Under the pieces are notes generated by a model. The model saw nothing but the letters and a program-made list of their open reading frames with translations, did not search any database and was not told the origin of the DNA. Source: Eledone cirrhosa (lineage: Eukaryota). Taken from it: a stretch of 64,000 nucleotides of DNA. Below are positions 1-64,000 of this stretch, piece by piece (position 1 is the stretch's first letter; the number at the start of each line of letters is the position of its first letter). The translations under genes were made by a program, and so were the position numbers. The stretch spans positions 391,158,001 through 391,222,000 of the forward strand of contig OZ024741.1 in NCBI GenBank assembly GCA_964016885.1. The letters are read 5' to 3'.

Positions 1-13
1 ACCAGGACTTGAC

Positions 14-1146
14 ATGTGGTGGCTTCTGGGATGTGTGATTGTGGAGGGGACGGATACCGTCCCTATAGAAGTGACCAGAACGGCCAGAGAGGACTGGTCC
101 GGGGTTGACCTGGAGATTCTTCTCCAGATCAGGCTCGAGAATGTGAAGACAATCCCGGACCACACCCGCCTTCAGAATGGGACGGTCATTCACATTATGA
201 CCGAAGCTAAAGGGCCGCATTGTTTTGTTTGTGGGGAAAAAACCCATTTGCGAGCCTTCTGCCCTCAACTGCTGAAAGAGGCAAGGGGTCGAAAGGCTCC
301 ACTGCTGCCGACGCCGGGGCGAGGACCACAACCAACACCAGCACCGGCAAAACCACCAACAACAACACCAATAGAAAGACCACCACCAACATTGACCACC
401 CAGTGGGGAAACGAGGAAAGCTGTCAAATTACCCCTCCACCCAAAAATACACACACCAATAAAACGACAAACATACACACAGACACACTTACAGACACAG
501 ACCCCTCATCTACCAGTAGTGAAGATGAGGGAAAACCAAAATACAAAAAAGGAAACAAAAAGAAAAAAAAAAAACTCAACAAAGCACAAAATCACCCACA
601 ATAAAAAACGCAGACACCACCCACGCAAACATCTCTCCAATAACACCAACATCAACACCACCATCACCATCACCAGAATCCCCCAAACGCAAACAACCGA
701 AACAGACGCAAGAACAAATATACACACAAACATCTGAAACCAAAGACACCGCACTCACAACAAACACAGTCACAACCGAAACAACACCACCAAAACCATC
801 ACCACCACAGCCACGAAAACAAATAAAATCACACCAACAAAACATACAAAACTTCGTGCTCGTCAGGAGGGCCAACAAGGAACTGATGGCCCTCGTAGCA
901 CGAAGTGAAAATATACAAAAAGAGGGGGAAATTTTTAAATCGAGCACATTTCGCGTGCCGGAAGATTTGGTTCTGGTGCGAATGTCGCTCGATTTATGCA
1001 AAGAAATACGAGACACCTTTCCTCGGGACGTGGGAACCCCGAACGTAAAACCCACTTCAAGACTTTTAAAGGAGTTCCCAAAAGAAACCCCACCAACTAT
1101 GGAGGTCGAACCACCCGACCTTCACAAGAGCCCGGAAGGTAAGTAA
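14..1146 (+). pseudogene. Tx1 ORF1 (gag-like, one CCHC zinc knuckle, Pro/Thr-rich tail), frameshifted and 5'-incomplete
   Basis: ORFs 14..604 and 856..1146; knuckle and flanking motifs match the other ORF1 copies in the window. Confidence 0.8.
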
Positions 1147-1178
1147 ACCTTTCCTCTCTCTCTTTTTAACCTGCCAAC

Positions 1179-4100
1179 ATGGCCGTATTAAGAGTAGGAT
1201 GTTTAAATGTTCGAGGCCTGGGATCGTCCTGGAAGCAGGGTCACCTGCTCAACGACCTCAGGTCTCTAGAAATGGATGTAATTGCCGTCAGCAAGATCAG
1301 GATTTCCGACACACGCGCACTAACCCCCATTTTCGACGACTATCAGATTTTTGCATCTGTTAGCCGGCCGGGAATGGGAGGCGGGGTGGCAGTGCTGTTT
1401 AGGAAAGGCCTGGATCTCGAGGTAAGGTCGATCTTTCGGGACCCGGACGGGAAGTTGGTGGTCCTGGACGTGAACAATAACGAAGGTGGTGTCTTTAGAC
1501 TGGTGGCCGTCTATGCTCCTACTGGGGAAGGACGGCCGGACTTCTTTAGACGCCTGGAAGCCTTTCTGGGTACGTCTCGCTCTTTACTGTTAGTGGGGAA
1601 CTGGAACAGCATCTTAAACGCACGCTGGGACTGTGTGGGAGTATCCGATAGGAGCGGGGGGTACAAAAGCCTCAAGTACCTGATCAGCCAGTTCCAACTG
1701 TCTGACAGGTACCGACTAGATTTCCCTAATGCGCCAGTGTGGACCTGGACTAACCGCATAGGGTCATCTAGATCGTATATAGACAGGATATTCATTAGGA
1801 AAATAGACAGAAATAGTGTAAGCTGTCCACGTTTTGAAACGGTCGCCTATTCAGATCACAAGTTTGTGATCTGTATGGTCGACCTAGATAAGACGCGTAG
1901 GTTAGGACCTGGTTACTGGAAGCTAAACATGTCATTTCCGGCACGTAAGGCTTACAGGGACCAGGTCAACAATTTAGTTAAGAAAAAGTTGACAGGGGGA
2001 GTCGTCAACAATAGATGGTGGGGGGCTCTCAAAAGAGAGATTAAAGTAATGTCGATAGAGTTTAGCAAAGAAATAGCGTTAGAGAAAAATAGAAAGGAGG
2101 GGGAGTTGGTAGATAAGTTAGACGAGGCTATTGGTGGTGGCATTGCAACTGATGTGCTAGCGGCGAGAATGCCATTAGACCATTTCTTCAATGCGAAACA
2201 CGAAGGTTGAATTGTCAGAGCTAAGGCGCGTGCTCTGAGAAACGAAAGCTGTTCGATGGGCCCGCGTGGCAGAGGCGCAGCATGGTAATAAAACCACGAT
2301 TCGGTCTTTTACGGACCGAGACGGGCTCGAGCTGAGCGATTCCAAGCGGATGTGTTAGGCCTTTCGCCAACATTTTGCTCGGTTGTTCGGGGGAAGTGGC
2401 GGGTCAGAGATGGTGGCGGACTTCAGTCGCTACCTCGATGGCTTGCCGCAACTATCGACGGCTGACGCTGGGCGCTGCGAAAGGCCAATTACTTCAGCCG
2501 AGATTCAGGATGCCCTTGTCGGCTGCATGAGGCGCAAGTCACCCGGTTTGGATGGTCTGCCCTACGAGCTTTACGTAAATATGCCAGACTTGTTCTCCAA
2601 TCTCCTCGAAGCCCTCTACTGCAACTGGCAGCAAAACGGGAGTATTCCCAGTTCTGTGAGCCGGGGCGTAGTGACGCTGATAAGGAAAGACGAGAACAAG
2701 AGGGACACATTAGACAATTTCAGGCCCATAACTCTGCTCAACACAGAGTTTAAGATTTTGGTCAGGGTGTTAGCGAAGAGGTTGGCGCTTGTCGTCGGGG
2801 ATTTGGTTGGGGAGGCGCAAACTTGCGCAATCCCAACCAGGTCCATACACGACAACCCCCACCTAATGCGATACATCATAGAGAGGTAGGGTGTAAACCT
2901 GGCTTCGGTGGAGCTCTGATCAATTTAGATCAATCGAAAGCATTCGATAGGGTCGTCCATCGGTACCTGGAGGCTGTCCTCAAGGCGGCTGGCTTCGGCC
3001 CCGTCTTCAGAAGCTGGATCGCTGCAATGCACAGCGGCACCTGCTCGATGGTCAAAATTAATGGCCACCTCTCGGAACCGTTTCAGGTCTCCCGATCGGT
3101 CCGTCAAGGGTGCCCTCTCTCCTCCCTTCTGTACGTATTGACTCACGGAAGCTGGAGCTGTTGCAGGGCATCCCGCTCGAACCGGGACGCGGAGAGGCTG
3201 TGCCGGCTTATGCGGACGACATCACCGTGATGGTGTCGGACACCTCAGAAATCGAGGTGGTCGGCAACTTATTGGAGGAATAGGAAAGGTTGATGGGAGC
3301 AAAACTTAACCCGGAAAAGTCGGTGGGCTTGCAACTCGGCACCTGGAGAGGCAAGTCCATGCCGTCCAACAGCGTCGTTAGGAGCTGGACGGACGGACCG
3401 GTAAAGTTGCTCGGGGTTTGGTTAGGGCCAGACATCCAGGTGGATAAGAATTGGGACAAGGTGACGGGCAGGGTAGCCAGTCTCACCCAGAAATGGGCTG
3501 GGATGAAGCTATCACTGAAAGGTCGGGCGGAGGTGGCGAACACGAACATCGCGTCCGTCATCTACTACCGTCTGACCGTCGTCCCTTGCCCCCGTTCGCG
3601 CCTCGCCATCTTGGAGCGGCTCCTCTTCAAATTATTGTGGAGAGGTCAGGTTCCGCTGGTGAGGCGGTCCATCTGCTGCCAGCACCCTCTACGTGGAGGG
3701 CTGGGCATGCCGTGGCTAATGAAGCGCAGGCACGCGCTGAGGCTGCGGTATCTCCAGATATTCTGCCTAAACGGTGAACAGGTGTGGTCGCCGTTTGTCA
3801 GACGGGCCTTTCCGCAGCTCGTTTCTTTGAGTGAGCTGCAGTCCTGGGTCAAGAAGAGACCGAGACTGGGTGACTGGCATCTGGAATGTTGCCAGGCACT
3901 CACTGCCCTCTACCAGGCGGGCAATGCAGTCAGTGGAACTTCCACTCTCAAGTTCTATAGAGGATTAGTGGTGGGAAAGTGCGACGACGCACTCGGAGAG
4001 GCTAACCAGTCGAACTAACCAGTCTGTACTGGAGGACTTTCGAGCCGGGGACGATGGATAATTTCCAAAACTCCCTCGCTTGGCAGTGCTACCGGGGGGA

Positions 4101-4551
4101 ACTGCCGGTTCGAAATAAACTCTACAGGCACGGAAGTGCTGTCAGACGGACATGCCCGAGATGCGCGCAGAGCGACGAAACCGTTCTGCACGCACTCATC
4201 CAGTGTTCGTGCATTACTGACTTGTAGAGTTATGTTGAACAGCTGTTGTCGCGTGTAGAACGGATCCAGCTATCGGCCGAGTCCATAGTGAAGATCGACC
4301 CACCGCCTTCTTTTGGCCAGGAAGGGCAGGCAATTTTCCTCTGTCTGGTGGCAGAAGCGAAAGAGGTTGAAAGGACTGAAGACAGACACTTTTCTCTTCG
4401 GCCAATCCCTCATCAACTTTTTCAAGTTTCACTTGGAAAGGATGGTGAGGGTGGAGAGAGAAGTGCTGCCCCCCCCGTACATTTGCTGAAAGGTGGGTGA
4501 ATGTGGCGAGAATGGCCCGTGTGAGTGGGCCTACTCTGGTCATGCGGCTGT
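1179..4551 (+). pseudogene. Tx1 ORF2 (APE endonuclease + reverse transcriptase + zinc finger), multiple stops and frameshifts
   Basis: Fragments 1179..2210, 2383..2889, 3290..4018 and 4246..4500 are colinear with the near-intact ORF2 at 23788..27207. Confidence 0.9.
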
Positions 4552-4838
4552 AGGTAGGTAAATTTGAGGAGGACAGGGTTGCCCTTCCAAGGTGCTCACG
4601 AAGCGTCGGGTCGTTCAGGATTGGTGGAGTACCTGAGCGAACCCTGGATGGTCATCCCCCCTATTGAGGAATTTTTTCTTCTTGTAATTTTATTGTTACT
4701 TTGTTATTGTTATTCATATTGTTTACTCGATTTTTCTGTAAAACCCCACTGTCCCAGTCTTTTGTATTGTCCCCTATATGTCGGCCCTTGTGACCAATAA
4801 ATGAAATCATTATTATTATTACTATTATTATTATTATT

Positions 4839-5057
4839 GTTCTTTGAGTCTCAGTCATTGATGTTAGTTAACTGGAAAGTTTGTTGAAATGAATATCAAG
4901 CCACTGCCTGCAGCCTCAGATATTCAGGACGTATCGGAGGGTTCTTGCTGTTCCCAGCAAGCATGTCTTTTGAAGCGTTCCAAAAAGCGTGGCGGGGCCA
5001 ATTTTCTTTAACCATCCCTGGAAATTTTTTGAGATAGTACCTAGTGCGCCTATGACA

Positions 5058-5059
<2 letters not shown>
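4839..5059 (-). mobile_element. Extreme 5'-truncated R4/Dong-type copy (last ~220 bp only)
   Basis: Nearly identical to the 3' end of the intact element at 11135-11350 (IGALGTISK...GTLQK..LLGTARTLRYVLNI plus 3' UTR); TTA tracts on both sides. Confidence 0.9.

Positions 5060-5132
<73 letters not shown>
5058..5132. repeat. (TTA)n microsatellite separating elements
   Basis: Perfect TTA run. Confidence 0.97.
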
Positions 5133-5349
5133 GAATGCTATGGTTGGCGGAGGCTCGGCTCTGTAAGGTATTGTAAATTTTGACCGCTATAACAATTGTA
5201 AATTGTTTAAAACTTTAACCAACTTGTAGACAAAAACACCCTCCTCCTCGTGAGAGGGGTCTTTCTGCCCGTTATTTGGCCCTTCGAGGTTAAATAACTG
5301 CTTATTGGGGTTTTGTGCCCAATATTTATTTTAAACAAAAAAAAACAAC

Positions 5350-7453
5350 ATGGCTACGAAAAAGAATTTTCATAGGTCACTCCCACTCATTCCGTTTTCT
5401 TCTTCCTCAATCGTCACTACAGCAGAGAGAAGATTGTCTCTCTCCCTCCCTTCTTTAAATGTGTCTCTCTCCCTCCCTTCTCTTTCGCAAGTGACGAAAG
5501 AAAAGAAAAGTCTCGTGCAAAGCGTGCAAGGTTTCTCCACGACGACGACGACAACGACGAAACAGGTGTGCGGGAAATACGAAAACCCATTTCATTCGTC
5601 TGACGTCAGGAATAATAGCAGTAGCAGCCGTAATAACAACAGCAACAGTGACAAGGAAAACAACAGTAACAGCCGCAACAGCATCAGCAGCAGCATAAAC
5701 AACAACAGCATTAGCAGCAGCAACAACAACAACAACCACAGCAACAGCGGCGGCGGCAGTAGTCGTAGTACCTGCAGCAACAACAAAAGTAACAGCAGCT
5801 CTGACGACAACAACAACAACAACAGCAGCAAGGAATAACCAATCTCGTTTGCAGGTATCGCGAAGAACCTGGAAACAGTCCTCATAACAAATGAGGAATT
5901 AGAGGAAGCGAAGAAGATGGTGACAAAAACTGGACACCGAGCAATCTGCAAGGCAGCGGAAAATGTTTTCGAAACCCAACAGCACTGTACGGTCACGTAC
6001 CGTACAGTAAGTACAAAATCCCGTAGGGTTGAAAGAGCCACATAGGCTCAAATACAAAAAGCCTTGGGGTCTGTGTGGCTGCGGAAAACGCACATCATCC
6101 GAGGCAAGAAATATGCCACCATAGACGTACTTTTTGCCACACCCCAGGAAGCAAAGGCTCAATCCTTAGTGACCCTAAGGAGCGAGGAAATGGTGTTGGT
6201 GCCCTCCTACTGCGGGCAAAAATTTGTGAGGGTCAAACTGACCCCCCCTCCCCGGGATGGCCCCTTCTTCGCTGGCCGCGTCTGTCCTCGTCGGAATCGA
6301 GGACAAAACAACTGTACTGCAAGTACAGAAAAAAGTAAGAGAAGATTGGGTCGGCACCTCCATTGAGATGTTAATCCAAACCAACCAGGAGTGCATCGAA
6401 GCTATCCCGGATGTGATAGACTTCGATAACGGCACTCAACTGCCCATAAGTGTTGAGGGCAAACGCCCGAAATGCTTTCGCTGTGGATCGAAGACTCACC
6501 TCAGGGCCTTCTGCAACGAGAAGACCCTGAGAAAGGAGAAAACCCCCCTCCTTCCGAAACCGGCTCCACGGCTACCAGCAACAGGACAAGTGGCAACCAG
6601 GAACGATAGGTCCGTGGCACCCATACCCACGCCACGGAAATCAAAAACAGCAGCAGCAGTGGAAGTATTAACAACAACAACAGCAATACCAAATGCAGCT
6701 GCAACAGAGACTCCAGTGCAAACATCACCAACAACAACAAGTGAAAGAGTGGAGCTGGTACCTCTCCCCGACCTCACAGAATCAGACATGGAGTGTGAGG
6801 TGGGAGAGGGATGGCAAAAGGTCGTAAGAAGGCACAAACGCAGAAGCAGCGCATCGTCGCCTTTGAAAAGGGAGGAAAGAAATGAAAAAAGGGTAAAGTC
6901 TACTGCAAAGAGACTCACAGCAGCAACACCACCAACACCATCACCACCTACACTAGCACCACCATCACCACCGGCGACAACCCCACCGCCAACAACACCT
7001 TCAACACCACCACCACAAGCACCAACATCGCAAACACAACAACAAAACACACACACCCAGCAACAACGACAAGAAAATAGCAGAACCACACCCCACCCCC
7101 AGAAAAACAAATGCACGGCAATAAATACACACAACAAGAAAGTAATGACTTACATAATTGAACACACAGACATTTCACAACACGACTACATAATACCAGC
7201 ACCAATCAAAACGCCAACTAACATAAGACTGCTAAAAATAGCACAGAAACGATACACAAACATTAAAACGAAATTCCCCAACGCAGTTGGTGATTTCAGA
7301 GACCTAGGAGGGACACTCAACCGAAGAGTATACTCGGACATACTCATAGAAGAGCCGACGACCAGCCGAAGGGACGATTCAACGGTCCCTTCACCAGACG
7401 ATCAAGTCAAAAGGGATGGAAAAACCATCCCTCCTCTACGAAAAGTACGGTAA
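5350..7453 (+). pseudogene. Tx1 ORF1 (Asn/Ser-rich N-terminus, CCHC knuckle CFRCGSKTHLRAFC); stop at ~5838, frameshift at ~6250
   Basis: ORFs 5350..5838, 6064..6366 and 6257..7453 join up; motifs VWLRKTHI and VPSYCGQ are shared with copies D, E and F. Confidence 0.85.
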
Positions 7454-7488
7454 TTGGTCTTTCCCATCTTTTCCACTCTATTTTAAAC

Positions 7489-10400
7489 ATGACCTCACTG
7501 AGAATAGGCAGCATAAATGCGCGTGGCTTTGGGTCGTCATGGAAGCAGGGTCACCTGCTCAACGACCTCAGGTCACTAAACATAGATGTAGTGGCCATCA
7601 GCGAGACCAGAATCTCCGAAGCACGGGCCTTCGCACCGATCTTTGGCGGCTACGATGTGTACGCATCTCCCAGCCGTCCTGGATCGGGGGGGGGGGCGGG
7701 AGTTACTGTGCTTTTTCGGAGATGTTTGGATCTCGCCATACGGGCCATCTTCCTGGACCCAGAGGGTAAGTTGGTGGTGCTGGACGTGACCAGCGGAGAC
7801 GGGCAAGCTTTCATGTTAGTGGCCGTCTATGCCCGGACAGGAGCAGGGCGGCCTGATTTCTTCCGGCGTCTGGAGACCTTTCTTGGAACGTCCCGCTCTT
7901 TAGTGTTAGTGGGCGACTGGAACGGGATCTTAGATGCAAGCTGGGACTGTGTGGGATTAGCGGATAGGGAAGGAGGGTGCAAGAGTCTCACCAACCTGCT
8001 CAGGCTTTTTGAACTGTCTGACAGGTACCGATTGGATTTCCGGAATGTGCCTATGTGGACTTGGACAAATCGCATAGGGTCATCCAGATCATATCTAGAT
8101 AGAGTATTTTGTAGGGAAATAGATAGGTCTAGCATAGGCTGTCCACAATTCAATATAGTCAGCTACACGGACCACAAATTCGTGATCTGTGTGCTTGACT
8201 TAGATAGGCTTCATAGACGAGGACCCGGCTACTGGAAGCTAAACGCGTCCTTACCAGCGCGCAAGGCCTACAGAGACCGAATTAGCGAACTAGTAAAGCG
8301 GGCGTTGACGAGGGCCATCGTCAACAACAAGTGGTGGTTTGCTCTGAAAAGAGCGATTAGAAGAGAATCGATTAGGTTTAGTAAGGCTTTAGCAATAGAG
8401 AAAAATAGAGCAGAGGGAGAACCAGTTAGAAAATTAGACGAGGCGCTTAGCAAAGGCATTGCGACCGACGTGCTTGCGGCGAAATTGGCCCTTGACCAAT
8501 TCTTCAATGCAAAGCACGAAGGCTGCGTTGTCAGAGCTAGGGTACGTGCTCTCAGACACGAGGGGACGAAAGCCGTTCAATGGGCCCGAGTGGCGGAGGC
8601 GCGTCGTGGCAACAAAGCCACGATTCGGTCTTTGGTGGACCGCGACGGGTGCATGCTACTCGATCCCGGGCAAATGTGTGAAGCTTTTCAGCGACACTTC
8701 GCTCAGCTGTTCGGGGGCAGCGGTGGGCCGGGTCGAGGGATGGACTTTAGTGTCTACCTCGACGGACTGCCGCGGCTCTCAGCCACTGAGGCGAAGTGTT
8801 GCGAAAAGCCGATAACAGCCGCTGAAGTAAGGGAGGCAATGACTGGCTGCACAAGGGATAAATCGCCTGGTTTGGATGGTCTGCCCTATGAACTTTACGT
8901 ACAGATGCCAGACTTGTTCGGAGGCCTCTTGGCGGACGTCTACTGCAACTGGCAACAGAACGGGAGAATTCCCAGTTCTGTGAGCCGAGGAGCGGTGGCA
9001 CTGCTGAGAAAGGATCCGAACAAGGGGGATAACATAGATAATTTCAGGCCCATAACCCTGCTAAACCCAGAGTTCAAGATTTTGGCCAAGGTGCTAGCAA
9101 ACAGGTTGGCGCTTGTCGTTGGTGGTCTGGTGGGAGAGGCGCAGACATGCGCCATTCCCGACAGATCCATTCACGACAACCTCCACCTCATGCGATACAT
9201 CGTAGAGAGGGTAGCTAGGGAACCTGGCACGGGTGGCTCCTTGATCAATTTAGATCAGTCGAAAGCTTTCGATAGGGTCGACCATCGTTACCTAGCGGCA
9301 GTCCTGAGGGCGGCTGGCTTTGGGCCTGTCTTCAGTCTTCAGAGGCTGGATCGCTGCCATGCACAGCGACATCTGCTCTGTGGTGAGAGTGAACGGTCAC
9401 CTGTCGGAACCGTTCAACATCATGCGCTCGGTCCGCCAAGGATGTCCCCTCTCGTCCCTCTTGTACGTATTGACTCTCGAGCCATTACTGCACAAACTGG
9501 AGACGTTGAGGGGCGTCCCGCGCGAACTAGGATGCGGAAGATCCGTGTCAGCATATGCGGACGATGTCACCGTAGTGGTGTCGAACGCCAAACACATCGA
9601 GGCGATCGGCACTACACTAAGAGAATACGAAGCGTGACAGGAGCAATGATCAACCAGGAAAAGTCAGTGGGCCTGCAGCTCGGCACCTGGAGAGGCAGGT
9701 CCATGCCGTCCAACAGCGTCGTCGGACGCTGGACGGACGGACCGGTTAAATTGCTCGGGGTCTGGTTCGGTCCGGACCTCCAGACGGACAAAAACTGGGA
9801 CGAGGTGACGGAAATGGGCGGAGAGGAAGCTATCCCTGAAATGTCGAGCGTCGTACCGTCGTACCTTGTCCTAAGCCTCGCCTGACTGCGCTGGAGCGTT
9901 TGCTCTTTCGCTTTTTGTGGAAGGGATGCGCTCCGATGGTCAGGCGGTCCATCTGTTGTCAACACCCGCTACGTGGAGGGCTGGGCATGCCGTGGCTGAT
10001 GATGCGCAGGCACGCGCTCAGGCTACGACATCTCCACCTCTTCCTCGACGGTGATCAGGTGTGGTCGCCGTTTGCTAGACACGTATTTCCCCAGCTCGTT
10101 TCCTTGACGGAGCTGCAGTCCTGGGTCAAGCGAAGACCGAGAGGGAGCGCCTGGAGACTGGAATGTCTTCAGGCGCTCACAGCCCTCGACCAATCGGGCA
10201 ATGTGATCGGTGGAAACTCCACCTCGGCGTTCTATAGAGGATTAGTGGAGGGGAAGAGCGACGACGTACTTGGAGAAACTCTAGGCGTCGACGAAAATCA
10301 AGTAGCCAATCTCTTCGGAAGGACTTTCGGGCCGGGGCCTATGGACAACTTCCAGAAATCTCTGGCCTGGCAGTGCTACCGAGGAGCCTTGCCAGTTCGG

Positions 10401-10847
10401 GATAAACTCTACAGGTATGTCAGCCGGGCATGTCCGAGATGCGCGCAGGGCGACGAAACCGTCCTGCACGCACTCGTCCAGTGTCCGAAAATTGCTGACT
10501 TGTGGGTTTATGTCGAACACCTGCTGTCGCGTGTAGGACGGATCCGGTTATCATCTCAGTCCATCGTGAGGATTTCCCCGCCCTCCTCCTTTAGCCGGGA
10601 AGGGCAGGCAGTTTTTATCTGTCTGGTGGCCATGGCGAAAGAGATAGTATGGTGGACACGTTTGAAAGGGCTGAAGACGAGCTCTTACCTCTTCGGTGAT
10701 GCTCTGATTGACTTTTTCAAATTTCATTTGAAAAGGAAAATCAGAGTAGAGAGGGAAGTGCTCTCTTCCCAGCATTTTGGTGAAAGATGGGTGAGAGAAG
10801 CAAGTATGGCCCGAGTGAATGGGCCTTCTCTGAGTATGTGTCTGTAA
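7489..10847 (+). pseudogene. Tx1 ORF2 (APE-RT), broken by a 7-bp duplication (GTCTTCA, ~9328-9341) and small deletions at ~9630-9860
   Basis: Near-identical to ORF2 of copies D and E outside the lesions. Confidence 0.92.
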
Positions 10848-11134
10848 ATTAAAGGTGGAAAACTGGGAGAGGGCACTTGCCTTGGTGGTCAGCGTCACTG
10901 TGGCCTTTTACTGGGCTTTCTCCACAAATGTCCCTCCGAAGTCTCCCCCCTATTGGGGAATTTTTCATTGTTATTTTTTTGTTACATCCTCTGTTTTTGT
11001 TTTTTACACGCAGAAATGCCCATTTGTACCGTACTGTATTGTCCTGCACTGTCCTTAATGTCTACTTTATGTAAACCCTTGTGGTTAAAAAAGAAATCAT
11101 CATCAATTATTATTATTATTATTGTTATTGTTAT

Positions 11135-14100
11135 TCCTTGAATCTCAGTCATTGATGTTGGTTAACTGGAAAGTCCGTTGGATTGAATATCAAGCCACTA
11201 CCTGCAGCCTCAGATATTCAGGACGTATCGGAGGGTTCTTGCTGTTCCAAGCAAGCATGCCTTTTGAAGCGTTCCAAAAAGCGTGAAGGGGCCGATTTTC
11301 TTTAACCATCCCTGGAAACCTTTGGAGATAGTCCCCAGTGCGCCTATGACAATCGGGATCACTTTGACTTCATGGCAGTTCCAAATCCTTTTCACCTCCC
11401 ACTTTAGGTCCTGGTATCGGTTAATTTTCTCCCTCTCCTTCTCTTGCACTCTCGTGTCGAACGGGCAGGCCACATCCACAATCAGGCACGATCTTTTTTC
11501 TTTGTCCACAACCACCAGGTCAGGTCTATTGTGTTCCAGTTTTTTGTCCGTCTGTATCCTAAAATCCCACAGCACCTTCACCTGACTGTTCTCCATCACC
11601 GCCTCTGGCCTATGCTCATACCATTTCTCAGAATGTGGTAGATTGTTTACTTTGCACAGGTGCCAGTGGATCACCCTGCCCATCACATCGTGTCTCCAGC
11701 CCTTATAGTGGGTCTGGGCTAGGTGTTTACACTCGGACACAATGTGAGCCACAGTCTCCTCTCTCTCTCCACAGATCCTGCACAGTGGGCTAGCCTCCTC
11801 CTTGTAGATATGGTGCTTCAACCACTTCGTTTTGAGGGCCTGCTCCTGCGCAGCCATTAGCATTCCTTCTGTAGCCTTTTTGAGGTCTCCTCTTCTCAAC
11901 CAGTTCCATGTCTGTGGATCTCTAAATTCAGTTTTCTCAAAGAAGGTACTATGAAGGGATTTTCCCTTAAGGCTGCTCTTCCTCCTTGATGTTATTTCCT
12001 CCTTGGACATCCCCTGGCCTATTGTCCCCTCCTTCAGTACAGTTCTGAGCATTGGCTCCTTACTATCAGTCACGTATTTGTGTAGGTTGTTTTTCTCCAT
12101 CTGAACACACTCCTCTATGCTGATAAGACCTCTTCCACCCTCAGATCTCCTTAAGTAGAGTCTATCGACATCACTCCTCTTGTGGAACATGTTGTAGATA
12201 GTCAATAGCTTCCTAGTCTTCCTATCCATTTCTTTTTGTTCAGCAACATTCCATCTCAGAATTCCCGCACTGTACCTAATAATAGACACAGCTCGGGAAT
12301 TTACTGCGCTTATGGCATTTCTGCTGTTCAGATGTGACTTCAATACGCTCCTTACTCTCCGAATGTATTCAGCTCTTAACAATTCCTTCATTTTTTTGTT
12401 CTTTATGCCATCAGCCTCCAGAACGCCCAAATACTTGTATCCTTCCTCAGAGTCAATTTCCTTTATCATCTCACCTGTTGGTATCTGGATCCCGTTACTT
12501 CTGCTCAACCTACCCCTCTTCATCACAATGACTCCACATTTACCAATACCAAACTGCATACATATATCACTGCTGAAAATACGGACAGTGTCAACAAGCA
12601 CATCCAACTCCTTCTCACTTTTCCCGAAGAACTTAAGATCGTCCATGAAGAGGAGGTGATTGATGGTAAGCTCTCCCCTTCCCAACTTGTATCCTGCTCT
12701 CACTTTTCGCAGCATAATGGTCAAGGGCATCAGGGCAAGGACAAACAACAGAGGGGACAGGCTATCTCCCTGGAAGATACCTCTCTTGATCTTCACGCTT
12801 CCCAAGGATACTCCAGTTGATGTCAACTCTGTCTCCCAGGACCCCATACTCCTGCCCAGCAACTGTCTGATGTTATCTGCCACCCTGAAGATCTCCAGGC
12901 TTTTGGTGATCCAGGAATGAGGCACCATGTCAAATGCCTTTCTGTAGTCTATCCATCCCATGGCAAGATCAGTGTGTCTCCTCCTGCAATTCCCCATTAC
13001 CATCTTATCAATAAGCAACTGGTCCTTTGTACCACGTGACTTCTTTCGGCATCCTTTCTGTTCGTCCGGTAACAAGTTGTTTGTGTGGAGGTGATGGCAG
13101 ATTTCCTCAGACACAATGCTCGTCAACAGTTTCCACATTACGGGCAGACATGTGATAGGTCTATAGTTGGTAACATCATTACCCTTGATTCGGTCTTTCA
13201 TTATCAGAACTGTGGTACCTTTTGTCAACCACTCTGGCACCTCACCCGACACCAAGCAGTCATTGAACATGGCCGTCAGCTTCGGGTGGAGGGATGTTAA
13301 ATGTTTAATCCAATACCCCTGCACACCATCTGGGCCTGGTGATTTCCAGTTGGTTAGTTTTTTGGCTTGCCCCTTAAGAGTTTCAACTGTGATACTCAAA
13401 TCAGTCTGTTGTTGTGCCTGCTCACCGATCTCCCTCTGTACTGTCTCAATCCACCCTGCCTGGGCATTGTGTCTAACATCCTGCTCCCATATTCCTCTCC
13501 AGAATGTTTTAGCTTGTTCCGCCCCAGGGATCAAGTCGTTGCCTCTTTCTTTCCCCTCAAGCTGTCCAAACAGCATCTTCTGGTTGTTGTCGAACATGCG
13601 GTTCTGTTTATACTGACTGACTCTGTTCTCGTATCGCCTGATTTTGGCACTCTTTGCTACAATGCGTTGCTTCAATTCCTCTATGATAATATTTAGCTTT
13701 TTACTCCTAGTTTTGTATTTTATTTCCAGTCTATTTTTAGTGCCTATGTTTTTTAGTGTCCCATTCAGTAGTGACTCAAGCTTTCCTATGTCATTTCTCA
13801 TTTCCCCGATTTGCCCACTCAGTCGCTTCTTCCACCACGGCTCTGCTCTTTCTTGTCTGTTGTTTCCTCTCGCTTTTATACCAAGTAGTTTCCTCACCGT
13901 ATTTGCTGTTGCTTTGAGGATATTGTTGCACTGGTGAAGACTCCTCGCCTCAAGGTATGGGATGACTTTGTTTACCTTAGCTGTTGTTTCTTTTAACTTT
14001 TTCCTGTCTACAAATCTTAGGTTCATAGGTCTCCCACTATCATTGTTCAACTCATCTACCACTAAATCTAGGATGTCAACCGAATCTTGTCCTAGCCCGT

Positions 14101-14905
14101 CAGCATTCATCTCCTCAGTGGCCGTATCTCTGTTCCAGGTATTATTTATCTCAGTATTCAGATCATTGTCTGCTTCGGGTGGTTTCTCCGTTCTCAGGAC
14201 CTCCTCACCTTCATTTCCCGCCGGCTCGCTTGTCTGGCATACTACACCCGCCATCTCCAAGCCATTCTCTCTGCTTAGTTCCTCCAGTTCCAGCTCGCTT
14301 ATCCACCCATTAGTTCTTATTACCCGAGCCTGCCCGGCCAATTTTTGTTCATCTAATTTAAATAAACCAATCTCGTTCCAGATGTTATGCATCCGTCTCC
14401 TGTAGCCCCTCTCCTTGGGGTTACTTTTCAGGTAGCATTGCATAACAGTTCTATTCAATTCTTTCGTCCAGTTGGTTCTGGCCCCTTTCCTTCTTCTTCT
14501 TCCTCCAACATCAGCAGTATTTGGTTGACAGTCAGGTTCCTGCTGCTGAGCCAGGGGGCACCTGTTGGGTGAGAGTCTGTCACATGACGTTCTAGTCTCC
14601 ATTTCACCGTTATTCGAACTGTTTATGTTCGATATTTAAACACTCTTATCGAGGATTGGCGAATGTATGTTTACATAGCCATCTGTGGATCCGCCATCCC
14701 ACTTGGCCCTTGTGTGGCATTATCACCACGCTGTATACGAACACACATAAACAAACAAACACACGGGCAGAAAGGGCCCCAAAAATGAATAAGCATAAGT
14801 TTCATTGTAATGTAGTATTCGAATGTCTGACTTAGTTTTTGTTTTTTAAGTTTTACTTTTTCCCCCCTCTTCTCTGTCCGTCCGCCTGCTTCTCTCTTCA
14901 TTCTT
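11135..14905 (-). mobile_element. R4/Dong-clade (RLE-type) non-LTR retrotransposon, apparently full-length; 5' boundary approximate
   Basis: Single long ORF; 3'UTR ends ...GACTGAGATTCAAGG followed by (AAT)n on the element strand. Dong elements are known to target TAA repeats. Confidence 0.9.
11210..14602 (-). CDS. Intact 1130-aa R4/Dong polyprotein: N-terminal DNA-binding region, RT, CCHC zinc knuckle, restriction-like endonuclease
   Basis: [68 protein letters not shown]-(x)-DVACP...KINRY; no stops. Confidence 0.95.
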   Translation of the reverse strand: METRTSCDRLSPNRCPLAQQQEPDCQPNTADVGGRRRRKGARTNWTKELNRTVMQCYLKSNPKERGYRRRMHNIWNEIGLFKLDEQKLAGQARVIRTNGWISELELEELSRENGLEMAGVVCQTSEPAGNEGEEVLRTEKPPEADNDLNTEINNTWNRDTATEEMNADGLGQDSVDILDLVVDELNNDSGRPMNLRFVDRKKLKETTAKVNKVIPYLEARSLHQCNNILKATANTVRKLLGIKARGNNRQERAEPWWKKRLSGQIGEMRNDIGKLESLLNGTLKNIGTKNRLEIKYKTRSKKLNIIIEELKQRIVAKSAKIRRYENRVSQYKQNRMFDNNQKMLFGQLEGKERGNDLIPGAEQAKTFWRGIWEQDVRHNAQAGWIETVQREIGEQAQQQTDLSITVETLKGQAKKLTNWKSPGPDGVQGYWIKHLTSLHPKLTAMFNDCLVSGEVPEWLTKGTTVLIMKDRIKGNDVTNYRPITCLPVMWKLLTSIVSEEICHHLHTNNLLPDEQKGCRKKSRGTKDQLLIDKMVMGNCRRRHTDLAMGWIDYRKAFDMVPHSWITKSLEIFRVADNIRQLLGRSMGSWETELTSTGVSLGSVKIKRGIFQGDSLSPLLFVLALMPLTIMLRKVRAGYKLGRGELTINHLLFMDDLKFFGKSEKELDVLVDTVRIFSSDICMQFGIGKCGVIVMKRGRLSRSNGIQIPTGEMIKEIDSEEGYKYLGVLEADGIKNKKMKELLRAEYIRRVRSVLKSHLNSRNAISAVNSRAVSIIRYSAGILRWNVAEQKEMDRKTRKLLTIYNMFHKRSDVDRLYLRRSEGGRGLISIEECVQMEKNNLHKYVTDSKEPMLRTVLKEGTIGQGMSKEEITSRRKSSLKGKSLHSTFFEKTEFRDPQTWNWLRRGDLKKATEGMLMAAQEQALKTKWLKHHIYKEEASPLCRICGEREETVAHIVSECKHLAQTHYKGWRHDVMGRVIHWHLCKVNNLPHSEKWYEHRPEAVMENSQVKVLWDFRIQTDKKLEHNRPDLVVVDKEKRSCLIVDVACPFDTRVQEKEREKINRYQDLKWEVKRIWNCHEVKVIPIVIGALGTISKGFQGWLKKIGPFTLFGTLQKACLLGTARTLRYVLNI

Positions 14906-15655
14906 ATTTTATTTACGTTTTTGGGGTTTCTTTTTTTGTTTTTGTTTTTCTCGTTTTTTGCTGTTGTTGCTGTGCTGCTTTGGTTTTGTTGTTTGTTTTT
15001 TCTTTTTTCTTTTGAGTCTATCTATATATTTTGATGCCTTCCTCTTTGTTAGTAGTAGGAATTCTATAATGTGGAAGTGGCAGCCAGCAGAGACTGGCGG
15101 CGTTGGCGATACTGAGACAGTGGTGGTGGTGATGTCGATACCGAGGCAGTGGTGGCGGTGATGCGACCGTATTACTGTAGTGATGGTGCTGTAGCGGTGG
15201 CAGCAGCAGTGAAGGAGTCAAGGGGTGGTGGCGGCGGTGATGGGATAGTGGTGGTAATGATGGCCGTAGTGAGCGGTGGCGGTGAAGGTGAAAATGCTGT
15301 TCTGTTTAGTGTACACAGATGATGGGGTGGGTGGTGTATCTAGTTTCTGGTGTTGGTGAGTTTAGCTGTCCTATATAGTGTAGCCAGAGGAGAGGAGGGG
15401 GGGGGGGGTTCTTCTTCTTCCATTTATAGCCATTTTTTTTTTTGGATATACAGTGTACAATACAAAGTTGAATATTTGAATATTTGAGCCTTATAACAAT
15501 ATATTTTGGGTCCGAATTTTTTGGGGCTCAAGCCGGGTGCTTTACGTAGCATTTGTACTAAGAGTTGTTATTTCACAAATGATTTAAATATGTTAAAAAT
15601 TCAAAACTTACGGGAGCGATTTCATGACCTCCGTCACCTCGTGCGTCTTCTTCCC

Positions 15656-15702
<47 letters not shown>
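15656..15702. repeat. (TTA)n microsatellite
   Basis: Perfect TTA run directly upstream of Tx1 copy D. Confidence 0.97.
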
Positions 15703-18700
15703 GGCAACCTACGTAGTAAATCGTATTATCGTGAGCTCCGCAAAGGTTTGTTATTTCCGTTTGTTAAAAATTGGCATTTATGGAAAATTTTTATTGTTAA
15801 CTATATATAAGCGCACATACATTGTTTTCCGAAAAGGACACCCCAAAAGATTGCGGCCTTGTGCCCAAAATTTAAACTTTTATGATTATCAAAAAATTTC
15901 TTTGAAAAAAAAAAAAATTGCTAATTCACCACTGCACCAAGCAGCTGAAAGCCTTTCTCACAAATTAACACCTCACACCGACACCACCATTGTAAATGAT
16001 TATACGTCTTCCAACACAAACAATTTAAGCACTAGCAATATTTTAAATTTGTCTCAGGCAGACATTCATTTCCCGCCATTACCAATGACTGCAGGTGTTA
16101 AAGCCGCCACCACCACCACCACCGCGACAACCCCCCCACCACCACCGCGACAACAGAAACAAAAGGAAAAAATAAATCAACTCGTGATGTCGAAATATTT
16201 TCAACCAAAATGGACTCTCCCAACTGAAACTAAAATTAATAATAACAAAAATAACGATAGCAACAACAACAACAATGACATTAAAAAAACCACCCTGAGT
16301 TTTGCCAGAGTAGCAAAACAGTTCGAAGCATTTACGGTAACTCAGGAGGATTTAGAAAATGCCAAACAAATGGTAAAGAAAGATGGGTACAGGGTCAGCC
16401 TCACACCCCCCACCTAATAAAATGGAGCATCGGCGCCTATGCACCGTGTCGTATCGAACAATAAATGTAAAATCGCGCCGAGTGGAACGGGCATCCGAGT
16501 CCCAAATCCAAAAAGCTTTGGGACATGTGTGGGCAAGAAAAACCCACATCAGACGTGGGCAGAAGTATGGAACCGTGGACGTGTTCTTTGAAACACCAGA
16601 GGAGGCTAGAGAACACTCCATGGCCCCATTAAGAAGTGACGACTTCACACTCGTCCCAAGCTATTGTGGCCAGAGACTCGTAAAGATCAGGGTGACCTAC
16701 GTTCCACCGGCCATCGAAATTCCCTGGCTAATAGCGACCGTCCTCGCCGGCATCGAAGCCAACACAAAGATAATAGCAATAGCAAAAGAAAAGCAGGAGA
16801 ACTGGTCCGGATCTGGGATGGAGCTCCTGATCCAAGCGGACCAAAAAAGCATTGAGGAGATCCCAGAGGTAATAGACCTCACTGACGGCAGCCACCTCAC
16901 CGTAATTGTCGAGGGCAGAAGGCCTAGGTGTGTCGTTTGTGGTGAAGGAACCCACCTAAGGGCTTTCTGCCCTCAGGCTAAAAGGTTGAGGCCACCTCTC
17001 CTACCCACCCCAGTGACACAACCATCAACACCACCAGTAGCAGAGATGGCAGCAACAACTGTAGCAGCAACAACAGAAGCAACTATAAGAGCAACAACCC
17101 CAGCAACAGTAGCAAAACCAACACCACCACCACCCAACGCTTCAGAACTAGCACCAGCGCCTACACCATCCACCACGCCACAACCAAAACTAACGCCTGT
17201 GGAGGATTTTCCACTCCCCGGCCTATCACAACTGGAGACAGATTGTGACGACGAGGAGTGGGAAACGGTATCAGGAAAAAAAAAAAGAAACCAAAAAAGA
17301 AAAAATTCTCTTCCTTCCCCCTCCAAAAACAAAATACAGAGGGAACCAAATGAATTAACAAACAAAAAAGTTAGGACAGATATGCCACCATCCACACCAG
17401 CATCACCAACCCCATTAACCCAAACACCAACACCATCACCATCATTAACCCCAACACCACCATCACCTACACCACAAAAGTCACCAAAATGCGAAACAGA
17501 AACAAACCCACAACAAACGCAAACAAAACAAAACAACCAAAACGATACACACTACACAGCATTAAATTAGAACAACAAGCAATTATTACACTACATCCAA
17601 CACAACACCAGCATCACAGAAAAAGACTACACAACAACCCAAAAATTCACACCACCTCCACACATACAAATCACTCGCATCACACAGAAAACGTACATGA
17701 CACTAAAACAAAAATTCCCCAAAGACATCGGAAACTTCCGACAAGCACTCTCCAGGAGGATTTATAAGGACATCCTTCCTGAGGAGGCCACAAGCATTGA
17801 AAAGGATGGAAAAACCGTCCTTCCCCTACGAGAAGTAAGGTAAGTGGTCTTTCCCATCTTTTCCACTCCTTTTCAACATGACTTCACTCAGAATAGGCAG
17901 CATAAATGCGCGTGGCTTGGGGTCATCATGGAAGCAGGGCCACCTGCTCAACGACCTCAGGTCACTAAACATAGATGTAGTGGCCATCAGCGAGACCAGA
18001 ATCTCCGAAGCACGGGCCTTCGCACCGATCTTCGGCGGCTACGATGTGTACGCATCACCCAGCCGTCCTGGATCGGGAGGAGGAGTTGCTGTGCTTTTTC
18101 GGAGAGGTTTGGACCCAGAAGGTAAGTTGGTGGTGCTGGACGTGACCAGCGGAGACGGGCAAGCTTTCAGGTTAGTGGCCGTCTATGCCCCGACAGGAGC
18201 AGGGCGGCCTGATTTCTTCCGGCGTCTGGAGACCTTTCTTGGAACGTCCCGCTCTTTAGTGTTAGTGGGCGACTGGAACGGGATCTTAGATGCACGCTGG
18301 GATTGTGTGGGATTAGTGGATAGGGAAGGAGGGTGCAAGAGTCTCACCAACCTGCTCAGACGTTTTGAACTGTCTGACAGGTACCGAATGGATTTCCCGA
18401 ATGTACCAATGTGGACTTGGACAAATCGCATAGGGTCATCCAGATCATATCTAGATAGAGTATTTTGTAGGGAAATAGATAGGTCTAGCATAGGCTGTCC
18501 ACAATTCAAGATAGTCAGCTACACGGACCACAAATTCGTGATCTGTGTGCTTGACTTAGATAGGCTTCATAGACGAGGACCCGGCTACTGGAAGTTAAAC
18601 GCGTCCTTACCAGCGCGCAAGGCCTACATAGACCGGATTAGCGAACTAGTTAAGCGGGCGTTGACGGGGGCCATCGTCAACAACAAGTGGTGGTTTGCTC

Positions 18701-21511
18701 TGAAAAGAGCAATTAGAATAGAGTCCATTAGGTTTAGTAAGACATTAGCAATAGAGAAAAATAGAGTAGAGGGAGAATTAGTTAGAAAATTAGATGAGGC
18801 GCTTAGCAAAGGCATCGCGACCGACGTACTTGCGGCGAAATTGGCCCTTGACCAATTCTTCAATGCAAAGCACGAAGGCTGCGTTGTCAGAGCTAGGGTG
18901 CGTGCTCTCAGACACGAGGGGACGAAAGCCGTTCAATGGGCCCGAGTGGCGGAGGCGCGTCGTGGCAACAAAGCCACGATCCGGTCTTTGGTGGACCACG
19001 ACGGGAGCTTGCTACTCGATCCCGGGCAAATGTGTGAAGCTTTTCAGCGACACTTCGCTCAACTGTTCGGGGGCAGTGGCGGGCCGGATCGAGGGATGGA
19101 CTTTAGTGTCTACCTCGACGGACTGCAGCGGCTTTCGGCCACTGAGGCGGAGTGTTGCGAAAAGCCGATAACAACCGCTGAAGTACGGGATGCAATGACT
19201 AGTTGCACAAGGGGTAAATCGCCTGGTTTGGATGGTCTGCCCTATGAACTTTACGTACAAATGCCAAACTTGTTCGGAGGCCTCTTGGCGGACGTCTACT
19301 GCAACTGGCAACAGAACGGGAGAATTCCCAGCTCTGTGAGCCGAGGAGCGGTGGCGCTGCTGAGAAAGGATCCGAACAAGGGGGATAACATAGATAATTT
19401 TAGGCCCATAACTCTGCTAAACACAGAGTTCAAGATTTTGGCCAAGGTGCTAGCAAAGAGGTTGGCGCTTGTCGTTGGTGGTCTGGTGGGAGAGGCACAG
19501 ACATGCGCCATTCCCGACAGATCCATCCACGACAACCTCCACCTCATGCGATACATCGTAGAGAGGGTAGCTAGGGAACCTGGCACGGGTGGGTCTTTGA
19601 TCAATTTAGATCAGTCGAAAGCCTTCGATAGGGTCGACCATCGTTACCTAGCGGCAGTCCTGAGGGCGGCTGGCTTTGGGCCCGTCTTCAGAGGCTGGAT
19701 CGCTGCCATGCACAGCGACATCTGCTCTGTAGTGAGAGTGAACGGTCACCTTTCGGAACCGTTCAACATCATGCGCTCGGTCCGCCAAGGATGTCCCCTC
19801 TCGTCCCTATTGTACGTATTGACTCTCGAGCCATTACTGCACAAACTGGAGACGTTGAGGGTGTCCCGCGCGAACTAGGATGCGGAAGATCCGTGTCAGC
19901 ATATGCCGACGATGTCACCGTAGTGGTGTCGAACGCCAAACACATCGAGGTGATCGGCACTACACTAAGAGAATACGAAGCGGTGACAGGAGCAATGATC
20001 AACCAGGAAAAGTCAGTGGGCCTGCAGCTCGGCACCTGGAGAGGCAGGTCCATGCCGTCCAACAGCGTCGTCGGGCGCTGGACGGACGGACCGGTTAAAT
20101 TGCTAGGGGTCTGGTTCGGTCCAGACCTCCAGACGGACAAAAACTGGGACGAGGTGACGAGCAGGGTGGCTTCTCTCACCCAGAAATGGGCCGAGAGGAA
20201 GCTATCCCTGAAAGGTCGAGCGGAGGTGGCTAATGCGTACATCGCATCCGTCATCTACTACCGCCTGACCGTCGTACCTTGTCCTAAGCTCCGCCTGACT
20301 GCGCTGGAGCGTTTGCTCTTTCGCTTCTTGTGGAAGGGACGCGCTCCGATGGTCAGGCGGTCCATCTGCTGTCAACACCCGCTACGTGGAGGGCTGGGCA
20401 TGCCGTGGCTGATGATGCGCAGACACGCGCTCAGGCTACGACATCTCCACCTCTTCCTCGACGGTGATCAGGTGTGGTCGCCGTTTGCAAGACACGTTTT
20501 TCCCCAGCTCGTCTCCTTGACGGAGCTGCAGTCCTGGGTCAAGCGAAGACCGAGAGGGAGCGCTTGGAGACTGGAATGTCTTCAGGCGCTCACAGCCCTC
20601 GACCAATCGGGCAATGTGATCGGTGGAAACTCCACCTTGGCGTTCTATAGGGGATTAGTGGAGGGGAAGAGCGACGACGTACTTGGAGAAACTCTAGGCG
20701 TCGACGAAAATCAACTAGCCAATCTCTTCGGAAGGACTTTCGGGCCGGGGCCTATGGACAACTTCCAGAAATCCCTGGCCTGGCAGTGCTACCGAGGAGC
20801 TTTGCCAGTTCGGGATAAACTCTACAGGCATGGAGGTGCCGTCAGCCGGGCATGTCCGAGATGCGCGCAGGGCGACGAAACCGTCCTGCACGCACTCGTC
20901 CAGTGTCCGAGCATTGCTGACTTGTGGGTTTATGTCGAACACCTGCTGTCACGTGTAGGACCTATCCAGCTATCAGCTGAGTCCATCGTGAGGATTGCCC
21001 CGCCCCCTTCCTTTAGCCTGGAAGGGCAGGCAGTTTTTATCTGTCTGGTGGCCATGGCGAAAGAGATAGTATGGTGGACACGTTTGAAAGGGCTGAAGAC
21101 GAGCACTTACCTCTTCGGTGATGCCCTGATTAACTTTTTCAAATTTCATTTGAAAAGGAAAATCAGGGTAGAGAGGGAAGTGCTCTCTTCCCAGCATTTT
21201 GTTGAAAGATGGGTGAGAGAAGCAAGTATGGCCCGAATGAATGGGCCTTCTCTGAGTATGTGTCTGTAAATTAAAGGTGGAAAACTGGGAGAGGGCACTT
21301 GCCCTGGTGGTCAGGGCCACTGTGGTCTTTTAATGGGCTTTCTCCACAAATGTCCCTTGGAAGTCTCCCCCCTATTGGGGAATTTTTCTTTGTTATTTTA
21401 TTTCAACCTCTGTTTTTTTACACGCAGAAATGCCCATTTGTACCGTCCTGTATTGTCCTGTACTGTCCTTAATGTCTACTTTATGTGAACCCTTGTGGTT
21501 AATAAAGAAAA

Positions 21512-21512
<1 letters not shown>
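15703..21512 (+). mobile_element. Full-length Tx1-type retrotransposon, copy D
   Basis: 5' end GGCAACCTACGTAG after (TTA)n. ORF1 ~15917..17843 (start codon lost, frameshift at C-run ~16410, stop at 17570). ORF2 17878..21269. 3' end AATAAAGAAAAC followed by (ATT)n. Confidence 0.95.
17878..21269 (+). pseudogene. Tx1 ORF2 with a 27-bp in-frame deletion in APE and one frameshift at the G-run ~19860
   Basis: ORFs 17878..19878 and 19791..21269 compared with copy E. Confidence 0.92.
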
Positions 21513-21557
<45 letters not shown>

Positions 21558-21766
21558 GGCGACCTACGTAGGAAATCGTATTATCGTGAGCTCCGCAAAG
21601 GTTTGTTATTTCCGTTTGTTTAAAAATTGCCATTTATGGAAAATTTTATTGTAAACTGTTTATAAGCACACATACATTGTTTTCCGAAAAGGACACCCAA
21701 AAAGATTGGGGCCTTGTGCCCAAAATTTTAACTTTTATTATTATCCAAAAATTTCTTTGAAAAAAA

Positions 21767-23753
21767 ATGGCTAATTCCCCTCTGCACGAAGCAGCTGAAA
21801 GCCTTCCTCACAAAATAACACCTCACACCGACACCACCATTGTAAATGTTACTACGTTTGCCAACACAAAAAAAAATATAAGCAGTAGCAATATTTTAAA
21901 TTTGTCTCAGGCAGACATTCATTTCCCGCCATTACCAATGACTGCAGGTGTTAAAGCCTCCACCACCACCACCACCGCGACAACCACCACCCCCACCACC
22001 ACCGCGACAACAGAAACAAAATAAGAAAAAAATAAATTAACTCGTGATGTCGAAATGAAATCAAGCAAAATGGACTCTTCCGCACCAAAGGCGACTGACG
22101 TCACCAACACCACATCTGAAACTAAAATTAATATTAACGATAGCAACAACAACAACAATGACATTATAAAACCGACCCTCAGTTTCGCCATCGTAGCAAA
22201 ACAATTCGAAGCGTTCACGGTAACTCAAGAAGATTTAGAAAATGCCAAACAAATGGTAAAGAAAGATGGGTACAGGGTCAGCCTCACCCCCCACCTAATA
22301 AAATGGAGCATCGGCGCCTGTGCACCGTGTCGTATAGAACAATAAATGTAAAATCGCGCCGAGTGGAACGGGCATCCGAGTCCCAAATCCAAAAAAGCTT
22401 TGGGACATGTGTGGGCAAGAAAAACCCACATCAGACGTGGGCAAAAGTATGGAACCGTGGATGTGTTCTTTGAAACACCAGAGGAGGCTAGAGAACACTC
22501 CATGGCCCCATTAAAAAGTGACGACTTCACACTCGTCCCAAGCTATTGTGGCCAGAGACTCGTAAAGATCAGGGTGACCCACGTTCCACCGGCCATCGAA
22601 ATTCCCTGGCTAATAGCGGCTGTCATCGCCGGCATCGAGGCCAACACGAAAATAATAACAATAGCAAAAGAAAAGCAGGAAAACTGGTCCGGATCTGGGA
22701 TGGAGCTCCTGATCCAAGCGGACCAAAAAAGCATTGAGGAGATCCCAGAGGTAACAGACCTCACTGACGGCAGCCACCTCACGGTAATTGTCGAGGGCAG
22801 AAGACCTAGGTGTGTCGTTTGTGGTGAAGGAACCCACCTAAGGGCTTTCTGCCCTCAGGCTAAAAGGTTGAGGCCACCTCTCCTACCCACCCCAGTGACA
22901 CAACCATCAACACCACCAGTAGCAGAGATGCCAGCAACAACTGTAGCAGCAACAACAGAAGCAACTATAACAGCAACAACCCCAGCAACAGTAGCAAAAC
23001 CAACACCACTACCACCACCAGCAAAATCAACACCACCACCACCCAACGCTTCAGAACTAGCACCAGCGCCTACACCATCCACCACACCACAACCAAAACT
23101 AACGGCTGTGGAGGATTTTCCACTCTCCGGCCTATCACAACTGGAGACAGATTGTGACGACGAGGAGTCGGAAACGATATCCGGAAAAAAAAAAAGAAAC
23201 CAAAAAAGAAAAAAATTCTCTTCCTTCCCCCTCCAAAAACAAAATACAGAGGGAAACAAATAAACTAAGAAACAAAAAAGTTAGGACAGATATGCCACCA
23301 TCCACACCAGCATCACCAACCCCATCAACCCAAACACCAACACCATCACCATCATTATCCCCAGCACCACCATCACCTACACCACAAAAGTCACCAAAAT
23401 GCGAAACAGAAACAAACCCACAACAAACGCAAACAAAACAAAACAACCAAAACGATACACACTACACAGCATTAAATTTGAACAACAAGCAATTATTACA
23501 CTACATCCAACACAACACCAGCATCACAGAAAAAGACTACACAACAACCCCAAAATTCACACCACCTCCACACATACAAATCACTCGCATCACACAGAAA
23601 ACGTACATGACACTAAAACAAAAATTCCCCAAAGACATCGGAGACTTCCGACAAGCACTCTCCAGGAGGATTTATAAGGACATCCTTCCTGAGGAAGCCA
23701 CAAGCAGTGAAAAGGATGGAAAAGCCGTCCTTCCCCTACGAGAAGTAAGGTAA
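21767..23753 (+). pseudogene. Tx1 ORF1 of copy E (CCHC CVVCGEGTHLRAFC); stop at ~22024 and homopolymer frameshifts
   Basis: ORFs 21767..22024, 22055..22345, 22400..23263 and 23154..23753. Confidence 0.85.
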
Positions 23754-23787
23754 GTGGTCTTTCCCATCTTTTCCACTCCTTTTCAAC

Positions 23788-26700
23788 ATGACCTCACTCA
23801 GAATAGGCAGCATAAATGCGCGTGGCTTGGGATCGTCATGGAAGCAGGGCCACCTGCTCAACGACCTCAGGTCACTAAACATAGATGTAGTGGCCATCAG
23901 CGAGACCAGAATCTCCGAAGCACAGGCTTTCGCACCGATCTTCGGCGGCTACGATGTGTACGCATCTCCCAGCCGTCCGGGATCGGGGGGAGGAGTTGCT
24001 GTGCTTTTTCGGAGAGGTTTGGATCTTGCCATACGGGCCATCTTCCTGGACCCAGAAGGTAAGTTGGTGGTGCTGGACGTGACCAGCGGAGACAGGCAAG
24101 CTTTCAGGTTAGTGGCCGTCTATGCCCCGACAGGAGCAGGGCGGCCTGATTTCTTCCGGCGTCTGGAGACCTTTCTTGGAACGTCCCGCTCTTTAGTGTT
24201 AGTGGGCGACTGGAACGGGATCTTAGATGCACGCTGGGATTGTGTGGGATTAGTGGATAGGGAAGGAGGGTGCAAGAGTCTCACCAACCTGCTCAGACGT
24301 TTTGAACTGTCTGACAGGTACCGAATGGATTTCCCGAATGCACCAATGTGGACTTGGACAAATCGCATAGGGTCATCCAGATCATATCTAGATAGAGTAT
24401 TTTGTAGGGAAATAGATAGGTCTAGCATAGGCTGTCCACAATTCAAGATAGTCAGCTACACGGACCACAAATTCGTGATCTGTGTGCTTGACTTAGATAG
24501 GCTTCATAGACGAGGACCCGGCTACTGGAAGTTAAACGCGTCCTTACCAGCGCGCAAGGCCTACAGAGACCGGATTAGCGAACTAGTTAAGCGGGCGTTG
24601 ACGGGGGCCATCGTCAACAACAAGTGGTGGTTTGCTCTGAAAAGAGCAATTAGAATAGAGTCCATTAGGTTTAGTAAGACTTTAGCAATAGAGAAAAATA
24701 GAGCAGAGGGAGAATTAGTTAGAAAATTAGATGAGGCGCTTAGCAAAGGCATCGCGACCGACGTGCTTGCGGCGAAATTGGCCCTTGACCAATTCTTCAA
24801 TGCAAAGCACGAAGGCTGCGTTGTCAGAGCTAGGGTGCGTGCTCTCAGACACGAGGGGACGAAAGCCGTTCAATGGGCCCGAGTGGCGGAGGCGCGTCGT
24901 GGCAACAAAGCCACGATCCGGTCTTTGGTGGACCACGACGGGCGCATGCTACTCGATCCCGGGCAAATGTGTGAAGCTTTTCAGCGACACTTCGCTCAAC
25001 TGTTTGGGGGCAGTGGCGGGCCGGATCGAGGGATGGACTTTAGTGTCTACCTCGACGGACTGCAGCGGCTTTCGGCCACTGAGGCGGAGTGTTGCGAAAA
25101 GCCGATAACAACCGCTGAAGTACGGGATGCAATGACTAGTTGCACAAGGGGTAAATCGCCTGGTTTGGATGGTCTGCCCTATGAACTTTACGTACAAATG
25201 CCAAACTTGTTCGGAGGCCTCTTGGCGGACGTCTACTGCAACTGGCAACAGAACGGGAGAATTCCCAGCTCTGTGAGCCGAGGAGCGGTGGCGCTGCTGA
25301 GAAAGGATCCGAACAAGGGGGATAACATAGATAATTTTAGGCCCATAACTCTGCTAAACACAGAGTTCAAGATTTTGGCCAAGGTGCTAGCAAAGAGGTT
25401 GGCGCTTGTCGTTGGTGGTCTGGTGGGAGAGGCACAGACATGCGCCATTCCCGACAGATCCATCCACGACAACCTCCACCTCATGCGATACATCGTAGAG
25501 AGGGTAGCTAGGGAACCTGGCACGGGTGGGTCTTTGATCAATTTAGATCAGTCGAAAGCCTTCGATAGGGTCGACCATCGTTACCTAGCGGCAGTCCTGA
25601 GGGCGGCTGGCTTTGGGCCCGTCTTCAGAGGCTGGATCGCTGCCATGCACAGCGACATCTGCTCTGTAGTGAGAGTGAACGGTCACCTGTCGGAACCGTT
25701 CAACATCATGCGCTCGGTCCGCCAAGGATGTCCCCTCTCGTCCCTATTGTACGTATTGACTCTCGAGCCATTACTGCACAAACTGGAGACGTTGAGGGGG
25801 GTCCCGCGCGAACTAGGATGCGGAAGATCCGTGTCAGCATATGCCGACGATGTCACCGTAGTGGTGTCGAACGCCAAACACATCGAGGCGATCGGCACTA
25901 CACTAAGAGAATACGAAGCGGTGACAGGAGCAATGATCAACCAGGAAAAGTCAGTGGGCCTGCAGCTCGGCACCTGGAGAGGCAGGTCCATGCCGTCCAA
26001 CAGCGTCGTCGGGCGCTGGACGGACGGACCGGTTAAATTGCTAGGGGTCTGGTTCGGTCCAGACCTCCAGACGGACAAAAACTGGGACGAGGTGACGAGC
26101 AGGGTGGCTTCTCTCACCCAGAAATGGGCCGAGAGGAAGCTATCCCTGAAAGGTCGAGCGGAGGTGGCGAATGCGTACATCGCATCCGTCATCTACTACC
26201 GCCTGACCGTCGTACCTTGTCCTAAGCCCCGCCTGACTGCGCTGGAGCGTTTGCTCTTTCGCTTCTTGTGGAAGGGACGCGCTCCGATGGTCAGGCGGTC
26301 AATCTGCTGTCAACACCCGCTACGTGGAGGGCTGGGCATGCCGTGGCTGATGATGCGCAGACACGCGCTCAGGCTACGACATCTCCACCTCTTCCTCGAC
26401 GGTGATCAGGTGTGGTCGCCGTTTGCAAGACACGTTTTTCCCCAGCTCGTCTCCTTGACGGAGCTGCAGTCCTGGGTCAAGCGAAGACCGAGAGGGAGCG
26501 CTTGGAGACTGGAATGTCTTCAGGCGCTCACAGCCCTCGGCCAATCGGGCAATGTGATCGGCGGAAACTCCACCTTGGCGTTCTATAGGGGATTAGTGGA
26601 GGGGAAGAGCGACGACGTACTTGGAGAAACTCTAGGCGTCGACGAAAATCAACTAGCCAATCTCTTCGGAAGGACTTTCGGGCCGGGGCCTATGGACAAC

Positions 26701-27207
26701 TTCCAGAAATCCCTGGCCTGGCAGTGCTACCGAGGAGCTTTGCCAGTTCGGGATAAACTCTACAGGCATGGAGGTGCCGTCAGCCGGGCATGTCCGAGAT
26801 GCGCGCAGGGCGACGAAACCGTCCTGCACGCACTCGTTCAGTGTCCGAGCATTGCTGACTAGTGGGTTTATGTCGAACACCTGCTGTCACGTGTAGGACG
26901 AATCCAGCTATCAGCTGAGTCCATCGTGAGGATTGCCCCGCCCCCTTCCTTTAGCCTGGAAGGGCAGGCAGTTTTTATCTGTCTGGTGGCCATGGCGAAA
27001 GAGATAGTATGGTGGACACGTTTGAAAGGGCTGAAGACGAGCACTTACCTCTTCGGTGATGCCCTGATTAACTTTTTCAAATTTCATTTGAAAAGGAAAA
27101 TCAGGGTAGAGAGGGAAGTGCTCTCTTCCCAGCATTTTGTTGAAAGATGGGTGAGAGAAGCAAGTATGGCCCGAATGAATGGGCCTTCTCTGAGTATGTG
27201 TCTGTAA
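23788..27207 (+). pseudogene. Near-intact Tx1 ORF2 (APE-RT-zinc finger) with a single premature TAG at 26860-26862
   Basis: 1024-aa ORF continues in frame after TAG (TTG in copies B and D) to SLSMCL*. Confidence 0.95.
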
Positions 27208-27451
27208 ATTAAAGGTGGAAAACTGGGAGAGGGCACTTGCCCTGGTGGTCAGGGCCACTGTGGTCTTTTAATGGGCTTTCTCCACAAATGTCCCTTGGAA
27301 GTCTCCCCTCTATTGGGGAATTTTTCTTTGTTATTTTATTTCAACCTCTGTTTTTTTTTACACGCAGAAATGCCCATTTGTACCGTCCTGTATTGTCCTG
27401 TACTGTCCTTAATGTCTACTTTATGTGAACCCTTGTGGTTAATAAAGAAAA

Positions 27452-27485
<34 letters not shown>

Positions 27486-27697
27486 TTATCTATTATATAT
27501 AATCAAAGGTTTATTTTTAGACAACTCTGATTACTGAATGACAGTGAAATGCCGGATACCAGATTAGGCATGAATCAATCTATGACATTGAATATTGTCC
27601 GGCAATGGATTTAGACGTATTTCAGTTATGGTTATTAAATTATCAGGGGTTACCTCCTCTACTAGAGGTATAACTAATTAATAACTATCTTGTTGTT

Positions 27698-27699
<2 letters not shown>

Positions 27700-27791
<92 letters not shown>

Positions 27792-27807
27792 GTGTGTGTG
27801 TGTGTGT
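27700..27807. repeat. Compound (TA)n(TG)n microsatellite
   Basis: Direct reading. Confidence 0.95.
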
Positions 27808-28899
27808 AGTATATCTACGACTACGTTATCTAATATTTGAATCATGCCTTTTATTTATTGCAAAGTCCAGTCTCATATAATCTTTTACGGCCATTAAAAA
27901 AAAGATGAAATGATAAAATAATAATAAAATGCAATCAATCAGAAGATAGTTATTAATTAGTTTTACCTCACGTGCATGTGTGCGCGTGTATGTTAGTATG
28001 TGCGTTTGGCAGAGATTTGTGTATTGTGTGGTTGCATGTATTGGTGTGTGCACGTGCGCGCGTGTGTATGTGTGTGTGGGTGTGTGGGTGAGTGTGGATA
28101 TGGGTGTGTATAAGGGAGGAGTGGGATGGGATTTCGTATCTCGTACGGTCCGAGATGGGTTTTTGATTCCAAGCCGGTAAATCCAAAGTCAGAAATGTAG
28201 AGAAATGAATTGTGGGTAGTTACAGGAAATGTGAGGGTACATGTGAGGGTGTGTGTGGTGGGGGTGGCAGAGTTCTAAGGAAGAACTAGAGGACAGGGGT
28301 GTTATATTCACTGATATAGAGTGTAAGGGATGGAAGGAGTGTGTCGTGTTTGAGGGAGAGAGTCGGTGTGACAGAGTGAGCACCGTACCGATGGTGTGTA
28401 CGGGGGTCAATTGCGCGTGGGCGTGCTGGTCAGAGTGCGTGTGTATGTATGTGTATGCGTGCGTGAATGTGTATATGCATATGTGTGTGTGCGCGCGCGC
28501 GTGTTCATGTGCCGCCGCCTGTATTAGTGTATCCGTGTGCAGGTGTATGTGGGAGGGCGTGTTGTTCCGGGTGGTATGCGAGTGGATGCACATGCACACA
28601 TGTAATATTAGCTGGCTATGTGTGTTCGGAATCAACCACAAGTGATCGTGGTGGTTACTGTGTGGGCTAGCACGCGTACACGCACACTTACATATGCATA
28701 TGCACAGGCTAGTGTGTGGTGGGGTGAGTTAGCAGTGTCACTTGGTGTTAGTAGTAATAGGTGGAAACGGTGCGAGTGGTTGGGCCGCAGGGTTGGAGGG
28801 TAAGTGAGCACTTAAAGTGATCATATGCAGTTACTGAGGTGTGTTAAGGTATCCATGTGGTGGCATATGTGAATGGGTGTGCTGATGGAGATGTTCATG

Positions 28900-30200
28900 T
28901 GTGGAAGGTTGGTAGGTGAAGTAAATGCACTAGCTAGGGGAAACGTGGTGGTGGGTTTAGATTGTGGTGTTAAAGGATGCGGGAGAAAAAAAATAAAGTG
29001 CTGTTCCCTCATGTGGCGTGAGCCCCGGAGTCCGGCGCAAGCGACAAGGCCGACAATTGTGAGGTTGTACATGAAGTGTCGGGCGGAACAGAAATGTCGG
29101 GTGGTGGGAAACGGTCCGCACATGTCGGATGTCTCGGAGGTGCTCGACACATCTGTCCACTAAACGATGTTTTGCTAGTATAGAGGGCCTCACATAGTGT
29201 GCACTAGATCCCGTAAATGAAACTCGTGGCGGAGCAGCAGTAGGAGTCCCTAATGTGGAAAGTTCGGCCTGTGGATCGAGTGAGAATGGTGGTGTCGGCG
29301 AGGAAATGACAAGTGTAGCAGTGAGGTCGAGAGTAGCGGTGGGATTCGGGAAGCGAACTACGTAGTTGGGGCTCATTCATATGCCCATGGTAACTCCAGT
29401 TATCTGTTGGTAAACTACACTCGAGAAAGAAAAGCAATTGAGTGTAAGGACCAGCTCGTCAAGGCTGAGGGTAGAGATGGTGGGTTTAGGGTGAGGAGCG
29501 GAGGTCGAAAAGGTGTTGGAGGGCACGGAGGCTTTCAGTATGTGAAATGTTAATGAAGAGGGGTGTGATGTCGAGTGTGAAAAGGAAGGGCGTGGGCCGG
29601 GTGAGAGAAAAAGGAATCGAAGAAGTGGAGGATGTAGTTGGTGTTGGCGATGTGGGAGGAGTGGGAGGCTACTAGGGATGCGAGGGTGGAGTAGATGTAG
29701 GCAGAGATGAATTTGTGGGGCAATGGCAGGTGGAGACGATATGGCAGTCAAGAATGATGGTTTTTGTATATTGGGGAGGAAGAAGATAGTAGATGTGCGG
29801 ACGATGTGGCAGGTGGCGATGGATAGTAGGAGTGAGGAGGTGACGTCTTCGTGATTGGGGGAGGAAGCCAGTTTCTCATATTCTAGGGTGGTGTCGAAGA
29901 GTAGGGGTGGTAGAATAGGGGATTGTGGGGCTCACGTAGCATAATCGTTTTGTAGAGGTTTGCCCTCCTCACGACCAGGTTGCTAAACTGTCGGGACCCA
30001 CGCCCATTGTGATGGTCGTCGGCCCAATTGCTGAAAGCTGTCCGCATTATTCGGCGTGGGTGGAGTGCCATGAAAGTACGCCTGTACTTTCGTGCGGCAC
30101 AGGAACCTCACGGCGTCGGTGTGAGTGCGGAACTTGTCGCTGTAGTTTGTGTGGAGTACGAAGCGTAGACCTCTACCGAGGAGGGAACTTCGGGTTCAGA
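28900..30200 (-). mobile_element. Decayed Penelope-like element (RT and GIY-YIG end); boundaries approximate
   Basis: ELVLTLNCFSFSSVVYQQITGVTMG resembles the PLE RT motif; RHF...REQHFIF resembles the PLE GIY-YIG C-terminus. Confidence 0.7.
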
Positions 30201-30599
30201 GAGGGGAGGTTAGAGGTATAGTGATAACAAGTTATGGATTGGAGGGGGTTTAGGGTGGAATAGGTGGGGTTTGGGTTGGAGGTGTTGAGAACGGAATGGG
30301 TGGTGGGAGGAGAGTGTATTGTTGTTGGGGTGGGAGTGTGAGGAGTGGGGTTTGCACTGAGGGTGAGGAGAAGGAGGGAATTAAGTTCACGGTGCTTGTG
30401 TGTATATATACCTATCTGATACTTTCTCAAACCCGCGAAGACTAGGCTTTTTCAGAGGCGGCCTTTACTCGCCTCGTTATAGCTACATCATTGGGTTGTG
30501 AAAGTTTTCTTGGGAGCTACAGTGTCACCCATTGCTCAATCTCCCCTAGTAGTTTACCGCTGTTTGTCTGGAGTTGCCCGCTTATATCGCAACTAACCA

Positions 30600-32575
30600 G
30601 TCTAAATATTCTATTCTGGCAATGAAATCTCTATTATGAACAATTTCTTCCAGCACAGAGACATCTATAAATATACAGGGAATCGGAGACAGAGATCAAT
30701 AATTGATTTTGTTATTGTCTCTGATCTCTTCGATTCTGTGCTGGATTTTCGTGCTAAGATTTTCGTGCTGAGCTGTCAACTGATCACCTTCTAGTTATCT
30801 ACAACTTGAGACTACCTAAAGCCAAAGGAGCCCACGAAATTGGTAGGCCTAGGGCAACCTACATGATAAAGTGGGAAGTATTGGTGGATAACGAAGTCAG
30901 GACCAAGTATGCAGATACTATTACACCCGAATTCAGAGAACCCCCTGAGCGAATTGAGGACGTTGAGGCAGAATGAAGATTGTTCAGTTGAGCAGTACTT
31001 CTTCAGCTGTGAAATTCTGCGGGCGAAACAGGCTTGGTGTGGTGCCGGATGGCAAGAGGACCCCTTGGTTCAATCAAGAGATCAAAGATGGCATCCGAAC
31101 AAAAAAGAAGACCTACAAAGCTTGGCTTGGAAATAAATCCTCCTTCTTGCACTTGCGGTTCAAGCAGGCACAAAGAATCGCTGCAATGACAGTAAAGGCG
31201 TCCAAAGTTAAGTCATGGGAGGAATCCGACTTCAGATAAACAAATAAAGTGTTCTGATAGACCATCCGCCGACTTCGTAATATGAAGTCGACTTCCACAC
31301 CTACTATCAGAAACGCGCCTGGAGTTCTCTTTTCAGAGAGGTGCATCCACGCGAAGTGGAGAGAATACTTTGTTGATCTCCTAAACACGATCACAACAGC
31401 ATCTTCTGATGTAAACGAGGTGCATCTGGGAGTGGTGACTAATTTCAGAGGCTGAGGTCTCAAGAGCAGTTAAAGAGCTCAAATGTTGCAAGGCAGCTGG
31501 GGAAGATGAAATCCGGCCCGAGATGTTAAAATCCTTAAATAGAGAAGATTGTCTCTGGCTGACTCGTGTGTGCCGGGTGGCCTGGATCCCTGGAAAGGCT
31601 CCTAAGCAATGGCAGCCGGGCGTGATAATCCCAATTTTCAAAAAGGGGGTCAAGAGAGATTACTCCAATTACAGAGGAATCTCCTTGTTAATCCTACCCG
31701 GTAAAGTCCATGCTTGGTATCTAGCAAAAAGATGCAGGGAGATTGTTGAGTCCAAGCTAGCTGATGAACAGTGCGGTTTTCACCTAGGACGCAGCACAGA
31801 TAACAAAATATTCACACATATCTTCGAGAAATTGTGGGAGTTTTTCCAAGAGGTATACTCTTGTTTTGTAAACCGCAGAAAGGCATATGACAGCGTTCTT
31901 TGGGACCTGCTGTGGTAGGTTCTGCAGGAATATGAGGGCGCTTGTCAGATTCGTGTTGCTCTGATGTCTTTATATGCATTCCCGAGTATTTGTGTTCAGA
32001 TATATGGTGCTAAGTCGAAACCATTCAATGTGGGAGTTGATCTCTGCAAACGGTGCATGCTGTCACATCTGCTGAACAGGAGACATGAGCAGCCGAATTG
32101 GAAGTGATGTCACGACTGGCAGGTGTAAAATCAGTCGGCTACAGTTTGCAGACGATATGGTGTTACTTAACTCGACTTGCACTTGATAGGTTTGATGCCC
32201 AGTGCTGCATGGCTGAAATGAAAATCGAAACACTCGTCAGCTCAAGAAAGCGTGCATAGTGCATTCTATATGTAAATGAAGTTCCACTGAAACAGGCGAA
32301 GTTCAAGTAACTCGGGCCGTGTTTTCGAGTGATGAAAGGCAGGAGGCTGAATTAAGTGCAAGAATTTCAGGAGCTGGTGCAGTAATGCGTCAGCTTCAGC
32401 ATTCAGTAATCAGAAGAAGGGAGGTAGGTGTAAAAGCCAAACTCACTATCCTCAATTCGGTATTCATGCCAACCCTTACCTATAGCCATCAATCTTGGGT
32501 AGTGACCGAAAGAATTCGATCGCGAATACAAGCGACCGAAATGGGATTCCTCCGTAGGGTCTTTCGAGTAACTTG
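30600..32575 (+). mobile_element. Decayed RTE-clade LINE ORF (APE C-terminus + RT), truncated
   Basis: NNFFQHR..IDFV..STDHLLV; NYRGISLL..PGKV; EQCGF..GRST; QFADD; LTY..SW..TERIRSRIQATEMGFLRR. Confidence 0.8.
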
Positions 32576-32690
32576 CATATATATGTATATATGTATATAG
32601 GAAAAAGTATGACCCCGACAGCAGAGCTCAACACTTGTTTCAGATAAGAAATCTTGCAAAACAAATTTAAAAACGAAGTACACACACACA

Positions 32691-32753
<63 letters not shown>

Positions 32754-32884
32754 AAGGTTTACATATATACAATTGGTCTAATTGATTTTTTATATGGTTA
32801 ATTATGCTAATTGGGAGAGGAAACGGTATATATTTTATCTAGTGATTCTATAGACATGTTTTATGATATATATATATATATTTA

Positions 32885-32940
<56 letters not shown>

Positions 32941-33073
32941 TAGCAGAAGTACTTGGGCTACAGAAAATAAAGAAATTTCATTCAAAACTGTTTCTAGGGT
33001 ATATTTGAGACTTTTAATATACCTGTTTCTTTTATGTAACATATTTTTTAGTTGCAATATGATTTCATAATTT

Positions 33074-33149
<76 letters not shown>

Positions 33150-33680
33150 AAATTATGAAATCATAATATCTTATCGAGTTAAATAAAAAAAAAATTTTCA
33201 TATAAGACTCTCTCCATAAGTTCGTTAAATAAATAAATCTCGCTACCTCTATTTTTCAATTTACCATTTTGCAATATAATATTTTTAATTTAATTTATTT
33301 CATCCTATAACTCGCAACATAAGTTTAGCGTTCAATCTTCGGTTCACACATTAGACCATACAGACACCCACTATAGATTCTTTGGGTAGCATTTTTTTCG
33401 CGGCATTTTCTAACATGAATGTAGTTTGACCCTTACACTACACTTCTTTCTCCCTTTCTTTCTTTCTTTCTTTCTTCCCCTTCTTCTTTGACGGAGTGGT
33501 GGTAGTACATGATAGGCCTGTGCCCCCTTACCAGATATTCACTGGTAGTTTTCGGTTACCAACACTTTGAGGGCGGCTGGCTGTGAAGCTAGTTGGTCAG
33601 CCTCCCTCTCTGTCTCTGGTTTCCCGGACCCATGGTTTTTCGGACCCATGGCTTTTTACATATTCCTTTGTTATATTCCA

Positions 33681-33738
33681 ATACCTGATGATATCACCGG
33701 ATTCATATGGAACCCGGTCATTGAAATGATCATAGTAT
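33681..33738 (+). ncRNA. Putative type I hammerhead ribozyme (Penelope pLTR type)
   Basis: ATAC-CTGATGA-[31-nt stem II with ACCGG/CCGGT]-GAAA-TGATCA-TA-GTAT; palindromic stem III, 4-bp stem I. Confidence 0.65.
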
Positions 33739-33787
33739 AATAAACCTTTCAAGGATTTACACCAGACCAGCCTCCTGTTATTTCATT

Positions 33788-33808
33788 TATATATATATAT
33801 ATATATAC

Positions 33809-33904
<96 letters not shown>

Positions 33905-33919
33905 ATATATATGTATATA

Positions 33920-33977
<58 letters not shown>

Positions 33978-33992
33978 TATATACATATATAT

Positions 33993-34065
<73 letters not shown>

Positions 34066-34086
34066 TATATACATATATATACATAC

Positions 34087-34174
<88 letters not shown>
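33788..34174. repeat. ~390-bp (TA)n microsatellite with TG/CA interruptions
   Basis: Direct reading. Confidence 0.95.
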
Positions 34175-34179
<5 letters not shown>

Positions 34180-34345
34180 TAGTATATTTACCAACATATG
34201 CGTACAGATGTACACTAATGCTAGCAAATACATAAGTTATGTCATAGTACCTAGGTGGTTCAATGCAGGAGGATGCAGAACAATTATATGAAAGACGTAA
34301 AATAAGAAAATTTTAAAAATTAAAAATTAACTTACTAAAATTTTC

Positions 34346-34427
34346 ACTCCAACTAATTAGTTTCTGTAATGGGATAAAGATGGTTACGCAATGTAACCAT
34401 CGAGAATTCATTACGTCATCAGGGAGT
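34346..34427 (-). ncRNA. Putative type I hammerhead ribozyme with extended stem II
   Basis: Minus strand: ACTCC-CTGATGA-[51 nt: GTAATG/CATTAC plus GATGGTTAC/GTAACCATC]-GAAA-CTAATTAG-TT-GGAGT. Confidence 0.8.
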
Positions 34428-34761
34428 CTATTCTCAGCTAAGTCTCCAGGCAATGCGCGGACACTAGGGACTCAAAAAAAAATAATAATAATTCGGTGGA
34501 TGGAACAGCTAGCGGGGACTGAATTCCAAAGCACTGAAAAAGTTCACTGTCTCTGGTCAAAAGGCAGATTCTAAAGAATCAATCACGTGACGCTGAGGCT
34601 AGTCGGAAGGAGTGGGGTGGTAAAATGACAAAAGCCTACTACCACTACAATGAGTTAGTAGTGGATTTGGCAGGTTTGCTCTCAACAAATAAATAATTTG
34701 GAGATAAAATTTGAGTAAGTAAGTTAATTTTTTAATTTTTAAAATTTTCTTATTTTACGTC

Positions 34762-34935
<174 letters not shown>

Positions 34936-35015
34936 CAATACTGGAATTGAACCATCAATATATATATATATTAATTCAAAATATTAACAAAATAGATATT
35001 ATTGTGATCAATTAT

Positions 35016-35080
35016 ATTTTATTATACATATTCCAGAGGTACTGAGTTAAGTTCAACAGTACGTCCTCATCAGATAAAAT
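35016..35080 (-). ncRNA. Degenerate hammerhead ribozyme (GAAA core reads GGAA)
   Basis: Minus strand: ATTTTAT-CTGATGA-[GTACTG/CAGTAC stem]-GGAA-TATGTA-TA-ATAAAAT; 7-bp stem I. Confidence 0.55.
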
Positions 35081-35448
35081 AAAATGATACATGACATACT
35101 CTGACATATTAGATGGTTAAGATTTAGTCATGGTAGTGATTAACTTATGACAAAACTCAATATTTATACCCTAATATTGAGAAGATGAGATAACATAATA
35201 CAAACAATAGAGAGGGTGCGTGTAATATAGTTTAAGAGATACATGGCATCAATATAACAGTTATAAAATTTTTAATTTTAAAAACTACTGGAGAAAGAGG
35301 AGGGAAAGGAAAGCATGGAGGAAGAAACAGCTGATGTGATAATATATTTAGTAGGTGGCTTGAAAAAACGGATGAAAGATGGTTAAAGAGAGAGAGAGAC
35401 AAGGGGGAGTAATTTATGCTTAAGTTTATATATACAGATATCCATATT

Positions 35449-35780
35449 TGTAACACACGTCCAAAATAATATAGTTGGCGGTTAATTTTCAAAACATTTA
35501 ATTTAAGTTGGGGCGTGCTCGACCGGAAGAGTGCTTGATCGGAAGGGTGCTTGGCCGGAAGGGTGCTCGACCGGAAGGGCCAGCAGGTCGGCCTCTCTCT
35601 AGCGGTGATCAGGAACATGGTGGACGTCAGTTTTGCAGCTCCCGGTTAACGAGTTGGATTGTACGCACGTGGAAGAGGAGAAACCAGCCATGGGATTTAG
35701 CGCCGCCTGTAAAAAGCGGTAAGTGAGGTAGCTTTTTCTAACCACAAGCTATTTCGGCACTGGAAACTGAGATCTGATTG

Positions 35781-35811
<31 letters not shown>

Positions 35812-36930
35812 TTCTCGAAAACAAAGCTACTGGAAAAACAGAGAGGAGTCTGTTGTTTTTATTACTTACCGCAAGACAAAATTAGGACACGGCGACGAGA
35901 CTACGAATGAGCGGAGCGATTAGGGAATTTACCGGTGAAGGCGATGTTGTCGCTTGGCTGGGAAAAGTCCAGCTGTTCGCAAGCATACAGAAGATAGAAG
36001 ATGTGGCTGGCCTCATGGCGCTGTACCTCGATGGGGACGCGTTGGCACTCTTCCTACAGATGGATGAACACAGCCAAAGGGATGCGCAAAAGATAGAGAG
36101 GCGCATTATGGAAGCGGTCGCGGAGGGACCGCTTTTGCTAAGCTGGCAAGAATTAGATGGAACGGTGAACGCGTTGACATTTTCGCAGCAGAAATACGGC
36201 GATTGGCCATGTTGGCTGGATATCAGTGGAATGCGAACGCACGGTGCGGTTGGCGTTCATAAATGGATTTCCAGACGACATAGCGGTGAAACTGCAGCAA
36301 GTCCCGGGTTACAAAGAAATGGAGATGCATGCACTGGTGGAGCAAGCCCGCATCATAGCAGAAGACGCCAAGAAGAGTGTCGCGGCGATAGCAATTACAG
36401 AGGCGCAATGCAGCTGGCAGCGAAATGGTGAAAGGGAGGCAACCACGACACGCGGTCGCCCGCGAACGTTTAGAGGTCGCTGTTTTAGATGCCAATGGTG
36501 AGAGACTGTAGAGAGTCAAGGCCGGAAAAAATATGCTACCGATGTAAGCGACCAGGCCACATCGCTACTAGCTGCGACCAGGGAAACGATCCAAGGGGAA
36601 CTACTGCGTCGGTAGTTGCCCCTTACGAGTAGAGGCGCTGCCCGTGGTGAAAGTCTTCGTAAGGGGAAAACCACAGCGAGCCCTCGTGGACACGGCTGTA
36701 CGACGACACTGGTGACCGCGGGGTGGCGCAGAGATGGAGAAGGGAGTGCAGCGTAAGGGCAGTTGACGGTAGGAAAATTGAATGCCGAGGTCGCAATGAG
36801 GTGGAGATAGCGGTACGGGGAAGGAAAATAAGGCTTTCTGCCATCGTAGTCGACAACGTGGTGGATGGGATCGGCGTGGTTATGGGCATGGACGCAATTG
36901 GCAGTCTAGGAGGCGTCACAGTGAATAAAG
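35449..36930 (+). mobile_element. Ty3/Gypsy LTR retrotransposon 5' fragment: putative LTR, gag with zinc knuckles, aspartic protease; decayed and 3'-truncated
   Basis: TGTAAC start; gag-like FTGEGDVVAWL..LYLDGDAL; CFRC and CYRCKRPGHIATSC; ALVDT protease motif at ~36680. Confidence 0.75.
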
Positions 36931-38062
36931 TATCAACCGGCCTTATAACTAAACTTAAAGGAGTCCGAATTTTTAATTATATATATGTATCGCAAAATAA
37001 TTAATGTTTTATATCAATTATTTTCATTTAGTTGATATACACTATAAAGATATGTCAAAACTATATGAGTCCTAATGATAGGGGCTAGATAAAAAATAAA
37101 TATACAAATAAACGAAAATGAATTGTTTGCGACCCTTAATGGTGCCCAATATTAAAAATATATTATATTATATTATATTATACTATATTATATTATATTA
37201 TAAATGCAATAGGGTTTTAATATAGTATAGAAAAGATATATCTAAAATATTTTAGCGAATGCGATCTAAAGAGGAGCTAAATATTTGAAAAAGCCGAAGG
37301 TAATCTAAATTTAATTAAAATAAAGTAAAATAAAATAAAATAAAATAAAGTAAGTTAAATTAAATTATATTATATTATATTAAGTAAATGATTATATAAG
37401 TTCGACCTACCAGGGAATATCAAACACTTGTAACAATATAAAATCATATGAGTGTCTAAATTATTTATAAATGTAACTACGATTATGTTATTACACTAGA
37501 TAAAGATATTTGTACAACTATATAGAGATATTATTATAGGCATTAATAAAACGGTATACATTTAATAAAAATAATAATTATAATCATTATTAGTAATGCT
37601 ATAATTGTAGTTTTACCTCCAGTTCAGTGGAGAGATAGACCAATATTTGTCGGCTATTATGGTTTGTTATATTTATACCTAGATATACATAGAAAAACAA
37701 ATGCAAATCTAACTTTCTGAGTCCCCAAAACCCACTCAAAATGAGTAAAATATATAAAATATGTAAACGCATGAGTGATCTAAAGTTCAATTATAATCAG
37801 TAAATTTACAAGTTAAATATCCAAACTATATACTTAAAACAGAGACATATAAATAAAGATCTGAATCAAAATTATAAATATCCAAAAAATCATAAGGTAT
37901 GTATACTTATCAAGTAAACAAGGTATCAAACTAGTGTCCTTCATTCTAACATTAATTCTATCATAAATAATTAGAAGATAAAGCATTATTAAAGTTTTAT
38001 AAACCATTATGACTTTTATGTCCAACAGTTGATAAGAGACGTCAAAAATCAGGCCTGATTGT

Positions 38063-38707
38063 TTACTGTTTTTTCCTGACTTTTTGCGAGGCTTGGAATG
38101 TAGACAAAGCTTTATGAAGGCAGTTTGAGAATAATTCACTTTTTTTGTTAATTAAGTTTTCATAATTATTAATTATTAATAGGGTCTCCTTTGTGCAGAG
38201 GTTGCAGTTAATTGATATTGAAGAGTTGGTATATATTTTGCTATTACAAAGCTTCGTCCAAAAGATCGAGTATTTTAAATTTTTGTCTTTTAATGACCAT
38301 ATAAGTTGTGATAAAGAAGTCGAAAACTTCCTATTAAAATTCGAAAATGAGCATTTGTGATTCGCAAATCTCCATTTAAATGTCGAAGAAGTTGCTCCTA
38401 TGTAGTTGTATGTGTTGTTATTTGTTTTTACGGTGCATTTATACACCAGATTTCTATCCAGACAGTTATTTTGCAAAGGGCAATCCGGTTTATTTCTACA
38501 ATTACATTTTGATTTATTATTATTTATATTAACACTATTATTAATAGCATTATGTTGATTTTGGTTTAGAGTTATACTGTTTATTTTAGCGATGTTTTGG
38601 GCCATATTCATAGTTGTAGAATAAGACAGTTTAATTGTGTGTCTATTAAATATGGAGTGGTTGAGTGCTTCCAATCTATTGTAAAACTCATTCTTTGATG
38701 TATGCAT
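38063..38707 (-). pseudogene. Penelope-like element C-terminus (CNC linker + GIY-YIG endonuclease), 5'-truncated at a (TA)n tract
   Basis: IKLSYS..N, CNCR..CPL..NC...NLVYKC.V..YIG.TS..FK.RF.NH, CNLC..E. Confidence 0.88.
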
Positions 38708-38725
38708 TGAACCTTGTTTAACATT

Positions 38726-38768
<43 letters not shown>

Positions 38769-39295
38769 ATTATGTATGTATGTATGTATGTATGTATGTA
38801 TGTATGTATGTATGTATGTATGTATGTATGTCAACAACTGTTACAACTAAAAAGTATTAACTTTTTAATGGACGATGCAACAGCGTACAAAAACGGATGT
38901 CGCTGTTTTAAAAATGTGTTCATCGTGAATAGACAAAAATAACCAATAGAAATTTCCTTCTCAAAGGAAGTTACTCATAATGGCACTATTTTAGTTGATA
39001 AATTGGTTAAAGAATTACTCATTGAATACAACGCAATGGATTTTAGAACTGTTTACTCAAACTCGATATAACGTAAATTCACGTCGCCTGAAATCAAAAC
39101 AGGTAGTAACACTCGAACTGAAATTAACCTACAGTTTCTACTACATATTTGAAACAACTGAACTATTTATGCACACGCACACACATTCACACACACACAT
39201 ACACACTTTCTCCCCCCCTCTCTCTTTCTCACACAGACTCATATATATATAGTGTATGTGTGTGTGAGAAAAGTAGATAGCTAGCTAACTAGAGA

Positions 39296-39456
<161 letters not shown>

Positions 39457-39899
39457 AATGGAGCCTCTGTCGGTTTTGACGATTAACATTCTTATTTTTC
39501 GATCACAGAAACTACTTGCTCACTTAATTAATCTGTATGTTGCGAAGTATTCCACTGCCACATTTACTTTTAACGTATTTCTTACGCAGAATTATCAATG
39601 TAGTGGGCGTGACAAGGCTGGCTTTACGTATAATCCATTCGACGGGTTTCCACAATTTTTGTTCAATTCCCTAACAAGGCTCGGGTCCATTCGAAGCAAT
39701 AGCAACAGTTATTTGTCTAATATGTCTCGAACTTCTTAATCTGGTAACCATGTATATACATAAATATATACACACACATATAAATACACACACACATACA
39801 CACACGCGCTCACACGTTGGTGTTAATGTTATAACCTTTTACTGATGAAAGAATTCAACAGTTTTAGTTACAAAACAAAGAGCACTCAATATGCTAGTT

Positions 39900-41000
39900 T
39901 TCTATTAATGACTCCAATGGACATCACACAAAGTTTTCTACAAGCTCAGGCACTTATCTGAGGATATTGTAGTATGGATCACAATCGTTTCTTTTTGGGG
40001 CGCTGATAAGCTGGGATCCTTTTGGATATGCCGGTTCACGTGAAAGAATTCTATGTGGATGGCTGTGATATGTTGAAATATTGAAAGCTGGAAAGTGTAA
40101 TAAATCTGTAGGGGTTTGATTACATTGGCAATGGTGGTAACTCCTTTGTTCTCTCTGGAAGTATATTCTGTGTTGCCGAATTTGAACCGAACCCAGGTAA
40201 ATGTTCTTATGGCAGAAGGAAATTTTTTCACATTTCTTATTAAGTGATTCTGTGAACTTGTACAGGAAGAGTCAGCATTTACACAATCCACTGCAGTTTG
40301 GGGATCCCCGTCAACAATGTGCCAGGTTACATTAAGGTAATCATGCTCCTGGTCCCGGTGCGTTTTATAGAAATGAAACAGGGAACTTAAGTTACTCTTA
40401 ACAGAATTAAAAAAGAGAAGATGGTGGCTATAACATCATTTGACGTAGTTTGCTGTATTCCCGTATAGTTTCCTGGGTTGAGTAAGTATAGCGCTATATA
40501 TCATGGACTTGGAAATCAGTCTTCAATAAGTGGACTAGAATCTCGGTCTCAGCAATTGCAGGTGGGTTGCTAAGGTGTATATACAGTACATATGTGTGTT
40601 TTCTGATGTGGCATGCAATAGTTGAGGTAGTGTTATCCAAACGAGAATAGTAGGCTTTGATATTGTAGAAATTTGAACAGTTTTCAAGTATTACAGAAAT
40701 CTCTTGTCACCACCATAGTGAATCTGTGATTGGGTCGCTGGAATCTGTAAAGAATTACTCTATTTTTAGAAATTTCGTTATGAAAAAGATAAAATGAAAT
40801 AAACCCAGTTGAAACAGCAGAGATCAAACACAGACATCCATGCCCTTACAATCAGTCATGGAACGCCATCGTAATTACCTATGAATCGGAGGTCCACACC
40901 ATATAACAAAACCTAGATATTGAGAAGAAATGTTATGTCTATACGGCGAGTATTAATGTAATTACTATTATTTTATTCAGCCATCAACTGTCAGAAACAG
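39900..41000 (-). mobile_element. Possible very old Penelope-like RT remnant
   Basis: Only faint motif traces on the minus strand (PRFVYG..., GVP..IV, DI..ALY); heavily interrupted. Confidence 0.3.
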
Positions 41001-41229
41001 AGACGAAGAATCTTTCTCAGCTATTCTACTATATATATGGCAATTGTAAAAATGTGAAACTAAACTTGGTATCCACTGGAAAATCTTTGAATTATGTAAA
41101 TTGTACATTGTACATGAATGGGACAAAAATTGCAGATAATAAAATTCTGAGAACAACTTTATAGAAATGAATCATAACAATGTCAGATCTGACAAACACT
41201 TTGATATTTCGACAGTTCTCTTATGAAAT

Positions 41230-42931
41230 AAACAAACGTGAACGTAACAGCTTTTGTGTATAATTTGGAGGCTAAAAGGATTTTCCACGATGTAACCGTT
41301 TCGGTTTCACCGCACGGACAAAATGTTAAGTCAATTGCCAAATTCCACGAGGTAGATTTCCGACCCCTGTGCAGAACAGTTGTCTACCAACAGCAATATT
41401 TTCCGTATTGTCTTCCTCATTTTATTGTACAGTTCAATTGACCAAGTAGTAAATCATTCTCTTGTCATCCAAGACTTTTTGCTGGCATCATATTTAACTG
41501 GAAGATACTTTACGTTTTTGAAGCATCATGGGTTTTTTGGATCGTCCAATAACAAAAGGAAGAAATATCTTAGTCTCTGTTATGTTACAACAAACAAGAA
41601 CAGTTAAGCATTGTTTTGACTTCCTTACTCCTTTAGCTGCGAGAGTATGGTGAGGTAACAACTGATATAAAATACCTGTCTCATCTGCATTAAATATGTC
41701 TTCTTTGCTGTAAGAAGAAATAATATTTTTTTATTTCCCCTTCTTTCCACTCAATCATCTTTTCTACTAGAACATCAATTCCTTCACCACAGATTACTCG
41801 AGCTGTTATACCGAATTGATGACGAAATCGATTCAGCCATTCGACACTGGCCTGAAAAGCCGAGTGACTGAAAAGTTTCGCCATATTCAAAGCTTTCTCT
41901 TGAATAAGTGGACCACTAATTTGTATATTTCGTTCTCTTTGGTTCGTAAACCACACAGAAACTACTTCATCAATATCTTCGAACATCGCAGCCTTTAGGC
42001 GTTTTCATTGTGGACCAAAATTTGCCTCTTTAGATTTTTCTTTAACTTTAGACTGATTCTTCACAATCGTGGACAATGTCGACGGAGTAATGTTAAACTG
42101 TAACGCAATGTCTTTATTTTCCCAGAATCAACAGCTTTCAGAATTTCCAACTTTTTGTGTAACAAAAGCTGTCACCTTTTTTTCGCTTTGTTTTTCATAA
42201 TTTTTCTAAAACCACAGTAACAAATGGGTAACCTTTTGGGTCCAAAATAGAAATTTTTTCGTAAAACCAAAACAAAACAGTACAATTTACTTTATTCTTT
42301 GTATGTGCAAAAGTATCCAAATTTCAATGGTAGGTTGACAACGAATCAATCGAATTAGTGAGAATATTTTTTCAAATAGATATTCTATATTGAATGTATG
42401 ACTTTACTGATTTATGCTTTTTAGTTCAGAAAATCAGTGTGTGATAAGAATGTGAGAACAATGCAGATAGACCTTAAATATAAAATAATAACGACAAAGA
42501 AATTGAAATATTACCATAGAAATACTGTACTTAATTAGACCTAATATTACAGTTTAAGAACGTCACTGAAGTTTCTGAGAACAAGAAAGGTAGAGAGACG
42601 TTTATAAATGACGAGTATATTCGAATAATCAGGTTTGTGCTAGTAGAAATAACACGTGTGTGCAAAACAAAAATACCATGAGGGGGATTTGAAACAACAT
42701 TTTGGAGTTCAAGTTGGATGACAATTCTGCGAGGAGTAATGCAAACATTTTTTTTTTTCGTTTTAACGAGGAATTTTGGCTGCTTAGTGCTGAAATATTT
42801 ATTGTAATGAATATCGTTATAACGACTTTCTGTTATCCTTGTTTTAATAAGCTTGTGGCCGGGGATTGAAAACATTCCGTTATACTGAAAAATTCGTTAT
42901 AATGGTATTCGCTATAACGGAATTTTACCTG
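41230..42931 (-). mobile_element. Tigger/pogo (Tc1-mariner superfamily) DNA transposon remnant
   Basis: CENP-B HTH-like WF...R.RNI.ISGPLIQEKA...FQAS..WL.RF; downstream N.DET and DDE-region traces. Terminus on the minus strand reads TA|CAGGTAAAATTCCGTTATAGCG with internal TATAACG subrepeats. Confidence 0.8.
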
Positions 42932-42936
42932 TATAT

Positions 42937-43033
<97 letters not shown>

Positions 43034-43080
43034 AAGAGTGAAGAATAACATGGTCAACAGTACAAAAAAGGGTTTTATTT

Positions 43081-43201
43081 ACAGTATTAACTGTATTAAT
43101 TGTTTCACTGATTAAGTTGTCTAAAAATTGCTGAACACTTGAAGCTGTGCCATTATATTTAAATACGATGTTAGCTTAACCAGATCATCAGAAAGGACTG
43201 T
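43081..43201 (-). ncRNA. Putative hammerhead ribozyme, left-arm copy
   Basis: Minus strand: ACAGTCCTTT-CTGATGA-[long stem II]-GAAAC...GTT-AATACTGT. Confidence 0.55.
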
Positions 43202-43690
43202 TAAAAATATGCTCAGCGTTTACGAATTCAAATTACATCATTAATAAAGAAAGAGAGAGAAAAAAAGAGAGAAAAAAGAAAGAAAAGAAAAGGATGAAGA
43301 AAAAAGATAAAAGATAAAGAAATAGAAAAACAGAGAAAAAAAAATAAAAATAATAATAATAAATGAATAAATGTTAATAAATAAGTTATAACGAGGATGA
43401 TGAAAAATAATACAAAATATGATAAAAAATAAATTTAATGTGTGCGAAGAAAAGTAAACATAGTATGATTATTGAGAGTAGTTGTGGTGTTGCTGGTTAA
43501 AATATAGAGATGTGATGGTATAAACATGAAAATGTTAAATATATTCATATATATACATATCTTTTTTCTTCATCCTTTTCTCTTCTTTCGTTTTTCTCTC
43601 TGTCTTTCTTCTCTATATCTTTTTTCTTTTTTCTCTCTCTTACTTTATTAATGATGTAATTTGAATTCGTAAACACTGAGTATATTTTAA

Positions 43691-43806
43691 ACAGTCCTTT
43701 CTGATGATCTGGTTAAGCTAACATCGTATTTAAAATTGAGTGGCACAGCTTCAAGTGTTCAGCAATGTTTAGACAACTTAATCAGTGAAACAATTGTTAA
43801 TACTGT
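43691..43806 (+). ncRNA. Putative hammerhead ribozyme with 79-nt stem II
   Basis: ACAGTCCTTT-CTGATGA-[CTGGTTAAG...CTTAATCAG]-GAAA-CAATTG-TT-AATACTGT. Confidence 0.7.
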
Positions 43807-44650
43807 AAATAAAACCCTTTTTTGTACTGTTGACCATGTTATTCTTCACTCTTTCACTATTATTACTCCAAGATTAACTTACATAGGAACTCCTGAGAAC
43901 TCACAAACTCGCCACCTACGGAAACCTCTTGTTGAGTCAAACAACGCCGTACGCTAAAACTATCCACAATACCTTTAACTGGATTACCTATAACGATATT
44001 TTGTTATCCCTTATATATATATATGACAGGCAAGGGGTCAGGAAAAGGAAGTATTGTGGGTAAGAGTAGGGGTGGTTAATGGGTAGGAGTGGAATAGGAG
44101 GAGAAGGGGCATAATGGTCATAGGAATAGCGGGTGGGGATAAGGCTATTTATAGGCTGTATGAGACTTTTGAAGTGAATAATTAGCAGTAAAAAGTGGGT
44201 TATATAGAAGTAAATGAACAATTGGTTAAATAAAATAATAAATAGGATCAAATAAGATCAGATAAAATATAGGGATTTAAAAATAGGTGGATAGAGTGGA
44301 TTATATGGGTTGGTAACCAGTGATGAAGTGTATGTACTATGTGTATTCATACTGCATATATTGAGGCACACAGTGGGAAGTTTTAGAATGTTTTACATAG
44401 AAATACACGAATCAAAGAGTCAGATATTACTTTAATGGAAGGAGTAGTGTGAGGTAAGAATTTAGATATCAAGTAAATGAGTAGGTCGAAAAAGTAAGTA
44501 AAGTATACACACACAGGCAGAGGCGCATTCATTCACGCACACATACATACATACACGTGCACATACATACACATGCATGCACACAAGTACATGCATGTTC
44601 ACATACCTGCACGTGAGCGTGCATGCATAGTCGTGTGCAGACACATACAT

Positions 44651-44723
<73 letters not shown>

Positions 44724-44772
44724 ATAAGTAAAAGCGAAGTAGTTTCAGATGTTCAAGTCCTTTAATAATAAT

Positions 44773-44960
44773 TGTTTCTACTTTAGGCACAAGGCCAGCA
44801 AATACCCAGTACATTACTGGTACTTTATTTTATCGACCCCGTAAGGATGAAAGGCAAAGTTAACCTCAGCGGGATTTGAACTCAGAAATGGCAAGGGTCG
44901 TAACTCTATGCTGGAAAGCATGGCGTCCGACCCTCTACCGATACTGCCAATTCACCGCCC
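44773..44960 (-). mobile_element. tRNA-derived SINE with (ATT)n tail; resembles octopus SINE families
   Basis: Minus strand: GGGCGGTGAATTGGCAGTATCGG (A box) ... GAGTTCAAATCCC (B box). TSD TTTAATAATAAT at 44761-44772 and 44961-44972. Confidence 0.88.
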
Positions 44961-45114
44961 TTTAATAATAATGCTGCGATATATATTTCAATGACGACAC
45001 AAAGGACTTGAACATCTGAAACTACTTCGCTTTTACTTATTCGTTATTTACTCCGTCACTCCTATGTGGAAAAAGTACGTTGAGTGCTTGATTTGAATTG
45101 CATCAATATTTACC

Positions 45115-45160
<46 letters not shown>

Positions 45161-45214
45161 TAAAAAAATAATGAATAAAACAATGAAACAGTTCCTTATA
45201 TTAAACAAAAAAAG

Positions 45215-45369
45215 TTCATTATTTAACGATCGTTTCTAGGATATATATCTGTTAGAATTGGCATGCATATTCAACAGATCTATGTACAAAATTATACAAA
45301 ATTATACAAACTATCAAAATTAAATATACATACCAAACACATATATATGCCGTCTTCAGAAATAATGAA
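45215..45369 (-). ncRNA. Putative hammerhead ribozyme with 116-nt stem II region
   Basis: Minus strand: TTCATTATTT-CTGAAGA-[116 nt]-GAAA-CGATCG-TT-AAATAATGAA; perfect 10-bp stem I, palindromic stem III. Confidence 0.8.
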
Positions 45370-45776
45370 ATATATTTATTGATAATAACAACAATTCAAA
45401 ATTTCAGGTCCGTTTGGGAACAGAGTTCAAATTGACCAATGAAAATACAAAAAATTTTATGCAGTTAGGTGTGTGTATATACATGTAATTAATACGGATT
45501 GGACACTACCGTAAACTCTTGGTAGATTTATCTACATATATATATATATATATATATTTCGTTTCTGAATTTGTTTAGCAAGATTCTTTATTTGAAAACG
45601 TGCGTTGAAACCGATATTGTTATGCTTTGAGAGGGTCATGTTGCCAATAAGAAACACACGCACCAGTGCTTTCACTCCAATTTATTATAAGTTAAATTTA
45701 TAAATTTAAGAATTTATAAATTTATAAATTTCCGGTTAGTTGGTTGATTCCACAACCGGACGGTTGTTCATATATT

Positions 45777-45819
45777 GTCAAAGTTCTTTCGTCACACATT
45801 CTGTGACCTCTTCAGTGAC
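45777..45819 (-). ncRNA. Putative minimal hammerhead ribozyme downstream of a Penelope GIY-YIG fragment
   Basis: Minus strand: GTCA-CTGAAGA-G-GTCACA-GAATG-TGTGAC-GAAA-GAAC-TT-TGAC. Confidence 0.7.
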
Positions 45820-46539
45820 TGGGGATTCTTTTCTTTGTTTTTGTGCCTCTCCTTTGTTCTGTCCTACGCCATCTTGTTTTTGTGTGTGTTGTGTGCTTAG
45901 TTTGCGCATGTGTTACATCCGGGTGTCTGTGTGTGTTTATATTTGTTTATTTATTTGTTTACTTACATGTTACTTGTTAGTTTATTGTTCTATGTGTAGA
46001 TATATGCATATATATATATATGCATATATCTACGCACATGCACATCCATGTACACAGTCTCACATGCGCACACACAGGCCCATACATGTCCATATGAGGA
46101 GAGGAGGTGGTGGAATTGTATGCATCCATGCTCCCACATGAGCCCATGTGAGGAGAGGAAGTGGTAGAATTGTCTGTACACACACCTCCATGTATCATAC
46201 ACATGCACGCACATATGTACGTGCTACATTCATACACCCATACAAGAATCAGGGAAGAAGAGGTTTTAAGGCTATCTGCACATAAACACATGGGAAGTAT
46301 GATATGTAAAAGGAAATTTACAGGTGAGTAGTGGTAGGTTGATGGTACAATGTAGGTGGATATACTGGGTGGGAGAGTAGTGTGTGGACCTGGGGGCCTG
46401 TGCAAGTGGGTTCCTGGGGGAAGTGTGGGCGCTTCGGCAGGTGTGTAAGTGGAGCTTAGTCCAGGTACATGTTGCTGTGCAGGCTTAAATGCCGACTGGG
46501 TTGCGTAGCCTCCAGGATTGTTTGTTAGTTTGAGGCATA

Positions 46540-47075
46540 GGTATGATTTTTTATGCGGTGCATACATTTGGTCACTAGTCCAGATTTTTTGTTTATTAAT
46601 GTGTCCCTATCAAACACTATGCAAAGTGCTTCGACCAAGCACAAGTTACAGCCCCAGGGTAGGGTAGGGCCCTGGTGATGGTAGTCCAGCATAGTTGGTA
46701 GGGTATTCCATTTTCGCGTATCTACCAGAGGTGGCTGGAGAGGCTTGTTGTATGCTTTCACTCTGGGTGTCGGAAGGAATATTTGTGCTGCGTAAATCGT
46801 GATTCGAAGGTATTAGCCGCCATACCTACGTATGCTTCTTCTGTATGCATATGGTGACCTCGCATTCGTATACTACATTGGTAGTTAGGCATTTGAAATC
46901 CAGAGGGCACTCTTTGTGGTGGTGCAGTTTTGTTCTATGGTTGGGTTGGTTGGAGCGTTAGATCTGTGTCTGCTGAGATTAGTCCTGTTAGATGCAGCGA
47001 TATTTTGTGCTATGTTTGGTATCGTTGAGTATGATAGCGTTACAATGTTTTTATTGACTATGGATTTCTCCACCA
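46540..47075 (-). pseudogene. Decayed Penelope-like GIY-YIG C-terminus
   Basis: LSYSTIPNIAQNI, VVYEC, YVG and CNLCLVEA..I...LINKKS parallel the ORF at 38063..38707. Confidence 0.75.
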
Positions 47076-47326
47076 AAAACATACTCTTTCCTTCCATGAC
47101 TCCTACTCCTACTGCAAAAGAGTCCTACTGCAAAAGAGTGATATCTTCATCAAAAGTCTAACATGGCATGCATTCTTTTTCAACTAACATAACCAGAGTG
47201 TGACAACGTCCAACAGAGAGAGAGAGAGAGAGAGAATTATGGATTGACCAACCCACTATTGGGTGAATTTGAAGCAGAGTTCTTCTCGTCTTTTTCTTCA
47301 TCTTCTCCTTCTTCTTCTTCATCATC

Positions 47327-50648
<3,322 letters not shown>

Positions 50649-50660
50649 TTATTATTATTA

Positions 50661-52859
50661 TACCCGAACAAAGAGGATGTTATCGATAATTTCAGGCCCA
50701 TAAACCTGCTAAACGCAGAGTTCAAGATTTTGGCGAAGGTGTTAGCAACGAGGTTGGCGCTTGTCGTCAAGGGTCTGGTGGGAGAGGCGCAGATATGCGC
50801 CAATCCGGACAGATCCATACACGACGACCTCCACCTCATGCGATACATCATAGAGAGAGTGGTTAAGGAACTTGGCACGAGTGGGGCCCTGATCAACATG
50901 GATCAATCCAAAGCATTCGATAAAGTCGACCATCGTACCTGGCGGCGCTTCTCAAGGCAGCCGGTTTCGGGCCCGTTTCCAGGTGTTGGATCGCTGCGAT
51001 GTACAGCGACATCTGCTCAGTTGTGAGGGTGAACGGTCACCTGTCGCAGCCGTTCAGCATCATGCGCTCAGTCCGCTAGGTTTGTCCCCTCTCGTCCCTC
51101 TTGTACGTATTGGCTCTCGAGCCGTTACTGCACAAACTGGGGGCGATGAGGGGCGTCCCACGCGAACTGGGATGCGGGAAATCCGAGTCGGCTTACGCCG
51201 ACGACTTCACCGTGGTGGTGTCGAGCACCAGACACGTCCAGATGCTCGGCACCGCTCTCAAGGAATACGTTGCGGCTACAGGAGCAAAGATAAGCCAGGA
51301 AAAGTCGGTGGGCTTGCAGCTCGGCACCTGGAGAGGCAAGTCCATGCCGCCCGACAGCGTCGTGGGGAGTTGGACGGACGGACCGGTTAAATTGCTCGGG
51401 GTCTGGTTCGGACCGGACCTCCAGATGGAGAAAAACTGGAACGAGGTGACGAGCAAGGTGGCCTCCCACATCCAGAAATGGGTCGAGAGGGAGCTGTCCC
51501 TGAAAGGCCGGGCGGAGGTGGCGAATGCGTACATCGCATCCGTCATCTGCTACCGCCTCACCGTCGTCCCTTGCCCCGGCCCAACTCTCACCAAAATGGA
51601 GCGACTCCTCTTCCGCTTTTTGTGGAAGGGACGCGCTCCCATGGTCAGACGATCCATCTGCTGTCAACACCCGTTGCGTGGAGAACTGGGCATGCGCTGA
51701 TGATGCGCAGACATGCGCTGATGATGCGCAGACATGCGCTGAGGCTGCGACATCTCTGGTGCTTCCTTGGCCGGAAACAGGTGTGGTCGCAGTTCGCCAG
51801 GCACGTTTTCCCACAGCTCGTCTCCTTGACGGAGCTGCAGTCCTGGGTCAGAAAAACACCGAGGGATAGCGCTTGGAAACTGGAATGTCTCCAGGCGCTC
51901 ACTGCCCTCTGCCAGCTGGGCACCAGTACCGGTGGAACATCCACCTCGGCGTTCTATAGAGGACTAGTGGAGGGGAAGTGCGACGACGTTCTCGGAGAGT
52001 CCTGGGCGTCTAAGAAGATCAGCTGTTTGCTCTCTTCCGGAGAACTTTCAGCCCAGGGCCTATGGATAACTTCCCAAATTCCCTGGCCTGGCAGTGCTAC
52101 CGGGGAGCGCTGCCGGTTCGAGATAAGTTCTACAGGCACGGAAGTGCCGTCAACCGAGCCTGTCCGAGATGTGCGCAGAGCGACGAAACCGTGGTGCACG
52201 CACTTGTTCAGTGCCCGAGTATTGCTGACTTATGGAGCTATGTCGAACAGTTGCTGTCGCGTGTAGGACTGATCCGGTTATCGACTGCGTCCATTGTGCA
52301 GATGGTCTCGCCGTCTTCCTTCGAGGAGGAAGGGCAGGCGGTTTTCATCTGCCTGGTGGCCATGGCGAAAGAGATTGTGTGGTGGACAAGGTTGAAAGGG
52401 TTAAAGACAGACACTTTCCTCTTCGGCGAATCCCTAATTAACTTTTTCAAGTTTCACTTGAAGAGGAAAATCAAGGTGGAGAGGCAAGTGCTGCGTTCTA
52501 GCAAGTTTGTTGAAAGGTGGGTGAATGTAGAGAGAATGGTCCGAGTGAACGGGACCGCTCTGAATATACGTCTGTAGTTTGAGAAATGGAAAAATTGAGA
52601 GAGGGCGCTTGCTCTGGTGGTCAGGGTGACCGTGGTCTTTTGTGTGGTTTTCGCCACGAGTAACCCTCGGTGGTTTCCCCCTTATTGGGTAAATTTTCAT
52701 TGTTTCAATTTTCATTTTTATTGTTTATATATATATGTTTCTATGTTTCTATGTTTATATAAATAATATAAATATTTACACGCACAAAACCCACATCGTA
52801 CCGTCCTGTGCCGTCTGTAATATTTTTCTTGATGTCAGCGCTTGTGGCCAATAAAGAAA

Positions 52860-52861
<2 letters not shown>
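50661..52861 (+). mobile_element. Tx1-type copy G: 5'-truncated within RT, same subfamily as F
   Basis: Begins at PNK..IDNFRPI; YADD; 3'UTR near-identical to F; 21-bp tandem duplication at ~51692-51740. Confidence 0.92.
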
Positions 52862-52894
<33 letters not shown>

Positions 52895-52900
52895 GTTGTT

Positions 52901-54405
52901 GTTCTTTGAGTCTCAGTGATTGATGTTATTTAACTGGAAAGTTTGTTGAAATGAATATCAAGCCACTACCTGTAGCCCCAGATATTCAGGACGTATCGGA
53001 GGGTTCTTGCTGTTACCAGCAAGCATGCCTTTTGAAGTGTTCCAAAAAGCGGGGCGGGACCAATTTTCTTCAACCATCCCTGGAAACTTTTTGAGATAGT
53101 ACCTAGTGCGCCTATGACAATTGGGACCACTTTGACCTCATGGCAGTTCCAAATCCTTTTTACCTCCCACTTTAAGTCCTGGTATCGGTTAATTTTCTCC
53201 CTCTCCTTCCTCTGCACTCTCGTGTCGAATGGGCAGGCCACATCTACAATCAGGCACGATCTTTTTCCCTTGTCCAAAACCACTAGGTCAGGCCTTTATA
53301 GTGAGTCTGGGCTAGGTGTTTACACTCGGATACAATGTGAGCCACAGTCTCCTCTCTCTTCCACAGATCCTACACAATGGGCTAGCCTCCTCCTTGTAAA
53401 TATGGTGTTTCAGCCACTTCGTTTTGAGGGCCTGCTCTTGCGCAGCCATTAACATTCCTTCTGTAGCCTTTTTAAGGTCTCCTCTTTTCAACCAGTTCCA
53501 TGTCTGTGGATCTCTAAATTCAGTTTTCTAAAAGAAGGTACTATGAAGGGATTTTTCATAAAGGTTGCTCTTTCTCCTCGTTGTTATTTCCTCCTTGGAC
53601 ATCCCCTGGTTTATTGTCCTCTCCTTCAGTACAATTCTGAGCATTGGCTCCCTACTATAAGTCACGTATTTGTGTAGGTTGTTTTTCTCCATCTGAACAC
53701 AGTCCTCTATGCTGATAAGACTTCTTCCACCTTCAGATCTCCTTAAGTAGAGTCTATCGACATCACTCCTCTTGTGGATCATGTTGTAGATAGTCAATAG
53801 CTTCCTAGTCTTCCTATCCATTTCTTTTTGTTCAGCAACATTCCATCTCAGAATTCCCGCACTATACCTAATAATAGACACAGCGCGGGAATTTACTGCA
53901 CTTATGGCATTCCTACTGTTCAGATGTGACTTTAATACGCTCCTTACTCTCCGAATGTATTCAGATCTTATCAATTCCTTCATGTTTTTGTTCTTGATGT
54001 CCTCAGCCTTCAGAACACCTAAATATTTGTATCCTTCTTCAGTATCAATTTCCTTTATCATCTCACCTGTTGGTACCTGGATTCCGTTGCTTCTGCTCAA
54101 TTTACCCCTCTTCATCACAAGGACTCCACACTTACTAATACCAAATTGCATACATATATCATTGCTGAAAATACGGACAGTGTCAACAAGCACATCCAAC
54201 TGCTTCTCACTCTTCCCGAAGAGCTTAAGATCGTCCATGAAGAGGAGGAGATTGATGGTAAGCTCTTCCTTTCCCAACTTGTATCCTGCTCTCACTTTTC
54301 GCAGTATAATGGTCAGGGGATCAGAGCAAGGACAAACAACAGAGGGGACAAACTATCTCCCTGGAAGATACCTCTCTTGATCTTCACGCCTCCCAAGGAT
54401 TCTCC
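52901..54405 (-). mobile_element. 5'-truncated R4/Dong copy (family of 11135..14905) with an internal deletion at ~53293
   Basis: ORFs 53528..54295 and 52966..53283 match the intact protein; TTA tracts on both sides. Confidence 0.92.
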
Positions 54406-54429
54406 GCCCGATTATTATTATTATTATTA

Positions 54430-56377
54430 CAGTTGCATTTATCTTGCTTTATGTTCATACGAGTTATCACCAAGTCACAACCAGTGACCTCAAGAGACAA
54501 CAAGGTCCGCCATGTTCAAGGAAGAACATACATACACACACATGCATTTTTAGGTGTTTAGACTTGTGATGTACTTATATTGAAAGAATCTTCCTTAGTA
54601 TATGGGCAGTTCCCATTAGTACTATCTTTTGTATTTCTCCTATACGCGGATTTCCTGGGATTTGCGATAAGTAATCATTAGACCCCTTAAGTATCATTCC
54701 CAGAGCGCCTATAACCACTGGTATTGTTTTAGTTCTCAATTTCCACATTTTTCCAATTTCTATCTCCAGGTCCTTATACTTGCTCAATTTTTCAAATGTT
54801 TTTATAGATACATTCTTGTCTATTGGAACAGACATATCAATTAGCAGGCATACCCTCTTTTTAAAGTCCTTCAATATTATATCAGGTCTATTTGCATCTA
54901 TTTTTCGGTCTGTTTGGATGCTAAAGTTCCACAAGATTGAGATGTGATCTTTTTAAAGTATGGGAGGTGGTTGATGCTCCCACCAATTCTTTTGATGGGG
55001 CAGGTCAAAATGCTTACACATTATCCAATGTATGTATTGTGCAGCTCTGTCATGCCTGTTTAGGTATTCGGTTGGAGCTATAGGACTGCACATTGAAATT
55101 ATATGGTCAATGGTCTCTGGTTCTTTTTTGCATACACGGCATAATGGGCTGCATCCATTTTTTATTATGTTGGCTTGGTAATTTTTTGTTGGCAGACACT
55201 GATCTTGTGCTGATATAATCAGTCCTTCAGTTTCCGATTTCAGTCCAGAGGATGCCAACCACTGATGGGTTAAAGTTTTGTCAACATCAGGATTGTTAGC
55301 TCGCTCTGGGTATTTTCCATACAGAGGCTTTTCTTGCCATTTCTTAGCCAGTTTCTGTAGCAGTTCTTTCTTTGCAGTTACTTTTACCTGCTTTGCTTTT
55401 TCTGTGTTTTCCATTTCAGCAGTAAATGGGACTTCTGAAATTTGTAGTCCATTACTGTATCTTTGTGCATCTTTTGTAATGGAGTATGATCTTTTGATGC
55501 TTTCGTGTTTCAAAACGAGTTTGATCATCCAATCATGTGATTCCCTTAGATATGTAGCTAATCCAATTGTTGCAGTTTTCAACGCAATGTCTAACTGGAT
55601 TAACCCACGTCCTCCTTCTTTCCTAGGGAGATATATTCTATCTGTATCTGCCTTAGGGTGATGCATTCTGTGCATGGTTAAGAATTTTCGAATTTTTGTA
55701 TCGAGCCTACGGATCTCTGTGCTTGACCAGTTGATGACATTGTAACTGTAGGTTACTACTGGTATGGCAAGCGTGTTTATGGCATCGATCCTATTCCTTG
55801 CATTCAATTCCGTTCTTAAGATTGCTCTTACTCTGCGGTAACATTCCTTCCTTATCCTTTCCCTCATTGTCGAGTGCTTGATTCCGTCTCCTTCACAAAC
55901 ACCTAGATATTTGTAAGTTTTTTCTCGATCAAGTTCTCTTATCACGTTCCCCCGATCAAGATTAATGTCTGAACTCTTCAGCAGCTTTCCTCTGCTGAAC
56001 GTTGCTTTGGCGCATTTATCTAGTCCAAACTCCATTTTAATGTCATCACTGAACTGCTCCACAGTGGATAATAGCCCTTGCAATTGTTCATCATTTTTTG
56101 CAAATAGTTTCAGGTCATCCATGTAGACCAAGTGATTAATGGTTTTGTCATAGACTTTATATCCATGCTTTGTTTCATTGAGCATTTTACTTAATGGTAT
56201 AAGTGCGATGCAGAATAAAAGCGGTGATAAAGAGTCACCTTGAAAAATTCCACAATTAATATTAACTTCTCCAGCTTCCAGTGATTTTGTTTCACTATTC
56301 AAAAGGAGTGTCGTTTTCCATGTCTTCATACTGAATGACAAAAACCTCCTGACAACGGGGGATATTTTGAAAATCTC

Positions 56378-56378
<1 letters not shown>
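54430..56378 (-). mobile_element. Second R4/Dong family, 5'-truncated, one frameshift at ~54950
   Basis: [42 protein letters not shown]; different 3'UTR; (TAA)n at both ends on the element strand. Confidence 0.92.
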
Positions 56379-56432
<54 letters not shown>

Positions 56433-56551
56433 CATTCTTCTTCTTCTTCTTCTTCTTCTTCTTCTTCTTCTTCTTCTTCTTCTTCTTCTTCTTCTTCTTC
56501 TTCTTCTTCTTCTTCTTCTTCTTCTTCTTCTTCTTCTTCTTCTTCTTCTTC
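56378..56551. repeat. Compound (TTA)n(TTC)n microsatellite
   Basis: Direct reading. Confidence 0.97.
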
Positions 56552-56787
56552 TATGGAAATATTTACATGTTGTTTAATATTCTTTTTTAATTAATGTCCA
56601 CATTAACCTTGTTACATATGTTTTCTAGTAAGAGGAAGTGGAAATTTGTATCGACAGAAACCGGACCCAACTTTAAAAAAATGCTTTTCTGTTTTTCTAT
56701 GATAAAATTCTTTTAGCATTTTCTATACATACATACATAATCCTTATCGAGCCCTCTTTGGATTTTAGTCTTCAAATTTATTATTAT

Positions 56788-56830
<43 letters not shown>

Positions 56831-56929
56831 CATATATATATACATAATACATACATACATACATACATACATACATACATACATACATACATACATACAT
56901 ACATACATACATACATACATACATACATA

Positions 56930-59085
56930 ATCAACAAAACTGCGATGTCGGAGGTGCGACAACTTAGGAGGAATATGACTACAGTCTGGCTGGACTACAA
57001 GAAAGCTTTAGATTCTGTTCCCCACTCTTGGATGATAGAGGCCCTCCAACTTGCTAAAGTCCCAGACATAATTATCAGAGCCATAGAGAGGCTGTCTTCT
57101 TCTTAGGCTACTATCCTAAGATTAAAGACAGAGAAGGAGGACTCTATTTTCACTGATAAAATAAAATATCGCAGGGGTATATTTCAAGGGGACAGTCTCT
57201 CTGTGATATTATTCATCTTGTAATTAAACCGCTTGTCCTTTCGGCTCAAGAAATGTGAGGGATACATCATTGGCTCACAGAAGGACAGAAATACGAACCT
57301 AACCCATAATTTCTTTGTGGACTATCTGAAGCTCTCTCTATGCCAGGAACATGGATGGGTTGAAGAAAAATCTTGACCTGGTTACAATGTTCTCAAAGGA
57401 TATAGGAATGGAGTTTGGTCAAGATAAATGCTCATACATGACTGTAAAGCGGGGAAAAACAACGACCCAATCTAGCAACATTGTCATCAATGGTCTAACT
57501 GTTTCACCGATATCTGATGACGACTGCTACAGATACCTGGGGATAGATGAGAACATATCCTACAATGGTATCTGTAATAAGGAACGCGTAACCAGGGAAT
57601 ACTACACCCGATTAAGAAAGATTTGGTCATCAGAACTCTCTGCGCAAAACAAAACAGTGGCTCACAATGTGTTTGCTGTGCCTGTCCCGACACCAACGTT
57701 TGGAATACTCAATTGGACAATAGACGAAATCCGAGCAGTTGATGTTGGAACTCGAAAAATACTAAACACCGGAAACCTCGACATCAACAGTGACATAGAC
57801 CGCCTTTACTTGAAACATAAGCAGGGAGGCAGAGGCCTAACATCAGCCCAGACAGCATTTGAATGTCGCATCATATCCCTCCGACAACATCTACGAACCT
57901 CGAAGCGTAGGAGCCCGTCTCTCGAGCAAGTCTATCTGCATGAAACAGATATGATCATGAGAGTTGGGAAGGAACTCCTCGAGAGATATTTCCTGTGTGA
58001 TAATCAAAAACTCACACCCAGGGATGTCGCTCAGCAGTATCGCAGTGAATCCATGGATGAAAAACTGCATTGCTTATCAGCAAAAAATCATGCATCGATA
58101 TGTTGCCAGGAAGCTCCAGAGTGAGAGTAATATAGATAGGGAAAGTAGTCTATCTTGGACCAACAACCGCTATATTGGCTCCCACTTTGAAGGATACGCT
58201 TTTGAAATCCAAGAACAGGAGATTAACACGAAATACCTGATTCACAAAAGAGATAGGGATGCAGGCAAAACACCTAGATGTGATAACAAGTGCAGACTCT
58301 GCAGAACTAACATCAAGGATATCACCCATGTCATCAGCAGCTGTCAAAAGATGTCATCGCGGTACTATCTACCTATGAGGCATGATGTAGTGGCCAAAAC
58401 ACTGTACGATGCAGTTCGTAAAAAAGATAGCCCCGATAATAAACACATTAAAAGCTACAACAATGTGGAAGACATCCATGTACATAATATGAAAGAGTAC
58501 TGGTGGAATGTTCCAGTAAAGACCCCAATAAAATGCAGGCATAACAGACCAGATATTATGATATGGGACAGGGAGAAGAAAGCATGCACAGTAGTGGAAA
58601 TTAGCTTCCCAGCAGATGCCAATATAATATCAAAGATTAGCGAAAAGGAGAATATTTATGCAGAACTGATGAGAAATCTGCAGATACTCCACCCTGATTA
58701 CACCTTCAGATTTATGCCTGTGATTATTGGGGCACTGGGATATGTTAGTAACTGCCTCAATACAAATCTTGAGAAGCTAGGCTTCACAGGAACAGAAAGA
58801 ACACAACAAGTTAGGGAGTTACAAGTACAATCCATTAATGGAACAGTAAAAATATGTAAAACATTCCACAAATTTTGCATATAATAACAGCATATACACA
58901 TGCACACATACAACTCAAAACATACAGATCCACACATACAATAACATCCATATCTACACATGCATGCATGCATACATAATATACATAGTTGATGTGTAAA
59001 TTCCAATGAGAGAGTCTTGTGTCTATGTTAGAAACCGACTCTCTCTCTATTGGTAAAACTTTGTGAAATTATAAAACCAGAAGAA
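56930..59085 (+). mobile_element. Third R4-like RLE family, 5'-truncated and decayed, inserted in (CATA)n
   Basis: [27 protein letters not shown]...DITHVISSC, RHD, RPD..EIS.P..K..IY; flanked by (CATA)n at 56847-56928 and 59086-59178. Confidence 0.9.
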
Positions 59086-59771
59086 CATACATACATACAT
59101 ACATACATACATACATACATACATACATACATACATACATACATACATACATACATACATACATACATACATACATACAAGTGAGAAAGTTATATATCTA
59201 ACACATCAAATGTAATGTTATGTACAATGTATAACTATATCCAGATAGATTCCACTGTACTTAACTTCATATTTCGTCATAGAATTTCTTATTTTATAAT
59301 TATCAACAAAATCACAGAACTAATATCCGGAGGAGGATGCACGTCTTTATGCGTGCACTTTAAACACGCCACCCTGTGCTTCATTATGCAACAGTAGAGA
59401 AGATGAGTAGATTTTCTCTAATATCTTGCTTGAGTACGTCATTATTCACGCAGTCCTTTCGATCATAGCATCTCTAGTTCAAAAGAATAAGAGATTTTTC
59501 TTCACTTGCTTTTACTGTTTCTTTTTAATATAAATTGCTGGTTGGATTAGCTTATTAGATTCTATTTAAAGCGATAACTAATTTGTTCTGTCTTCTGGCA
59601 ATCTAATCTGACGCCCCAGTCACGTCGATATATTCAACGAATTCAATTTTCATCGAAAGCATTATTGCCATAAATAATAGATTTTCGTCGAGATGTTATC
59701 AGTATTTAAATGTTAGGATACCTTTAGAGATTGAGAACAGGATTCTAGTTATTAGTAATGATTTAAATAAT

Positions 59772-60020
59772 TATTTCTACTTTTGGCACAAAGCTAGCAA
59801 TTTGAAGAAAAGGGGAAAGTCGATAAAATCAACCTCAGTGCGTTACTCGTACTTTATTGTATCGATAGTGCATTAATGGTACTTTATCTTATCAACCCCG
59901 TAAGGATGAAAAGAAGAATTAACCTCGGCGAAATTTGAATTCAGAACGTTAAGGAACGCAACTATATGCCGCAAAATATGTTGTCCAGCGCTCTACCGAT
60001 AGTACCAATCCAACGCCCTG
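59772..60020 (-). mobile_element. Older copy of the tRNA-derived SINE (longer variant)
   Basis: Homologous to 44773..44960; 17-bp TSD GTAA(T/C)GATTTAAATAAT at 59755-59771 and 60021-60037. Confidence 0.85.
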
Positions 60021-60412
60021 GTAACGATTTAAATAATGAGAATATGAACTAGTATTTCTTAGTAAGGATTCAAATATTGGGATTATGGTGCCAATTATTG
60101 ACTAGCAATGCTTCATTAGATCTTTTTTTTCTACATTCAGTTGCAATTTGAGCAGAAGCTACGAGGAAGACTAACACTATTTTCCGATACTCTTCGAAGT
60201 TTTCAAAAGATCCTTCGACAATGGATGCGTTATCCGATATATATCGCGGAAAATAAATATTACAAGGTAACAAAGTTTCTCGTTTCACTTTTCTCGTTTT
60301 CTTTTCTTCTGTTTGCTCATTATTGCCTCTATTATCGGATTTTGTTACCTTAATGTTAACCGTTACATGTATAATAATAATAATGATTTCTAAAGATAAT
60401 AATAATAATAAT

Positions 60413-60486
60413 TGTTTCTACTTTAGGCACAAGGCCAGCAATTACCCAGTTAATTACTGGTACTTTATTTTATCGACTCCGTAAGG

Positions 60487-60488
<2 letters not shown>
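60413..60488 (-). mobile_element. SINE 3' fragment between TAA tracts
   Basis: Matches the 3' ~75 bp of the SINE at 44773. Confidence 0.85.
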
Positions 60489-60573
<85 letters not shown>

Positions 60574-60576
<3 letters not shown>

Positions 60577-62707
60577 TTCAATGACTGCTTGATGTCAGGT
60601 GAGGTACCAGTGTGGTTGACAAAAGGTACCACAGTTCTGATAATGAAAGACCGAATCAAGGGTAATGATGTTACCAACTATAGACCTATCACATGTCTGT
60701 CCGTAATGTGGAAACTGTTGACAAGCATTATGTCTGAGGAAATCTACCATCACCTCCACACAAACAACTTGTTACCGGACGAACAGAAAGGATGCCGAAA
60801 GAAGTCACGTGCTACAAAGGACCAGTTACTTATTGATAAGATGGTAATGAGGAATTGCAAGAGGAGACACACTGGTCTTGCCATGGGATGGATAGACTAC
60901 AAAAAGGCATTTGACATAGTGCCTCATTCTTGGATCACCAAAAGCCTGGAGATCTTCAAGGTGGCAGATAACATCAGACAGTTGTTGGGCAAAAGTATGA
61001 AGTCCTGGGAAACAGAGTTAACATCAACTGGAGAATCCTTGGGAAGCGTGAAGATCAAGAGAGGTATCTTCCAGGGAGATAGTCTGTCCCCTCTGTTGTT
61101 TGTCCTTGCCCTGATGCCCCTGACCAGTGTACTGCGAAAAGTGAGAGCAGGATACAGGTTGGGAAAGGGAGGGCTTACCATCAATCACCTCCTCTTAATG
61201 GACGATCTTAAGCTCTTCGGGAAGAGTGAGAAGGAGTTGGATGTGCTTGTTGACACTGTCCGTATTTTCAGCAATGATATATGTATGCAATTTGGTATTA
61301 GTAAGTGTGGAGTCATTGTGATGAGGAGGGGTAAGTTGAGCAGAAGTAACGGAATCCAGATACCAACAGGTGAGATGATAAAAGAAATTGACTCTGAAGA
61401 AGGATACAAGTATTTGGGCGTTCTGGAGGCTGATGACATCAAGAACAAAAAAATGAAGGAATTGATAAGAACTGAATACCTTCGGAGAGTAAGGAGCGTA
61501 TTAAAGTCACATCTGAACAGTAGGAATGCCATAAGTGCAGTAAATTCCCGAGCTGTGTCTATTATTAGGTACAGTGCGGGAATTCTGAGATGGAATGTTG
61601 CTGAACAAAAGGAAATGGATAGGAAGACTAGGAAGCTATTGACTATCTACAATATGTTTCACAAGAGGAGTGATGTCGATAGACTCTACTTAAGGAGATC
61701 TGAAGGTGGAAGAGGTCTTATCAGCATAGAGGACTGTGTTCAGATGGAAAAAAACAACCTACAAATACGTGACTGATAGTAAGGAGCCAATGCTCAGAAC
61801 TGTACTGAAGGAGGGGACAATAGGCCAGGGGATGTCCAAGGAGGAAATAACATCAAGGAGAAAGAGCAGCCTTCAGGAAAAATCCCTTCATAGTACCTTC
61901 TTTGAGAAAACTGAATTCAGATATCCACAGACATGGAACTGGTTGAAAAGAGGAGACCTTAAAAAGGCTACAGAAGGAATGTTAATGGCTGCGCAGGAGC
62001 AGGCCCTCAAAAGGAAGTGGTTGAAACACCATATTTACAAGGAGGAGGCTAGCCCACTGTGCAGGATCTGTGGAGAGAGAGAGGAGACTGTGGCTCACAT
62101 TGTATCCGAGTGTAAACACCTAGCCCAGACTCACTATAAGGGCTGGAGACATGATGTGATGGGCAGGGTGATCCACTTGCACCTATGCAACGTAAACAAT
62201 TTACCACATTCTGAGAAGTGGTATGAGCATAAGCCAGAGGCGGTGATAGAAAACGATCAGGTGAAGTTGCTGTGGGATTTTAGGATACAGACGGACAAGA
62301 AACTGGAACACAATAGACCTGACCTAGTGGTTGTGGATAAAGAAAAAAGATCGTGCCTGATTGTGGATGTGGCCTGCCCATTCGACACGAGAGTGCAAGA
62401 GAAGGAGAGGGAGAAAATTAACCGATACCAGGACTTAAAGTGGGAGGTAAAAAGGATTTGGAACTGCCATAAGGTCAAAGTGATCCCGATTGTCATAGGC
62501 GCACTAGGGACTATCTCAAAAAGTTTCTAGGGATGGATAAAGAAAATCGGCCCCTTCACGCTTTTTGGAACGCTTCAAAAGGCATGCTTGCTGGGAACAG
62601 CAAGAACCTTCCGATACGTCCTGAATATCTGAGGCTGCAGGTAGTGGCTTGATATTCATTTCAACAAACTTTCCAGTTAACTAACATCAATGACTGAGAC
62701 TCAAAGA
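60574..62707 (+). mobile_element. 5'-truncated R4/Dong copy (family of 11135..14905); frameshift at A-run ~61750, stop at 62530
   Basis: ORFs 60574..61776 and 61736..62530 are nearly identical to the intact protein; (TAA)n 60488-60575 upstream, degenerate TAA/CTA tract downstream. Confidence 0.94.
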
Positions 62708-62828
62708 GTAATAACAACAATACTACTACTACTACTACTAATAATAATAATAATAAAAAGCCCCAGCACCACCACCGACATAGCCAACAACAATAACAGG
62801 CAACTTCAGCAAAAAGTATATTATATTA

Positions 62829-62884
62829 TTGTAATGCACTGGGTAATTGCTGGCCTTGTGCCTGGAGTGGAGACAATTATTAAT
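62829..62884 (+). mobile_element. SINE 3'-end fragment
   Basis: GTAATGCACTGGGTAATTGCTGGCCTTGTGCC..GAGACAATTATT matches the SINE tail. Confidence 0.75.
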
Positions 62885-62967
62885 AATTTCATTCTTAAGC
62901 CACGCAATGCTCACATTAAGGAACCACTCATGATAATAGCAATTTAAAAAAACAACAAAAAAGAAAA

Positions 62968-64000
62968 CCCCGTGACCAAGAAATACCCGGATGGCGGCCG
63001 GCGGGGAATAGCCGTGTCTCTAGGGGAGAACGACCCCTCTAGTCTTGGTTGACACTCGTTCTAGAAGTGGTAACACGAAATGATTACCCCTTGACGGATA
63101 AGGATAAAACACGACAAAATAAAGTAAATGTCTAATGATAAAATCTCATACCGGATCGGCCGTCACCCGGGTAAAAAAGGGCCGCGTCCCTCAGAGAGGA
63201 ACCAGACTGGGGTCGAAAAATCAGCTAATGGTTCAAACCTTTCCATCACTTCGGAGCTGGAGACCTCCCATAACCGGAATACTCCTACTGTTGGCCCTCC
63301 ATGCTCACCACCAAGAAATCCAAAGAAAAAGAGAGAAAAATGGTCAAGGGAAGATAATAAAGAAGTCCTTGAGGCTTTCTACACTGCCATGTACTACCCA
63401 TCAAATACATCGAATACAGAACAGACATATATCAACTGTAAAAAGAAACATCCCGAAAACAGAGGCTATATTGACAGTAACAAACTAGCCAATATACGAA
63501 GAAATATTGTAAAAAAAAGTTACTAACTGATATAGAAATTGATTAGATCAAGCTATTAGCACAAAGTCAGCGAAGGGAAAATGAAACATGTGTCAGTGAA
63601 AACGAGGTAAATTGTAACACTTCGAATCCCAGGGTTGGGGCGGAATCACTGACAACAGAACAAATTAAAGAAAGGATCGAAAAAGTGGAGGGAGTGCATG
63701 CTCAAGATGAAACTCCAAATGAAAACAATGAGATCGTAAATGATAAAGAAATGAATGAGAATGAACTTGCCAACTTGAAGGATGAAATTATGATCGAATG
63801 GATGAAAATGAAAGAATCTGACATGGGGGAACGAGACACCCTCCCTAAGATCCAGAACTCCAAACAGAACCAAAAGATAATACACAAGACTAACATAATT
63901 CTCAAAAACATTATCATCACAAACAAACTAAACATTACTGATTTAAATCATCTCTATTATGCATCGGATAAAGTCACCACTCACTTATGTGGAGTGAAGA
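62968..64000 (+). mobile_element. 5' end of an R4/Dong-type element: structured 5'UTR and start of ORF at 63128 (frameshift at ~63520); runs off the window
   Basis: REKWSREDNKEV.EAFY...DSNKLANIRR.I parallels RTNWTKELNRTVMQCY...DEQKLAGQARVI of the intact element. Confidence 0.8.

What the first reader, a model, noticed from the sequence alone, without database searches (positions are those of the whole stretch)
62968..63127. Multi-pseudoknot RNA fold directly upstream of an R4/Dong ORF (candidate new ribozyme or IRES)
Seen: dense crossing complementarity within 160 nt. Pairings are CCCCG(62968-72)/CGGGG(63002-06) and GACCAAGA(62974-81)/TCTTGGTT(63043-50). A hairpin CCGG-ATGGCGG-CCGG has a loop that can pair with GCCGT(63011-15). 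A hairpin CTAGGGG/CCCCTCTAG has a 7-nt loop AGAACGA(63027-33) perfectly complementary to TCGTTCT(63056-62). Also GTGTC/GACAC, then hairpins GGTAA..TTACC and CCTT..AAGG, then TAA-ATG. Established: many RLE elements (R2, some R4) start with HDV-like ribozymes. I could not fit this one to the HDV, hammerhead or twister consensus. Inference: an unclassified structured RNA for 5' processing or cap-independent translation.
Basis: partly seen in the sequence, partly recalled or inferred. Interest (0 to 1): 0.75.

Follow-up and report, generated by a model that had tools for sequence, protein, structure and literature searches.

The report
Conserved pseudoknot chain in LINE leaders
Just before the start codon of a jumping gene sits a chain of RNA knots whose base pairs are kept by compensating changes in distantly related jumping genes; it likely helps ribosomes start on these RNAs, and its first knot may act as a barrier that sets or protects the RNA's front end in other families, though not in this one.

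Summary
The fold is real, but not for the reason given. The window sequence is no more self-complementary than its shuffles; the support is covariation. Homologues precede the ORF of R4/Dong-type elements with 43-46% RT identity and of an APE-type LINE. Modules: M1 (62968-63018, double pseudoknot), M2 (63023-63064, pseudoknot with inner hairpin; 96% of cells paired, 9 of 14 pairs change on both sides), M3/M4 (63064-63127, ending at the AUG). M2 is the known 'RTE 5'-UTR / Ceph-domain' sequence (Kojima 2018), not described there as a structure. Two reader pairings are not conserved; a third is undecided. It is not a 5'-processing ribozyme in this family: it lies about 990 nt inside a 1,148-nt leader, and 0 of 80 copies begin at it. 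No Rfam, HDV, hammerhead or twister fit. Best reading (0.45): a ribosome-engaging leader element, since M3 lies 64-79 nt before the AUG in R4 families. Boldest reading: M1 has the strand order of flavivirus xrRNAs and coincides with 5' ends in other families. Nothing was tested experimentally.

The parts
62755..63127 (+). 3' part of the 5' UTR of family A (TAA-targeting R4/Dong-type LINE); this copy is 5'-truncated and joined to TAA repeats; the full leader is 1,148 nt with 11 upstream AUGs
62968..63018 (+). Module M1, double pseudoknot. a: 62968-72/63002-06. b: 62974-78/63009-13 (only 3 of 5 pairs here, 5 of 5 in L075 and family R). c: 62986-89/62998-63001 in majority copies, 8-nt loop. k: loop 62993-96 with 63015-18
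63023..63064 (+). Module M2, pseudoknot with inner hairpin. S1: 63023-26/63034-37. S2: 63027-33/63056-62. h: 63042-44/63051-53. Followed by invariant AG. [quoted passage not shown]
63029..63060 (+). S2 pair 63029/63060 switches A-U to G-C in a subfamily: 817 A-U, 143 G-C, 18 G-U, 11 A-C exact matches in this genome (one lineage event)
63064..63088 (+). Module M3. An H-type pseudoknot in relatives; here stem 1 has decayed and the loop stem 63069-73/63084-88 is kept with a G-C to A-U change
63089..63127 (+). Module M4: small hairpin 63089-92/63100-03 and A-rich spacer to the AUG; relatives add a further small hairpin ending in GAGUG just before the AUG (seen by eye, not tested for covariation)
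62991..63011 (+). 6-codon upstream ORF starting in the M1 loop; its AUG is absent from L075, L076, L093 and family R (L081 has an AUG at another place in the loop), so it is probably incidental
63128..64000 (+). Start of the family A ORF (RT, CCHC and restriction-like endonuclease further on, beyond the window); frameshifted in this copy after 132 codons

Best explanation
This is a conserved, modular chain of RNA pseudoknots at the end of a LINE leader, and it likely works by engaging the host ribosome so that translation starts at the AUG just downstream despite a long leader with many upstream AUGs. Shown: the location, the helices kept by compensatory changes, the sharing of the chain between endonuclease-unrelated LINEs (R4/RLE and APE-type), the narrow M3-to-AUG spacing, and that family A's RNA template begins about 990 nt upstream, so the chain does not make its 5' end. 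Inferred: that the partner is a host factor and not the element's own protein; that M2-M4 recruit or position the 40S subunit (probably followed by a short scan, not exact placement); that M1 is a separate 5'-end module that is partly decayed here because family A has a promoter-like leader of its own; and that SINEs kept M2 to dock on ribosomes or to stabilise their RNA.
For: Structure: M2 96% paired, 9 of 14 pairs with two-sided change, 0 of 500 shuffles as high, slid controls 35-52%. M1+h+M3 on an unedited alignment: 7 of 27 pairs two-sided, 1 of 500 shuffles. Subfamily pair switch 817/143/18/11. G-U pairs fix the sense strand. Carriers share 43-63% RT identity, and the chain also precedes an APE-like ORF (family R, weak E = 9e-5). 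By eye, S2 keeps 7 of 7 pairs in 20 of 21 RTE, Ingi and SINE rows of the Kojima supplement. Function: M3 start to AUG is 68-76 nt in 11 of 14 rows where the script found the AUG; by hand 79 in L078, 70 in L128 and 64 in A, whatever lies upstream. The leader has 1,148 nt and 11 upstream AUGs. M3/M4 stay beside the AUG when M1 and M2 are missing (L078, family B relatives). HDV-like folds in R2 and L1Tc are reported to support initiation (PMC6765202, passages).
Against: No experiment, and no RNA data. 18 of 25 metagenome R4-like contigs with a visible leader lack M3, and 12 have none of the modules. In family B the AUG moved 33 nt downstream (AUG to AUA plus a new AUG in 14 of 33 copies scored), which argues against exact placement. 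In family R two mini-ORFs lie between M3 and the long ORF (read). In L089 the called AUG is about 160 nt after M3, and in RTE L184 M2 is over 300 nt from the ORF. M2 is kept in non-coding SINEs, which fits a protein-binding or stability role as well. M3 stem 2 shows no two-sided change among 14 rows. No known IRES motif is shared. The covariation sets are small (6-10 rows), partly related, and some registers were set by hand.
Confidence: 0.45

Rival explanations
1. The knots, M1 above all, are mechanical blocks to 5'-3' exoribonucleases (xrRNA-like): they would trim read-through transcripts to a defined 5' end and protect the template RNA.
For: M1 strand order (a, b, optional hairpin, c with a loop pseudoknot, a', b', k') equals the class 1 xrRNA order Pk1, P1, P2, P3, Pk2 (order recalled; parts confirmed in PMC7527734 passages). 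The a pair next to c is G-C in all 6 rows, like the second Pk1 pair. An M1-like fold with a variable P2 starts 6 of 6 'group 2' R4 elements right after the TAA repeats. In family R, where b is intact, 7 of 35 copies join at -6..+2 of M1, against 0 of 80 in family A, where b is decayed (Fisher p = 1.5e-4; local Poisson p = 0.008). M2 occurs in tandem (L128, L193). A 5' fold raises R2 template efficiency without cleavage (PMC11331408, passages).
Against: The defining details are not met: a is 4-5 bp (Pk1 is 2-3), there is no covarying base triple, 3 or more nt separate P2 and P3, and the ring is about 19 nt by hand count against 15-16. No Rfam hit. Group 2 homology to group 1 is by eye; the group 1 model gives only E = 0.41-6.7 at the right place in 3 of 6 loci. 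The family R leader is TA-rich just upstream of M1, which favours junctions there. Family A shows no such ends.
Confidence: 0.25
2. M1 is a new self-cleaving ribozyme that cuts at its 5' edge; it would be active in group 2 and family R and silent in family A.
For: In group 2 it fills the slot that a proven self-cleaving HDV-like ribozyme fills in B. mori Dong (PMC3774820, passages). Its core is nearly invariant (42 invariant columns of 83) among elements with 52-85% RT identity. 5' junctions cluster at its edge in family R.
Against: 0 of 80 family A copies start there. Full leaders persist upstream in A, R, L075, L076 and L093. There is no conserved cytosine in the linkers and no HDV, hammerhead, twister or pistol motif common to the homologues. 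Few positions are invariant once all groups are compared.
Confidence: 0.13
3. The chain is a binding site for the element's own RT protein, like the R2 5' pseudoknot, used for RNP assembly or second-strand steps.
For: The R2 protein binds a 5' pseudoknot (PMC6765202, passages). Bipartite SINEs keep this 5'-UTR piece together with the 3' tail.
Against: The same modules serve R4 (RLE), RTE, Ingi and family R proteins with unrelated N-termini and endonucleases. Many R4 elements lack them.
Confidence: 0.12
4. The conservation reflects a DNA element (promoter or transcription-factor site) or chance, with no RNA fold.
For: Single-sequence folding is not above chance. Kojima 2018 speculated on binding of a transcriptional regulator.
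Against: Two-sided changes and G-U pairs in crossing helices and the subfamily pair switch are not expected of a DNA site.
Confidence: 0.05

Closest known systems
[quoted passage not shown]
   Same: M2 is this sequence family: a model built from M2 scores RTE leaders and SINE-type copies at E <= 1e-9 (partly by construction); the paper reports it in RTE, Ingi-3_AC, R4-1_ADi and SINEs, in the middle of the UTR.
   Different: In the passages, Discussion and supplement part read, it is treated as sequence only; 'pseudoknot' occurs 0 times in the paper. Here it is a covarying pseudoknot, flanked by M1 and M3/M4, close to the AUG.
HDV-like ribozymes of R2, R4, Dong, RTE and L1Tc
   Same: Multi-pseudoknot RNA in the 5' UTR of a non-LTR element; M1 sits in the same 5'-terminal slot in group 2.
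   Different: Different strand order, no L3 CC/GG P1.1, no catalytic C linker, no P4; in family A it is about 990 nt from the 5' end and copies do not start at it.
Class 1 flavivirus xrRNA (subclasses 1a and 1b)
   Same: Same order of strands and pseudoknots as M1, 4-bp P3, G-C pair next to P3', variable P2 in group 2.
   Different: Longer Pk1-like helix, no base triple, P2 absent in group 1, larger ring; found in cellular retrotransposons; resistance untested.
Type 6 (dicistrovirus IGR) IRES
   Same: About 130-190 nt, two or three pseudoknots, upstream of an ORF.
   Different: The last pseudoknot is about 40-60 nt before a normal AUG, not adjacent to the first codon; the pseudoknots are in series, not nested; no L1.1 or conserved CAGCC loop.
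R2 5' protein-binding pseudoknot
   Same: Pseudoknot near the ORF start of an RLE element.
   Different: No shared sequence known to me; these modules cross clades with unrelated proteins.

Membership tests
HDV-like ribozyme | Order P1-P2-P3-(P1.1)-P3'-P1'-P1.1'-P4-J4/2-P2' (recalled) | tested here: not met
   Covarying order in M1 is a-b-c-k-c'-a'-b'-k'; no P4; k' lies after b'
HDV-like ribozyme | CC in L3 pairing GG, and a catalytic C in J4/2 (recalled) | tested here: not met
   The loop carries GG/GA and pairs with pyrimidines; the a'-b' linker has no conserved C; the L3 motif is absent in A, L081, R and group 2
HDV-like ribozyme | Element 5' ends coincide with the first ribozyme base | tested here: not met
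   0 of 80 family A copies; met in 6 of 6 group 2 contigs and 7 of 35 family R copies
HDV-like ribozyme | Self-cleavage | not testable with these tools
   needs an in vitro assay
Hammerhead / twister / pistol | Conserved cores (CUGANGA + GAAA; twister loop; pistol linker; motifs recalled) | tested here: not met
   No motif common to 8 homologues on either strand; no Rfam hit
Class 1 xrRNA | Strand order Pk1, P1, P2, P3, L3 pseudoknot Pk2 | tested here: met
   M1 helices a, b, (hairpin), c, k; P2 present only in group 2
Class 1 xrRNA | Pk1 of 2-3 bp with a G-C second pair | tested here: inconclusive
   G-C next to c' in 6 of 6 rows, but 4-5 bp possible; PMC7527734 notes that longer predicted Pk1 shrank on probing
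Class 1 xrRNA | U.A-U or C.G-C base triple at the base of P3 | tested here: not met
   The base after a is U, A or C while the P3 base pair is C-G or U-A, with no covariation
Class 1 xrRNA | Ring of 15-16 nt | tested here: not met
   About 19 nt by hand count in L075 and in group 2; 15-16 from PMC8374639
Class 1 xrRNA | Blocks Xrn1 at a defined point | not testable with these tools
   only indirect junction clustering
Type 6 IRES | PKI directly before the first codon; L1.1 loops; nested PKIII | tested here: not met
   M3 start is 64-79 nt before an AUG; motifs absent
Type 6 IRES | End-independent initiation | not testable with these tools
   needs reporters and toeprints
RTE 5'-UTR conserved domain (Ceph 3' half) | Sequence similarity to the published domain | tested here: met
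   One gap-poor alignment of A with RTE (L184) and SINE-type (L156, L165) copies, 72% mean column identity; L165 carries the domain's published start nearly letter for letter; supplement rows match by eye
R4/Dong clade LINE (host element) | Single ORF with RT, CCHC and PD..D..K endonuclease; TAA-repeat target | tested here: met
   Dong as an R4-lineage element beside TAA repeats from PMC3774820
R4/Dong clade LINE (host element) | Phylogenetic placement with named R4/Dong proteins | not tested
   no named reference proteins were on hand; the tree holds unnamed relatives only

The most novel reading that the evidence does not exclude
LINEs carry a swappable RNA toolkit that targets host machinery: M1 is a cellular, retrotransposon-borne xrRNA-like fold (or a new ribozyme class) that makes the element's 5' end in place of the HDV ribozyme, and M2-M4 form a new IRES-like element whose M2 knot is the structure behind the Ceph/RTE SINE body, kept by SINEs to dock on ribosomes.
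Probability: 0.25. Interest if true: 0.88.

Novelty: new variant of a known kind. Interest (0 to 1): 0.66.

Why it matters
How LINE RNAs with long leaders or uncapped ends get translated, and why SINEs keep a piece of the RTE 5' UTR, are open questions. This gives that conserved piece a covariation-supported structure with exact pairs to mutate, and adds two undescribed modules. A 2021 review (PMC8374639, first fifth read) still speaks of xrRNAs in cellular RNAs as yet to be found; an Xrn1 block or new ribozyme at LINE 5' ends would be a new route to unit-length template RNA and a usable 5' module for retrotransposon-based gene insertion.

Tried and rejected
Rfam scans of the window end (E <= 10) and of 11 homologous loci (E <= 5): only chance or microsatellite hits. 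Single-sequence folding and helix density: not above shuffles. The 10-mer shared with family B (window 14691-14700): B's relatives show it arose by local rearrangement at a non-homologous place, so it was rejected as homology. Family C leader: no M1-M3. Viral contigs: one RT locus without the fold, 17 hits of a 16-mer of which none passed the M2 descriptor, 0 hits for an M1 pattern. Sequencing runs: no RNA holder listed, so expression and RNA ends were not examined; the contigs laid served only to show variants. My first impression that M1 is the 5' end of family R was wrong: 10 of 35 copies extend 71-388 nt upstream. The group 1 models do not significantly find group 2. In one search the L081 row for k and the L156 row for S2 were mis-registered; k was redone, and the fixed-register S2 count leaves out L081, R and L156 (3 of 10 rows). 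Termination-reinitiation: no long ORF ends at the TAA before the AUG and no UGGGA is shared. Ruminski 2011 could not be read. Literature searches for a prior description listed none; the library lacks most subscription papers, and figures, including Kojima's Fig. 2, were not visible.

Full report
Context. The finding lies directly before the ATG at 63128 of a non-LTR retrotransposon (family A) in a 3.0-Gb animal genome; the first look found 1,613 candidates and the 40 scored copies are 98-100% identical. The ORF continues beyond the window with RT, a CCHC motif and an RPD..D..K endonuclease motif, and ends in TAA repeats, the anatomy of R4/Dong elements (Dong beside TAA repeats: PMC3774820, passages). 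The window copy is 5'-truncated near 62755 and frameshifted after 132 codons. The full leader is 1,148 nt with 11 upstream AUGs, and the fold is its last 160 nt.

Observation. The listed complementarities exist, but they prove little alone: MFE z is +0.24, and a pseudoknot-allowed helix score is lower than in 489 of 500 shuffles. Rfam gives no meaningful hit here or on 11 homologous loci.

Homologues. An RT alignment fetched 79 metagenome loci and 24 loci from genome contigs. Among 25 of them with a visible leader, 4 carry M1, M2 and M3 (L075 and L077, one family; L081, cut inside M1; L093), 1 carries M2 and M3 (L128), 2 carry M3 only, 6 carry a related-looking 5'-terminal fold (group 2) and 12 carry none; L076 holds a further full chain at its end. 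RT identity between A and the full-chain carriers is 43-46%. In the window's genome the whole chain also precedes an APE-like ORF (family R, 35 distinct copies examined), M2 occurs in RTE leaders (L182, L184, L189) and M3/M4 in several other R4 families.

Conserved fold. M1 (62968-63018) has helices a, b, c and a loop pseudoknot k. With one row per family and 20,000 strand swaps: c 31 of 32 cells paired (55 swaps as good), a 24 of 24 (702), b 24 of 30 (1,324; only 3 of 5 in family A), k 21 of 21 (96; A and L081 need a one-base shift set by hand). M2 (63023-63064): on an unedited alignment of 9 sequences, 96% of 126 cells are paired and 9 of 14 pairs change on both sides, 0 of 500 shuffles reach this, and slid controls give 35-52%. 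A structural descriptor for M2 hit 14 places in 1.33 Mb: the window copy (counted twice), leaders of related elements and SINE-type copies, and one hit of unclear context, L196. Within family A the only changes fixed in the subfamily inside M2 are the two sides of one S2 pair: 817 A-U, 143 G-C, 18 G-U, 11 A-C; this is one event, not 143. M3 is an H-type pseudoknot in relatives (stem 1: 54 of 56 cells, one two-sided position; stem 2: 67 of 70, none two-sided); in A stem 1 has decayed and stem 2 shows a G-C to A-U change. These controls ignore relatedness, the sets are small, and R-scape was not available.

GACCAAGA/TCTTGGTT fails (28 of 40, no two-sided change) and loop/GCCGT fails (21 of 30); GTGTC/GACAC is undecided (27 of 30) and competes with k and with the inner hairpin h (30 of 30). 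In the Kojima supplement several AviRTE rows have a UUCG-type loop in h, which fits a free hairpin.

What is known. [quoted passage not shown] No structure is proposed in what I read. By eye, S2 keeps all 7 pairs in 20 of 21 rows that I scored in that part (further near-identical AviRTE rows not scored), with many different sequences. Seven searches listed no description of this fold or of xrRNAs in retrotransposons.

Does it make the 5' end? Not in family A. Of 80 copies taken in genome order from those with an exact M2 match, 42 begin 950-988 nt upstream at one sharp end and none begins within -15..+5 of M1; in the G-C subfamily 1 of 26 does. In group 2 an M1-like fold (98% paired, variable extra hairpin) starts all 6 elements right after the TAA repeats, the slot of the self-cleaving HDV-like ribozyme of Dong. 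In family R, with b intact, 7 of 35 copies join at -6..+2, several through an antisense copy of the element's own downstream sequence; p = 1.5e-4 against family A, and 0.008 against the local density. A TA-rich tract just upstream weakens this. Group 2 homology rests on a shared core seen by eye; the group 1 model gives only E = 0.41-6.7 there.

Mechanism. The M3 start lies 68-76 nt before the AUG in 11 of 14 rows scored by script, and 79, 70 and 64 nt in L078, L128 and A by hand, whether the element starts with TAA repeats, a SINE-like head or a 1-kb leader. The chain is shared by elements with unrelated proteins, which points to a host partner. I therefore favour ribosome engagement by M2-M4 (0.45), with a short scan, because family B moved its AUG by 33 nt. 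Against this stand the many R4 elements without the modules, L089 and L184 where the ORF starts further away, and the non-coding SINEs that keep M2. M1 has the strand order of class 1 xrRNAs and a G-C pair next to P3', but it fails the triple, Pk1-length and ring-size features (PMC7527734 passages, PMC8374639 first fifth); it may work like an xrRNA (0.25) but is not a member. A new ribozyme (0.13) and an RT-binding site (0.12) remain open. HDV, hammerhead, twister, pistol and type 6 IRES membership tests fail (PMC13273307, passages).

Other papers: PMC6765202, PMC11331408 and PMC12397905 were seen as passages; PMC8501958 and PMC13708176 as search listings only; Ruminski 2011 was not held and is known to me only through citing papers. 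Two earlier AI notes on this genome, seen only, reach a similar reading for RTE leaders; they are not independent support.

Verdict. A real, covariation-supported, modular RNA structure. One module was known as sequence; the fold and the other modules appear undescribed. Function is inferred. Interest 0.66.

Noticed in passing
L079, L087, L092, L094, L096, L105 (first 50-75 nt after the TAA repeats): Group 2 R4 elements begin with a near-invariant double-pseudoknot core with a variable hairpin, followed by an M2-like fold of different sequence; the best candidate for a cleavage or Xrn1 test.
   Followed up: partly
window 11210-14602 (minus), family B: Intact 1,130-aa R4 ORF; 40 of 40 scored copies are 100% identical over 301 nt among 1,435 candidates: very young, possibly active. 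Its ancestral AUG became AUA and a new AUG arose 11 codons later.
   Followed up: partly
L033 4303-4900 and L036-L047 leaders: Families A and B (48% RT identity) share the same 5'-terminal leader module, suggesting promoter swapping between R4 families.
   Followed up: partly
L080, L127, L134, L161 leaders: R4-like elements whose 5' UTR begins with a tRNA- or SINE-like head (B-box present) and lacks M1-M3: possible pol III-driven LINEs.
   Followed up: no
family R copies L379, L380, L393, L399, L401, L413, L414, L419: 5' junctions joined to an antisense copy of the element's own downstream sequence (snap-back-like), several at the M1 edge.
   Followed up: partly
L128 14-75: Another 5'-terminal fold with an M1-like strand order but unrelated sequence, followed by an RTE-type leader, on an R4 ORF.
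   Followed up: no
window 56930-58884; L055, L064, L069, L073: Family C, a CATA-repeat-associated R4-like element with a leader of about 210 nt holding a possible small hairpin pseudoknot.
   Followed up: partly
L033; G000 C2 353.61-353.64 Mb: Head-to-tail tandem arrays of family A with a period of about 4.9-5.0 kb.
   Followed up: no
window 63150-63192; P0007, P0016, P0029 and others: A GC-rich stretch early in the ORF encodes a PGRH-like motif seen at the N-termini of many relatives; it may be a conserved RNA structure inside the ORF.
   Followed up: no
L154-L177: Contigs filed under bacterial genomes or MAGs encode animal-type R4 RTs, some with TAA repeats or SINE pieces: probably eukaryotic contamination of those assemblies.
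   Followed up: no
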